DNA from: Eledone cirrhosa
Lineage: Eukaryota
Direction of reading: 5' to 3'
Length of the DNA: 64,000 nt
NCBI GenBank assembly: GCA_964016885.1
Contig: OZ024752.1
Span: 49,538,001 to 49,602,000, forward strand
Below the pieces are notes generated by a model that was not told where the DNA came from, did no database searches, and saw nothing but the letters and a program-made list of their open reading frames with translations. This document shows positions 1-64,000 of the stretch, piece by piece (the stretch's first letter is position 1; the number at the start of each line of letters is the position of its first letter). The translations under genes were made by a program, and so were the position numbers.

Positions 1-50
<50 letters not shown>

Positions 51-115
51 GTATGTTTTAAAACAGTCAGCCTAAAAATTTCTTTAGTCAAAAATACGGT
101 GAAAGCTTATATTTC

Positions 116-204
<89 letters not shown>

Positions 205-447
205 ATACTTTGGGAGGGTCATGTTGCCAATAAGAAACACATGCACCAGTTGCTTTCACTTCAATTTATTATAAATTTATAAATTTCTGGTTGGTTGGTT
301 GGTTCCACAACCAGATAGTTGTTTATATATAGTCATAGTTCTTTCGTCACACACTCTGTGACCTCTTCAGTGACTGGGGATTCCTTTCTTTGTTTCTGTG
401 CCTCTCCTTTGTTCTGTCCTACGCCATTTTCACCAAATTCAGAAACG

Positions 448-489
<42 letters not shown>

Positions 490-549
490 TGTATATCTAT
501 TAATATTTTATTTCCTTAGTTATTCTAGTCATATTTCAATTTGTCTTAA

Positions 550-771
550 CCCTTTAGCATTTAAACCAGCCATATCCAGCCAGAATTCTCTCACTTCTTT
601 CTGTTCCAACCAGCCATAATTGACTACTCATACTTATGTTACGGCATTGTTCTCAATATAAATAATATCAAAATCTTATAGATTCGATATTATGTGGGAT
701 AATTTATGTGAGATAAAGTGTTTACTGTGAAAATATAATAGTAAATATAGAGTAATGTAAACGCTAAAGCA
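550..771 (+). mobile_element. piggyBac-type MITE (family P1), in the intron before the ZNF exon
   Basis: TTAA|CCCTTTAGCATTTA at the left end and a degraded right TIR (TAAACGCTAAAGC). Colinear similarity to 6034-6243. Confidence 0.7.
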
Positions 772-889
772 TTATGATTAAAAAAAAAAAAACCCACACA
801 AATAAAATGAAATGTATCAATTTAAGTTTATTTTTCATCTGATTTCTACTACTAACACAACTCTTTTCTTTTTCTTCTCTTTTCCATAG

Positions 890-1644
890 GTGAGCGTCCC
901 TATATCTGTGGTGCTTGTGGAGTACAGTACAGCCAGAGCCATAGCTTGAAAAGCCACATTACTAATAAGCATGAGGGCAGAATGGGTTACTACATCAAAG
1001 AGAAACGGCACAGAGCTCACAGGGGGATAGGTTATATGACTGCTTCAGTCCCGGGTACCGATATGCCCCTATTCAAGATACCGCCAACTTCAGCTGTTCT
1101 CAATGCGAGTTTAACAGCTGGCCTTGACCTATCAAGTAAATTTTCTGAGCCTCTTAAGGCTTCGTTTCTTGATAATACTCTAAACCAACTGAAATCTAGT
1201 CCACAGCAACATAGTATCCTGAACGGCCACTCTTCACCCCACTGCGCTGATCTCCTGCAGAATCATTGCCCTCCGGGTCCTGGTTTTCCACCAGCACACC
1301 ATCACGGGCCTCTTCAGTACCAGGCTTCCAGGGGAACTGTGAAGATGGAACCTTTAGATAACGGCTCCAACCAAGCCATGGATCTTAGCATACGGTCTTC
1401 ACGTATTGGGCATGGTCATGCTAATGGCCACAACCAGCAGTGTTCCGATGTAAATGGTCTCGACGACTGTAAGCATGCTGAAAAATTAAAAACACTACGT
1501 GGCAATGTAGTCCGTATGCTGGCAATTCTGGTTCCAAACTTGGATTTTGAAGAGAAGGGGATAAGTGCAGAGGGAGATTCTGTGGACGAACTTCTCCAGG
1601 ATGTCATTGAAAGCAATTCCCCTGAAGAGGAAATTCCAGAATAG
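890..1644 (+). CDS. Terminal coding exon of a C2H2 zinc-finger transcription factor (upstream exons outside the window)
   Basis: Polypyrimidine tract and AG acceptor at 888-889. A phase-1 junction gives (G)ERPYICGACGVQYSQSHSLKSHITNKH, i.e. the GERP end of a TGERP-type linker plus C-x2-C-x12-H-x4-H. The frame is open to TAG at 1642-1644 and GC is far above the flanks. Contains GLDLS, AMDLS, VKME and a C-terminal amphipathic module. Confidence 0.93.
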
Positions 1645-1995
1645 TTTTAATTTACCAGAAACATGTAACGAGGATATAAACTAAACACAGAAAAAAAAAA
1701 TTATGAGATAAGGATCACATAAGGAACAGAAAGAAAAAAATAACAATAACAAAAACAAACATAAAACAAATGAATCTCACCAAAAAGGACGGAGTTTTAA
1801 AACGTCATTGTGTGGGTGGGTGGGTGGGGGGCAGTTTATTTATTTATTTATAATGACAAATGTTTGTCTGGTAATTCTAATGAAAGCCAATATCATCGTC
1901 TTTTAAACCCATATCTCACTCTCTCTCCCTTTCTTCTCCTTCTCTTTTCTGGTTTACCCTTTTTTTTTTATTGTTTCTTTATATGTAACATATAT

Positions 1996-2044
<49 letters not shown>

Positions 2045-2243
2045 TATACATATATATATGTATGTATGTGTGTGTGTATATATATTCATATATATATATA
2101 TATATGAGTACTTACAAGTGTAAATGTATTTGTTTCTTTACATATATATGCATATATGTATATATATATATATAAATACAAATATAAATACATATATATA
2201 TATATATATATTATGTATATATATATATGCATATATGTGTACG

Positions 2244-2276
<33 letters not shown>

Positions 2277-3429
2277 ACATAAATACACTCACACGCACAC
2301 ATAAATTAAGATACATATATACACGCAAGTGGTAAATTGCAATATCAGTATATAAGGGAGAGAACTCTTTCTGATATAACATTTTAAATTTTGTTTTGTT
2401 TTTATGGGTAAATTTTTTTTTTTCCTTAATTTCTCCTTAAGCTGAGATTGCCTAGCACTGGGTCTAAGAGTGCAATAAGACATGTGCAAATTTACATATC
2501 ACATCATGGAAATTTTTTCATTTAAATATCACAGCCATTACATCCAAATCAAAATTTTTCTTGTCATTCCAAAATCCCGGTTTGCTCTAGCAAAATATTG
2601 CGGAAATAATTTAAGAAAAAATATGATAAATATATATATATATTATATAACTGTGGAAGAAAATAAAACACTAGAAGTGAAGTCTTTAGTGGAAAATATA
2701 AAGAATAAGAAAGTTGGAAAATATTTGAAAGAAAAAGATAAAAAAACAAACGTGGTTTCATAAAGTGGAAAAATATAAGAATCAAAAAGAAAAGATAAAC
2801 AAATGAAGAATAATAAGAATTCAAGACAATAACTCCCCCACCAGCCCTATGTTGGCATCACTTTATTATAACCCATTCTGTTCTGAGGAAAGGGTGGGGG
2901 CAAACAAGTATTTTTGTTTAAGTATTTTTTTGCTGGCTTAATTTGTTTTTTATTTCTTTTTTTATATATATATATATTTATTTAAATGAATGGGAAAAAA
3001 ATAAGAAAGGAAAAAAGAAGGAAAACACCAATAACATTGGTTTTTTTTAATTTAATTTTTTTTTTTTTTGGTCTCCTTCTCGCCCATATATGGCGAGTCA
3101 TCTCCATCTTCAAATCTCAATTGTGTTTCATTCCTCCTCCTTGCTTTGTTGTTTTTCTTCATGCCATATATATTTTTTACTCTTTTATTATTATCATTAT
3201 TAAGGGTAGTACATGATATTATGAAGTATATGTTATAAATATACTGCTTTACATATAAGGATCTCAGCTGTATTTTATTAAAAGAAAGCAAACATTTTTT
3301 TTTATTAAATATTTTTTTTTTAATGTCTATTGCCAGCTGTTTATATTTTCCATCCAAATGCTCCAAGAAATATTATCAATATGACAATAATATGAGAAAA
3401 TAGAGCCCCTATTAAGCCTAGTTTATATA

Positions 3430-3458
3430 ACAATATATTTATATATATATATATATAT

Positions 3459-3490
<32 letters not shown>

Positions 3491-3502
3491 ATTATATATA
3501 TA

Positions 3503-3545
<43 letters not shown>

Positions 3546-3645
3546 ATATATTATATATATATATATACATTATATATATATATATATATATACATTATAT
3601 ATATATATATATATATACATTATATATATATATATATATATACAT

Positions 3646-3679
<34 letters not shown>

Positions 3680-4480
3680 CTCTATATATATATACATTAT
3701 ATATATCTCTATATATATATATATTATATATATCTCTATATATATATATTATATATATCTCTCTCTATATATATATACATTATATATATCTCTATATATA
3801 TACATTATATATATCTATATATATATATATATACATTATATATATCTATATATCTATATATATACATTATATATATCTATATCTATATATATATATACAT
3901 TATATATATCTATATCTATATATATATATACATTATATATATCTATATCTATATATATATATACATTATATATATCTATATCTATATATATATATATATA
4001 TATATACATTATCTATATCTATATATATATATATATATATATACATTATATATATCTATATATATACATTATATATATCTATATATATACATTATATATA
4101 TCTATATATATACATTATATATATCTATATATATACATTATATATATCTATATATATACATTATATATATCTATATATATACATTATATATATCTATATA
4201 TATACATTATATATATCTATATATATACATTATATATATCTATATATATACATTATATATATATCTATATATATACATTATATATATCTATATATATACA
4301 TTATATATATATCTATATATATACATTATATATATCTATATATATACATTATATATATATCTATATATATACATTATATATATATCTATATATATACATT
4401 ATATATATATATCTATATATATACATTATATATATCTATATATCTACATTATATATATCTCTATATATATATATATATAC
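3430..4480. repeat. (TA)n tract with a ~22-bp higher-order unit (CATTATATATATCTATATATATA)
   Basis: Directly visible tandem repetition. Confidence 0.9.
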
Positions 4481-4593
4481 ACACACATATATATATATGT
4501 GTGCGTTATTGTGTGTGTTTTACTGCTCAAGACTAAAATCATACTATATCTTAAAAATTTGTACTTTCACAAAATTTGATATACCCTAAAGAA

Positions 4594-4687
<94 letters not shown>

Positions 4688-4974
4688 TTTTTTTTTTGTT
4701 GATCTTCTTACAGAAACATACCATGTCTAGATTTCTATTTAATTAGTATACACAGAACTGTTTGCAGCAATGTTGATCAAATAATTATAGAACACTGATG
4801 CTTTCCATAAATCTTATAGCATTTGATTACAATTTTATTATAGATATTAGACATGGCATATTTGCACACTATATATAATGAGATAAATAGCTTCTTTTTT
4901 TCCTTTTTTTTTTTATAGTTTAGTTGTTGTTAGTTTCTTCATAAAATAATTTATTAGATTCTTGAAACCCTTTA

Positions 4975-5005
<31 letters not shown>

Positions 5006-5389
5006 GTACATGTATGCATATATATATAAATGTATGTATATATATATATATATAAATGTATGTATATGTATGTATGTTTGTATATTATATATATATTTAT
5101 ATATATATGTATATGTATGCATATATATATATAGTATGTATGTTTGTATATTATATATATATTTATATATATATATGAAATATTGATTTATTTTCTCATC
5201 CATTTATGATATATTAGCAAACCTGTTATTAGTTGATCATGAATAGAATCAAAATATATTTTATATCAATATAAATTCTGCTGCCCATTATTCCAGACCA
5301 TTGCTATTTCTGGTAAATACAAAAGCCATTTTCTTCAATTCTGAAAGTTCTTACACTGCTCAATGAAATATAACAAAAGGTAGGATACA

Positions 5390-5459
<70 letters not shown>

Positions 5460-5941
5460 TTATCAGTTGTTATATGTTCCAAATCTAGATTCCTTTCATT
5501 CATTCCATAACCGTTTTCTCTCAGTGCTTCATGTTTCTTTTGTTTTTGTTTTTCTTTGTGTGTGTGTGTATGTGTGTGTGTGTGGGTTTCTTTTTACCTA
5601 TTTTATTCAGCAAACTGTATATAACAATACAATATATATTTATTATTAACTTTATTATTATAATTATTATTATTTATAATTTTCATCTATTTGATATATA
5701 TATCTATTTCAAATCAATTTACGTACAATTTCCTGCTGAAATTAATTTTAAAAATCAAAAAAGACAAAACAAAACAAAATGCTGATATGATAATTATTAC
5801 TTATCAACATATTTACATATTTGTGGCCAATTTATCATATATACACATATATACAAGTGAAAATAAACTGGAATAATAGAAAGATAGGGAGAAGTAGAAA
5901 AGTGAAAGAGAGAGAGAGAGAAGAGATAGATTAAAAGTGAG

Positions 5942-5988
5942 TTTATTTCACATTGCTCCAGTCCACTCAGCTGGAATTAATGAGTTGT
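5942..5988 (+). mobile_element. CORE-like SINE fragment
   Basis: TTTATTTCACATTGCTCCAGTCCACTCAGCTG matches the central domain of SINE family B (e.g. 63050-63081). Confidence 0.55.
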
Positions 5989-6033
5989 GACTAAACATGT
6001 TCCAAGCTCTATTGGCTTTTGTCTTTATTTTAA

Positions 6034-6243
6034 CTTTTTAGCATTTAAACCGGCCATATCTAGCCAGAATTCTCTCACCCCTTTCTGTTTAAACCAGCCA
6101 TAACTGGCCCTCTCATACCGACATTAAGGTATTCTTCTCGAAATAAATAATATCAAAATCTCATAGATTCGATATCATGTGAGATAAAGCCTTTACTGCA
6201 AAAAATAGAATAGTAAATATAGTGTTATATAAATGTTAAAGGG
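6034..6243 (+). mobile_element. piggyBac-type MITE (family P1)
   Basis: Flanked by TTAA (6030-6033, 6244-6247). Ends with TAAATGTTAAAGGG, the inverse of the left end. Similar along its length to 550-771. Confidence 0.75.
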
Positions 6244-7978
6244 TTAAACAATATTGTTGTCATAGGCAAAGGAAACTAGTATGAATGGATGACTACAAGT
6301 CTCCTACAAAAAAAACAAATTCCCCTATTCCCCAGGTTTGCTCCCTGGAGGGGAATATTCCAAGTGCAAAGCCATGGTGTACCATGACCAAAGAGCGCCC
6401 TAAAGGACTAGATCAGATCTCGTAATGCAAACACCTGGATAAGTTTGATTAGTTAGCTGCTTATTGAAGAGTTCCTTGCTGCTTTTACATAATATTTATT
6501 TCTGTCTAATTGAAAATTTCTCTGCTGATGTTTATTTTTACTTTTGGTTCTTTTTGTTTTTCTCTCTTTCTTTGAGAATAGTTTTGAAATATCTTTCCAT
6601 CATGACATTAAATTTAAAATCAAAATCTTCTTCCTGCTGAACATCTATTTATTTATTTATCTATCTATCTATCTATCTATATATCCATCTATTTACTTGT
6701 CTCACTATCTATATAGATATTTATCTATGTATCTATCCATCTATCAACATTATCTACCTATCTACCTATCTGTATATATATTTGTCTATATATATATATA
6801 TCTATTTAGCTAGCTGGCTATCTTTCTATCTAGCTATCTATCTCTATCTATACATATCTACATCTCTATACATATCTACATCTATATACATATCCACATC
6901 TATATACATATCTACATCTATATACATATCTACATCTCTATACATATCTACATCTCTATACATATCTATCTATATACATATCTTTCTCTATACATATCTA
7001 TCTATATACATATATCTATATCTCTATACATACCTTTCTATATATTTTGCCAATGTCTTTTGTTCTTCATAAAAGACAATAAGTTGATTTCTGCTGATGT
7101 TTTGACATGTCAATTATACACTTACCATTCCAATAAGTGCAATAATGTTCTTTCTTTCTACTGCTGTCTAACTACATAACACTTTACAATTGAGAATTTC
7201 TAATCCATCATTTTAGATTTTCAAATAATTTCTTCATTTTTCCATTCTGTATTTTTCACTGAGTTGTTATTCTCCCCCACCCCACCATATTTTTACTTGG
7301 TATGTTTTTGTTTCTTCTTCTTCTTCTTCTTCTTCTTCTTCTTCTTCTTCTCCGTTTTTATTTATCATTGGAAGTATATTCTATAATATTATATTTGCAT
7401 ATATTTATACACTTGTGTGTGTTTGTGCTTGTACATGTATGTGTACATGTACCTGCATATGTGAGTGTGTGCGTGTTTGTACTTATACATGTATGTGTGT
7501 GTGTGTGTGTGTTAGAGCTGAAATATATTACTGGACTACTACTGCTGCTGCATATTAATTGGAACAATATAAATGATATTCTAAGAATTATCAGAGTAAC
7601 AACAAGCATTTTAAGGTCTTCACCCGCCCCCCACCCCTGCTAAAGTAAAGGGTTAGTTTTGTAGACCCTATGATAGACTACATACTTACCATGGATTCTT
7701 TTTGGAGCAATGCTCTACAACCAGATGCCCTTCCTGACACCAAAACCTTTAGTCACCTTTTAAAGCATTCAGTATATTTTTTGAAAACTGTAGAAGTAAA
7801 GTTCCCACTGTCACCACCAGCATCACCATCATTGCACTGGTGATGTAACTGGGGTTTACTTACTCTCTATCTCTCTCTGCCCCCCCCCCCCCCCCCTCTC
7901 TCTCGTAGAGCTGTGAAAAGAGAATTTAAAGAAAAACAATTGCTAAATTGTATCAGGTATTTATTTAATCCATTAATA

Positions 7979-8016
<38 letters not shown>

Positions 8017-8204
8017 CCCCGACTAACTACACTTCCATGTTGGGAATTTCCCCCTTTCATTTGTCAGTGTTCTGTCAATTAGACAAGAGAAACCCAGCTG
8101 CACTCAATAGGAAGTAATTGTGTAACTATATATAATGAGCACTATGTAATCTCATATCAAGGTTGTTTGTGTGTTGTAAGTGAGACAGTAGTAGGGTGGG
8201 AGGA

Positions 8205-8235
<31 letters not shown>

Positions 8236-9137
8236 GGTAGTATGACATGGGATGGGAGTAGGAGGTAGACACGAGTTAGGATACCAAAAACGTCTTGCAA
8301 TAAATAAATATATAAAATAAATAAATTAAATAAAATAAAATGCAAATATATAAAATAAAATGAAATAAATAAATTAGCATTAAATAAAAAAAAAATCAAA
8401 TGACGAAAGCAGGGTTTATTTCCATTTGTGGATCTATAAAAAAGAGGATAGGGGAAAAAAGGATTTGATATGGATTTTAGAAATTTAAAAGTTTAAATTT
8501 TCTTTATATTGATTTATGTATATTTTGTTTAGCTTCTCTTTAAGACGCTTTTTTCTCTCCCTATCTCTTTCTCTTCCCTATCTAATTAAGCCCAACAAAA
8601 CTGCTTGGATTTATGGCCAATCCCAACCCTTTTACACAGCTAACTTCATCAGTCTCTAGATGGGTGTTTACTGCATTTATTATACTTTCTACTATCATAT
8701 TTCTCTCTCTCTCTCTGCTGTTTTTCTACGACTGCTGATTGTCTTTTTTTACTGCTGAATAGCTCTCACAACAGCATTTACAATCTGCTTCTTTCTTTGT
8801 GTCCTCCAAAACATCTTTCTTATTTCTTGGGATTCTAAGATTATTCTAATTACTGCTGATTTAAAATGGAATTTTTTTTTTCTTTTTTTTTTATGAAGTA
8901 GAGATGGTGAGAGACACTCTTGTTCTTTCTTATCATTTTTATTTCACTTCCTTTTCTTTTATTTCTTTTTCTTTTCGAGATGCCCCAAACTCTGCAACAT
9001 CAGAGTTAATATATCTTTACATAATTTTCATGACATAAGAAGGAATTATCAACATATTTCCTTTTACTGAAGTGTTCTAGTCATTTATTGCATACACTTT
9101 CTTACACACACACACACACCCACATATAATATATATA

Positions 9138-9268
9138 TTTATTAAAATAACAGATTAAAGTTTAAGCAAAGAATCCCTGCTTTCACCCTTAATGGGTTCT
9201 TATATATTTGATATATATTTATCCTTATAAAGCCCTCTTTGGATTTTAGTCTTCACATTTATTATTAT

Positions 9269-9272
<4 letters not shown>
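9138..9272 (+). mobile_element. Short repeat family D (probable Penelope-like pseudo-LTR remnant) in (TA)n
   Basis: TTAAAATAACAGATTAAAGTTTAAGCAAAGAATC... recurs at 43293, at 51361 (minus strand, internally deleted) and at 60483. Confidence 0.6.
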
Positions 9273-9315
<43 letters not shown>

Positions 9316-10488
9316 TCATTTTTTTGTGAAGAAAACGATGAATATTATCAGATCATAATAAAATTTTATGTAATTGCTGAACTTAGAAAATCTTTATATT
9401 ATTGACAACATATTGGCTCCTAGAAATCATTATTGACAATATATTAACCATTATCACACACAGTAGCTTTATCCTATTGCAGGTGTTATAACTTAACCCT
9501 TTGCAATATATTTTAATTTACTTTCCCTCCCAAGGAAAAGAAAACAACAACAACAAAAAACCAGTAAAATGAAGCAGAATTTTTTAAATTTCTGCAAACA
9601 ATATTTTTGCAAATATGTTACAACATTATGTTGTGTTTTATTTATATAAATTGCTTGACTCTTTCCTATTAAGAGCTATCTAACAAAGGATGACTTCTAG
9701 GAGTAGAAAGGATTAATATCCATGTTGTAGGAAGGAAAACACTGAGCTGGTTTACCACTCTCTTCTCTATATATGTGTTCATAGAAAGATTTGAGTCCAG
9801 AACTGCAGGCAAAGCACTGCTTCTTAAAACAGTGTCTTTCATGTTTGTTTGTTTGTGGTCACCTGTAACTGTTTGTTTACAGTTAGCTGATTAAAGCCAT
9901 CAATAGAAAGAAAATAAATCTCCCCTCAAAAACAAAACTCTTTGTCAAGGACACATTGTTGAGCTGCTGACAGGATAAAAACTGCTGATCCTTTGACCAA
10001 TAGGACAGGGGATGGCTACCCCCTTTGACTCAAAAACAGCTCTTACTCTGTTTTTTTTCTCTTGTTTTATATTTCATTTTCTAAGTGAAACAAAAACAAA
10101 AATCAAAAAAGAAACACTAACAGCTATTCCTTCCACACATATTTCTCGGCAAAATAAGAAACCAGAAAAATATTTTCTGTCTACATATACATATTTTTTT
10201 TAAATATCTTTTTAATATTTTCTTTTCTCATTTTGAAAAAAGAAAATCTCATTTTGCAAATTATTTATTTTTTCATCTCTTAACTACTCATTCCTTCTTT
10301 CTCTTTCTCTTCTTCTTTCATTCTCCACCCCACCCCCTCTTTCTCTCACTCTCACTATCTTAATTTTCTATATATTAAAGAATTTAAGCTTTAATATGTT
10401 ATTTACGAATCATATATATATATATGCGCACACATATATATATATATGTATGCATATATATATATATGTGTATGCATATATATATATA

Positions 10489-10555
<67 letters not shown>

Positions 10556-10847
10556 ATACATTTTACCTATGCCCACCTTTATATTCTTTTACAAAAGTTA
10601 AAAAAATATTTAAAAAAAGCTAGAAAGAAAGAATGAAATATATTTATTAATTTCTTTATTCCTTCATTTTCAATCCCTTCTGAATATTCTCCCCGGTGGC
10701 GAAGTAAAACCTGAGCAAGAAACACGAAGCTCTGATGTAATGGTTGTTACTGTAAATGTCTTCTAATCTTTGGTTATTTTCATATTTTTCTCTTTTGCTA
10801 GAGTGTAATCAAAACGTTACATAACATACATACATGCATATAGATGA

Positions 10848-10935
10848 TAATAAGGAAAATTATTGTGTACAGTGCTCAGGTGCACTACAACTCATCAAAG
10901 GTGTATGTATATTACATAGAATAATGTTCAAATTC
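10848..10935 (-). mobile_element. 3' end of a non-LTR retroelement with (ATT)n tail
   Basis: ATTATTGTGTACAGTGCTCAGGTGCACTACAACTCATCAAAGGTG is nearly identical to 52311-52386, which abuts an (AAT)n run. Confidence 0.6.
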
Positions 10936-10976
10936 CAGATAGATATAAAGATATATAAATAACTAGATATATACAT

Positions 10977-11051
<75 letters not shown>

Positions 11052-11349
11052 ATATTTATTATTAATAGTGACTATTTACTTTGGCAAAACTTTGAAGTAA
11101 ACACTCAGTATTAATACAAAATATCATATTGTCTCAATTAACAGTATTGAGTCCTTCATTTAGTTCATACTTAGTGTATTTATTACATAAACCCCTAAAA
11201 CAAGCATCTGTCTATCTATCTATCTACTCTGGTTAATACCTTACCAAGAAAATCCTAAGGAATACAAATCGTAGAGTGCTTTACTTCTGTTCATAAGAAG
11301 TCAGCAGTTTACATGATCAACCAACTTTCATCAATTGAACTATAAATAT

Positions 11350-11388
<39 letters not shown>

Positions 11389-13556
11389 GTTCTAATAATG
11401 ATTAACTTTTAAAATTATCCATAATGAAAGCAACAAAAACTAAGAAAAAAAAAAAAGAATTCAACAACTGGTATAGCAATAATTTTCTTGAGCAGTATAA
11501 CGTTAATTGAGTGGCAATAAACATTTCTTTACTAAACATAGTTGTAATTAAAGGAAGGATGTACACAGAAACATCCATAAATACGCTGAAATATATATAA
11601 GAAAAAAACAACAAGAAAAGGCAAGTGATTTTATGTTTGTTTGTCTTTTGGGAATTTTTGGTTTAAAAAAATCACATTTTTATGGGTTTTTTTTATGTTT
11701 TTTTTTTCAAAATTTATTGGCCGTTTTGCTTCTTTTTTCCTTTACCTTTTTTCTCATGAATGGCGATGAGGTCTTTAAAAAAATTGTGGAAAAGAACAAA
11801 TCTCTAGAAACTTAACGAAAAATAACTGTAACTCATACATTCCAATTTAAACCATATCTAATTATTACTATTATTATTATTATCATTATATTACGATTAT
11901 TATTTTTATTATTATTATTATTATTACTTTTTAACTGGCAGCAAATTTTGTATGTAGTCAATGGCATAAGAAAAAAGATTAAAAAAAAAACTTAAAAAGA
12001 AAAAAATATATGTTTGTGTATTTTGTAATACTTGTTCCATGAAGCTGGAATGCAGATCTAAAGATGATGGTCTTTTGGCTGCAGGAGAAATCACATGAAA
12101 AAGGAAAGAAGAAAAAAAATGTATGTAAAAGAAAAGCTGACACTTGTAATGTAGTTTTGCCCACTACACTTTAAAACCTTAACCTAATTATTCCCCTCTC
12201 ACCCAACAACAGCATCACTTTCATCACTATATCATCACCTCCACACCACATCCTTTCCCTGTCTCCTTACCCTCATCTCACCTCATTACAGTATTTATTA
12301 GACATTTATATCTGCATGATTAAATTAAATGTGTTCTTTGATTATATATCATTGATGGTAAATAACAGAAAAAATGAAGAAAACATTGTCGACTAAGGAA
12401 TGACAAAGACTATGCTATTTGACAGAAGTTGCTCAGCTGTCAAATAGCTTAGTCAGCCCTTTTTTTTTTTTTTTTTTTTTTTTCACAATTCTATGTCCTG
12501 TCCTTCTCCTTCGCGAATATTGAATTTAAAAGAATTTAAAACAAGACTGTAAAGGTATGAGTAAGAAATTAAAATGAAAGATTTTGAAAAAAAAAAAAAG
12601 AGAAAAGCGAAAGATTTTAATATGTTCTAAAAAACATATGAGGAAATTAATTCACAAGATATTTGGTTCTCTGTGGCAGATAAAGTAACAGAGAAGATAA
12701 TATATATTTGGTCCCCTGTGAAGGGAAGTCTGAGTGAGAAAAGAGTTAACTAACTAAAATTAAAAATGGTCTCTGGTTTTATAAAACCCAAAATATTATA
12801 TATATATATATAGACAGAAATATATATATATATTTATATATATATATATACATATATATAAACTTTTTCCCCAATAAATTAACTCCCATTTTTTTTTTTT
12901 TTTTTTTTTTTTGAAGATTTCATGGGTATGAAATTTAAAAAAATTAAACAATTCTTGGTGGTCTTTCTGTGGCATTTAAAAAGAAACACAGAAATACGTA
13001 TATATGTATATATATACATATACATACATATATATATATATATAATATACATATTTACATATATATATATATACATATATATATACATATATATATACAT
13101 ATATATACATAAATATATATATATATATATATATACGATGCAAATAAGAATAAGAAAACAACTAAAACAGGATTTCAAGGAAGACAGCTTGAAATCCCGT
13201 TCAAGATATTCGTATGGATTATCCTTTGTTGGTTGTTTGACGAGGTCTGGGGTTTCAAAATTTGAATAATCAAGCAATCATTCATTCATTTATTTATTAA
13301 TCAATTTATTTTTAACATCTTTCTCTAACTAGTAGAGGAATGGAGTTATTTCTTAGTACAATTATATCAAGACTCCTAATTGTTTTTTTGTTTTATCAAT
13401 TAAAGAAGAAAAAAAAAGGTGTTTGTTATATTTGTATTTATATCTGAAGAGAAATAGTTTTTTTTTTCTCAAATATATATATATATATTTACACACACAC
13501 AGACGTATGTAAATATGTATCTATGTATGTATAAATCTATGTTTGTGTGTATATAC

Positions 13557-13590
<34 letters not shown>

Positions 13591-13785
13591 GTATATATAT
13601 ATACACATATATATATATACACATATATATATATATATGTATATAACAGGGTTGTGAAATTATATTTATCTGGTATTTTCCATTAACAATTCCTTCAAGT
13701 TTAGCTCACTTTTCATGTTTGTTATAAAGTTACAAAAGTTTGCGTGTTTGAATTTATATGTAGGCGTGTTGTGTGTGTGGCATTA

Positions 13786-13841
<56 letters not shown>

Positions 13842-14104
13842 GTGTGTATATATATATAAACATTAGATTGTCTTCCGAATGATATTGTTGAATAAAGAGA
13901 AGGGTGGAATGAAAAAAATTACCTAAGAACATAATTCTATATTTACTGCTTTAAAATAAACTTTTTCTTTGATGTTGATGTAGGCTAAAATATAAGGAAT
14001 CTGCTGGACAAAGCACAACAAAAAAACTTAATAATTATAAGGGTTAGCTAAAGAAAGTTCTATATGTGATTACTCATATATATATATAAGGTACAGACTA
14101 ACAC

Positions 14105-14168
<64 letters not shown>

Positions 14169-14213
14169 TTCTCTACATAGATATTCACATACAAATTTGT
14201 ATAGTTTCAGAAA

Positions 14214-14249
<36 letters not shown>

Positions 14250-14280
14250 TACATACATACATACATACATATGGTATTAT

Positions 14281-14516
14281 TGTGGGTTAGCAGTATCGGT
14301 AGAACATCGGACACCATGCTTTGGAGCATAGAGTTGCGGCCCTTTACGGCCTGAGTTCAAATCCCGCCGAGGTTAGCTTTGCCTTTCATCCTTACGGGGA
14401 CGACAAAATAAAGCACCAGTAATTCACTGGGGTCGATTGCATAGACTTTCGCCCGCGCCCTCTCTTCAAATTTCTGGCCTTGTGCCTAAAGTAGAAACTA
14501 TTATTATTATTATTAT
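14281..14516 (+). mobile_element. tRNA-derived SINE family A, long-tail variant
   Basis: A-box-like TAGCAGTATCGG, B box GAGTTCAAATCCC, central GCCTTTCATCCTTACGGGG domain and (ATT)n tail. At least 10 related copies or fragments in the window. Confidence 0.9.
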
Positions 14517-14745
14517 TTGGCAGAATTGTTAGAATAACAGATTAAAATGCCTGATTTTCTGTAATACTTTGTGTTGTTCTGTTGTTGCTCTGTGCTGCAA
14601 AAGCTCAGTTACTGTTAGAGTCAACTTCGCCTGTCATCCTCTCAGGCATTGATTAAATAGAGTACCGTTTGTGTGTACTGGGCTGGTTCCATCACATGTA
14701 TGCCCCATTCATACACGGAGGCTTTGAGCCAATGCAAAAACTAAT
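14517..14745 (+). mobile_element. Old, degraded SINE family A copy
   Basis: TTGGCAGAATTGTTAG head and GTCAACTTCGCCTGTCATCCT central domain, directly after the tail of the previous copy. Confidence 0.6.
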
Positions 14746-14944
14746 AATAATTACAATAATGATAATAATAATAATGCTTTCTTTATGAGCCACACAGGGT
14801 TCACATTAAGGAAACATTAAAGATGGTAGAGGACGATACAGTGTGGGTTTTTCTTTGTGTAAAATAAAATTTACAACAGAGTCTAAGATAATAATAATGG
14901 TTTCATTTATTGGCTTCAAGCGCTGACATATAGATAATAATAAT

Positions 14945-15125
14945 TGTTTCTACTTTAGGCACAAGGCCAGCAATTACCCAGTGCATTACTGGTACTTTAT
15001 TTTATCGACCCCGTAAGGATGAAAGGCAAAGTCAACCTCGGCGGGATTTGAACTCAGATCATAACGGGAGGTAACTATGCTGGAAAGCATGGCGTCCGAC
15101 CCTCTACCAATACTGCCAATCCACC
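14945..15125 (-). mobile_element. SINE family A, short-tail variant, with 17-bp target-site duplication
   Basis: Full-length reverse-complement copy. ATATAGATAATAATAAT occurs at 14928-14944 and 15126-15142. Confidence 0.92.
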
Positions 15126-15479
15126 ATATAGATAATAATAATATTAATAATTACGATTACCATTGCTGTTACCACTAACATCCCTAAGCTTGGGATTTTA
15201 AGGAACAAGGTTTCTAAACGAAAACATACCCTGAAAGAAAACAAAACAAAAATGAAAAATTTACAAGCAGTTGAACCCTGTTTGTGGCATCACAATCATA
15301 TCTTCTGGTTCTAGCTGAATGCACATTCTGCCAAAATAGTTAGATGCAGTTGAGGGAATGCATTGAACCATGATTTGTCGGATATGAGCATCAACCCATT
15401 ATATTCTGGTTGATATTTTTATTTTTATTTTTATTTTTATTTTTTATTTAAAGTTATACATATGTATAGTGAGTGCACT

Positions 15480-15510
<31 letters not shown>

Positions 15511-15689
15511 CATATATATATACATTCACACACATACCTTTACTCACACACACATACAAACACACATATATATGTACTTACATATTAATGGATACTAAAA
15601 GATTTAGCCACCACAACTTCAAAGACAAAAGCTTACAACATTTTTTTTTCTAACCTACTATATCTATGTGCACTGACATATATTAAACA

Positions 15690-15702
15690 TATATATATAT
15701 AT

Positions 15703-15751
<49 letters not shown>

Positions 15752-15831
15752 CATACATTTATATATATATTTATATGTATATATATATATGTGACTATAT
15801 ATATATATATACATACATACATTTATATATA

Positions 15832-15875
<44 letters not shown>

Positions 15876-15913
15876 ACTATATATATATACATACATACAT
15901 ACATTTATATATA

Positions 15914-15957
<44 letters not shown>

Positions 15958-16017
15958 ACTATATATATATATATATATATATATACATACATACATTTAT
16001 ATATATATTTATATGTA

Positions 16018-16059
<42 letters not shown>

Positions 16060-16425
16060 TAAATGTGAATATACAGGCATACAGAGGCACATATATATGT
16101 ATATATATAAACATATACTTGTGTTTAGATACTTATATATAGATACTACATATTTTCATGGTTATCCAGTCAATTATTTGTAAAATTTAAATCAGGTGTC
16201 CTCTACTTTGATAACATCCAGCTGGAAATATTTGGTGAAATCTCATTTTCACTTCATGATCAAAACTAATTCTGACTGATAATCTCTTAATGTGCCTGTC
16301 TTTAACATGTGTGTATGTATGTATGTATGTATGGATGTGTGTGTGTGTCTGCGTATAGCATAAATATATATATACATATATATCTATATAATGTATATAT
16401 ATACATATATATATGTATATATATG

Positions 16426-16456
<31 letters not shown>

Positions 16457-16488
16457 TACATATATATCTATATAATGTATATATATAT

Positions 16489-16558
<70 letters not shown>

Positions 16559-16638
16559 TATACATATATATATATCTATATAATATATATATACATATAT
16601 ATATATCTATATAATATATATATACATATATATATATC

Positions 16639-16678
<40 letters not shown>

Positions 16679-17322
16679 TATACATATATCTATATAATAT
16701 ATATATACATATATATATATCTATATAATATATATATACATATATATATATCTATATAATATATATATACATATATATATATCTATATAATATATATATA
16801 CATATATATATATATATCTATATAATATATATATACATATATATATATATATCTATATAATATATATATACATATATATATATCTATATAATATATATAT
16901 ACATATATATATATCTATATAATATATATATACATATATATATATCTATATAATATATATATACATATATATATATCTATATAATATATATACATATATA
17001 TACATATAAAATTTATATATATATATATATATATAAAATTTATATATATATATATATATAAAATTGATATATATATATATACTGAAATAGGCCAACAATT
17101 CTTAGTTCTCTTATTGTTTCTTATAATTTTTTCCATTCCTTTCCTTCTTCTTCCTTCAAGTTACTTATTTCTTCTTTCTTTTATAAGAAATTCTTGCACC
17201 ACTGCCATAAAAAATCCAAAATCATTAAAAATTACTTTAAAAAAAACGAAATATATGCACCCACGTGTATATATATATATATGTATATATGTATGTATAT
17301 ATATGTGTGTGTATATATGTGG

Positions 17323-17367
<45 letters not shown>

Positions 17368-17910
17368 GGTGTGTATATCTATATATATATGTGTATATCT
17401 ATATATATGTATGTGTATATATATATATGTGTATATGTAAGTGTATATCTATATATATATATATATGTGTGTATATGTATGTGTATATCTCTATATATAT
17501 GTGTATATGTATGTGTATATCTCTATATATATGTGTATATGTATGTGTATATCTATATATATATATATGTGTATATGTATGTGTATATCTCTATATATAT
17601 ATATGTGTATATGTATGTGTATATCTATATATATATATATATATATATGTGTATATGTATGTGTATATCTATGTGTATATGTATGTGTATATCTCTCTCT
17701 ATATATATGTGTGTGTATGTATGTGTATATCTATATATATGTGTGTATATGTATATGTGTATATGTGTATATATACATGTGTATATGTATATGTGTGTGC
17801 ATGTGTATATCTATATATATATGTGCATATATATACATAAACATATATACATAAACATATATATATACATACACATATACATATATATATATATATATAC
17901 ATATATACAA
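15690..17910. repeat. Compound (TA)/(TG) microsatellite blocks with higher-order units
   Basis: Repeating units such as GTGAC(TA)nCATACATACATT and CTATATAA(TA)nCA(TA)n. Confidence 0.85.
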
Positions 17911-18279
17911 TGATGTCCTTGTTAGCTGTAAATGTTTTAGCACAACATGACCTGCTTCACCAGTTGTTTGCTACTACGGTCGGACACCATGGTTCTAATA
18001 TACTCTTTTGCTGTCTAGTGTGCCTTTAGGATCTATCAGAAGTTTCTAATAATCCATGTCCATAGTTGATAATTCTCCCCTTGGGCAGCAGCATCTATTC
18101 CACCCCTCCTCCATCACCATTTGCAATCCTTCTTCTCTGTCCCTTTCTCCATCCTCCACCTTTTGGCTGGCCGGACCTTCTTCTTTTTCATCTCTCTCTG
18201 TCTTTCTGTCTTTCTGTCTTTCTCCCCCTCTCTCTCATGCATCCACACATACCTTACCTTAATAGACACGCAAAATCAC

Positions 18280-18715
18280 ACAACAACCTTAACAACAACA
18301 ACCACCACTACTACTACTACCACAACCACCACTACTACCACAACAACCACTACCACAGCAACCACCACTACCACCACTAACACAACAACCACTAACACCA
18401 CCACCACAACTACCACTACCACAGCAACCACCACTAACACATCAACCACTAACACCACCACCACCACAACAACAGCTACAACTACTACCACCACCACAAC
18501 TATTTCTACCACCACCACTACAACCACTACCACTACTAGAACAACCACTACCACCACCACAACTATTTCTACCACCACTACTAGAACAACCACTACCACC
18601 ACCACAACTATTACTACCACCACCACTACAACCACTACCACTACTAGAACAACCACTACCACCACCACTACTACCACTACCACAACAACTACTACCACCA
18701 CCACAACTCCGGCCA
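18280..18715. repeat. (ACC/ACT/ACA)n trinucleotide tract
   Basis: Directly visible; source of the poly-Thr and poly-Val pseudo-ORFs. Confidence 0.9.
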
Positions 18716-18874
18716 CAAGTGCTCTGACTGACTGTAGTGTTGCAAATAGCTCATTTTAAATTGTTGTGCTCTTCATTGTATATTTGTGAGTGAGTGAGAG
18801 TGTGTGTGTATAATGTTTATGTGTGTGTATATTTATGTATATATAATATAATGAATATAATGAATATATATATG

Positions 18875-18943
<69 letters not shown>

Positions 18944-19060
18944 GTATGTATATATATATATGTATGTATGTTTATATATGTATGTATGTTTATATATGTA
19001 TGTATGTTTATATATATATGTATGTATGTTTATATATATATGTATATATATATATATGTT

Positions 19061-19091
<31 letters not shown>

Positions 19092-19222
19092 GTTTATATA
19101 TATATATGTATGTATGTTTATATATATATATGTATGTATGTTTATATATATATGTATGTATCTATGTATATGTATGTATATGTATATATATGTATATATA
19201 TATATATATATGTATATATATG

Positions 19223-19253
<31 letters not shown>

Positions 19254-19881
19254 GTATATATATATATATATGTATATATATGTATATATATGTATATATA
19301 TATATGTATATATATATGTGTATGTATATATATATGTATATGTATATATATATGTATATATGTATATGTATATATATATGTATATATGTATATGTATATA
19401 TATATGTATATATATGTATATATATAGGTATACTAGTGTTCATTTTCTGTTACTCGAGTTTAAGAGTTTGAATAACCTGGATCGAGGATTGTTTCAGCAT
19501 ATATAATATATATAATATAATATATATATAATATATATAATATATATATATATGTATACATATATATATATATTATAAATTCATTATATTGTATACATAT
19601 ATATCTAGTATATAACATGTATATATAATATTAATATTTATATATTCTTCACCTATATATACACACACATACAATTAAATATACATATAGATTAGATTGA
19701 TAGATAAACCTCTGTGCATCTTAAACCCAGAAAATATTTTATTTACCAAGAAATGTGTCTAGAAAAAAAGGTTACCATCTTTTTTTTTTTTGGTCTATTT
19801 TTTTAAGTTTCCTTTTTTATTTCTTTTAAATATTTTTTTTTTTATTTCAAACCCTTTTGTATCTTTATGTTATATATAATG

Positions 19882-19961
19882 CATGGTGTCCCCCAAAAAT
19901 GTATACACACTTTCATTACCTGTACAGGCAATATTTTATACATGTTTTAGGGGACACCCTG
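19882..19961. mobile_element. 80-bp Tc1/mariner-type MITE
   Basis: Left CATGGTGTCCCCCAAAAATGTATA versus right TATACATGTTTTAGGGGACACCCTG followed by TA; ~24-bp imperfect TIRs. Confidence 0.7.
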
Positions 19962-20007
19962 TATTTTGATTTCAATTATTTCATATCCCACCTCATTATT
20001 ATATTTA

Positions 20008-20133
20008 TTTTGGCACTCGGCCAGCAATTATCCTAGTGTATCACTGGTACTTTATCCATCCTTACGGGGTCGATAAAATAAAGTAGCAGTAATGCACTGG
20101 GATAATTGCTGGCCTTGTGCTAAAAGTAGAAAC
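20008..20133. mobile_element. Rearranged SINE family A 3' half forming a fold-back
   Basis: 20008-20055 is the reverse complement of 20078-20125 (about 41/48 matches). Both arms are family A 3' sequence. Confidence 0.8.
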
Positions 20134-20697
20134 AATTATTGTATTTATATACCCATATACTAAATTTCACTGAAAAATGTTTATATATTGTCTTATGCAG
20201 GAGTTGCAGAGATGATAGAATATAGAATCTTTTTTCTTTTTGTGGGGAGGTGCATACTTGTATTTTTATTTTCTTAGTTATACTATCACCTCTTCTCTCT
20301 CTCTCTCTCTCTGTTTTTTGTGACTAACAGTATTAATTTGTTTTATTTTGCACTCCATCTTTTAATTTTTTTTATTTGTATTTTGTATTTTTATTTTTTA
20401 TTTTTTTATTTTTTAGATAATTCTTTCTTCTAATTTGTTATAGAGAAGTGCACACATCTTCAATTCCTGTTCGTTTGGTATACCTGAATGACAATCACAT
20501 TAGTGAACTATTGTTCTGACTCTTCCAATTTTTATTTTATTTCTTCAAGACAACTCACATGTATCAGTAGAATCTTTTTTTTTTGTTGTTGTGTGGCTTT
20601 GTTTTTATGTCTTTATCTCTATTTTTTTTTGTAATTGAATTGATTATTTTTTCTCATCTCGCCATATATATATGTATATATATATATATATATATAC

Positions 20698-20741
<44 letters not shown>

Positions 20742-20875
20742 GTATATACATATATATATATGTATATGTATATACATATATATATATGTATATATATATA
20801 TACATATATATATATGTATATATATATACATATATATATATGTATATATATATATGTATATACATATATATACAT

Positions 20876-20916
<41 letters not shown>

Positions 20917-20922
20917 CATATT

Positions 20923-20953
<31 letters not shown>

Positions 20954-20976
20954 ATATATATATATTCATACATATT

Positions 20977-21032
<56 letters not shown>

Positions 21033-21033
21033 C

Positions 21034-21078
<45 letters not shown>

Positions 21079-21432
21079 CATAAATATATATATATTTATA
21101 TATATATATATGTATATACATAAATATATATATATTTATATATATATATATGTAAATACATAAATATATATTTATATACATATATATATATATATATACA
21201 TACATATATTTATATATATGTATATATGAATATGTATATACATACATATATATATATAATATATATATATACATATGTATATATATACACACATATATGT
21301 ATGTACATATATATATATATACACATATGTATGTACATACATATATATATATATATACATATACATACATACATATATATATATACACATATATGTATGT
21401 ACATACATATATATATATATATATATATACAT

Positions 21433-21478
<46 letters not shown>

Positions 21479-22509
21479 GTGTGTGTGTTTTAATTTTTTT
21501 CAGTTTCTGGGTTTTAAATTTTTTTTTAATTTTATATTTTTAGCAAAATCAGTAAATATGGTACTTGTTCCTGCTGTCTGATTTCTATGTTAGATATTAG
21601 TCTATTTATTTAAGTTATTAAAAAAAATGAAATTTTTTTTTTTTTTATATAAAATTCAGAATTCTCCATTTACAAGACATGGTGTGGATTTTTACCAAAT
21701 CGATCATTAATAAATAGAATTAATAGATTTCTTAGCGAATTCAATAGTCTTCCCCAACCTTTAATTTCTTCCTTATTGCACTTAAAAACGCTGATATTGT
21801 TTAATTAATTAAGTTTCAAAGAAAAGGTTTATTTATTGTTTTTATCTTTTGGTTTTTTTGTGCCAGTAGACCTGTCAACTATTATAAAGAAATTAAAATG
21901 AATTTTGTTCATATATATATATATCAATATATATATATACAGAGGGAAGTTTTTGTGTTGATTTATCTAGATATAAGCAGTAATTTGTTATGTAATACAA
22001 ATGAGGTATGACAGACTTTATTTCAAAAAAGCCAGTGAATAAAGCTCCTGTAAATGTATACATACATGTTTTGGACATAATACATGTATGTATAAATACA
22101 CGCATACACACATATAGATATATAAATATATATATAATGTATGTGTATAGAGAATGAATAAAATGTAGAATATTCAATGAGATTTTAAAAAAATGAGTAT
22201 TCAACATTTGTGATCGTGTATGGATATATATCGATATCATTGAAATTTCTACTCTGAATTTCTCATGAAAAAATGTATTTGATGACCATTCATGTCTGCA
22301 AGAAACTCAGAGTGACAAAGCAGAGAAAATTTTAATTTCCTATACATAAATATACATCAATATATATATACAAATATATATATATATAATGCATAGATTC
22401 CTCTTACACATTTACTGCGTAATGATGTACATATTTATTCAAAATATGTTATTTCAGTGAGAGGAATTTAGAGGCAAATAAAGAATTATTGCAAACACTT
22501 CAGAAACAT

Positions 22510-22548
<39 letters not shown>

Positions 22549-24194
22549 TTTCAAAAATATATTTTTTAAAATCCCTTACTTAAAACGAATCTTTCAACCA
22601 TTTTAAAAATTACACCAAGTTTTGAGTTATGGAGAAAAAAATTGTAACGTTATTGTCATTTTCAGTGACATTTAAGCAAAACAAAACCATCATGTGACTA
22701 ATTAGCCTTGCTTTACCTTTTTCATTTACAAATTACCTGTAAATGAACTGAGCCGAAAAGTTGAGGAATTAGCACACCTGTTATATTTTAGTAGCTAGCA
22801 CACATTATTTGGTGATATTTTTAGCTACTACATTTTTTTTTCTATTATTCATTCATACATCTATTATATTATCATCTACATTTGCCTACAGTATTATACA
22901 GTGCTGTTTCTGATGCATTATTTTGAATTTATTTCATCTCTTATGATTGTGCAATGCGCTTGAGTTATTTTACAGTGAACTATTGCCTGGTTGTGGTCTT
23001 GTCAACTAGTTTGAAACGACAATATGTTTATTACATTACTGCTGACAATATTTTTAAATGTTCAAAAAGAAGAAAAAAAAAAAGAAAACATCTTTGACAA
23101 ATTATAAAGTATCGAATAAAATAAATAAATGAATACGATTGGGAATGAAATAAAAAAAACATTTTTTTTTTTTTTTACGACAAATTACGAAGGAACACTG
23201 TCTTATAAATCGCAGATCCTGTCATTTTTTCACAGAAGAAAAATAAAGAAAAGAATGCAAAGAACTAAAATAATTGAATATGTAAAATAATAATCAAATT
23301 TTGAGGAAAATGTTTTTAAAAAAAATCTACCCCCTATTCCAAATAAAGTGACCATCAAAAAACTTCCAAAATGGAAGGAAAGCAAAGGAAGAAAAAAAAA
23401 CGAAGAAACATTAAGAAAATAAAAAACATAAAAGGAAGCAATGTTTAAAATATCTTTAAAGAGTGCAGTAATATTGTTTGAAGCAAAGTTTGACGTGTTT
23501 TGTGGAAACAAGAACTTTCGGCGGCACTCTGCGATTGATGGTAAATGAAATGCATTTTATGTGCATTTTCATCAACATTTCTTAACAATAACACATACAT
23601 ACATACATATATACATACATACTTACATACATGTATATAAATAAACATACATATATATGAATATAATGGACCAACCAAAGAGGAATCAACCTGCTTTAAA
23701 AAAGAAAAAAAAAGACATTGTTGAACCAGTCCTTGTGAATGAATAAATTTTCAATCACAAAGGTCAAATATTTTTACATTTGAAATTCCCTGGGTATTTA
23801 TTGATTGTGAATTTCATCACTTTATTTCAGAAAGTGTATTTTTTTTTTCTGCTGTATATTGCAATTTTCCCCCCTCTCCAACCACCACCACCACCACCAC
23901 CACAACACCACCACCATCACCATTATCACTACTGTCATCACCATCAAAACCACTTACCCACCCACCCCTATCCCGCATCTGCAAACAACAACAACAACAA
24001 CAACAACAACGGTTACAACAAACAACAACATATTTCAAGTATAGCTTGATATATATATATACTCTTTTAGTGAGTCAAATTTGTTGAATGTTTTACAAAT
24101 GTTGATAGATTCTAGTATGGTAGCTTTTGGCTGGTAGTGTTTTAGTGACTGAAAGAAAGGAAAAAAAAAACAACTTGATCACCAAAATATACGA

Positions 24195-24225
<31 letters not shown>

Positions 24226-24236
24226 CATTATTATTA

Positions 24237-24267
<31 letters not shown>

Positions 24268-25028
24268 TTTTTCTGTTTGTTTAAAATTGTGATTGTGTTG
24301 TATGCTGGTTATTGTCACTGGTTATTTTCGTTATTTATTAATTTTTTTTTTTGTGTAGCTAGTGTTCATTATTATAACCCCACCACCACTACCCACCACC
24401 CATCGTTAATATATACTCTTCTCTCTACCACCACTACCACCATCAGTAATCATTACCTAGACACACAAACACACACACATTAAATTAAACCTTGTCCTTT
24501 CACATTATATAGCATATAATTTCAGTAAAATTCTAAAACATATATATGACTAATTATTTAAAGACATTGTAAATCCCATCAAAATGAAAACCAAACCCAA
24601 CCCACCCATACCTTTTGAAGTAAAACAAAATTAAACCCCCAAATCACCCATATTTCACTCTTTGTCCCACCAAGTTGATAAAGCCAAAGAAATTTGTTCA
24701 GTCTAACATTTTTTAATATTCCTTTTTTTTTTTTTTAAAAAAGTGACTGTTGAATGCGAGAACTGTCTTCCTACCCTAAGTCTTTGGATTGTAAAATGTA
24801 TTTAGAATATATTTCTCCTGACTTATGCCACCCTTCCTCAAAAAATTACACTAGTCAATACAATAATTTTTTTTTATCCCCTTTTCATCCCTCCCATTTT
24901 TGTTTCTAGGTAAAAACATGAAAAATATATATTTAACATCCATTAAACGCCAATGTAAATAGACCTGTTTGTAAATGTTAGGTTTCTTTCTTACAACACA
25001 CACACACACATATACACACATATATATC

Positions 25029-25071
<43 letters not shown>

Positions 25072-25418
25072 ATGTAGGTCTGTGTTTATTTCTTTGTTTA
25101 GGGGACAGTTTGTTCTTGGCAGTTACTGTCTGCTGTACAGTTTAAAAAAATAAAAACTTAACATTATTTTTTAGCAACACATAAAGAAAAATACCAATGT
25201 TTTAGGAGTCAACATTGCTGTTATACCTGTGTGTATGTATATATATATATGTATATATATATGTATATATATATGTATATATGTGTGTATATATGTATGT
25301 ATGAGTGGTCATGGTTTGTATTTATTATTATATAAGATTCTAACTGCCTCTCCAGCTATAGTGGTAACACTGCATGGCATAAGAGGGAGCACTTTAAGAG
25401 GTCTTTTGTGAATGACTG

Positions 25419-25457
<39 letters not shown>

Positions 25458-26599
25458 ATTTTTAAATACATATACATATCTTTCTGAATATATTTGTGCT
25501 GCTGTGGCTAACTGGGCCATCAAATAATAGAAATATATATATATATGTATACCTATTCATATAAATATTTATATGTATATGCATATAAATATAAACATAT
25601 ATATATATATAAAATCTTATGTATGTATTCCCATACATATATAATTATACATAAACATATACATGTATATATGTGAATGTATGTGTGTGTGTGTACATAG
25701 ATATTACTTTTCCATCTATTGAAGTTTGTTAAGCAATATTAATTAGTTTTTTTGTTTTGTTTGGTGTTTTTCCCAACAGTTTAAGTATATTTTTTCTGTG
25801 ACTATTTCTTAAGGAAATGAAAGTGATGTAAGACTATGTTGTTGTGATGTAAGGAGAAGTAAAAATCTAATGTATCAGATAGGGGAAAAGCCCTGCAGTG
25901 AAGGAATAAAAACCAGGGACCCATGTTGGAAATGTTCGGTTTTTCTTCTCTTTGTCACATGCTAACATATCATGTTTTAGTTGTTTCTATCTTGATACTA
26001 ATACCAAGTAAATCATAGAAAATATAGTGGACATAGTCAATCAACAGCTAAAGTCTAAAGTTGATTTTTTTTTCCCTTTATTTTTCTCTTTATCTTCTCC
26101 AGCGTTTGTTATTGTATGTTAGCGTCCTTTATAGTACTTTCTCAAAATTGTCTTCGTTTGCTATTAGAGACATATTCATTGATTGGTGATAACTGATACA
26201 TATATATATGTATATATATGTATATATATACTCAATGTAGTCTTGTGAGTTGATGATTGTGTATCTATGTAGTTGTTACCTTATTTTAAATATAATATTC
26301 ACAGCCACAGCAGTACAAGTTTTTTTTTAATTTAATTTATTATTATTTTAATTTTTTTGTCAGTAAATATTAACTGTATGATGTAAGGCCTTTTAGAAAA
26401 GAAAAAAAAAACAACCTTTTTGTGTCCTTGTGTGACTTGAAGGAAATATGCCCTTTAACCTAAGTGCCCTAGGTTTTAGGGGGAAAATTAATCAGTGATT
26501 GATTAACTTTGAAGAAAAAATAAGCAAACAAGAAAAGGTGAAAAAATTTAAGAAGCGAAAATATTTTTTTTATATATGATTACTTCTATGTTGATGTGT

Positions 26600-26660
26600 A
26601 TAATTGTGTGTGTGTGTGTGCATGTATGTGATGTGTAATTATATATATATATATATACAT

Positions 26661-26712
<52 letters not shown>

Positions 26713-26768
26713 TTGTATATGTATATGTATATATATATATGTATGTATATGTATATATATATATGTAT

Positions 26769-26809
<41 letters not shown>

Positions 26810-27034
26810 CATATATATACAGTAAGCTTACAATATATATAAATATGTATTATATATGTATGTATGTATTTATATATGTATACTTATGTGTATGTAACAC
26901 TATATGTTTATACATTTACATATATATATATTATATTTATGTGTATTTATATACAAGTATATATATATATTTATTTATACATATGTGTATATGTATGTAT
27001 ATTTATATGTATATGAATGTATATGTATATGTAT

Positions 27035-27066
<32 letters not shown>

Positions 27067-27277
27067 GTATATATATATGTATATGTATATATATATGTAT
27101 ATGTATATATATATGTATATGTATATATGTATATATATATATGTATATGTATATATGTATATGTATATATGTATATGTATATATATGTATATATATGTAT
27201 ATGTATATATATGTATATATATGTATATGTATATATATGTATATGTATATATATATGTATATATATATGTATATATG

Positions 27278-27310
<33 letters not shown>

Positions 27311-27311
27311 G

Positions 27312-27342
<31 letters not shown>

Positions 27343-27351
27343 GTATATATG

Positions 27352-27398
<47 letters not shown>

Positions 27399-27505
27399 AT
27401 GTATATGTATATATATGTGTATATATATATATATGTGTATATATATATAATGTATATATATATAATGTATATATATATAATGTATATATATATATGTATA
27501 TATAC

Positions 27506-27536
<31 letters not shown>

Positions 27537-27633
27537 CATATATATACATACATATATATATATACATACATATATATATATACATACATATATATATATA
27601 CATACATATATATATATACATACATATATATAC

Positions 27634-27664
<31 letters not shown>

Positions 27665-27706
27665 CATACATATATACATATATAAATATACATACATATA
27701 TGTACA

Positions 27707-27778
<72 letters not shown>

Positions 27779-27780
27779 CA
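26600..27780. repeat. (TA)/(TATG)/(TACA) compound microsatellite
   Basis: Directly visible. Similar blocks at 18800-19430, 20670-21480, 34600-34940, 41000-41420, 42140-42510 and 55500-56450. Confidence 0.9.
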
Positions 27781-30700
27781 CACCAAAGAGTGAGATTTCC
27801 ATTTTGTCCACCTTTGAATAGTTTTGGCCAGAGAAGACGGATTGGCCAAATCGCTGCTAGTCCTACCGTAGTGCCTTTATCGTTGAGATAATCTTGAGTT
27901 CGTATCATGACAGGTCTGAAGGAGAGTTGTGCACTTAAGAAATACACCTAGACATGTTTCGAGCTCTGATCAGTTGTGATCAGTTGGTTGCAAATGACTG
28001 CCTTGTAGGGTAATAGACCTTTGGATGAAGGAGAGCTCTAGGAGATAACTGTGCATGTTTCATTATTTGGATAGTAGTGAAAAGAAATGGCATTACTTGT
28101 TTTCTTACTTATTTATTTTTTCTCCTCTGCATCTGATATGCAGACCCCATCCCCCACTTTTTTTTTTTTTTTTTTTTTTTCTTTACATTCCATTGCTTGT
28201 TATTGTTGATTTGTTTTACTGATCCGATCATGAAATTGATAAAATTTGCAGGTTAAAAGAGATGATGTAACATCTATTTAGCCATAGTTACAGTGCACGA
28301 GGGAAATAGTATTCTTCGTAATGGTGATTAACAGGTGACAATGAACAATGAATAAACCTGATAGCCACTATAACTATGACACAGAAATCATATATGAAAC
28401 ATTCTTGTGAGAGTTTCTATTTTTTCGTATAAGAAAAATAAGATATTGCGAAAAGCAAAAAGTGAAAAAAAATTACATAAAAAATATATATACCCCCAAA
28501 GATATGATAATAATTTTACAAAAGCCTGTGACATTACACAGTAAGACATTTTCTTTATTTTAAAATAGCGGCTGCTTGTTTTTGTTTTTGTTTTCGTTTT
28601 TTCTTTCATTCTCTTTATTCTATCATTTTGTAAAGTCCTGCTCACCTTACACTATTTTTTTTAGTAAATGTGAATCTGATTTCTCTTATTTTCTCATTAT
28701 CAACTTCTATATTAGTTTTATTAGTTTTAGAACTTAAAGAACATTTGACTTCTTGTTCTTGGTGTAAATCTGTCAAACCCTATCAGTCATTAAATATATT
28801 AAGACAGGATTGGGTTGAATAAAATTGTCCAGATTAATATCAAGAAAAAAATATATTTTGATTATAGTCTAAAATCAAAGAAGGTTCTATTTAAGCTGTA
28901 CTATAAATAAAGCTATAGATAAATATTGTTATAGAAAGTTCTAGTCAAGCTGTAGCATAAATATTGTTATAGAAGGTTCTATCTAAGCTGTAGTATAAAT
29001 ATATAGTGTTAAAGATTCTTAATTGAATCTCTTATGGTTAAATGTAAAATAATATTGTTCAGACAGGAAAATATTTTTCATGTTTTGAATAAGAATTATT
29101 TCTCAAATTGAAAATTAAAATAACTTAACTATGGATATACACTAAAAAAATCACTAGAAAATCGATATTTATTGAGTGGTGATACAAATATAATTTAACT
29201 GAAATTACTAAAAACTGTCAATAACCTGAAGAAGAATTATTCAAATTTTGATACTCCAACATCACCAGTCTCTAATGGTTTGGACTATTAAGAAAATAAA
29301 TTCCCAAGGGGGTACTACAGTATGGCTATGGTTTGACCCAATGGTTTGGGTCTGTAACATTAGACCCATGCTAATTATTCTTTGATATTTCTTCTATAGT
29401 ATCAATAGAATCAAACTTGATGAAGATAGTTTGTTCTAAGATAATCTCTAATTTTCTATTCATCTCCTTCGACTTGTCATCAGTATACATCATTGAAAGG
29501 AGTTACAGAATAGAAACTGAATTACATAATATAGTCTCCAGTTTTAAGTAACAATGAATAAATAAAAATGTTTAGTTTTTAATCACTCTATCGTTATTAT
29601 AAAGCAAGTTTGTGAAACTTTCTTTTACATAAGCTTATTTCAGTTTTTATAAGGACCAAAGAAGATTCTAAGATAATCTTAAATCAATGTAATTTTGACA
29701 GAGCCCCATCACAACTATTAATGTTTAATTTATTCCATTTTATGTTTTTCCATTTAGTTTAGACAGTTTGATGTGGCTGAGTTTCTGGCTGCTAAGTCTT
29801 ATGTCTAACCTAGTAATAATAATAATCATTTTAGTTTTAATATATTCATTCTGGATTTTGGTGGATTCTTAGTTGTTTCTTTTTGCTGGAATCAGTTTTA
29901 AGGAATAACCCATTTAAACTGTCATTTCATTGTAGATATATCACTTTTACATAAAAATCGACAACAGAGTGAACAGTGCCAAAGTTTGAAACCTGAAAGC
30001 ACAGAGTCCGAATCCTGTCAGCGAATTTGTATTCCAAAATGGCTGGGAAGATTTAAGCCATTGTGGGAAGGTTTGCTAGATGGATAAAGAACCCTGAGGC
30101 ATTCTAGGCCCCATTACTTTATTTCTTCATCTTTTCAAACTTTTATATAGACAGTACACCAATTCCATCACTTCGAAAGATACCATACAAAACTATCCAT
30201 TTGTAGGCCTGTTATATTTCACCCTCAATAATAGACAATACAACCAATAGAATACAAAGCAGTGATATAAAACTGAATTTGTGTCGAAGCTGCTGGTTTA
30301 TAATATGTTAAGTAATATATCTAAGGTCACCATATATTAATTTATTTGTTTAGTATTATGTCATTTAAATATTATTGGACCCATAACAGTTTTAATAATT
30401 AGTAACTATTCTTAGTTTTAGTGAACTTTAAAGAACTGAAGAATATTAGAATGGTCAGTGCTGGAAATTGTTACATAAAGAGCAGAGTAGTGCAATATTT
30501 AGAATAAACCGTTTCAAAAGCAAAGATTACAAGCGTGAACCTTTGTATATTTGTCTTGATTTAAAAAGAGACAAACGTTAGTATTATAATAAACATGAGT
30601 GGTATTAAAAACATGATAAATTCTAATTCCATTGAATTGAAGTTTCCAAATTAATGTTAACCACACCTGTCAAAAAAACCCTCCAAAATCATATAAGGAA

Positions 30701-31849
30701 ATATTAGTAGAATTACCAAATCATTTCATGTTAATAGAATTAAATATATATATATTATGTGATATATATACATATATATTATATATTATGTGATATATAT
30801 ACATATATATTATATATTATGTAATATATATACATATATATTATATATTATATATATATATGTAATATATATATATGTATGTATGTATATGTATATATGT
30901 AAAGAAATTTTCATGAAAGTCAAATATGAAATAGAATATTCTTACTAATGTATGCTTCATTACTCTCTTGGCTAAATGGTACTCAAGTCATTGTTTGCTA
31001 CTGGACATGACACAAAGTGAAGAATTACACTTTTTACATTTTTTCTTTCAAATTCTAATCCAGTAAACTAAAGTAGAATCTAAATTCCAGAGAAAAAAAT
31101 TTATTTTATTTACAAGAGAACAGGGGACCTGATGTGATTTATATAAAGAAAAAAAATTTTTTTTTCAAAACATTTTTTAGACTGTTGTTGCGTTCCCCTG
31201 TTCCTAGTTTAGGTTGAGATCTCCGTCAATATTCCCCAAAATACTTCAGAAACAAAAAAGCCTTTCATTCTCTTACTTTTGTGATACGCATTCCATTATA
31301 TTTATCTCAGGACATTCCAAATATCAAAGGACGTCTCTTCCTGCCCATGAAAACATGGATCGGATCGGATTTTACTAATCTCTAGTTTTGGAATCTGAAT
31401 TTGATAGGTTATAAATGATTGCGGAGACATTATTGTGTTATATTAGTATCATACTAAACTTTGATCTGTTTACTAGTTAGTCATATAGGAGAGTTAGTTT
31501 GTTGACCCCCAACCCCGCACTAATACATTATTCTGCTCTATGGGAATTAGATTATCCAATAAGTCAATAATTATTATCATTGACGTGTAAGAGTTGAGCA
31601 ATTGTAACCAAGTCTTTACTTGATTCCTGTGGTTTGTCCATCTTCATATCATCTTGACCAAAAGAGAAGTAACTTGGTCTATTATGGTGTGTCTTTGAAA
31701 TCCAGCCACATTGTCAACCCACTTATATGTCATTAATAATTTACTAAAATCTTTATTTTTATCAAAACTCTTTTAATGAATAGATTCAGAAAAATATCAG
31801 AAAATAAATTATAAAATTGTATTTCTTCTAGCCATTATTTATTTTAGCT

Positions 31850-32031
31850 GTGGATTGGCAGTATTGGTAGAGGGTCGGACGCCATGCTTTGCAGCGTCGA
31901 CTTACGGTCCTTTATGATCTGAGTTCAAATCCCGCTGAGGTTAACTTTGCCTCTCATCCTTACAGGGTCGATAAAATAAAGTACCAGTAATGCACTGGGA
32001 TAATTGCTGGCCTTGTGCCAAAAGTAGAAAC
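31850..32031 (+). mobile_element. SINE family A, short-tail variant, full length
   Basis: TGGATTGGCAGTATTGGTAGAGGG head, B box GAGTTCAAATCCC, 3' end GTAGAAAC. Confidence 0.9.
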
Positions 32032-32706
32032 ATTTATATTAGCTTTTATTTATTGGTCATTCCAATCTCAAAAACTGAATATGGTTAACAAGTACATATT
32101 GAAATTTAATTCCATATTTAATATAAAAATTTGAGAGATTGTTTGTCTACCAATATTAAACCGATGACTTTAAAATTGCAAACTTGATGCAATTCTTCGG
32201 TAAATCCACAAGGAATATTATTTCACAGAACATTTTCAAAGTTCTGTCTACTTTGTGTATTTCAACGTCATATTAAACTCAGTTTAAACTGAGCTTAGTG
32301 CCAAAATTCAAAAGACACTATACATACACACTTACTGAAAGAATTAACTCATTGTTTTTAGCTTATATTTAGAAAAATATGTATATTTCTTGTCTGTCAT
32401 CTTGACACACATTTAATATTCTGTTAGATGAATATTTTATCCCCCATCCCTCAATTATGACAATTTCCAGTCAACTGACCAGAGAAAACAAAGCAAAGGA
32501 AATCAGATTGACATAACTATTTAAAAAGTAAGGTTTATTGTTTAGTTAATCCTTTTGTCACAATTAGAATCTGGATGTTAATGACAAAACATTAAACAAT
32601 TAATATTAATAATAATAATAACTATACTTGAATATTTGTTGATGCAAATTTTTTTATATATATATTTATATCTATATCTCTCCCCTCTCTCTCTCTTTTT
32701 CTTTCT

Positions 32707-32753
<47 letters not shown>

Positions 32754-33738
32754 AATGAAAAGTGCTAAAGACATCATCCTGCCAACCGTCAGTACCTTCA
32801 GACTGTCTCTTGTGCGACAATAAGAAATACACCATAGGCGACGACAGGGGGCGGCCATTATGAAGGTTGATCCATCCACAGGTTACATTAATGCTATTTG
32901 CAAAATAAAATTTCAAAAAATAAATAAAATAAAAATAAAATAAAAACAAAAAAAAAAATTACCCCCCCAACCACCAAAAAAAAAAAAAAAAAAAATTACA
33001 AATACAATAAATTAAAGATGAAAAATTGGAAACCATATATGGAAAACTTGACCATGGGAATAATTAATATTTTTGTATTGAAATGATTGCTTATGCTTTA
33101 TTAATAGTTATACCTGTCAGCCCAATATTTGTTAGACCTGATATTATAATAATAATAGCAAGTGCTTCCATGAGAAATACATCAAAAAGGAGATAAATTT
33201 TACCAATTGGTGCTATGAATTATTCCAAGATGTTTCTTATACTGCTATCAAGCAGTATTTGAAATACTGATAACCGCTTACAATCCCAGATAATCCTTCC
33301 TAATCCTCTGCCGGCCGCTGTTTATCAAACGAGAAACTGGTGCTATTCTCCAATGATACAGCTGAGGATTTTTATTATTATTATTATTATTATTACTATT
33401 ATCATTATTATTACTATTATTACTATTATTATTATCATTATTTTTTTTCCTTTTAAAACATTAATATCAAATCTTACACACACACGCGCACACACATATA
33501 AAGACATATATATGCACACACACATATACACCCTCATACACACACACACATATATCCACATACATATACATACACCCATATGCAACAATTTTCATTATTA
33601 GTAGATAATCAGGTCTATATGTGCTTCAGCCATCCTGATCCTGTTATAAAAAAATAAGGAAAGAATTGGACAAAAGAAGCCGTTTCTTTTGTTTTGTTTT
33701 CAATTTCTTATACTATCTGCCGGGCACAACCCCTGATC

Positions 33739-33783
<45 letters not shown>

Positions 33784-34018
33784 CTATATATATATTATAT
33801 TAAATTATATAAGTCTTAAACTTGCAAATTCATCTAAAACAAATAGAGATAAAATCACTATATTATAATGCCTCAATTTAGGCACTTTTCTTAATACAAC
33901 AATTGTCTTCCCAGTTTGCCCTATTTGCTTGCTCTTCGTATCATTTCTTATTTTGGCCTTTTTCTATTTACTTTCATGCAGTATGCTTGCATGAAAATGT
34001 AAAACACAGAATGAATAC

Positions 34019-34067
<49 letters not shown>

Positions 34068-34854
34068 CTGTGTATATATGATATACACATCCAAATGATA
34101 TATATATCGGTATATGTAGTATTCATATTTTCAACATCAAGCTCTGAACCATATATAAATTTCACTGAAAAGATGAAATAACGAAGAAAGACTAAATATA
34201 TCCACTGATCTCTAATAGTGGCCAAATATTGGGATTCTTCTTAAAACCAAAGAACCAACAAACTAATTGTTGTAATTTCAACTATTAATTAAAACGATTA
34301 AGCACAATCCTGGGATGGTTTTGTTACAAACAGACAATATACAAGAAAAGTTTAGCTTCTCTAGATTACCAAAAAATATACAGCACTGACTAAGCATACA
34401 ATTATTGTTGTTTTGGATGTACTTACATTATTCAAATTCTCACCACTGTTGAGCCGGCTAGCATTCAGGTACATTAACCAATACATCATCATATGACATT
34501 AAAAAAAGTAATAAATTGAAAATATAACATAATGTTGTCCATATTTCTTTATTACAAATTCTCTAATGTGTGTGTGTAGGTGTGTGTATATGTTTATATA
34601 TATATACAATTGCTTTATATACATTAATTTTAAAGCATATATATATATATACACATACAATGTCATATATATATATATGTATATTATATATATGTATGTA
34701 TATTATATATATGTATATATATTATATATATGTTTATTTATATATATATATGTATATATATATATGTGTATATACATATATATCAATACATATATATATG
34801 TTTATATATATATGTGTATACATATATACATACATATCAATACATATATATATG

Positions 34855-34942
<88 letters not shown>

Positions 34943-35920
34943 GCACACATTAACTGGGTTGTTTTCGTAAATCTTGGAAAAGAAGCATTGATCTATTATC
35001 CTTTTTCAAAATTGAAGGAAAAAATATTTGTAAAAGGATTAAAAAAAAACAAAAAACCATTTGAGATCTCCGTCCGTAGCTGAAATATGTATGTGTGTGT
35101 ATATCAGCATTGATAACATTAACCAAAAATTTTAAAAAACACTGAATTTGTAAACAGACACTTTCCCCCTTGCGTGTTTCAAGTATACTAATTACAACGC
35201 TTCAAAATGGGTGGACAACCAATTACTATTATACAGAAAATGAAATATATTATGTATATTTTGTCTGTGTCTTGAGAATGTTTTTACTATTTATTATTAT
35301 TATTATTACTTTTTTTTCTGTGTGTGTCTGTGTGTGTGTCTTTTTTTCTGTTCTTATGAAATAATTTACAGATGAAATCTTCAAAAGATATTAAAGTTTA
35401 TTATGAATTAAAAGACAATAACAAAATAACATGAATGAAGAGAAGAAAAAAAAATCATGTTTAACATATTTCATATTGTAAGAAATCTTAACTAAAGTGA
35501 TCATTATCAGTTAACCCAAAGAAAAGATGAAATTTAAAAAGAAAAAGAAAAACGTCTTTGCATTTAACTGTTAGAAAAAATTTTATAAAATGTCTTAATA
35601 GAGATTAATGATCAAAGCATTAGAATTTACCTATCATATATATAATTATATAGATAGATAGATACTTATACATATGAGTACATATATGTATATATACATG
35701 TATATTCGCACACATACATTCATAACATACATATATAAATACATAACATTCCATTGGTACACATTTGTATATATATATAAAAAAAAATCTGATTTAAGTG
35801 CTCGTTTCAAAAGATGATTCTGTGAACTTTTTCTCTGTTGTAAATTTCAAGATATATTACTTCAAAATTTCTTAATTCACCACCTCCTCCTTCTCCTCTT
35901 GTTCCTCCTCCCCCTACTAC

Positions 35921-35961
<41 letters not shown>

Positions 35962-35963
35962 CA

Positions 35964-36006
<43 letters not shown>

Positions 36007-36424
36007 CTTTCATATTCATCTTAGTTCATTTTTTACATTTAATTTTTACTTTATTCATGAATATATTATTATTGTTATTATTATTATTTCCTTTTTTTAA
36101 TTTTCAATTATTTTAATTTTTATTTATTAATTATTTTATCAATATTATTATTATTTTGGCACATTGTAAATTTTTGCTGTTAAATTTAACTCCAAATGGG
36201 ATTTGGTTCCAAGAAAAAAAAAAATTTATATCAAATGGGCACTTTATTACTCTTTATTATTTTACAATTCTCCTATTTATGTTTGAGTGTTTGTATGTGA
36301 GACTTTATGTATGTATGGACATAAACAAATGTGTAAGTAATAAGCCTCTGTGTTTTTTTTGTTTTTGTGTTAGTGTATTGTATGAATATTATTATATTCC
36401 TGTTTATTTCAATGTATTTATTGA

Positions 36425-36545
36425 TACGATGGACTAGCGTCCTGTTCCGGGGAAAGTCTTGTATTCTTAGTTGCTTAACACCACGGAAACTGGCATAAAC
36501 AATGGCCAGATGAGCCTCCGGGCTCAAGAGAGACTTTAGACTTAA
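36425..36545 (+). mobile_element. Probable ancient SINE 3' fragment
   Basis: GATGGACTAGCGTCCTGTTCCGGGG...CCACGGAAACTGG...GATGAGCCTCCGGGCTC resembles, from memory, the 3' half of widespread invertebrate SINEs. Single copy here. Confidence 0.4.
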
Positions 36546-36997
36546 AGAAGTAATTCTAGGAACAATTTATTAGATTAGACATCTTTCCTGCTCATTTATT
36601 TTTTTTTTCATTTATTTAGAATAAAATATTAGTTGCATTTTTCTTAAATTGTGTATTTAAAATATTTAAAATATTTCATTAAATCTTTGGCCCATGTAAT
36701 TAATTCTAATCTAGATTCTAGAGTTTTCCTGTCCATTTCACTTATACATATAAGTATACTTATGTAAGCATGTGAGACTGGACTGAGGATGCCATAAATA
36801 TTCTGGTAGTTGTGAGTTGATTCATGAGTTCTTTGCTCTAATGAAGTATTAAGGGATTTCTTTTAATTTGTAGAGTGATTGATATTTTTATTCTTTTAAA
36901 CTTATATATATATGTATATATATATATATATAACCAACAAAAATATCAATTTTTAATCATTTTCACTCTTAATTATTAATATAAATGTGGTTCTTGC

Positions 36998-37058
<61 letters not shown>

Positions 37059-37087
37059 AAATGTGTAAGATCCTTGGTACAGTTAGG

Positions 37088-37223
37088 TATATTTGAAAAA
37101 AAGGAAAAGAATGACTTCACTTGTAGTGTTAAATAATTTGATTTAATTTTATAATATTATAAAATTAAATCAAATTATTTAGCACTACAAGTGAAGTCAT
37201 TCTTTTCCTTTTTCTCAAATATA
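37088..37223. repeat. 136-bp near-perfect palindrome
   Basis: Centre at 37155/37156; 68-bp arms with 2 mismatches. One arm recurs alone at about 50535-50610. Confidence 0.92.
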
Positions 37224-37252
37224 TATATATAGATATATATATTCACATATAT

Positions 37253-37289
<37 letters not shown>

Positions 37290-38239
37290 ATGAGAAAAAT
37301 CATATTTTTTAGTGTTTTAATTCATCAGAGAATCTCCCCTTATCAAGTACTTATATTTAAAACTCCTTAATATTAAGTTGTTTTTTTTTATATATATACA
37401 TTCGTTTGTTTAGTTGTTATTTTCTATTTGTTGTTTGTTGTTTTTCTTTCTTTTTATTTTGGCACTTTATAGTGTTTTATTTTATTTTGTTTATTTATTT
37501 ATTTATTTTTTTCTTTTACACAAAGATGATTAATTTTTTAGAATTTAGTGCTCCAGCATGATCTGAACCAAAAATGGATTCAAATTCAACCAAAGAAATA
37601 AAAATTGATGCCCAATGTTTTTGTTGTATTTAAAATAAGAATTTCTTTTTTTTTTTTGTTTCTTTAGTTCTTGTATGAATAAAGAAAAGATATAAGAAAA
37701 ATTTTGAATGAAAGCGAGATTGTGTATTTGAAATTTGAAACTTAAAATTTATATTTCAACCGAAAATATTCTGGTTAAATATTTCTTCTGTTTTTCTGTT
37801 AAAAATTAAAATTTAGTAAAAGTAAAGAAAATCTGTAATTTTTTAAAAATATATATTTCCATATATTTAGTTATTTCTTATTGTTGTGTGACATATAATA
37901 TGTGTGTATGTATGTATGTATGTATGTATGTATGTATGTATGTATGTATGTATGTATGTATGTGCGTTTGTATGTGTATTTATATATCCTTCACCTATGA
38001 AGCAATGTTTTTTTTATATATTTATTTATTTAAATGTAAATTTTTAATGTTTATTTTCTTTTATTTTTGTTTTACTAAATGTTTTTTTTGTTTTTGTTTT
38101 TTTTTGTGTGAACTATTTACAAGTGATGACAGTCATACAGAAGTTATGTATATGTCTGAGACTGGCATTTCTCTTTAATTTCAATTCCTATTTGTCATTG
38201 TGGTTTAGTCATCTTTTGTTTGCAATTTTATTAATTTTC

Positions 38240-38285
<46 letters not shown>

Positions 38286-38830
38286 TCTCTTTTGTTCTCT
38301 AATTTCATTTTTTCGTGAATCATTCCAAATTTTTTTCTTCAGTGTTTTATTTTATTTTATTTTTTGGGGTTATTTTTTATAAGTTTTTTTTTTCTATTAC
38401 TCTAAGCTTTGGGCTTAACCCCTTAAGATGAAATCTAGTTTATTCTGAATCAATTGGTAACTCCAGTTGTATGCATCTTCCAAAGAATATTCTGGGTGCG
38501 ACGTAATTATGCTTTTCCTTGTTTTTCATTTGCTTTTTATTTCAACATGATTAATCTATTAGTAAATAATTAATACTCGATCAGTTTCCCAGCAAATTAA
38601 AAAATACTGAAATCTGAATAACTAGAAAACTGGGAACGTTTCTTTGTTTTTTTACAGTAATTATAGTGAATTAAATACTGTAAGTTAGACTTTACTGGTG
38701 TTAGACTCAGTTAAAATAATAAAACAGCTATTTTTAAAAAAATTCTTTTTACTGCTTAAAGTCCTATAAACAAAATCAACATTTTTATTATTATTATTAC
38801 TATTATTATTACTATTATTGTTGTTATTAC

Positions 38831-39272
38831 GGTGGATTGGCAGAATTGGTAGAGTGTCGGACACCATGCTTTGCAGCATAGAGTTATAGCCCTTTACATT
38901 CTGAGTTCAAATCCCGCCAAGGTTAGCTTTGTCCTTTCATCCTTACAGAGTCGATAAAATGAAGTACCAGTAATGTACTGGAGTTGATTTAATCGACTTT
39001 CCTCTCCCCTAGAATTGTTGGCCTTGTTCCTAAATCAGAAATCATCATTATTATTAATATAATATAAAATACCAGTTATGTAATGAGGTCGATATAATTG
39101 ATTTTTCTCCTTCCCTCAAATTCCTGGCCATGTGCTAACACTAGAAAGAATAAATCCACTGAAGTTAACTTTGCCTTTCATCCTTACGGAGTCGATAAAA
39201 TAAAGTACCAGTAATGCACTGGGGTAATTACTGGCCTTGTGCCAAAAGTAGAAACATTATTATTATTATTAT
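38831..39272 (+). mobile_element. Tandem stack of SINE family A: full copy (38831-39043) plus two 5'-truncated copies (~39068-39148, ~39153-39254)
   Basis: Repeated AAAGTACCAG...GGCCTTGTG...AGAAA 3' ends, flanked by (ATT)n. Confidence 0.88.
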
Positions 39273-40547
39273 TGCACATTCACTATTATTGCGACATCAC
39301 TAAAAATCTGAATCTTTAGATAATCATATGATACATTCCTGGCAATAATATCTATTGGTTCCTTCTAGGTATTTTTATTTAACTGTAATAAGACATGGTA
39401 TAATTGTCTAATACAAAATAGTCCCTTTTCTTTTATCTCTTTTTTATATGGTTAGAATTTGAAGTAGGTATATAATTGAAGGTTGTCTTTTAACTCAATA
39501 GATTTCAAGTTTGTTATAAAATATAAGAAATAAAATAATAAACTTTACTACAATTATGAAGTTTAGTTTCATATACAAAAATACCTCAGCATTTTCATAT
39601 TATTGCTTATATGGTTCAGGAAGTTATTGGTTTGAATATCAAATCGAATGTGAGCAAGAAAAATACTGCCATTTCTTTTCTTCTTTAAATGAATTGGTGA
39701 AAATTGGGAAATTTATGATAGTTATGAGGATGCTGATGATAATTATTATTACTTATTTTAATCTGTTTCCATTAGTTCTTAAAAAATCTACATATGACCA
39801 GTATTATTTTAGTAAGTACATAATTTAACACAAAGGCTTCTTAGGTATTGTAGCAATCAAGGTGATAAAGGAAATCTTCCTGTTTAGCGCCAGCCAATAC
39901 AAAGAATAAACAAACAAATTTGTAAAAGAAATACAAACAATACTGTTCTCTGCATTTAATTTTTCTAAATCAACACCCCTTTACATCACAAGGTATAGAT
40001 GGGACTTGAACCTGCAACCCTTAAGTTATTTATTTGTCTCCATCAAACATTCAAAGGCCTACATTCAATGTTTATGTATTTAAATACATATTTTCCCCAT
40101 GTATCAGGAGGCTCCATACAAACCTGATGCTTTTTATATGACTGAGCTAATTCAAAAATCAAAATGAAACCTAGTATTCTAAAGCAAGACTCTCTCTCTC
40201 TCTCCTGATCCACTAGAATTTGCCTCATACCACCGACTCATAACAAATGTCCCTATAATTGTGAACAGCTCCTCTCTCGTCACCCTCACCTCCATTCTCT
40301 GGAGTCTGGTTGATATTTCTAACATAGTTCTGTTGTGTTTTTAAATAAAACAAAAATACAACATATCAGTCCATTATTTATATATATATATATATATAAA
40401 ACAAATACTAACAATTAATCATCATCATCATCATCATCCTTATACTCAACATTATTCCTACTATTAATATTATCCCCCCTCTAACTGATACCCTTGTGGC
40501 AAATACAAAATATTATAGTTATTATTGTCCACCATAGAATTATTATC

Positions 40548-40830
40548 AAAGTACCAGTAACACGCTGGGGTCGATTTAATCGACTTTCCCCTTCTCCCCA
40601 AATTGCTGGCTTTGTGCCTAAATCAGAAACAACAATTATTTTGGCAGTATCGGTAGAGGGTCGGACGCCATGCTTTGACGCATAGAGTTACGGCCCTTGC
40701 CATTCTGAGTTCAAATCCCGCCGAGGTTCATCCTTACGGGGTCGATAAAATAAAGTACCAGTAATGCACTGGATAATTGCTGGCCTTGTGCCAAAAGTAG
40801 AAACAATTATTATTATTATTATTATTATTT
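40548..40830 (+). mobile_element. SINE family A 3' fragment (40548-40630) followed by a near-full copy with a small internal deletion (40641-40804)
   Basis: Same motifs. The second copy lacks about 11 nt (AACTTTGCCTT) between GAGG and CATCC. Confidence 0.88.
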
Positions 40831-41194
40831 TCAAAACTGTTGATTTTGATATAGGCAACCCCCCTGCCCACTTTTTAAAATTCAATTTAATTTTTATTTT
40901 TAATTATTTCTTTTCAATATTTTAGTTTTAAAAAATTTTGTTTTGTTTCAACAAAATTCTTGTCTCCACTAAACATTACTGTATAATGTATGTGTATGTA
41001 TGAATGAATATATATATGTATGTGTATGTATGAATATATAGATATATGTATGTATGAATATATACGTGTACGTATGAATATATATATATATATATATATA
41101 TGTGTACGTATGAATATATATATATATATATATGTGTATGTATGAATATATATATATATATATATACATATGAATCTATATATATGTGTATGTA

Positions 41195-41231
<37 letters not shown>

Positions 41232-41808
41232 GAATCTATATATATGTGTATGTATGAATATATATATATATATATATACATATGAATCTATATATATGTG
41301 TATGTATGAATATATATATATATATATATACATATGAATCTATATATATGTGTATGTATGAATATATATATATATATATACATATGAATCTATATATCTG
41401 TATATATACGTATGAATATATATATGTATGTATGAGGGTTTTTTTAAACATTTTTCTTTGTCTTTTCTTTATATTCAAATACTGTTGTTTTTGTTTTTTT
41501 TTCTCTTCTTCTTCTTGTCAAATTGTTGGTTCTTTAACCATTTGTTAGGTCACATTGTTAATCATTTTTTATTATTTTTTTATAATTTTTTCCGGTATTA
41601 TTTTTTACCTGTTAGAGTAATAACTTATTGTGTTTTATTTTTGTTCTGTTTTTCTACCTCATTTTACTATCTTATAGTCCCCTCCCCCTTCACTATATCT
41701 ATCTTTCTATCTTTTCCCTCCTTCCCTTCCTCCCTTCTATCATTCTCTCTCTCTCTCTCTCACTATATATATATATATATATATATATCTGTATCTATCT
41801 ATCTCTAT

Positions 41809-41839
<31 letters not shown>

Positions 41840-42305
41840 GTATGCTTTGTTTTTGTTTGTCTGTTTTTATTTAACTATTTATTTTTTTTTTAAAGTTCAG
41901 TTTACTGCAACTAATTTAGTTTCTGTGTATATTTTTACCTTTGGTTTCTGATTTAACTATTTATATTAATATATATATATATATACATACATGTGTGTCT
42001 CTATGTATGTGCTTATATATATGCATATATATATATATGTATATATATATACATATATATTTATTATTTATTTGTTTTGTTTTTGTTAATTTTTTTTTTC
42101 AATTTTTTTCAAACCAAATCTCATTGTTTTTAATTTATTTAATATATATATATATATAAATGTACATTATATATATGTATATTATATATATGTATATTAT
42201 ATATATGTATATTATATATATGTATATTATATATATGTATATATATATATATATATATATGTGTATATATGTATATATATATATATGTGTATATATATAT
42301 ATGTA

Positions 42306-42363
<58 letters not shown>

Positions 42364-42369
42364 TATATG

Positions 42370-42404
<35 letters not shown>

Positions 42405-42417
42405 GTATATATATATG

Positions 42418-42510
<93 letters not shown>

Positions 42511-42511
42511 C

Positions 42512-42689
42512 TTAATTTCCTTCCTGCCCAATTGTGGCAGTGTGCAAGAAGCGATGTACATATCGTTTTTACGACCTTGCAGCTTTTCCCATTGGTCTCG
42601 TGGTCGGTAGGTCAGCTTCGTGTGGGTATGTTAGTCCAGCTCATCTTCTGGTAAGCAGGATCTATTGTCACATCTGAAATGTGTATTAG
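42512..42689 (-). other. Candidate exon of an unidentified minus-strand transcript
   Basis: GC-richer island with a strong acceptor (T)nATTTTCTAG at 42690 and a possible donor GTAATA at 42511. All three frames contain a stop. One reads [18 protein letters not shown]. Confidence 0.3.
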
Positions 42690-42751
42690 CTAGAAAATAA
42701 AAAAAAAAATTATACAATCCAAATCATGTCTTGTGTATTTATTTGCATGTT

Positions 42752-43095
42752 TACTCTTTTACTGTTTCACCTGTTCCAGCCATCTGGCTGAAGCCATGTT
42801 GGGACACCGCCCTTGTTTACATACTTTTCTCTTCATCATTTTCACATAACTATTTTTGTATTCTCAAAAAAATTAGCATTGAGTTCTGCATTGTTTAGTA
42901 TTAATTTTAATTCCAATATATATAGATATCGACAGTCGATCGACTTTCATCAAATTGGACCAAGGAAACAATGTTTCCGTTGGTCTTTGCAATTGCTAAT
43001 ACTATCTATTGGTCGCAACTCCTGGTAGAAGGAGCAACATGAAATAAAGTATCTTGCTCAAGGACATAACGCATAGCCCAGTCCAGGAATCGACT
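42752..43095 (-). mobile_element. Diverged CORE-type SINE (family E)
   Basis: 3' end TTACTCTTTTAC...CAGCCATCTGGCTGAAGCCATGTTGGGACACCGCCC (also at 45992-46051) and CORE/B-box remnant GGAGCAACATGAAATAAAGTATCTTGCTCAAGG...GGAATCGA. Confidence 0.65.
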
Positions 43096-43100
43096 GACAA

Positions 43101-43232
43101 CTTCCTGATGATTTCTTAAGAATGAAATGGTTCTAGTCCTGTAGAATCTCATCTATCTTAAAACTTTTATACTCTGCAATGTATTGAGTACCTTACTTAC
43201 TGTGGTTACCTCCAATTCAACCCGGAATAACT
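43101..43232 (+). mobile_element. Repeat family H with degenerate hammerhead-like core
   Basis: Colinear with 62803-62937; CTGATGA at 43105 followed by a short stem and GAAA. Confidence 0.65.
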
Positions 43233-43262
43233 ATATTTATATATATTATATATATCTATATA

Positions 43263-43292
<30 letters not shown>

Positions 43293-43293
<1 letters not shown>

Positions 43294-43630
43294 TTATTAA
43301 AATAAAAGATTAAAGGTTAAGCAAAGAATCGCTGCTTTTACCCTTAACGGGATCTTCTGAAACAAACAAAGTCAATCTGTAAACGCAGAAGTGGATATTT
43401 TAAAAAATGTTGCAACTGGAGGAAGACAGGAAGATGATACTTTGGTTTGTGGAAACGTTCCCTGGCAAAGAACGGGAAAAAACGAATATAATACGTCATT
43501 AATAGGAGCGGTGAAAAACAATTACACGCAAAGACAGAACCACGTTTACGGTATAAAAGAAGTCGTAGACTAATGTTCTCTTAGGTGATTCATAGAGACG
43601 TTCTCTGGCAATGAACGGAAAAAACAAAGA
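43293..43630. mobile_element. Family D end extended into a longer element remnant
   Basis: First ~60 bp match family D, then unique GC-richer sequence, bounded by (TA)n. Confidence 0.45.
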
Positions 43631-43670
43631 TAATATTATTATTACTATATTATATATATATATGTATATG

Positions 43671-43718
<48 letters not shown>

Positions 43719-44532
43719 TCAATGTAGTCTACAATTTCGTGGTAGGGTCTATACCGTAGTTAGAACTCAATGTAATCCGTTATCAAAGAGTCCAGTGAGA
43801 TCCAGAGATAAGTTCCATGTTTCGCTGAGTCAGTTCTTTAGATACAGAGTCTGATATATTGATTAGAGAACTGTATACTATCAGACATAATATATATAAG
43901 TTCAATCATATCGATTTCTTCGGAAACAATGATTCTAGTAAAAAGTCAGGTTAAGATATAACCTAATATTGAATAGAGAGCTAACCTAATATTGAATAGA
44001 GAGCAGGAGAAAAAGGAAGAAAGAGAGTCTAAAGCAGTAAATGAGAAATCATAGGGATATATTAGAGAGAGAAGAGATGAGAAAGAAGAGAAAAGCTGGA
44101 ATGGGATCGATGGAGCAGAACATTCAGGGAATTGTGAAAAGGATAAAAATAATGGATAAAGGTTGGAGAAAGTAATCTAAGAGGAAATAAAAGAGAATTT
44201 GAGCATTGTATGCATCATCAGCTTCCTTCTAGACCATCATAGTTCCTTCTAGGAGAGGAAGGACTATGTATATAAGTCTAGAACATGCAACTGAACATAA
44301 ATACCTGTAATACTGATGCTGCGATAGGAGAACAAGAAAGCAGTGGGGCACATCTTTACTGATCCATTGTCACCAGGAAATGAGGTTTTCTGTTATGGAC
44401 AGTAATAACTGACTCACTAAAGTGGAGTACAACTAACACTGCGTGTTATTAACTGGTACATTTAAAAATCGAACACTCTTACACACCCAAACACATACCT
44501 ATATACATACATATATATGTGTATATATATAT

Positions 44533-44688
44533 ATAGGAAAATTGTCAGGAGCCCAACGGCTGAGCTCCGGCCATTTCGACAGCTAGGTCTGACCTAGCTC
44601 AGCCGTCGGGGTCCTGACTCTTTTCCTATTACCCACTCTACTACCCTAAGTATCGAGTACTCTAGGTTCCTTACCGCACTTCCCTCAT
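44533..44688 (-). mobile_element. Unclassified short element (family U) with internal hairpin
   Basis: Both ends match the ends of 53729-53925 in reverse complement. 34-bp inverted arms at 44533-44566 and 44596-44629. Confidence 0.65.
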
Positions 44689-44715
44689 ATATATATATAT
44701 ATGAAGAAATATGTA

Positions 44716-44750
<35 letters not shown>

Positions 44751-44754
<4 letters not shown>

Positions 44755-45076
44755 TCATCATCATTTTACGTCCGCTTTTCCCTGCTTGCAAGGGTGGGAC
44801 AGGAACTGATTCTGGCTTGATTTCAACAGCTGGATGCCCTTCCTAACACCAACCTCATTTACAGTGAGTGCTGGGTGCTTTTTTTGCCGTGGCACCTCCA
44901 CGTCCACTTTGCAGTGGAATGATAGGGACCCCAGTCCCTATCATCTCATTTCTACAGCTGGAGCAATGTGAAATAAAGTATCTTGCTCAAGGAAACAACA
45001 CACCACCCGCCCTGAGAATTGAACTCACAACCTTTCAATTGCAAGGCCAATGCTCTAACCACTAAGCCACATGCCT

Positions 45077-45078
<2 letters not shown>
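44751..45078 (-). mobile_element. tRNA-headed CORE-type SINE family B, full length
   Basis: On the minus strand: TGGCTTAGTGG A box, GAGTTCAATTC B box, CCTTGAGCAAGATAC CORE-like block, RTE-derived 3' part and (GAT)n tail. Confidence 0.92.
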
Positions 45079-45162
<84 letters not shown>

Positions 45163-45166
<4 letters not shown>

Positions 45167-45520
45167 GCTGAGGAAAAATTTTGTGCGCAGTGTTAAAATA
45201 ATGATTTTTTTTTATGCAAGAGTTTATTCAAAAACAACAACAACTATTCTTCAAAATAAAGACCATCATTGTCCAAGACCTGCCCACGACCTGCAAGCTT
45301 TCGGATTTGGTCAAGGTAGCAATCCTTTGGCTTTGAATCGAAAAATTCTTGACAGGCTTCTTCAACTTCATCGAATCACTCAAATCGGTGACCTTTCATA
45401 AAGTGCTGCATTGATCGGAAGAGGCTGTAGTTAGATGGAGCAATGTCTGGACTATGGGCTGGATGAGGCAGAACTTCCACATCGTCCAAACACGGCGCAC
45501 AAACTTTTCCCTCGACCTAA
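45163..45520 (-). mobile_element. Internally deleted mariner transposon
   Basis: 32-bp TIRs (26/32 matches) with TA on the right. Minus strand 45486-45244 translates DDVEVLPHPAHSPDIAPSNYSLFRSMQHFMKGHRFE*FDEVEEACQEFFDSKPKDCYLDQIRKLAGRGQVLDNDGLYFEE*, the mariner YSPDLAPxD motif and C-terminus. Confidence 0.92.
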
Positions 45521-45527
45521 TATATAT

Positions 45528-45876
45528 ATCATCATCATCATCATTTCATCATTTCATTTTATGTCCACTTTTTCCCTGCTTGCAAGGGTGGGAATTGGAA
45601 CTGATCCTGGCTTGATTTCTACAGCTGGATGCCCTTCCTAACACCAACCTCATTTACAGTGAGTGCTGGGTCCTTTTTTGCCGTGGCACCTACACGACCA
45701 CTTTACAGTGGAATGATAGGGACCCCAGTCCCTATCATCTCATTTCTACAGCTGAGTAAACTGGAGCAATGTGAAATAAAGTGTCTTGCTCAAGGAAACA
45801 ACACATCACCCAGTCTGTGAATTGAACTCACAACCTTTCGATTGCAAGGCCAATGCTCTAACCACTAAGCCATGTG
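45528..45876 (-). mobile_element. SINE family B, near full length
   Basis: Highly similar to 44751-45078 and 63406-63750. Confidence 0.92.
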
Positions 45877-45991
45877 GTTATATATATATAAATTAATAAA
45901 AACAATGAATAAAAACAAAGAAACAGTTCCTTATATTAAAAAATTCATCATTTTACGATCGTTTCTAGGATATATATGTGTGTGTTGGTAT

Positions 45992-46051
45992 AGTCTTTTA
46001 GTCTTTTACCTGTTTCAGCCATCCGGCTGAGGCCATGCTGGGGCACCGCCC
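45992..46051 (-). mobile_element. SINE family E 3' fragment
   Basis: Matches 42752-42812. Confidence 0.6.
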
Positions 46052-46453
46052 TGTATATCATATAGATCTATGTAAAATTTTTACAAACTATCAGAGGGAA
46101 TATACATACCTACACATATATATGCGTTATTTTTAGACGCTATGCAGAATTTAAATAATTAGGATATATGTATGTATGAGTAGGAAGAAGAAAGAAAGAA
46201 GAGCTTGTATTTACGTTAATTTAAAAGGAATTAACAATTTGCAGGAATGGTGGAATATGATTCCAGAATTTAAAATTTATTTAGCCCCATATTATGAGTT
46301 ATAATATTGTATATATAATCAATTAGATTATATGAAGAATTATGGTTGTAAGTAGATTTTATCTTATTACATTACAACAGGTTGTAAGTATATAAATATC
46401 TATATAGATTAATAATTGTGCATTATAGAAATAGAAATAAGTTACAATTATTA

Positions 46454-46615
46454 AAGTGGTCGTGGAGGTGTCACAGCAAAAAGCACCCAGCACTCACTGT
46501 AAATGAGGTTGATGTTAGGAAGGGCATCCAGCTGTAGAAATCAAGCCAGAATCAGTTCCCGTCCTACCCTTGCAAGCAGGGAAAAGTGGACGTAAAATGA
46601 TGATGATGATGATGA
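46454..46615 (+). mobile_element. 5'-truncated SINE family B
   Basis: AAGTGGTCGTGGAGGTG...GGACGTAAAA(TGA)n. Confidence 0.88.
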
Positions 46616-46724
46616 TATTAGTTGTTTACATTTCTCAAGAGTTACGAAGGATGTTGATTCTGCATTTTACATAAAAAAACACGTAGTTCAAGTAATAATT
46701 GTAACTTATTTCTATAGAGAAAGA

Positions 46725-47134
46725 GGCAAGAGAGTTCTGGCCAGATACAGGTTAAATGCTAAAGGGTTAAATCTTCTGTTTACCCAAGTGTAGCCATAGA
46801 GGGTCTCTTATTTAGCCTACGACGGTCTCCTTTAATTCTGTAGAATGTTCATTAAATGGTCCATGTGAGCTGGCATAGACATTTGGTGTCTCTGAAACCT
46901 TTTCATACCAAACTGCCGGAATCACTCCTACTTCTATAATGCTAAGCTGTTTATTTCTAAAAACCTTCTATTATAATTTTATGCAAATCTCTTTGTTAAA
47001 TTATGTTCCAAACATCTGCTTAATGAGAAAGTTAATTATATTATTAAATCACTCCAAATCCTTTATCTATTTCAAAATTATTTGAAAATTATTGGCAGTG
47101 TATTTCATTAAAAATATGATAACAAAAGGGTTAA
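46725..47134. mobile_element. Family P1 end fragment (46725-46770, minus) abutting a second probable piggyBac-type MITE (46771-47130)
   Basis: TAAATGCTAAAGGG|TTAA at 46753-46770 and GATAACAAAAGGG|TTAA at 47118-47134. The left TIR of the second element is degraded. Confidence 0.5.
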
Positions 47135-47151
47135 AATACCCTATTGTTAAT

Positions 47152-48110
47152 ATATATTATATTATATTATAATAAATTATATATATTATATTATATTATA
47201 TTATATTATATTATATTATATTATATTATATTATATTATATTATATTATATTATATTATATATTATATTATATTATATTATATTATATTATATTATATTA
47301 TATTATATTATATTATATTATATTATATTATATTATATTATATTATATTATATTATATTATATTATATTATATTATATTATATTATATTATATTATATTA
47401 TATTATATTATATTATATTATATTATATTATATTATATTATATTATATTATATTATATTATATTATATTATATTATATTATATTATATTATATTATATTA
47501 TATTATATTATATTATATTATATTATATTATATTATATTATATTATATTATATTATATTATATTATATTATATTATATTATATTATATTATATTATATTA
47601 TATTATATTATATTATATTATATTATATTATATTATATTATATTATATTATATTATATTATATTATATTATATTATATTATATTATATTATATTATATTA
47701 TATTATATTATATTATATTATATTATATTATATTATATTATATTATATTATATTATATTATATTATATTATATTATATATTATATTATATTATATTATAT
47801 TATATTATATTATATTATATTATATTATATTATATTATATTATATTATATTATATTATATTATATTATATTATATTATATTATATTATATTATATTATAT
47901 TATATTATATTATATTATATTATATTATATTATATTATATTATATTATATTATATTATATTATATTATATTATATTATATTATATTATATTATATTATAT
48001 TATATTATATATATTATATTATATAAATTATATATATGATATTATATTATATTATATATTATATTATATATTAATTACATATTATATTATATATTAATTA
48101 CATATTATAT
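47152..48110. repeat. (TATTA)n pentanucleotide array, about 0.9 kb
   Basis: Nearly pure in 47190-48010. Confidence 0.97.
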
Positions 48111-48809
48111 CACACAATTATGAGCACTGTTAATATAATATTAATATAATATTAATATTATATTAATATTATATTATATATTATTAACACTTTATATCGT
48201 TAACATGGAAACTATTTCTCTACAAAGACAAAACATTCTTTATTCACAATATTTACATATTCCACAAAATTTAACTCCTGCTATTAATTAATGAAAGCTA
48301 CCATATATTTACTGTTCTAAGATAACACCTGATATACATATAGGAAATAGATTATTTGGCAAAATTCCTGAAATGCTGCCAAATCTTCACAAGTCTTGTT
48401 CATTCAACCAGCTATAAAACTCTAATGCAGATTTTCTTTTTTATTCTTTTCCTTTCTTCTTTGTTTTTTTTTTTGTTTGTGTTTTGCGTTTTTTTTTTAA
48501 TAAAATTCATACATTTTTCAACACAACAAACTATACATATTTCTTTCCTTCTTCCACCAACTATCCACCACTCTCTTCCTCCACCACCCTGCTCTTCCAC
48601 CATCACCACTGCCACCGCCATCACATTCTCACAGGTTGCATTATATGTTTTAAGTTCTTTGATGTATTCTTCAGTTAATAACAGAATCATATCAAAGAAA
48701 TTAAGCATAAGTTGAAAAACAATTTAGTCTTTTAAAATTTACATAAGAGCTTACTGAAACAAAAGCTATTCATTAGCTCAAAGTAAATATGAAATACCTT
48801 CCCCACCAT

Positions 48810-49845
48810 CTCCTCCTCTTCCACCTCCTACACATTCCACATGCCACCCACCTCTTCCACCAGAGAAACCATCACCACCACCACCACCACCAGAACCATC
48901 ACCAGAACCATCACCAGCGAAATCATCACCAGCATTTCCACCAGAGAAACCATCGCTACTATCATCACCACCACCACCGCCACCACCACCACCACCACCA
49001 GAGACACCACCACTATTATTACTGCCACAATCACCCCACCACCACCACCACCAACACCACCAGATAAACTATCACTACTACCACCACCACCACCACCACC
49101 ACTATTACTACTGCCACAATCACCACCACCACCAACGAAATCATCACCACATTACATCAATCACCACCAACACCACCACAATCACCATCAAACCATTACA
49201 TTAATCATCACCACCACCACCACCACAGCTCTCACACATACGCTAAACTAACAGCACTACCACCACCACCACCACCTCATCCACCACCACCAACACCACT
49301 ACAACCACCAACACCTCATCCACCAGCACCACCACAACCACCACAACCACCAATACCACTGCCACCACCACCACCACCACCACCACAACCACCAATACCA
49401 CTGCCACCACCTCCACCACCACCACCACCTCCACCACCACCACAACCAATACCACCACCACCGCCACCACCTCCACCACCACCGCCACCACAACCACTAC
49501 CACCACTACATCATTCACAACCATCACTATCGGCATCACTAAAATATTTTTAAAAAACAAACAAAAAAAACAAAAAACAGAAAAGAAAAATGACAGAAGG
49601 AAAGAAAGAGAAAAAAAGAAAGAAAAAAGAAAGTAAGAGATAAAAAGAAAGAAAGAGATAAAGAAAGAGATAAAAAAAGAAAGAAAGAATGAGATAAAGA
49701 AAGAGATAAAAAAGAAAGAAAGAAAGATATTAAGAATGAAAGAAAGATATAAAGTATTAAAGAAAGAAAGAAGGAAAGAAAGAAAGATACAAAGTAATAA
49801 AGAAAGAAGAAAGAAAAAGGAAGGAAGGAATGAAAGAATGAGATA
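48810..49845. repeat. (ACC)n tract followed by an (AAAG)n purine tract
   Basis: Directly visible. Confidence 0.9.
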
Positions 49846-50039
49846 TAATCCATTAGTCGGTTTTAATGGTTATTATATTCCTAGAAACTGCTTTTCATTA
49901 TCAATTGGTTTTGATAAGAAGAGAGAATATTTCTAATATATAAGAAAGTCTGGCATTAAATAGACAATTAACTAGAACTTGTAAAATTGTGTATATATAA
50001 CAACAATGTCAGTTATATATATATATGTATATATATATA

Positions 50040-50485
50040 TCATCATCATCATCACCGGTTTACGTCTGTTCTTCCATGCTAGCATGGGTTAGACGGGTTG
50101 TCCTGTTGTGGGCAGTGTCCGGTCGGCTGACCTTGTCTTGCTCATACGGGAACTGATTCTGGCTTGATTTCTACAGCTGGATGCCCTTCCTAACACCAAC
50201 CTCATTTACAGTGTGGGCTGGGTGCTTTTTAGCCGTGGCACCTCCACGACCACTTTGCATTGGGAGGGGGTGGGGGAATACATATTGTCTATATGCTTCA
50301 GCTTCGGCTTGTACCTGTGGGGGGCGGGGGGGGTCGTGTCTTGTGTATTACTATGTGATGCCAGAGGTCACGGTCGTGTGTCATCGCCTTTGAGAGGTGT
50401 AATTGTGTAAGGTCGGCTTTTATCACCTCACCCCAGGTCTTCTTGGGTCTCCCCACTATGCGGCTTCCATCGACTTCTAGTGAGT
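50040..50485 (-). mobile_element. 3' end of RTE-clade LINE (family R1): ORF C-terminus, 3' UTR and (GAT)n tail
   Basis: Translates LEVDGSRIVGRPKKTWGEVIKADLTQLHLSKAMTHDRDLWHHIV, the GRPxxxW...DRxxW C-terminal signature of RTE reverse-transcriptase ORFs. Confidence 0.88.
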
Positions 50486-50770
50486 AATGGATTAATTGGT
50501 TTTTACTGCCTCCATTCTGATATATATACATATATATATTTGAAAAAAAGGAAAAGAATGACTTCACTTGTAGTTCTAAACAATTTGATTTAATTTTATA
50601 TTATAATATTATGATTTGGTAGATCTAGTAAGTTCTTTGTTAACTTCGGTGGGAAGACTTTTAAAGATTCCTGGTTAACTTTCTCGCATTCGTTGGTGGC
50701 ATATGTCTAATTATATATATATACCCTTTGAATTTTATATATATATGTGTATATATATATATATATATAT

Positions 50771-51220
50771 TTACACCTCTCCAAGACAATGTCACTGGAC
50801 CGAGACCTTTGGCGATACTCAGTAACAGAGAAGACCCGCCTTGCCAGTAGGCATCTCTAACAAAATACACCCCATCCCGCCACCACCCCCACCCCATCCA
50901 CACCACCCCGTTCTATGTAAAGTTATGTTGGTGCCGCGCCATCCAGGCCGAAACAAATGAGATCGTGTAGGTGTCACGACAAAAAAACACACAGTCCACG
51001 CTGTAATGTGGCCGTGTAGGCAACACGGTAAAAACCTCCCAGACCCACACTGTAAATGTGGTTGGTGTTAGGAAGGGCATCCAACTGTAGAAAACCTGCC
51101 AGACAGTCTTATGCGAGCAAGACAATCACTCTTGCCTCAAGTGGGACTACCCCCGTCCAAACCCATGCAAGCGTGGAACACGGACGTTAAACGTTGATGA
51201 TGATGATGATGATGATGATG
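50771..51220 (+). mobile_element. 3' end of RTE-clade LINE (family R2)
   Basis: Translates LHLSKTMSLDRDLWRYSVTEKTR; 3' UTR and (GAT)n tail. Second copy at 56757-57208. Confidence 0.88.
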
Positions 51221-51243
51221 TATATATGTGTGTGTGTGTGTGA

Positions 51244-51288
<45 letters not shown>

Positions 51289-51289
51289 A

Positions 51290-51336
<47 letters not shown>

Positions 51337-51360
51337 AGTATGTGTGAATATATATATATA

Positions 51361-51434
51361 TAGTTATAATAATAAATTTGAAGACTAAAATCCAAAGATT
51401 CTTTGCTTAAACTTTAATCTGTTATTTTAATAAA
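51361..51434 (-). mobile_element. Family D, internally deleted
   Basis: Joins the two ends of the 9138-9272 sequence. Confidence 0.6.
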
Positions 51435-51437
51435 TAA

Positions 51438-51514
<77 letters not shown>

Positions 51515-51942
51515 AGCACACACACACAGACACATATATATGTGTGTGTGTGCATGTGTATGTGAGTGTATGTATGTGTACATTTGTGTGTGTATGTGTA
51601 CGTGTATGTGTATGTGTGTGTGTGTGTATACTCACAACACAACTCACTGCAAAACACTGCTAGAAACTCTCCCAAAGTATTCTATATAGGAATCCTTAGA
51701 AATCCTCAATGAATAGATAATAACATGTCCAGATAATATTAGTAGTACTATCACAGGTCAACAGCAGCGTGTGTGCCGAATGTAAGGGAGATAATTCAGG
51801 AGACAGTAACAGGCTTGAAGCTCTGTCCACTATTCTCAGAGCTAATGACTAATAGACATGCACGGACACACACACACACTCACTGACACATACATTCACT
51901 CACACATTCATACATTTATCTGCACAGATATGCCTGTAAATG

Positions 51943-51990
<48 letters not shown>

Positions 51991-51993
<3 letters not shown>

Positions 51994-52106
51994 TCCTATA
52001 CGAGCAAGACAACCAATCTTGCCTCAAGTGGGAAAATTCCCGTCCAAACCCATGCAAGCGTGGAAGATGGACGTTAAACGATTGATGATGATGATGATGA
52101 TGATGA

Positions 52107-52108
<2 letters not shown>
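51991..52108 (+). mobile_element. RTE R2 extreme 3' fragment (a shorter RTE 3' end lies at 52857-52905)
   Basis: CGAGCAAGACAACC...CCCATGCAAGCGTGGAAGATGGACGTTAAACG(ATG)n. Confidence 0.8.
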
Positions 52109-52146
<38 letters not shown>

Positions 52147-52166
52147 ACATATATATATGTGTGTAC

Positions 52167-52212
<46 letters not shown>

Positions 52213-52259
52213 GTATATACATATATATGTATATGTATATATATGTATATGTGTGTGAC

Positions 52260-52264
<5 letters not shown>

Positions 52265-52310
<46 letters not shown>

Positions 52311-52481
52311 AATTATTGTGTACAGTGCTCAGGTGCACTACAACTCATCAAAGGTGCATGTATAGTACATAGAATAATGTACAAATGAATACTCAATAGG
52401 GAAATAGCAATTAAATATTCTATATTAGCCATAATAAATAATTGTTTCTACTTTTGGCACAAGGTCAGCAATTACCCAGTG
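52265..52481 (-). mobile_element. Non-LTR 3' end with (ATT)n tail (52265-52386) and SINE A 3' fragment (52440-52481)
   Basis: Matches 10848-10935 and family A tails. Another family A fragment lies at 53667-53718. Confidence 0.65.
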
Positions 52482-52905
52482 AGGGTGTCTGTGTATATAT
52501 ACTATCTATCTATCTATCTATATATATATATATATAAGTATAAGTATAGCTATATATAAATATAAATATATATATATATAATGTGGGTAATAAAAAATAT
52601 TGTTCAGTTACAAGTATGCAAATAGCTCGATGTAAAATAACAAGTATAATACAAAACTAAAATACAATCTAAATGTCATTTATATTGTATCTATATATAT
52701 ATATATATAGAGAGGGAGAGAGAGATATGATTGCATGAGCATCTGATGAAGTCACATGCATATATCATGCAATAAAGCGATTATGGTGAAGTAACCCTGT
52801 CTTAACTACTTTTAATTTGATATACACATATATATATATATATGAATTAAATATACCATCTAACCCATGCTAGCATGGAAGATGGACGTTAAACGATGAT
52901 GATGA

Positions 52906-52960
<55 letters not shown>

Positions 52961-53222
52961 TATTTCGAGATGGTCATGTTGCCAGTAATGTCAATAAAAT
53001 GAAGGGTGTGTGTGAATGTATGTATGTATGTGTGAATGTATGTGTGTGTATAACTACATACATATATAATTATTATAACCATTTTCCTCATGTCCAAATA
53101 TATTAATACCGAATCAACGAGTCGGTATGTATTTTATTCCTATGTAACATACATGATATACATATATATATATATATAAAGGGTATATATATATATATAT
53201 ATATAAATATAAATATATATTT

Positions 53223-53601
53223 GTATAAACGTTTGTATTTGTAAAGCCAAAACAATGCAGGTATGGATATAGAATATAAATGCAAATGCAAAAGATATTG
53301 TTGACAATTAGTCTTTTACCTTAAATTTATTTAAATATCCTTAATTTTCGAGATAATATCTCTTCTTCGGAGGGAAGTAAAGTGGTTAAACCAGCGTTCT
53401 AAATAGCTTGCCAAGTCATGCTGAGAACGCTGGTTTAACCACTTTACTTCCCTCCGAAGAAGAGATATTATCTCGAAAAGTAAGGATATTTAAATAAATT
53501 TAAGGTAAAAGACTAATTGTCAACAATATCTTTTGCATTTGCATTTATATTCTATATCCATACCTGCATTGTTTTGGCTTTACAAATACAAACGTTTATA
53601 C
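53223..53601. repeat. 178-bp-arm inverted repeat with 23-nt spacer
   Basis: 53223-53400 is the reverse complement of 53424-53601, with one mismatch seen. Confidence 0.95.
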
Positions 53602-53626
53602 CTCATTACACAATGCTTCCTCCATA

Positions 53627-53669
<43 letters not shown>

Positions 53670-53728
53670 GTTTCTACTTTAGGCACAAGGCCAGCAATTA
53701 CCCAGTGCATTACTGGTAATATATATAT

Positions 53729-53922
53729 AATGAAGGAAATGTGGTAAGGAACCAGGTGGACCACAACAAACTTTTGACCAATCCTTGTGACAATTACTTT
53801 TACCATATATGGAATTACCCCCTGAGAAGGTCGGCTATTCATATACCAGGATAAAAATGTTCATTTAGTTCAGAATTAGCCGTCAAAACGGCTTGAGCTC
53901 AGCCGTCGGGGTCCTACTCGTT

Positions 53923-53925
<3 letters not shown>
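53729..53925 (+). mobile_element. Unclassified element (family U), longer member
   Basis: Ends TGAAGGAAATGTGGTAAGGAACC and GAGCTCAGCCGTCGGGGTCCT...TTCCTA are shared with 44533-44688. Embedded in (TA)n. Confidence 0.65.
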
Positions 53926-53960
<35 letters not shown>

Positions 53961-54050
53961 ATTGTAAATATACTCCAAATATTTGTCGAGTGCTTTTATA
54001 TCAGTTATAAATATTTACTAGTTGTAACCCAACAATTTTAAATATAACTT

Positions 54051-54094
<44 letters not shown>

Positions 54095-54133
54095 TAAATA
54101 TATATTTATATATATATATATATATATTTATAC

Positions 54134-54166
<33 letters not shown>

Positions 54167-54430
54167 CGCTTGAGAGTAAATGGAGAAATTGTTTGTATAA
54201 ACTTTTAATCTGTGCTAATAATATATATTAAATATATATATATATATATAGATATAGATATATATTATTACAATATAGTGAGTGACATATATATACATAT
54301 ATCATTCATATATACAAATGTATAAAAATGTCCATATATACAACTTTGTTTCATGTATCGAGAAACTCCATTCCATAAGTAAATACTACTTATTTATATA
54401 TCTGTAAATCTAACATTCACGTATATAAAT

Positions 54431-54463
<33 letters not shown>

Positions 54464-54470
54464 TATATAT

Positions 54471-54525
54471 CATCATCATCATTATTTTATGTCCGCTTTT
54501 CCCCTGCTTGCAAGGGTGGGATGGG
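54471..54525 (-). mobile_element. SINE family B extreme 3' fragment
   Basis: (CAT)n...TTTTATGTCCGCTTTTCCCCTGCTTGCAAGGGTGGGA. Confidence 0.75.
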
Positions 54526-55240
54526 TCTTATTCAGCACAGCATATCTCCACTTGTAAATGTATATATGCGTGTTTGTGGGTATGTACGTATGTGTATGTG
54601 CCTGCGTATGTGTTTGTTGGAAGTATGAGTAAGTGTCTGTGGTGTGTATGTGTGTGTGAGTAAGTGTGTGTATGTAAGTGTGCATATATGTGTATATATG
54701 TGTGTGAGGAGAAAAAAGCAAGCGAGAGCGAGAGAGATACTGAGAAGAAATAATATTCTACAAAAGAGAACCAAAGACTTTACAATATACAAATATTTGG
54801 GAATTTGAGCAAAAATGTTTGAAATTGTTCCTAAATTTATAGCTTCTAAAGTTTAAATATATTTTTAACTGATTTATGAAACATAAGTAACATGTTTGTG
54901 ATATTAAAGTTTTAATATTTTCAATGGATATTTGCCTATGTATGTGTATGTAAAAAGGTATGAATGTATGTATGTGTATGTGTATATAAAAAATGTATGT
55001 ATTAATGTGTGTAAGTATGTATGTATTTATGTATGTATGTGTGTATGAATGTATGTATGCATGTATGTGTGTCCACTAATACAAGTAAATAACCATGTGA
55101 GAGCATGTAAATATATATATATATATATATGTGTGTGTATGTATATATATATATATATATATATGTACCCACAAATAGCAATATGTATAAGGACAGATGT
55201 AATATATATATGTATATATATATATAGAAATATCTCTCTT

Positions 55241-55273
<33 letters not shown>

Positions 55274-55537
55274 GATGATGATGATGATGATGATGATATA
55301 GACAGTTCATGCACATGCCAAAACCTATTTCCATCTACAATGTATAAAAACAGTTTATATATTTATATTCCATGGATAAAATATACTTATCTCCTTCATA
55401 TTTTCTTTACCAAGTATATTTCAGTTTTGCCAGGACTTTAAGCTCTAAATACAAACTCTCCCTTAAATTTATTTTGTTTTCTTTCTCTATATATCTCTCT
55501 CGATATATATATACATACTTATATACATATATATATA

Positions 55538-55633
<96 letters not shown>

Positions 55634-55951
55634 GTCTGTATATATTTATATATATTTTCGTATATTTTCTGCAAGTTTACATAAGCTAATTCAAAATGAT
55701 TTCTTCTTTTCTTATTTTAACAATAGCCTTTTAAACTTATATCACATTATCCTATATATATATATAAATATATAAAAAAATATTATACATATATACACAC
55801 ACACATAAATATATATATAGCCATACTACAGGACTTTGCGGATTATTTTATAACAAACATAGCCGTTTGTCTGTATCATTTAAATGTATAAATGTTTGCT
55901 TATATTATAAATATATATATATAATATATATATGCATGTATATATATATAC

Positions 55952-56000
<49 letters not shown>

Positions 56001-56076
56001 TTCATATATACACATTCATATATACATATATATATGTATACAAATATATATATATATATATATATACATATGTATG

Positions 56077-56128
<52 letters not shown>

Positions 56129-56204
56129 TTCATATATACACATTCATATATACATATATATATGTATACAAATATATATATATATATATATATACATATG
56201 TATG

Positions 56205-56258
<54 letters not shown>

Positions 56259-56275
56259 TTCATATATACACATTC

Positions 56276-56314
<39 letters not shown>

Positions 56315-56324
56315 CATATGTATG

Positions 56325-56388
<64 letters not shown>

Positions 56389-56402
56389 TATACATATGTA
56401 TG

Positions 56403-56456
<54 letters not shown>

Positions 56457-56756
56457 TGTTAGAAAGAAACGAGAGAGATTTAAAAGCCAGAAATATGTAA
56501 ATATATAGAAAAAGGTGTGTATAAAGATTTGTGTGGTTCCTTTTCAAGAATCTGAGCAGCTTTTGGCAAAATTTTCTGGCAATAGATCCAGGAACTTTTT
56601 ATCTCTTTTACTTAGATTTTGGTACATCTAGTCTCTTACATATTACCTTATACAAGCAAAGACACATATATACTCGTACACACAAACATAAATATATACA
56701 TACACATGCACAAAAAACACACATAAAGACATACATATATATATATATATATATAA

Positions 56757-57208
56757 TGTGACTGGACCGAGACCTTTGGCGGTACTCAGTAATAGAGAAG
56801 ACCCGCCTTACCTAAATACAAAGTAAAAACCTACTACAGTCAGTAGGCATCTCTATCAAAACACCCCCCCGTCCCACCACCTCCACCCCATCCACACCGC
56901 TCCTTTCAATGTAAAGTTATGTTGGTCCCACAACATCCAGGCCGAAACAAATGAGATCGTGTAGGTGTCACGACAAAAAACACACAGTCCACGCTGTAAA
57001 TGTGGCCGTGTAGGCAACACGGTAAAAACCTCCCAGCCCCACACTGTAAATGTGGTTGGTGTTAGGAAGGGCATCCAACTGTAGAAAACCTGCCAGACAG
57101 TCCTATGCGAGCAAGACAACCACTCTTGCCTCAAATGGGAAAACCCCCGTCCAAACCCATGCAAGCGTGGAACATGGACGCTAAACCTGATGATGATGAT
57201 GATGATGA
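56757..57208 (+). mobile_element. 3' end of RTE LINE family R2
   Basis: Colinear with 50790-51220, with one ~30-bp insertion. Confidence 0.88.
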
Positions 57209-57344
57209 TTTATATATATATATATATAGTAAAAAATTTAACGAGAACAAAACAGAGAGGCAGTACGAACAAAGTTTTATTAGTTTCACGCTCTTGAGAG
57301 TGGGGTGGTGGTATATATATATGTGTATGTACAAATATTGTGAA

Positions 57345-57602
57345 GATGATGATGATGATAATGATGATGATAATGATGATATATGTACATATACATGATA
57401 CATTTATGTATATCACCATCATCACCAACATTGTCATCAACATTGTCATCATCATCATCATCATCATCAACCTCATCGTCATCAAAATCATCACCATCAG
57501 CATCATCATCACCATCATCATCATCAACCTGCTCTTCCTCCTCTTCCTCCTCCTCAACATCATCACCATCGTCATCACCATCATCATCACCATCATCATC
57601 AC

Positions 57603-57637
<35 letters not shown>

Positions 57638-57726
57638 CCATCTTCGTCATCGCCATAATCATCCCCATCATCATCGTCATCACCATCATCATCACCATCA
57701 TCGTCACTATCATCATCATCATCATC
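57345..57726. repeat. (GAT)/(CAT)n trinucleotide tract
   Basis: Continuous with the tail of the minus-strand RTE fragment at 57720-57928. Confidence 0.9.
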
Positions 57727-57928
57727 TAACGTCCATGCTCCCACAACTGGCATGGGTTAGACGAGTTGTCCTGTTGTGAGCAATGCCAGGTCAGGTGATC
57801 ATGTCTTGCTGAACACAGAACCGATATCGGCTTGGTATTTACTGTGGGGTGCCATTCCTAGCGCCAACCTCATTTACAGCGAGGGCTGGGTGCTTTTTGG
57901 TTGTGACACCTACACGACCACTTTACAG
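57720..57928 (-). mobile_element. Diverged RTE R1-like 3' UTR
   Basis: Colinear with 50040-50260. Confidence 0.75.
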
Positions 57929-57933
57929 TGTTT

Positions 57934-60180
57934 GTAAGTCCTGTGGTACCCTATCTAGTATATATACAGTACCTAGTAGTACTATGTTCTGTATGCTGTA
58001 TATATATATGTAAGTCCTGTAGTACCCTATCTAATATATATACAGTACCTAGTAGTACTATGTTCTGTATACTGTATATATTTGTAAGTCCTGTGGTACC
58101 CTATCTAATATATATACAGTACCTAGTAGTACTATGTTCTGTATGCTGTATATATATATGTAAGTCCTGTAGTACCCTATCTAATATATATACAGTACCT
58201 AGTAGTACTATGTTCTGTATGCTGTATATAAATATGTAAGTCGTGTGGTACCCTATCTAATATATATACAGTACCTAGTAGTACTATGTTCAGTATGCTG
58301 TATATATATATATATGTAAGTCCTGTGGTGCCCTATCTAATATATATACTGTACCTAGTAGTACTATGTTCTGTATGCTGTATATATTTGTAAGTTCTGT
58401 GGTACCCTATCTAATATATATACAGTACCTAGTAGTACTATGTTCAGTATGCTGTATATATATATGTAAGTCCTAGGGTACCCTATCTAATATATATACA
58501 GTACCTAGTAGTACTGTTCTGTATGCTGTATATATATATGTAAGTCCTGTGGTACCCTATCTAATATATATACAGTACCTAGTAGTACTATGTTCTGTAT
58601 GCTGTATATATATATGTAAGTCCTGTAGTACCCTATCTAATATATATACTGTACCTAGTAGTACTATGTTCTGTATGGTGTATATATATATGTAAGTCCT
58701 GTGGTACCCTATCTAATATATATACAGTACCTAGTAGTACTATGTTCTGTATGGTGTATATATATATGTAAGTCCTGTGGTACCCTATCTAATATATATA
58801 TACAGTACCTAGTAGTACTATGTTCTGTATGCTGTATATATATATGTCAGTCCTGTGGTACCCTATCTAATATATATACAGTACCTAGTAGTACTATGTT
58901 CTGTATACTGTATATATATATATGTAAGTCCTGTGGTGCCCTATCTAATATATATACAGTACCTAGTAGTACTATGTTCTGTATACTATATATATATATA
59001 TGTAAGTCCTGTGGTACCCTATCTAATATATATACAGTACCTAGTAGTACTATGTTCTGTATGCTGTATATATTTGTAAGTCCTGTGGTACCCTATCAAA
59101 TATATATACAGTACCTAGTAGTACTATGTTCTGTATGGTGTATATATATATGTAAGTCCTGTGGTACCCTATCTAATATATATACAGTACCTAGTAGTAC
59201 TATGTTCTGTATGGTGTATATATATATGTAAGTCCTGTGGTACCCTATCTAATATATATACAGTACCTAGTAGTACTGTTCTGTATGCTGTATATATATA
59301 TGTAAGTCCTGTGGTACCCTATCTAATATATATACAGTACCTAGTAGTACTATGTTCTGTATGCTGTATATATATATATGTAAGTCCTGTGGTACCCTAT
59401 CTAATATATATACAGTACCTAGTAGTACTGTTCTGTATGCTGTATATATATTTGTAAGTCCTGTGGTACCCTATCTAATATATATACAGTACCTAGTAGT
59501 ACTGTTCTGTATGCTGTGTATATATTTGTAAGTCCTGTGGTACCCTATCTAATATATATACAGTACCTAGTAGTACTGTTCTGTATGCTGTGTATATATA
59601 TGTAAGTCCTGTGGTACCCTATCTAATATATATACAGTACCTAGTAGTACTGTTCTGTATGCTGTATATATATATGTAAGTCCTAGGGTACCCTATCTAA
59701 TATATATACAGTACCTAGTAGTACTGTTCTGTATGCTGTATATATATTTGTAAGTCCTGTGGTACCCTATCTAATATATATATACAGTACCTAGTAGTAC
59801 TATGTTCTGTATGCTGTATATATATATGTAAGTCCTGTGGTGCCCTATCTAATATATATACAGTACCTAGTAGTACTGTTCTGTATGCTGTATATGTATA
59901 TATGTAAGTCCTGTGGTGCCCTATCTAATATATATATACAGTACCTAGTAGTACTATGTTCTATATGCTGTATATATATATATGTAAGTCCTGTGGTGCC
60001 CTATCTAATATATATATACAGTACCTAGTAGTACTATGTTCTGTATGCTGTATATATATATGTAAGTCCTGTGGTGCCCTATCAAATATATATACAGTAC
60101 CTAGTAGTACTATGTTCTGTATGCTGTATATATATATTTGTAAGTCCTGTGGTACCCTATCTAATATGTGTACAGTACTT
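57934..60180. repeat. Minisatellite, about 30 copies of a 74-80-bp unit
   Basis: Unit GTAAGTCCTGTGGTACCCTATCTAATATATATACAGTACCTAGTAGTACTATGTTCTGTATGCTG(TA)n; units start at 57934, 58010, 58084, 58160 and so on. Confidence 0.97.
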
Positions 60181-60210
60181 AGCAGGTTTGTGTTTGTGTG
60201 TATTGGAAGA

Positions 60211-60319
60211 AGTTGGACAGAGCTAAGTTGTGACCGTGTCTTGCTCGTATGGAACTATACCTGGCAGGTTTTCTATGGCTGGATGCCCTGCCTAGCACCA
60301 ACCACATTTACAGTGTGGA

Positions 60320-60322
<3 letters not shown>
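60211..60322 (-). mobile_element. Diverged RTE 3' UTR fragment
   Basis: GTCTTGCTCGTAT...CTGGCAGGTTTTCTA...GGATGCCCT...CCAACCACATTTACAGTGTGG. Confidence 0.7.
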
Positions 60323-60373
<51 letters not shown>

Positions 60374-60482
60374 CTTCATATGTATGTATGTATATGTGTA
60401 TGTGTTTATATGTGTGTGTGTGTGTGTGTGTGTCTTCATATGTATGTATATGTGTATGTGTTTATATGTATATATATATATA

Positions 60483-60613
60483 TTTATTAAAATAACAGAT
60501 TAAAGTTTAAGCAAAGAATCGCTGCTTTCACCCTTAATGGGATCTAGGGTTCTTATATTTGATATATATTTATCCTTATCGAACCCTCTTTGGATTTTAG
60601 TCTTCACATTTAT
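60483..60613 (+). mobile_element. Family D copy interrupted at its tail by SINE A
   Basis: Colinear with 9138-9262. Confidence 0.7.
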
Positions 60614-60800
60614 GGTGGATTGGCAGTATCGGTAGAGGGTCAGACGCCATGCTTTGACACATAGAGTTACGTCCCTTTATGGTCTGAGTTCAAATCCCGG
60701 CGAGGTTAACTTTGCCTTTCATCCTTACGTGGTCGATAAAATAAAGTACCAGTAATGTACTGGGATAATTGCTGGCCTTGTGCCTAAAGTAGAAATAATT
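60614..60800 (+). mobile_element. SINE family A, short-tail variant, full length
   Basis: GGTGGATTGGCAGTATCGGTAGAGGG...GAGTTCAAATCCC...GTAGAAAT. Confidence 0.92.
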
Positions 60801-60808
60801 ATTATTAC

Positions 60809-60845
<37 letters not shown>

Positions 60846-60868
60846 GTATGAATGTCTCACTCACTCTC

Positions 60869-60922
<54 letters not shown>

Positions 60923-61129
60923 CCTCCCTCTCTCTCTCTCTTTCTCTCCTGTTTTAATATGGATCAGTTCATTGTGGATCATTGGATCCCGAACTGGAAG
61001 CTAAGGAGTGAAACATGTCAAGGAGGATGAGGAGGAGGGGGGGTAAATGGGAGAAGGGGAGGTGATGGAAGAGGAGGGGTGGTGGAGGAGAAAGTGGGTG
61101 AAAGGAAGAGGGAGACAGAGGAAGGCTAG

Positions 61130-62505
61130 AATGATGATGATGATGTCAACAATGATAATGATAATGAGGTTAAGGATGATGATGGTGATGATGGCGATGA
61201 TGATGATGATGGTGATGATGGTGATGGTGGTGATGGTGATGGGGTGATGGTGATGGTGATGATGATGATGATGATGATGGTGGTGATGATGGTGATGATG
61301 GTGATGATGGTGGTGATGATGGTGGTGGTAGTGATGGTGGTGATGATGGTGATGATGGTGGTGATGGTGGTGATGATGGTGGTGATGGTGATGATGGTGA
61401 TGATGATGATGGTGGTGATGGTGGTGATGATGGTGATGATGGTGGTGATGATGGTGGTGGTAGTGATGGTGGTGATGATGGTGATGATGGTGGTGATGGT
61501 GGTGATGATGGTGGTGATGGTGATGATGGTGATGATGATGATGGTGATGATGGTGATGGTGATAAAGCTGATGGTGATGATGGTGATGATGGTGATGGTG
61601 ATAAAGCTGATGGTGATGATGGTGATGGTGATAATGGTGGTGATGGTGATAGCTATAGTAATGGTTTTGTTTATTGCAATAAAGGTAAAATGAATGCAAT
61701 AATATTATTTGATGATGATGATGATGATTATGATGTAATAATGATGTTAATGCTGATGATAATGACGATGATGATGACGATGATGATGACGATGATAATG
61801 ATGATTAAGTTAAGGAGGAGGAAATGTCGAGGTGACATACTTTCCTTGGTTCTTCTCTCTTCCATTTGAACAGTTCCATTTGGAATAAGTCTTCTTCTTC
61901 TTTTTCTTCTTCTCCTCCTCCTTCTTCTTCTCCTTCTCCTTCTCCTTCTTCTTCTTATTATTATTCTCCTTCTTCTTCTTCTTCTTCTTCTTCTTCTTCT
62001 TCTTCTTCTTCTTCTTCTTCTTCTTCTTCTTCTCCTTCTCCTTCTTCTCCTTCTTCTTATTATTATTCTCCTTCTTCTTCTTCTTCTTCTTCTTCTTCTT
62101 CTTCTTCTTCTTCTTCTTCTTCTTCTTCTCCTTCTTCTTATTATTATTCTCCTTCTTCTCCTTCTTCTTCTTCTTCTTCCACTTCTCCTTCTCCTCCTTC
62201 TCCTCCTTCTTCTTCTTCTTCTTTTTCTTCTTCTTCTTTTTCTCCTCCTTCTCCTTCTTCTTCTTCATTAAAGGATTGCACACTTATTGAAGGATCATTG
62301 ATAATCAATGGACTGTACTGAGAGGGAGGAGAGGGAGGAGGAGAGAGAGAGAGGGGTTGGAGATAGAGAGACAGAGGGAGATAGTGGGAGAAAGAGAGAG
62401 AATAGGTGAGAGAGAGAGAGTAGGTGAGAGAGAGAGGGACAGAGAGTGAGATTAGGTGAGAGAGAGAGACAAAGATAGAGAGAATAAGTGAGAGAAAGAG
62501 AGAAT

Positions 62506-62560
<55 letters not shown>

Positions 62561-62624
62561 AGATAGATAGATAAATAGATAGATATAGATATATATAAAT
62601 ATATAGAGAGAGAGACAGAGGGAG

Positions 62625-62657
<33 letters not shown>

Positions 62658-62750
62658 AAAATGAGTGGGTTGTTATTAGAGATTAGTAATACAGAGTTAG
62701 GGAGATAGATAGATATATCAATAGATATATAGATATATATATAGAGAGAG
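61130..62750. repeat. (GAT/GGT)n, (CTT)n and (GA)n simple-repeat blocks
   Basis: 61130-61805, 61890-62266 and 62320-62750. Confidence 0.92.
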
Positions 62751-62756
62751 AGAAAA

Positions 62757-62937
62757 GGCTTCTACAGGACTAGAACTATTTCACTCAGGAGAAATCATCA
62801 GGCTTCCTGATGATTTCTCCTGAATGAAACAATTCTAGTCCTGTAGAAGCCATTTTTATATTAAACATTTATACTCTGCTATGTATTGAGTACCTTACTT
62901 ACTGTGGTTATCCCCGATTGAACCAAGGATAAACATA
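62757..62937 (+). mobile_element. Family H element with fold-back 5' end and type-I hammerhead-like motif (62801-62851)
   Basis: 46-bp inverted arms (43/46 matches). GGCTTC-CTGATGA-tTTCtcctGAAt-GAAA-CA..TG-TA-GAAGCC. Second copy at 43101. Confidence 0.7.
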
Positions 62938-62948
62938 TGTATATATAT

Positions 62949-63287
62949 GGGGACACATGGCTTAGTGGTTAGAGCATTGGGCTTGCAATCGAAAGGTTGT
63001 GAGTTCAATTCTCAGACCGGGTGATGTGTTGTTTCCTTGAGCAAGACACTTTATTTCACATTACTCCAGTTTACTCAGCTGTAGAAATGAGATGATAGGG
63101 ACTGGGGTCCCTATCATTCCACTGCAAAGTGGTCGTGGAGGTGCCATGGCAAAAAAGCACCCAGCACTCACTGTAAATGAGGTTGGTGTTAGGAAGGGCA
63201 TCCAGCTGTAGAAATCAAGCCAGAATCAGTTCCCGTCCCACCCTTGCAAGCAGGGAAAAAGGGGACATAAAATGATGATGATGATGA
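62949..63287 (+). mobile_element. SINE family B, full length
   Basis: A box TGGCTTAGTGG, B box GAGTTCAATTC, CORE-like block, RTE tail, (GAT)n. Confidence 0.93.
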
Positions 63288-63365
63288 TATATATATATAT
63301 TGAGAGAGAGTAGGAGAGAGAGAGAGGGATATATATAGAGAGAGAGATAGATTGATAGATCATTA

Positions 63366-63405
<40 letters not shown>

Positions 63406-63408
<3 letters not shown>

Positions 63409-63750
63409 TCATCATCATCATCATTTCATTTTACGTCCACTTTTCCCTGCTTGCAAGGGTGAGACGGGAACTGATTCTGGCTTGATTTTTACAGCTGGAT
63501 GCCCTTCCTAACACCAACCTCATTTACAGTGAGTGCTGGGTGCTTTTTTGCCGTGGCACCTCCACGACCACTTTGCAGTGGAATGATAAGGACCCCAGTC
63601 CCTATCATCTCATTTCTACAGCTGAGTAAACTGGAGCAATGTGAAATAAAGTGTCTTGCTCAAGGAAACAACACATCACCCGGTCTGAGAATTGAACACA
63701 CAACCTTTCGATTGCAAGGCCAATGCTCTAACCACTAAGCCATGTGCCTC
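63406..63750 (-). mobile_element. SINE family B, full length
   Basis: Reverse complement of 62949-63287 with few differences. Confidence 0.93.
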
Positions 63751-63751
63751 C

Positions 63752-63800
<49 letters not shown>

Positions 63801-63809
63801 GGTGATAGT

Positions 63810-63847
<38 letters not shown>

Positions 63848-64000
63848 GGTGATAGTGGTGGTAGTTGTAGTGCTGGTGTTGGTGGTGAAGGTGGTGGTAG
63901 TGGCGGTAGTAGTGGTAGTAGTCATAGTAGTGGTGGTGTAGGTAGTAGTGGTAGTGGCGGTGGTGCATGTTGAAATGTCTGCTGTGAGATAGGTAAAGCT

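Follow-up and report, generated by a model that had tools for sequence, protein, structure and literature searches.

Why should a C2H2 zinc-finger (ZNF) protein end in the tail of a MORC ATPase? The question is raised by a stretch of 64,000 nucleotides from the Eledone cirrhosa genome (hereafter, the window), in which a sequence-only reading had pointed to a MORC3-like segment of 45 residues at positions 1480-1614 of the forward strand. The translation of this segment proved exact, and the segment lies in the last coding exon of a ZNF gene (890-1644, forward strand; 250 codons and a stop), which follows an AG acceptor at 888-889, opens inside a TGERP linker, carries C2H2 finger 3 (901-972, forward strand) and ends with the stop codon TAG at 1642-1644. 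An upstream exon with fingers 1 and 2 was located outside the window (G000:C12:49454020-49455499), and the GT-AG intron between the two exons, 83,390 bases long, splits the TGERP linker that joins finger 2 to finger 3. The upstream exon corresponds to residues 13-507 of a 757-residue Argonauta protein, the closest named homologue (95-96% identity), and the two exons together span residues 13-757 of it; the exon encoding the first 12 residues was not located in the E. cirrhosa genome. A contig of a related organism (run X6, which is RNA by guess only) joins both exons exactly at the predicted junction, and 19 of the 22 coding differences in the contigs of relatives, including both of those within the tail, are synonymous. 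None of the runs recorded as RNA was listed as carrying the sequence, and the single true RNA run, sampled at about 2 in 100, yielded no reads on the exon, a result that counts neither way. The rest of the window (1645-64000) consists mostly of AT-rich microsatellites and repeat fragments, and no further convincing coding frame of at least 110 codons was found in it.

Assembly of the gene, a check proposed with the sequence-only reading, yielded three C2H2 fingers and none of the GHKL, S5 and CW domains: in five full-length orthologues, Pfam showed C2H2 families only. Judged by this content, the ZNF protein is not a member of the MORC family. It differs from MORC3 and MORC4 in lacking GHKL, S5, CW and the long coiled coil, and in possessing three C2H2 fingers, a CtBP-type motif and a Cys-x-His before the terminal module. 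The names given to the gene in databases are generic (myoneurin-like, ZEB2-like, ZNF366 and ZNF358-like) and tie it to no named family. One copy of a ZNF gene with this tail was found in the E. cirrhosa genome (a lower bound), and the gene looks single-copy from the sequence.

The module that the ZNF protein holds in common with MORC3 and MORC4, and more distantly with MORC1 and MORC2, comprises about 50 residues (1468-1617, forward strand), encloses the segment noted earlier, is predicted to form a helix-loop-helix, and stands at the extreme C-terminus, as it does in MORC3/4. A profile built from 13 mollusc ZNF tails and zero MORC sequences was scored against 1.84 billion proteins (E <=0.001) and gave 98 matches, namely, 72 of the ZNF family (23 of them fragments assigned from the tail alone), 21 MORC3/4-type tails, four tandem-module proteins and one junk match. 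The profile match P0138 was excluded from every class as an artefact of repeats, with 0 passing stretches. Four verified MORC proteins matched this ZNF-only profile, at E-values of 1.6e-9 to 8.8e-4 for the 1.84 billion proteins: P0123 (E 1.6e-9), whose Branchiostoma cluster mate carries GHKL, S5 and CW; P0154, a Saccoglossus MORC3-like protein; P0161, a marsupial MORC4; and P0166, which has S5 and CW. The remaining 17 of the 21 MORC-type tails are fragments classed by likeness, 16 of which sit beside verified ones in the tree. In the reverse direction, a search of the 3-Gb E. cirrhosa genome with the amphioxus MORC tail found the ZNF tail as its sole match (E 3.1e-7, 49% identity). A MORC profile without E. 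cirrhosa sequences, the members of which were chosen via the first (ZNF-tail) search, scored the ZNF tail at 67.9 bits and 2000 shuffles at 10 bits or less, and hhalign of the ZNF and MORC tail profiles, whose members were not independently chosen, gave a probability of 99.1. The MORC3-like C-terminus claimed by the sequence-only reading is thus confirmed by profile matches in both directions, and on this sequence evidence the ZNF tail and the C-terminal module of MORC3/4 are truly homologous.

Of 27 ZNF tails, at least 90% retain a Cys directly before the module (window 1468-1473), mostly in the form of Cys-x-His and often of Cys-x-x-Cys-x-His. This feature is specific to the ZNF family and missing from most MORC tails; the Cys/His residues of two chains in a dimer could share a metal ion.

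No Pfam family matched the tail up to E 10. Against 177,635 PDB sequences, a wider ZNF-only profile matched only residues 990-1015 of human MORC2, and that weakly (E 1.4), and the MORC profile reached the end of human MORC2 at E 0.032; in the solved MORC2 CC3 entry 9KQL (a 107-residue chain), the sequence match covers the first helix only. The tail was modelled as a helix-loop-helix (pLDDT 85), and its invariant positions are mainly hydrophobic helix residues, plus one proline. Foldseek returned no match at E 0.001 for the tail model or for that of the tandem-module protein described below, and the ESM Atlas held no usable match for either, which has no bearing on novelty. Two structural candidates were rejected: the arginine repressor, a single-sequence PDB match to the tail at E 1.2, as chance, and a Lon protease fragment, the best VIA-align result (Z 6.2, rmsd 4.4, 87 aligned), as falling within the range of common helical bundles. 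The supposition that the domain combination is undescribed agrees with the literature searched (mostly outside subscription journals, main texts only), in which we found neither a C2H2 protein with a MORC tail nor the module outside MORC; the parts of PMC13218726 and PMC12216690 that were accessible make no mention of the module or of the domain combination.

Four genes with the module were found in the E. cirrhosa genome: the ZNF gene, MORC3, a MORC2-type gene and a tandem-module gene. The tail of MORC3, a gene that has GHKL, S5 and CW exons, is encoded by its last exon (G000:C23:2124079-2124249, L002), which was the only other genomic match of the ZNF tail (E 0.38; back-match E 0.26), and the two tails are reciprocal best non-self matches. 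The third match of the MORC3-tail search (C5, E 3.7) is an unrelated frame. The E. cirrhosa MORC3 module stands alone, being preceded by a long disordered linker rather than by a coiled coil. It is without seven loop residues, scores 33.3 bits against the MORC profile without its own sequence (ZNF tail, 67.9), and has a branch length of 3.58 in the module tree versus 0.24 for the ZNF tail, a comparison within one genome; its grouping with P0168 in that tree was dismissed as a meeting of long branches. The MORC2-type gene (G000:C19, about 8860300-8886900, minus strand) terminates in a distantly related form of the module that an intron of about 26 kb interrupts. The last exon of the tandem-module gene (G000:C4:243611557-243613872; L043, L046) has 772 codons and ends in two copies of the module; its homologues include one in Argonauta, and it matches no Pfam family. 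Two of the eight proteins in the tandem class have a C2H2-like pattern near the start, as detected by a regular expression and unscored by Pfam. No upstream exons could be located for the tandem-module gene, and no C2H2 pattern on the plus strand held within 120 kb. Two near-identical frames (909 and 826 codons) on the same contig, at G000:C4:243506554-243509280 and 243512992-243515469, look by eye like LINE-type reverse transcriptases.

The ZNF family is old and conserved where its domains are concerned. A search with the tail yielded 23 proteins from 59 candidates, with 70-100% identity and with molluscs as all of the named taxa. Mean identity to 15 non-cephalopod molluscs is 0.92 for finger 1, 0.96 for fingers 2 and 3 and 0.07-0.20 for the long linkers, and the tail, which the sequence-only reading supposed to be conserved in orthologues, is indeed so (0.80, or 80%). 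Named members occur in cephalopods, bivalves, gastropods and a chiton, and the family is also present in the annelids Capitella, Dimorphilus and Owenia and in the brachiopod Lingula. Among the matches, many of which are unnamed, no ZNF orthologue was named from arthropods, deuterostomes or cnidarians; the MORC carriers of the module include amphioxus, a hemichordate and marsupials. A module tree of 64 rows leaves its deep forks open, and with them both the direction of transfer and a single origin, and no introns border the module. The simplest reading is that the ZNF gene of an early lophotrochozoan likely acquired the module as a copy from a gene of MORC3/4 type. One database protein, P0016, in which HEAT repeats are fused to a ZNF protein that is missing finger 3, is probably a faulty gene model.

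Only fingers 2 and 3 are adjacent and form a linked pair, finger 1 being about 20 residues away. The contact positions of finger 3 read QHSS in six of six molluscs and QHLS in four of five annelid-type proteins checked, and those of finger 2 are identical, by eye, in molluscs and annelids. Such near-invariance from molluscs to annelids would fit a fixed DNA target better than a race with transposons.

Between the fingers and the tail, two short motifs were recognized. VKMEP (1339-1353, forward strand) fits the SUMO-site consensus and is poorly kept, a SUMO-type site after the fingers being present in 7 of 17 mollusc members. AMDLS (1375-1389, forward strand) is, by its sequence pattern, a PxDLS-like (CtBP-binding) motif without the proline. 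Of the 63 ZNF members long enough for the test, 60 show the pattern xxDL[STR], which was defined after the sequences had been inspected, in the 200 residues ahead of the tail, versus 3.3 expected from shuffles; none of 12 MORC tails does so; the canonical proline of PxDLS is present in 30 of the 63, the mollusc form being mostly without it. The PxDLS motif is reported to recruit CtBP (PMC9890238), and, because a motif of this type is present, the ZNF protein likely represses without needing MORC.

In the N-terminal half, the motif RRKx(T/N/S/K)(L/I/S)EDI, encoded by the upstream exon G000:C12:49454020-49455499 (residues 245-260 of P0003), is kept amid unconserved sequence in all 17 full-length mollusc members, and from this pattern it is likely a cofactor-binding site. 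DEVDG, which fits the caspase-3 cut consensus, is found in the N-terminal half of 14 of the same 17 members (orthologues P0006-P0032) and is missing from both cephalopod proteins and the chiton.

As to what the module does in MORC proteins, the available texts concern mainly human MORC2. Dimers of MORC2 in cells are reported to require its last 82 residues (PMC6892150), and residues 900-1032 form a dimer (PMC11879086); however, residues 901-975, upstream of the module, are stated to suffice for a dimer, and residues 1004-1032 (the last 29) to bind the disordered region of MORC2 itself, an interaction needed for condensates (PMC13189624). By position, the module in human MORC2 lies at about 990-1032, and 1004-1032 is its second half. 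MORC3 is said in a review to homodimerise via a coiled coil (PMC8627505), and mouse Morc3 at retroviruses is described as acting via SUMO and Daxx (PMC8516933).

The sequence-only reading had proposed a heterodimer of the ZNF protein with MORC. When the ZNF tail and the E. cirrhosa MORC3 tail were modelled together without alignments, three runs scored 0.13, 0.34 and 0.34, with 0.02 for the best of three controls; the runs share at least 63% of their contacts, and the pLDDT of the partner is at least 59. Of 78 solved pairs, 51 reached the pass mark for such models, as did 2 of 108 mismatched pairs; for eukaryotes, the figures were 39 of 65 for solved and 2 of 126 for unrelated pairs. Passes at 0.60 or lower came from just 5 of the 78 solved pairs, but from all four passing mismatches out of 180. 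Close cousins of the true partner also pass (10 of 12), so that the pass of the ZNF-MORC3 model cannot name the partner. Of the proposed heterodimer, a weak pass in the model thus stands, and the identity of the family member bound does not follow from it; the models weakly suggest that MORC-type modules pair with each other, leaving undistinguished which ones do so. The model of the tandem-module protein has four helices (pTM 0.66, from six sequences) and is compatible with two modules packing on each other.

SCAN, BTB and the C-terminal fingers of Ikaros are dimerisation domains on C2H2 proteins. Like the C2H2 proteins with ZAD, SCAN, BTB or Ikaros-type domains, the ZNF protein combines DNA-binding fingers with a small folded module that, from its sequence, is likely to pair chains. 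The module itself differs from ZAD, SCAN, BTB and the Ikaros fingers in being unrelated to them (no Pfam match), C-terminal, and common to a chromatin ATPase, and the ZNF gene is slow and apparently single-copy, and does not belong to an expanded family. As a rule, such domains pair with their own kind: all Drosophila ZADs are reported to homodimerise and few to heterodimerise (PMC7913770), which counts for self-pairing of the ZNF tail. The CtBP-recruiting proteins Snail, MECOM, ZFPM1 and PRDM16 are described as likewise having few fingers and a conserved PxDLS-type motif (PMC9890238), but the literature searched credits none of them with a MORC tail. A precedent for linking a sequence-specific factor to MORC silencing is provided by Toxoplasma, in which AP2XII-1 and AP2XI-2 are reported to recruit MORC and HDAC3; they differ in having AP2 domains and in belonging to a different kingdom, and no MORC tail shared with them is reported in the accessible part of that paper (PMC10781626).

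We favour, with roughly even confidence, the reading that the tail is a borrowed self-pairing module in a conserved lophotrochozoan CtBP-type repressor. The module, probably a copy taken over from a gene of MORC3/4 type by an early lophotrochozoan, would let the ZNF protein pair with a second copy of itself, two modules packing as a four-helix unit; pairing would double the short reading head of fingers 2 and 3 and offer two PxDLS-like motifs to CtBP, and the product would be a dimeric CtBP-recruiting repressor of fixed target genes for which MORC3 is not required. The end of MORC2 that is homologous to the tail lies inside the 82 residues needed for dimers, which counts for a pairing role, and a class with two modules on one chain, modelled as four helices, is what would be expected if modules pack together. 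However, the ZNF protein has no long coil before the module, unlike MORC2, and this counts against autonomous pairing. We consider it rather unlikely, but deserving of attention, that the tail instead pairs with or docks on the MORC3 module, so that this chromatin-compacting ATPase would be delivered to DNA sites that the fingers recognise, at conserved genes. The tail homology is real, a disordered linker likewise precedes the solitary module of E. cirrhosa MORC3, the model of the pair gave a weak pass, MORC is recruited by transcription factors in Toxoplasma (PMC10781626), and MORC2 itself is stated to read no sequence (PMC11879086). Yet one of the three runs gave only 0.13 and the pass is shared by close cousins, and MORCs are described as constitutive C-terminal homodimers (PMC11879086, PMC8627505), so that the site may be occupied. 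Moreover, drift and the loss of seven loop residues mark the MORC3 tail of E. cirrhosa but not its ZNF tail; in this one genome they do not look like a co-evolving pair, and the constraint on the ZNF tail (80%) seems not to come from MORC3. A wider proposal, in which a lophotrochozoan ZNF repressor captured the MORC3 pairing module to aim the ATPase, the tandem family serves as partner or regulator, and the module is an undescribed interaction code common to the four genes, appears doubtful to us, though not negligible.

The binding of MORC2 residues 1004-1032 to its own disordered region, needed for condensates (PMC13189624, in part), would also fit a module that is a docking or 'sticker' surface for a disordered region or for a third protein that MORC3/4 bind as well, so that the ZNF protein would join them in nuclear condensates, and the ZNF protein outside its fingers and tail is mostly linker of low conservation. 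We regard this as improbable: invariant hydrophobic helix residues and a proline suit a packed core better than weak stickers, and the result for MORC2 may not transfer to MORC3/4. Silencing by a KRAB-zinc-finger-like system that tracks transposons within the cephalopod C2H2 expansion, to which the sequence-only reading had leaned, could draw on the reports that mouse Morc3 silences endogenous retroviruses (PMC8516933) and that coleoids have expanded C2H2 families (PMC13218726). However, the gene has just three fingers and an own CtBP-type motif, one tail-bearing copy was found (a lower bound), the fingers are 92-96% identical across molluscs with the contacts of fingers 2 and 3 nearly the same in annelids, and the family extends to bivalves, gastropods, a chiton, annelids and a brachiopod; this suggestion has therefore become very hard to believe.

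The tail thus represents a conserved module for which Pfam defines no family. It also shows that a MORC ATPase tail has been reused outside the MORC family by two kinds of gene: the ZNF gene of molluscs, annelids and a brachiopod, and the family that carries two copies. It provides a new partner domain for C2H2 factors in a large and little-studied group of animals, as well as a natural stand-alone version of the MORC3/4 tail, whose contribution in human MORCs is difficult to tell apart from that of the long coiled coil. Should binding of the tail to MORC3 prove true, it would explain for these animals by what route a MORC blind to sequence finds particular genes.
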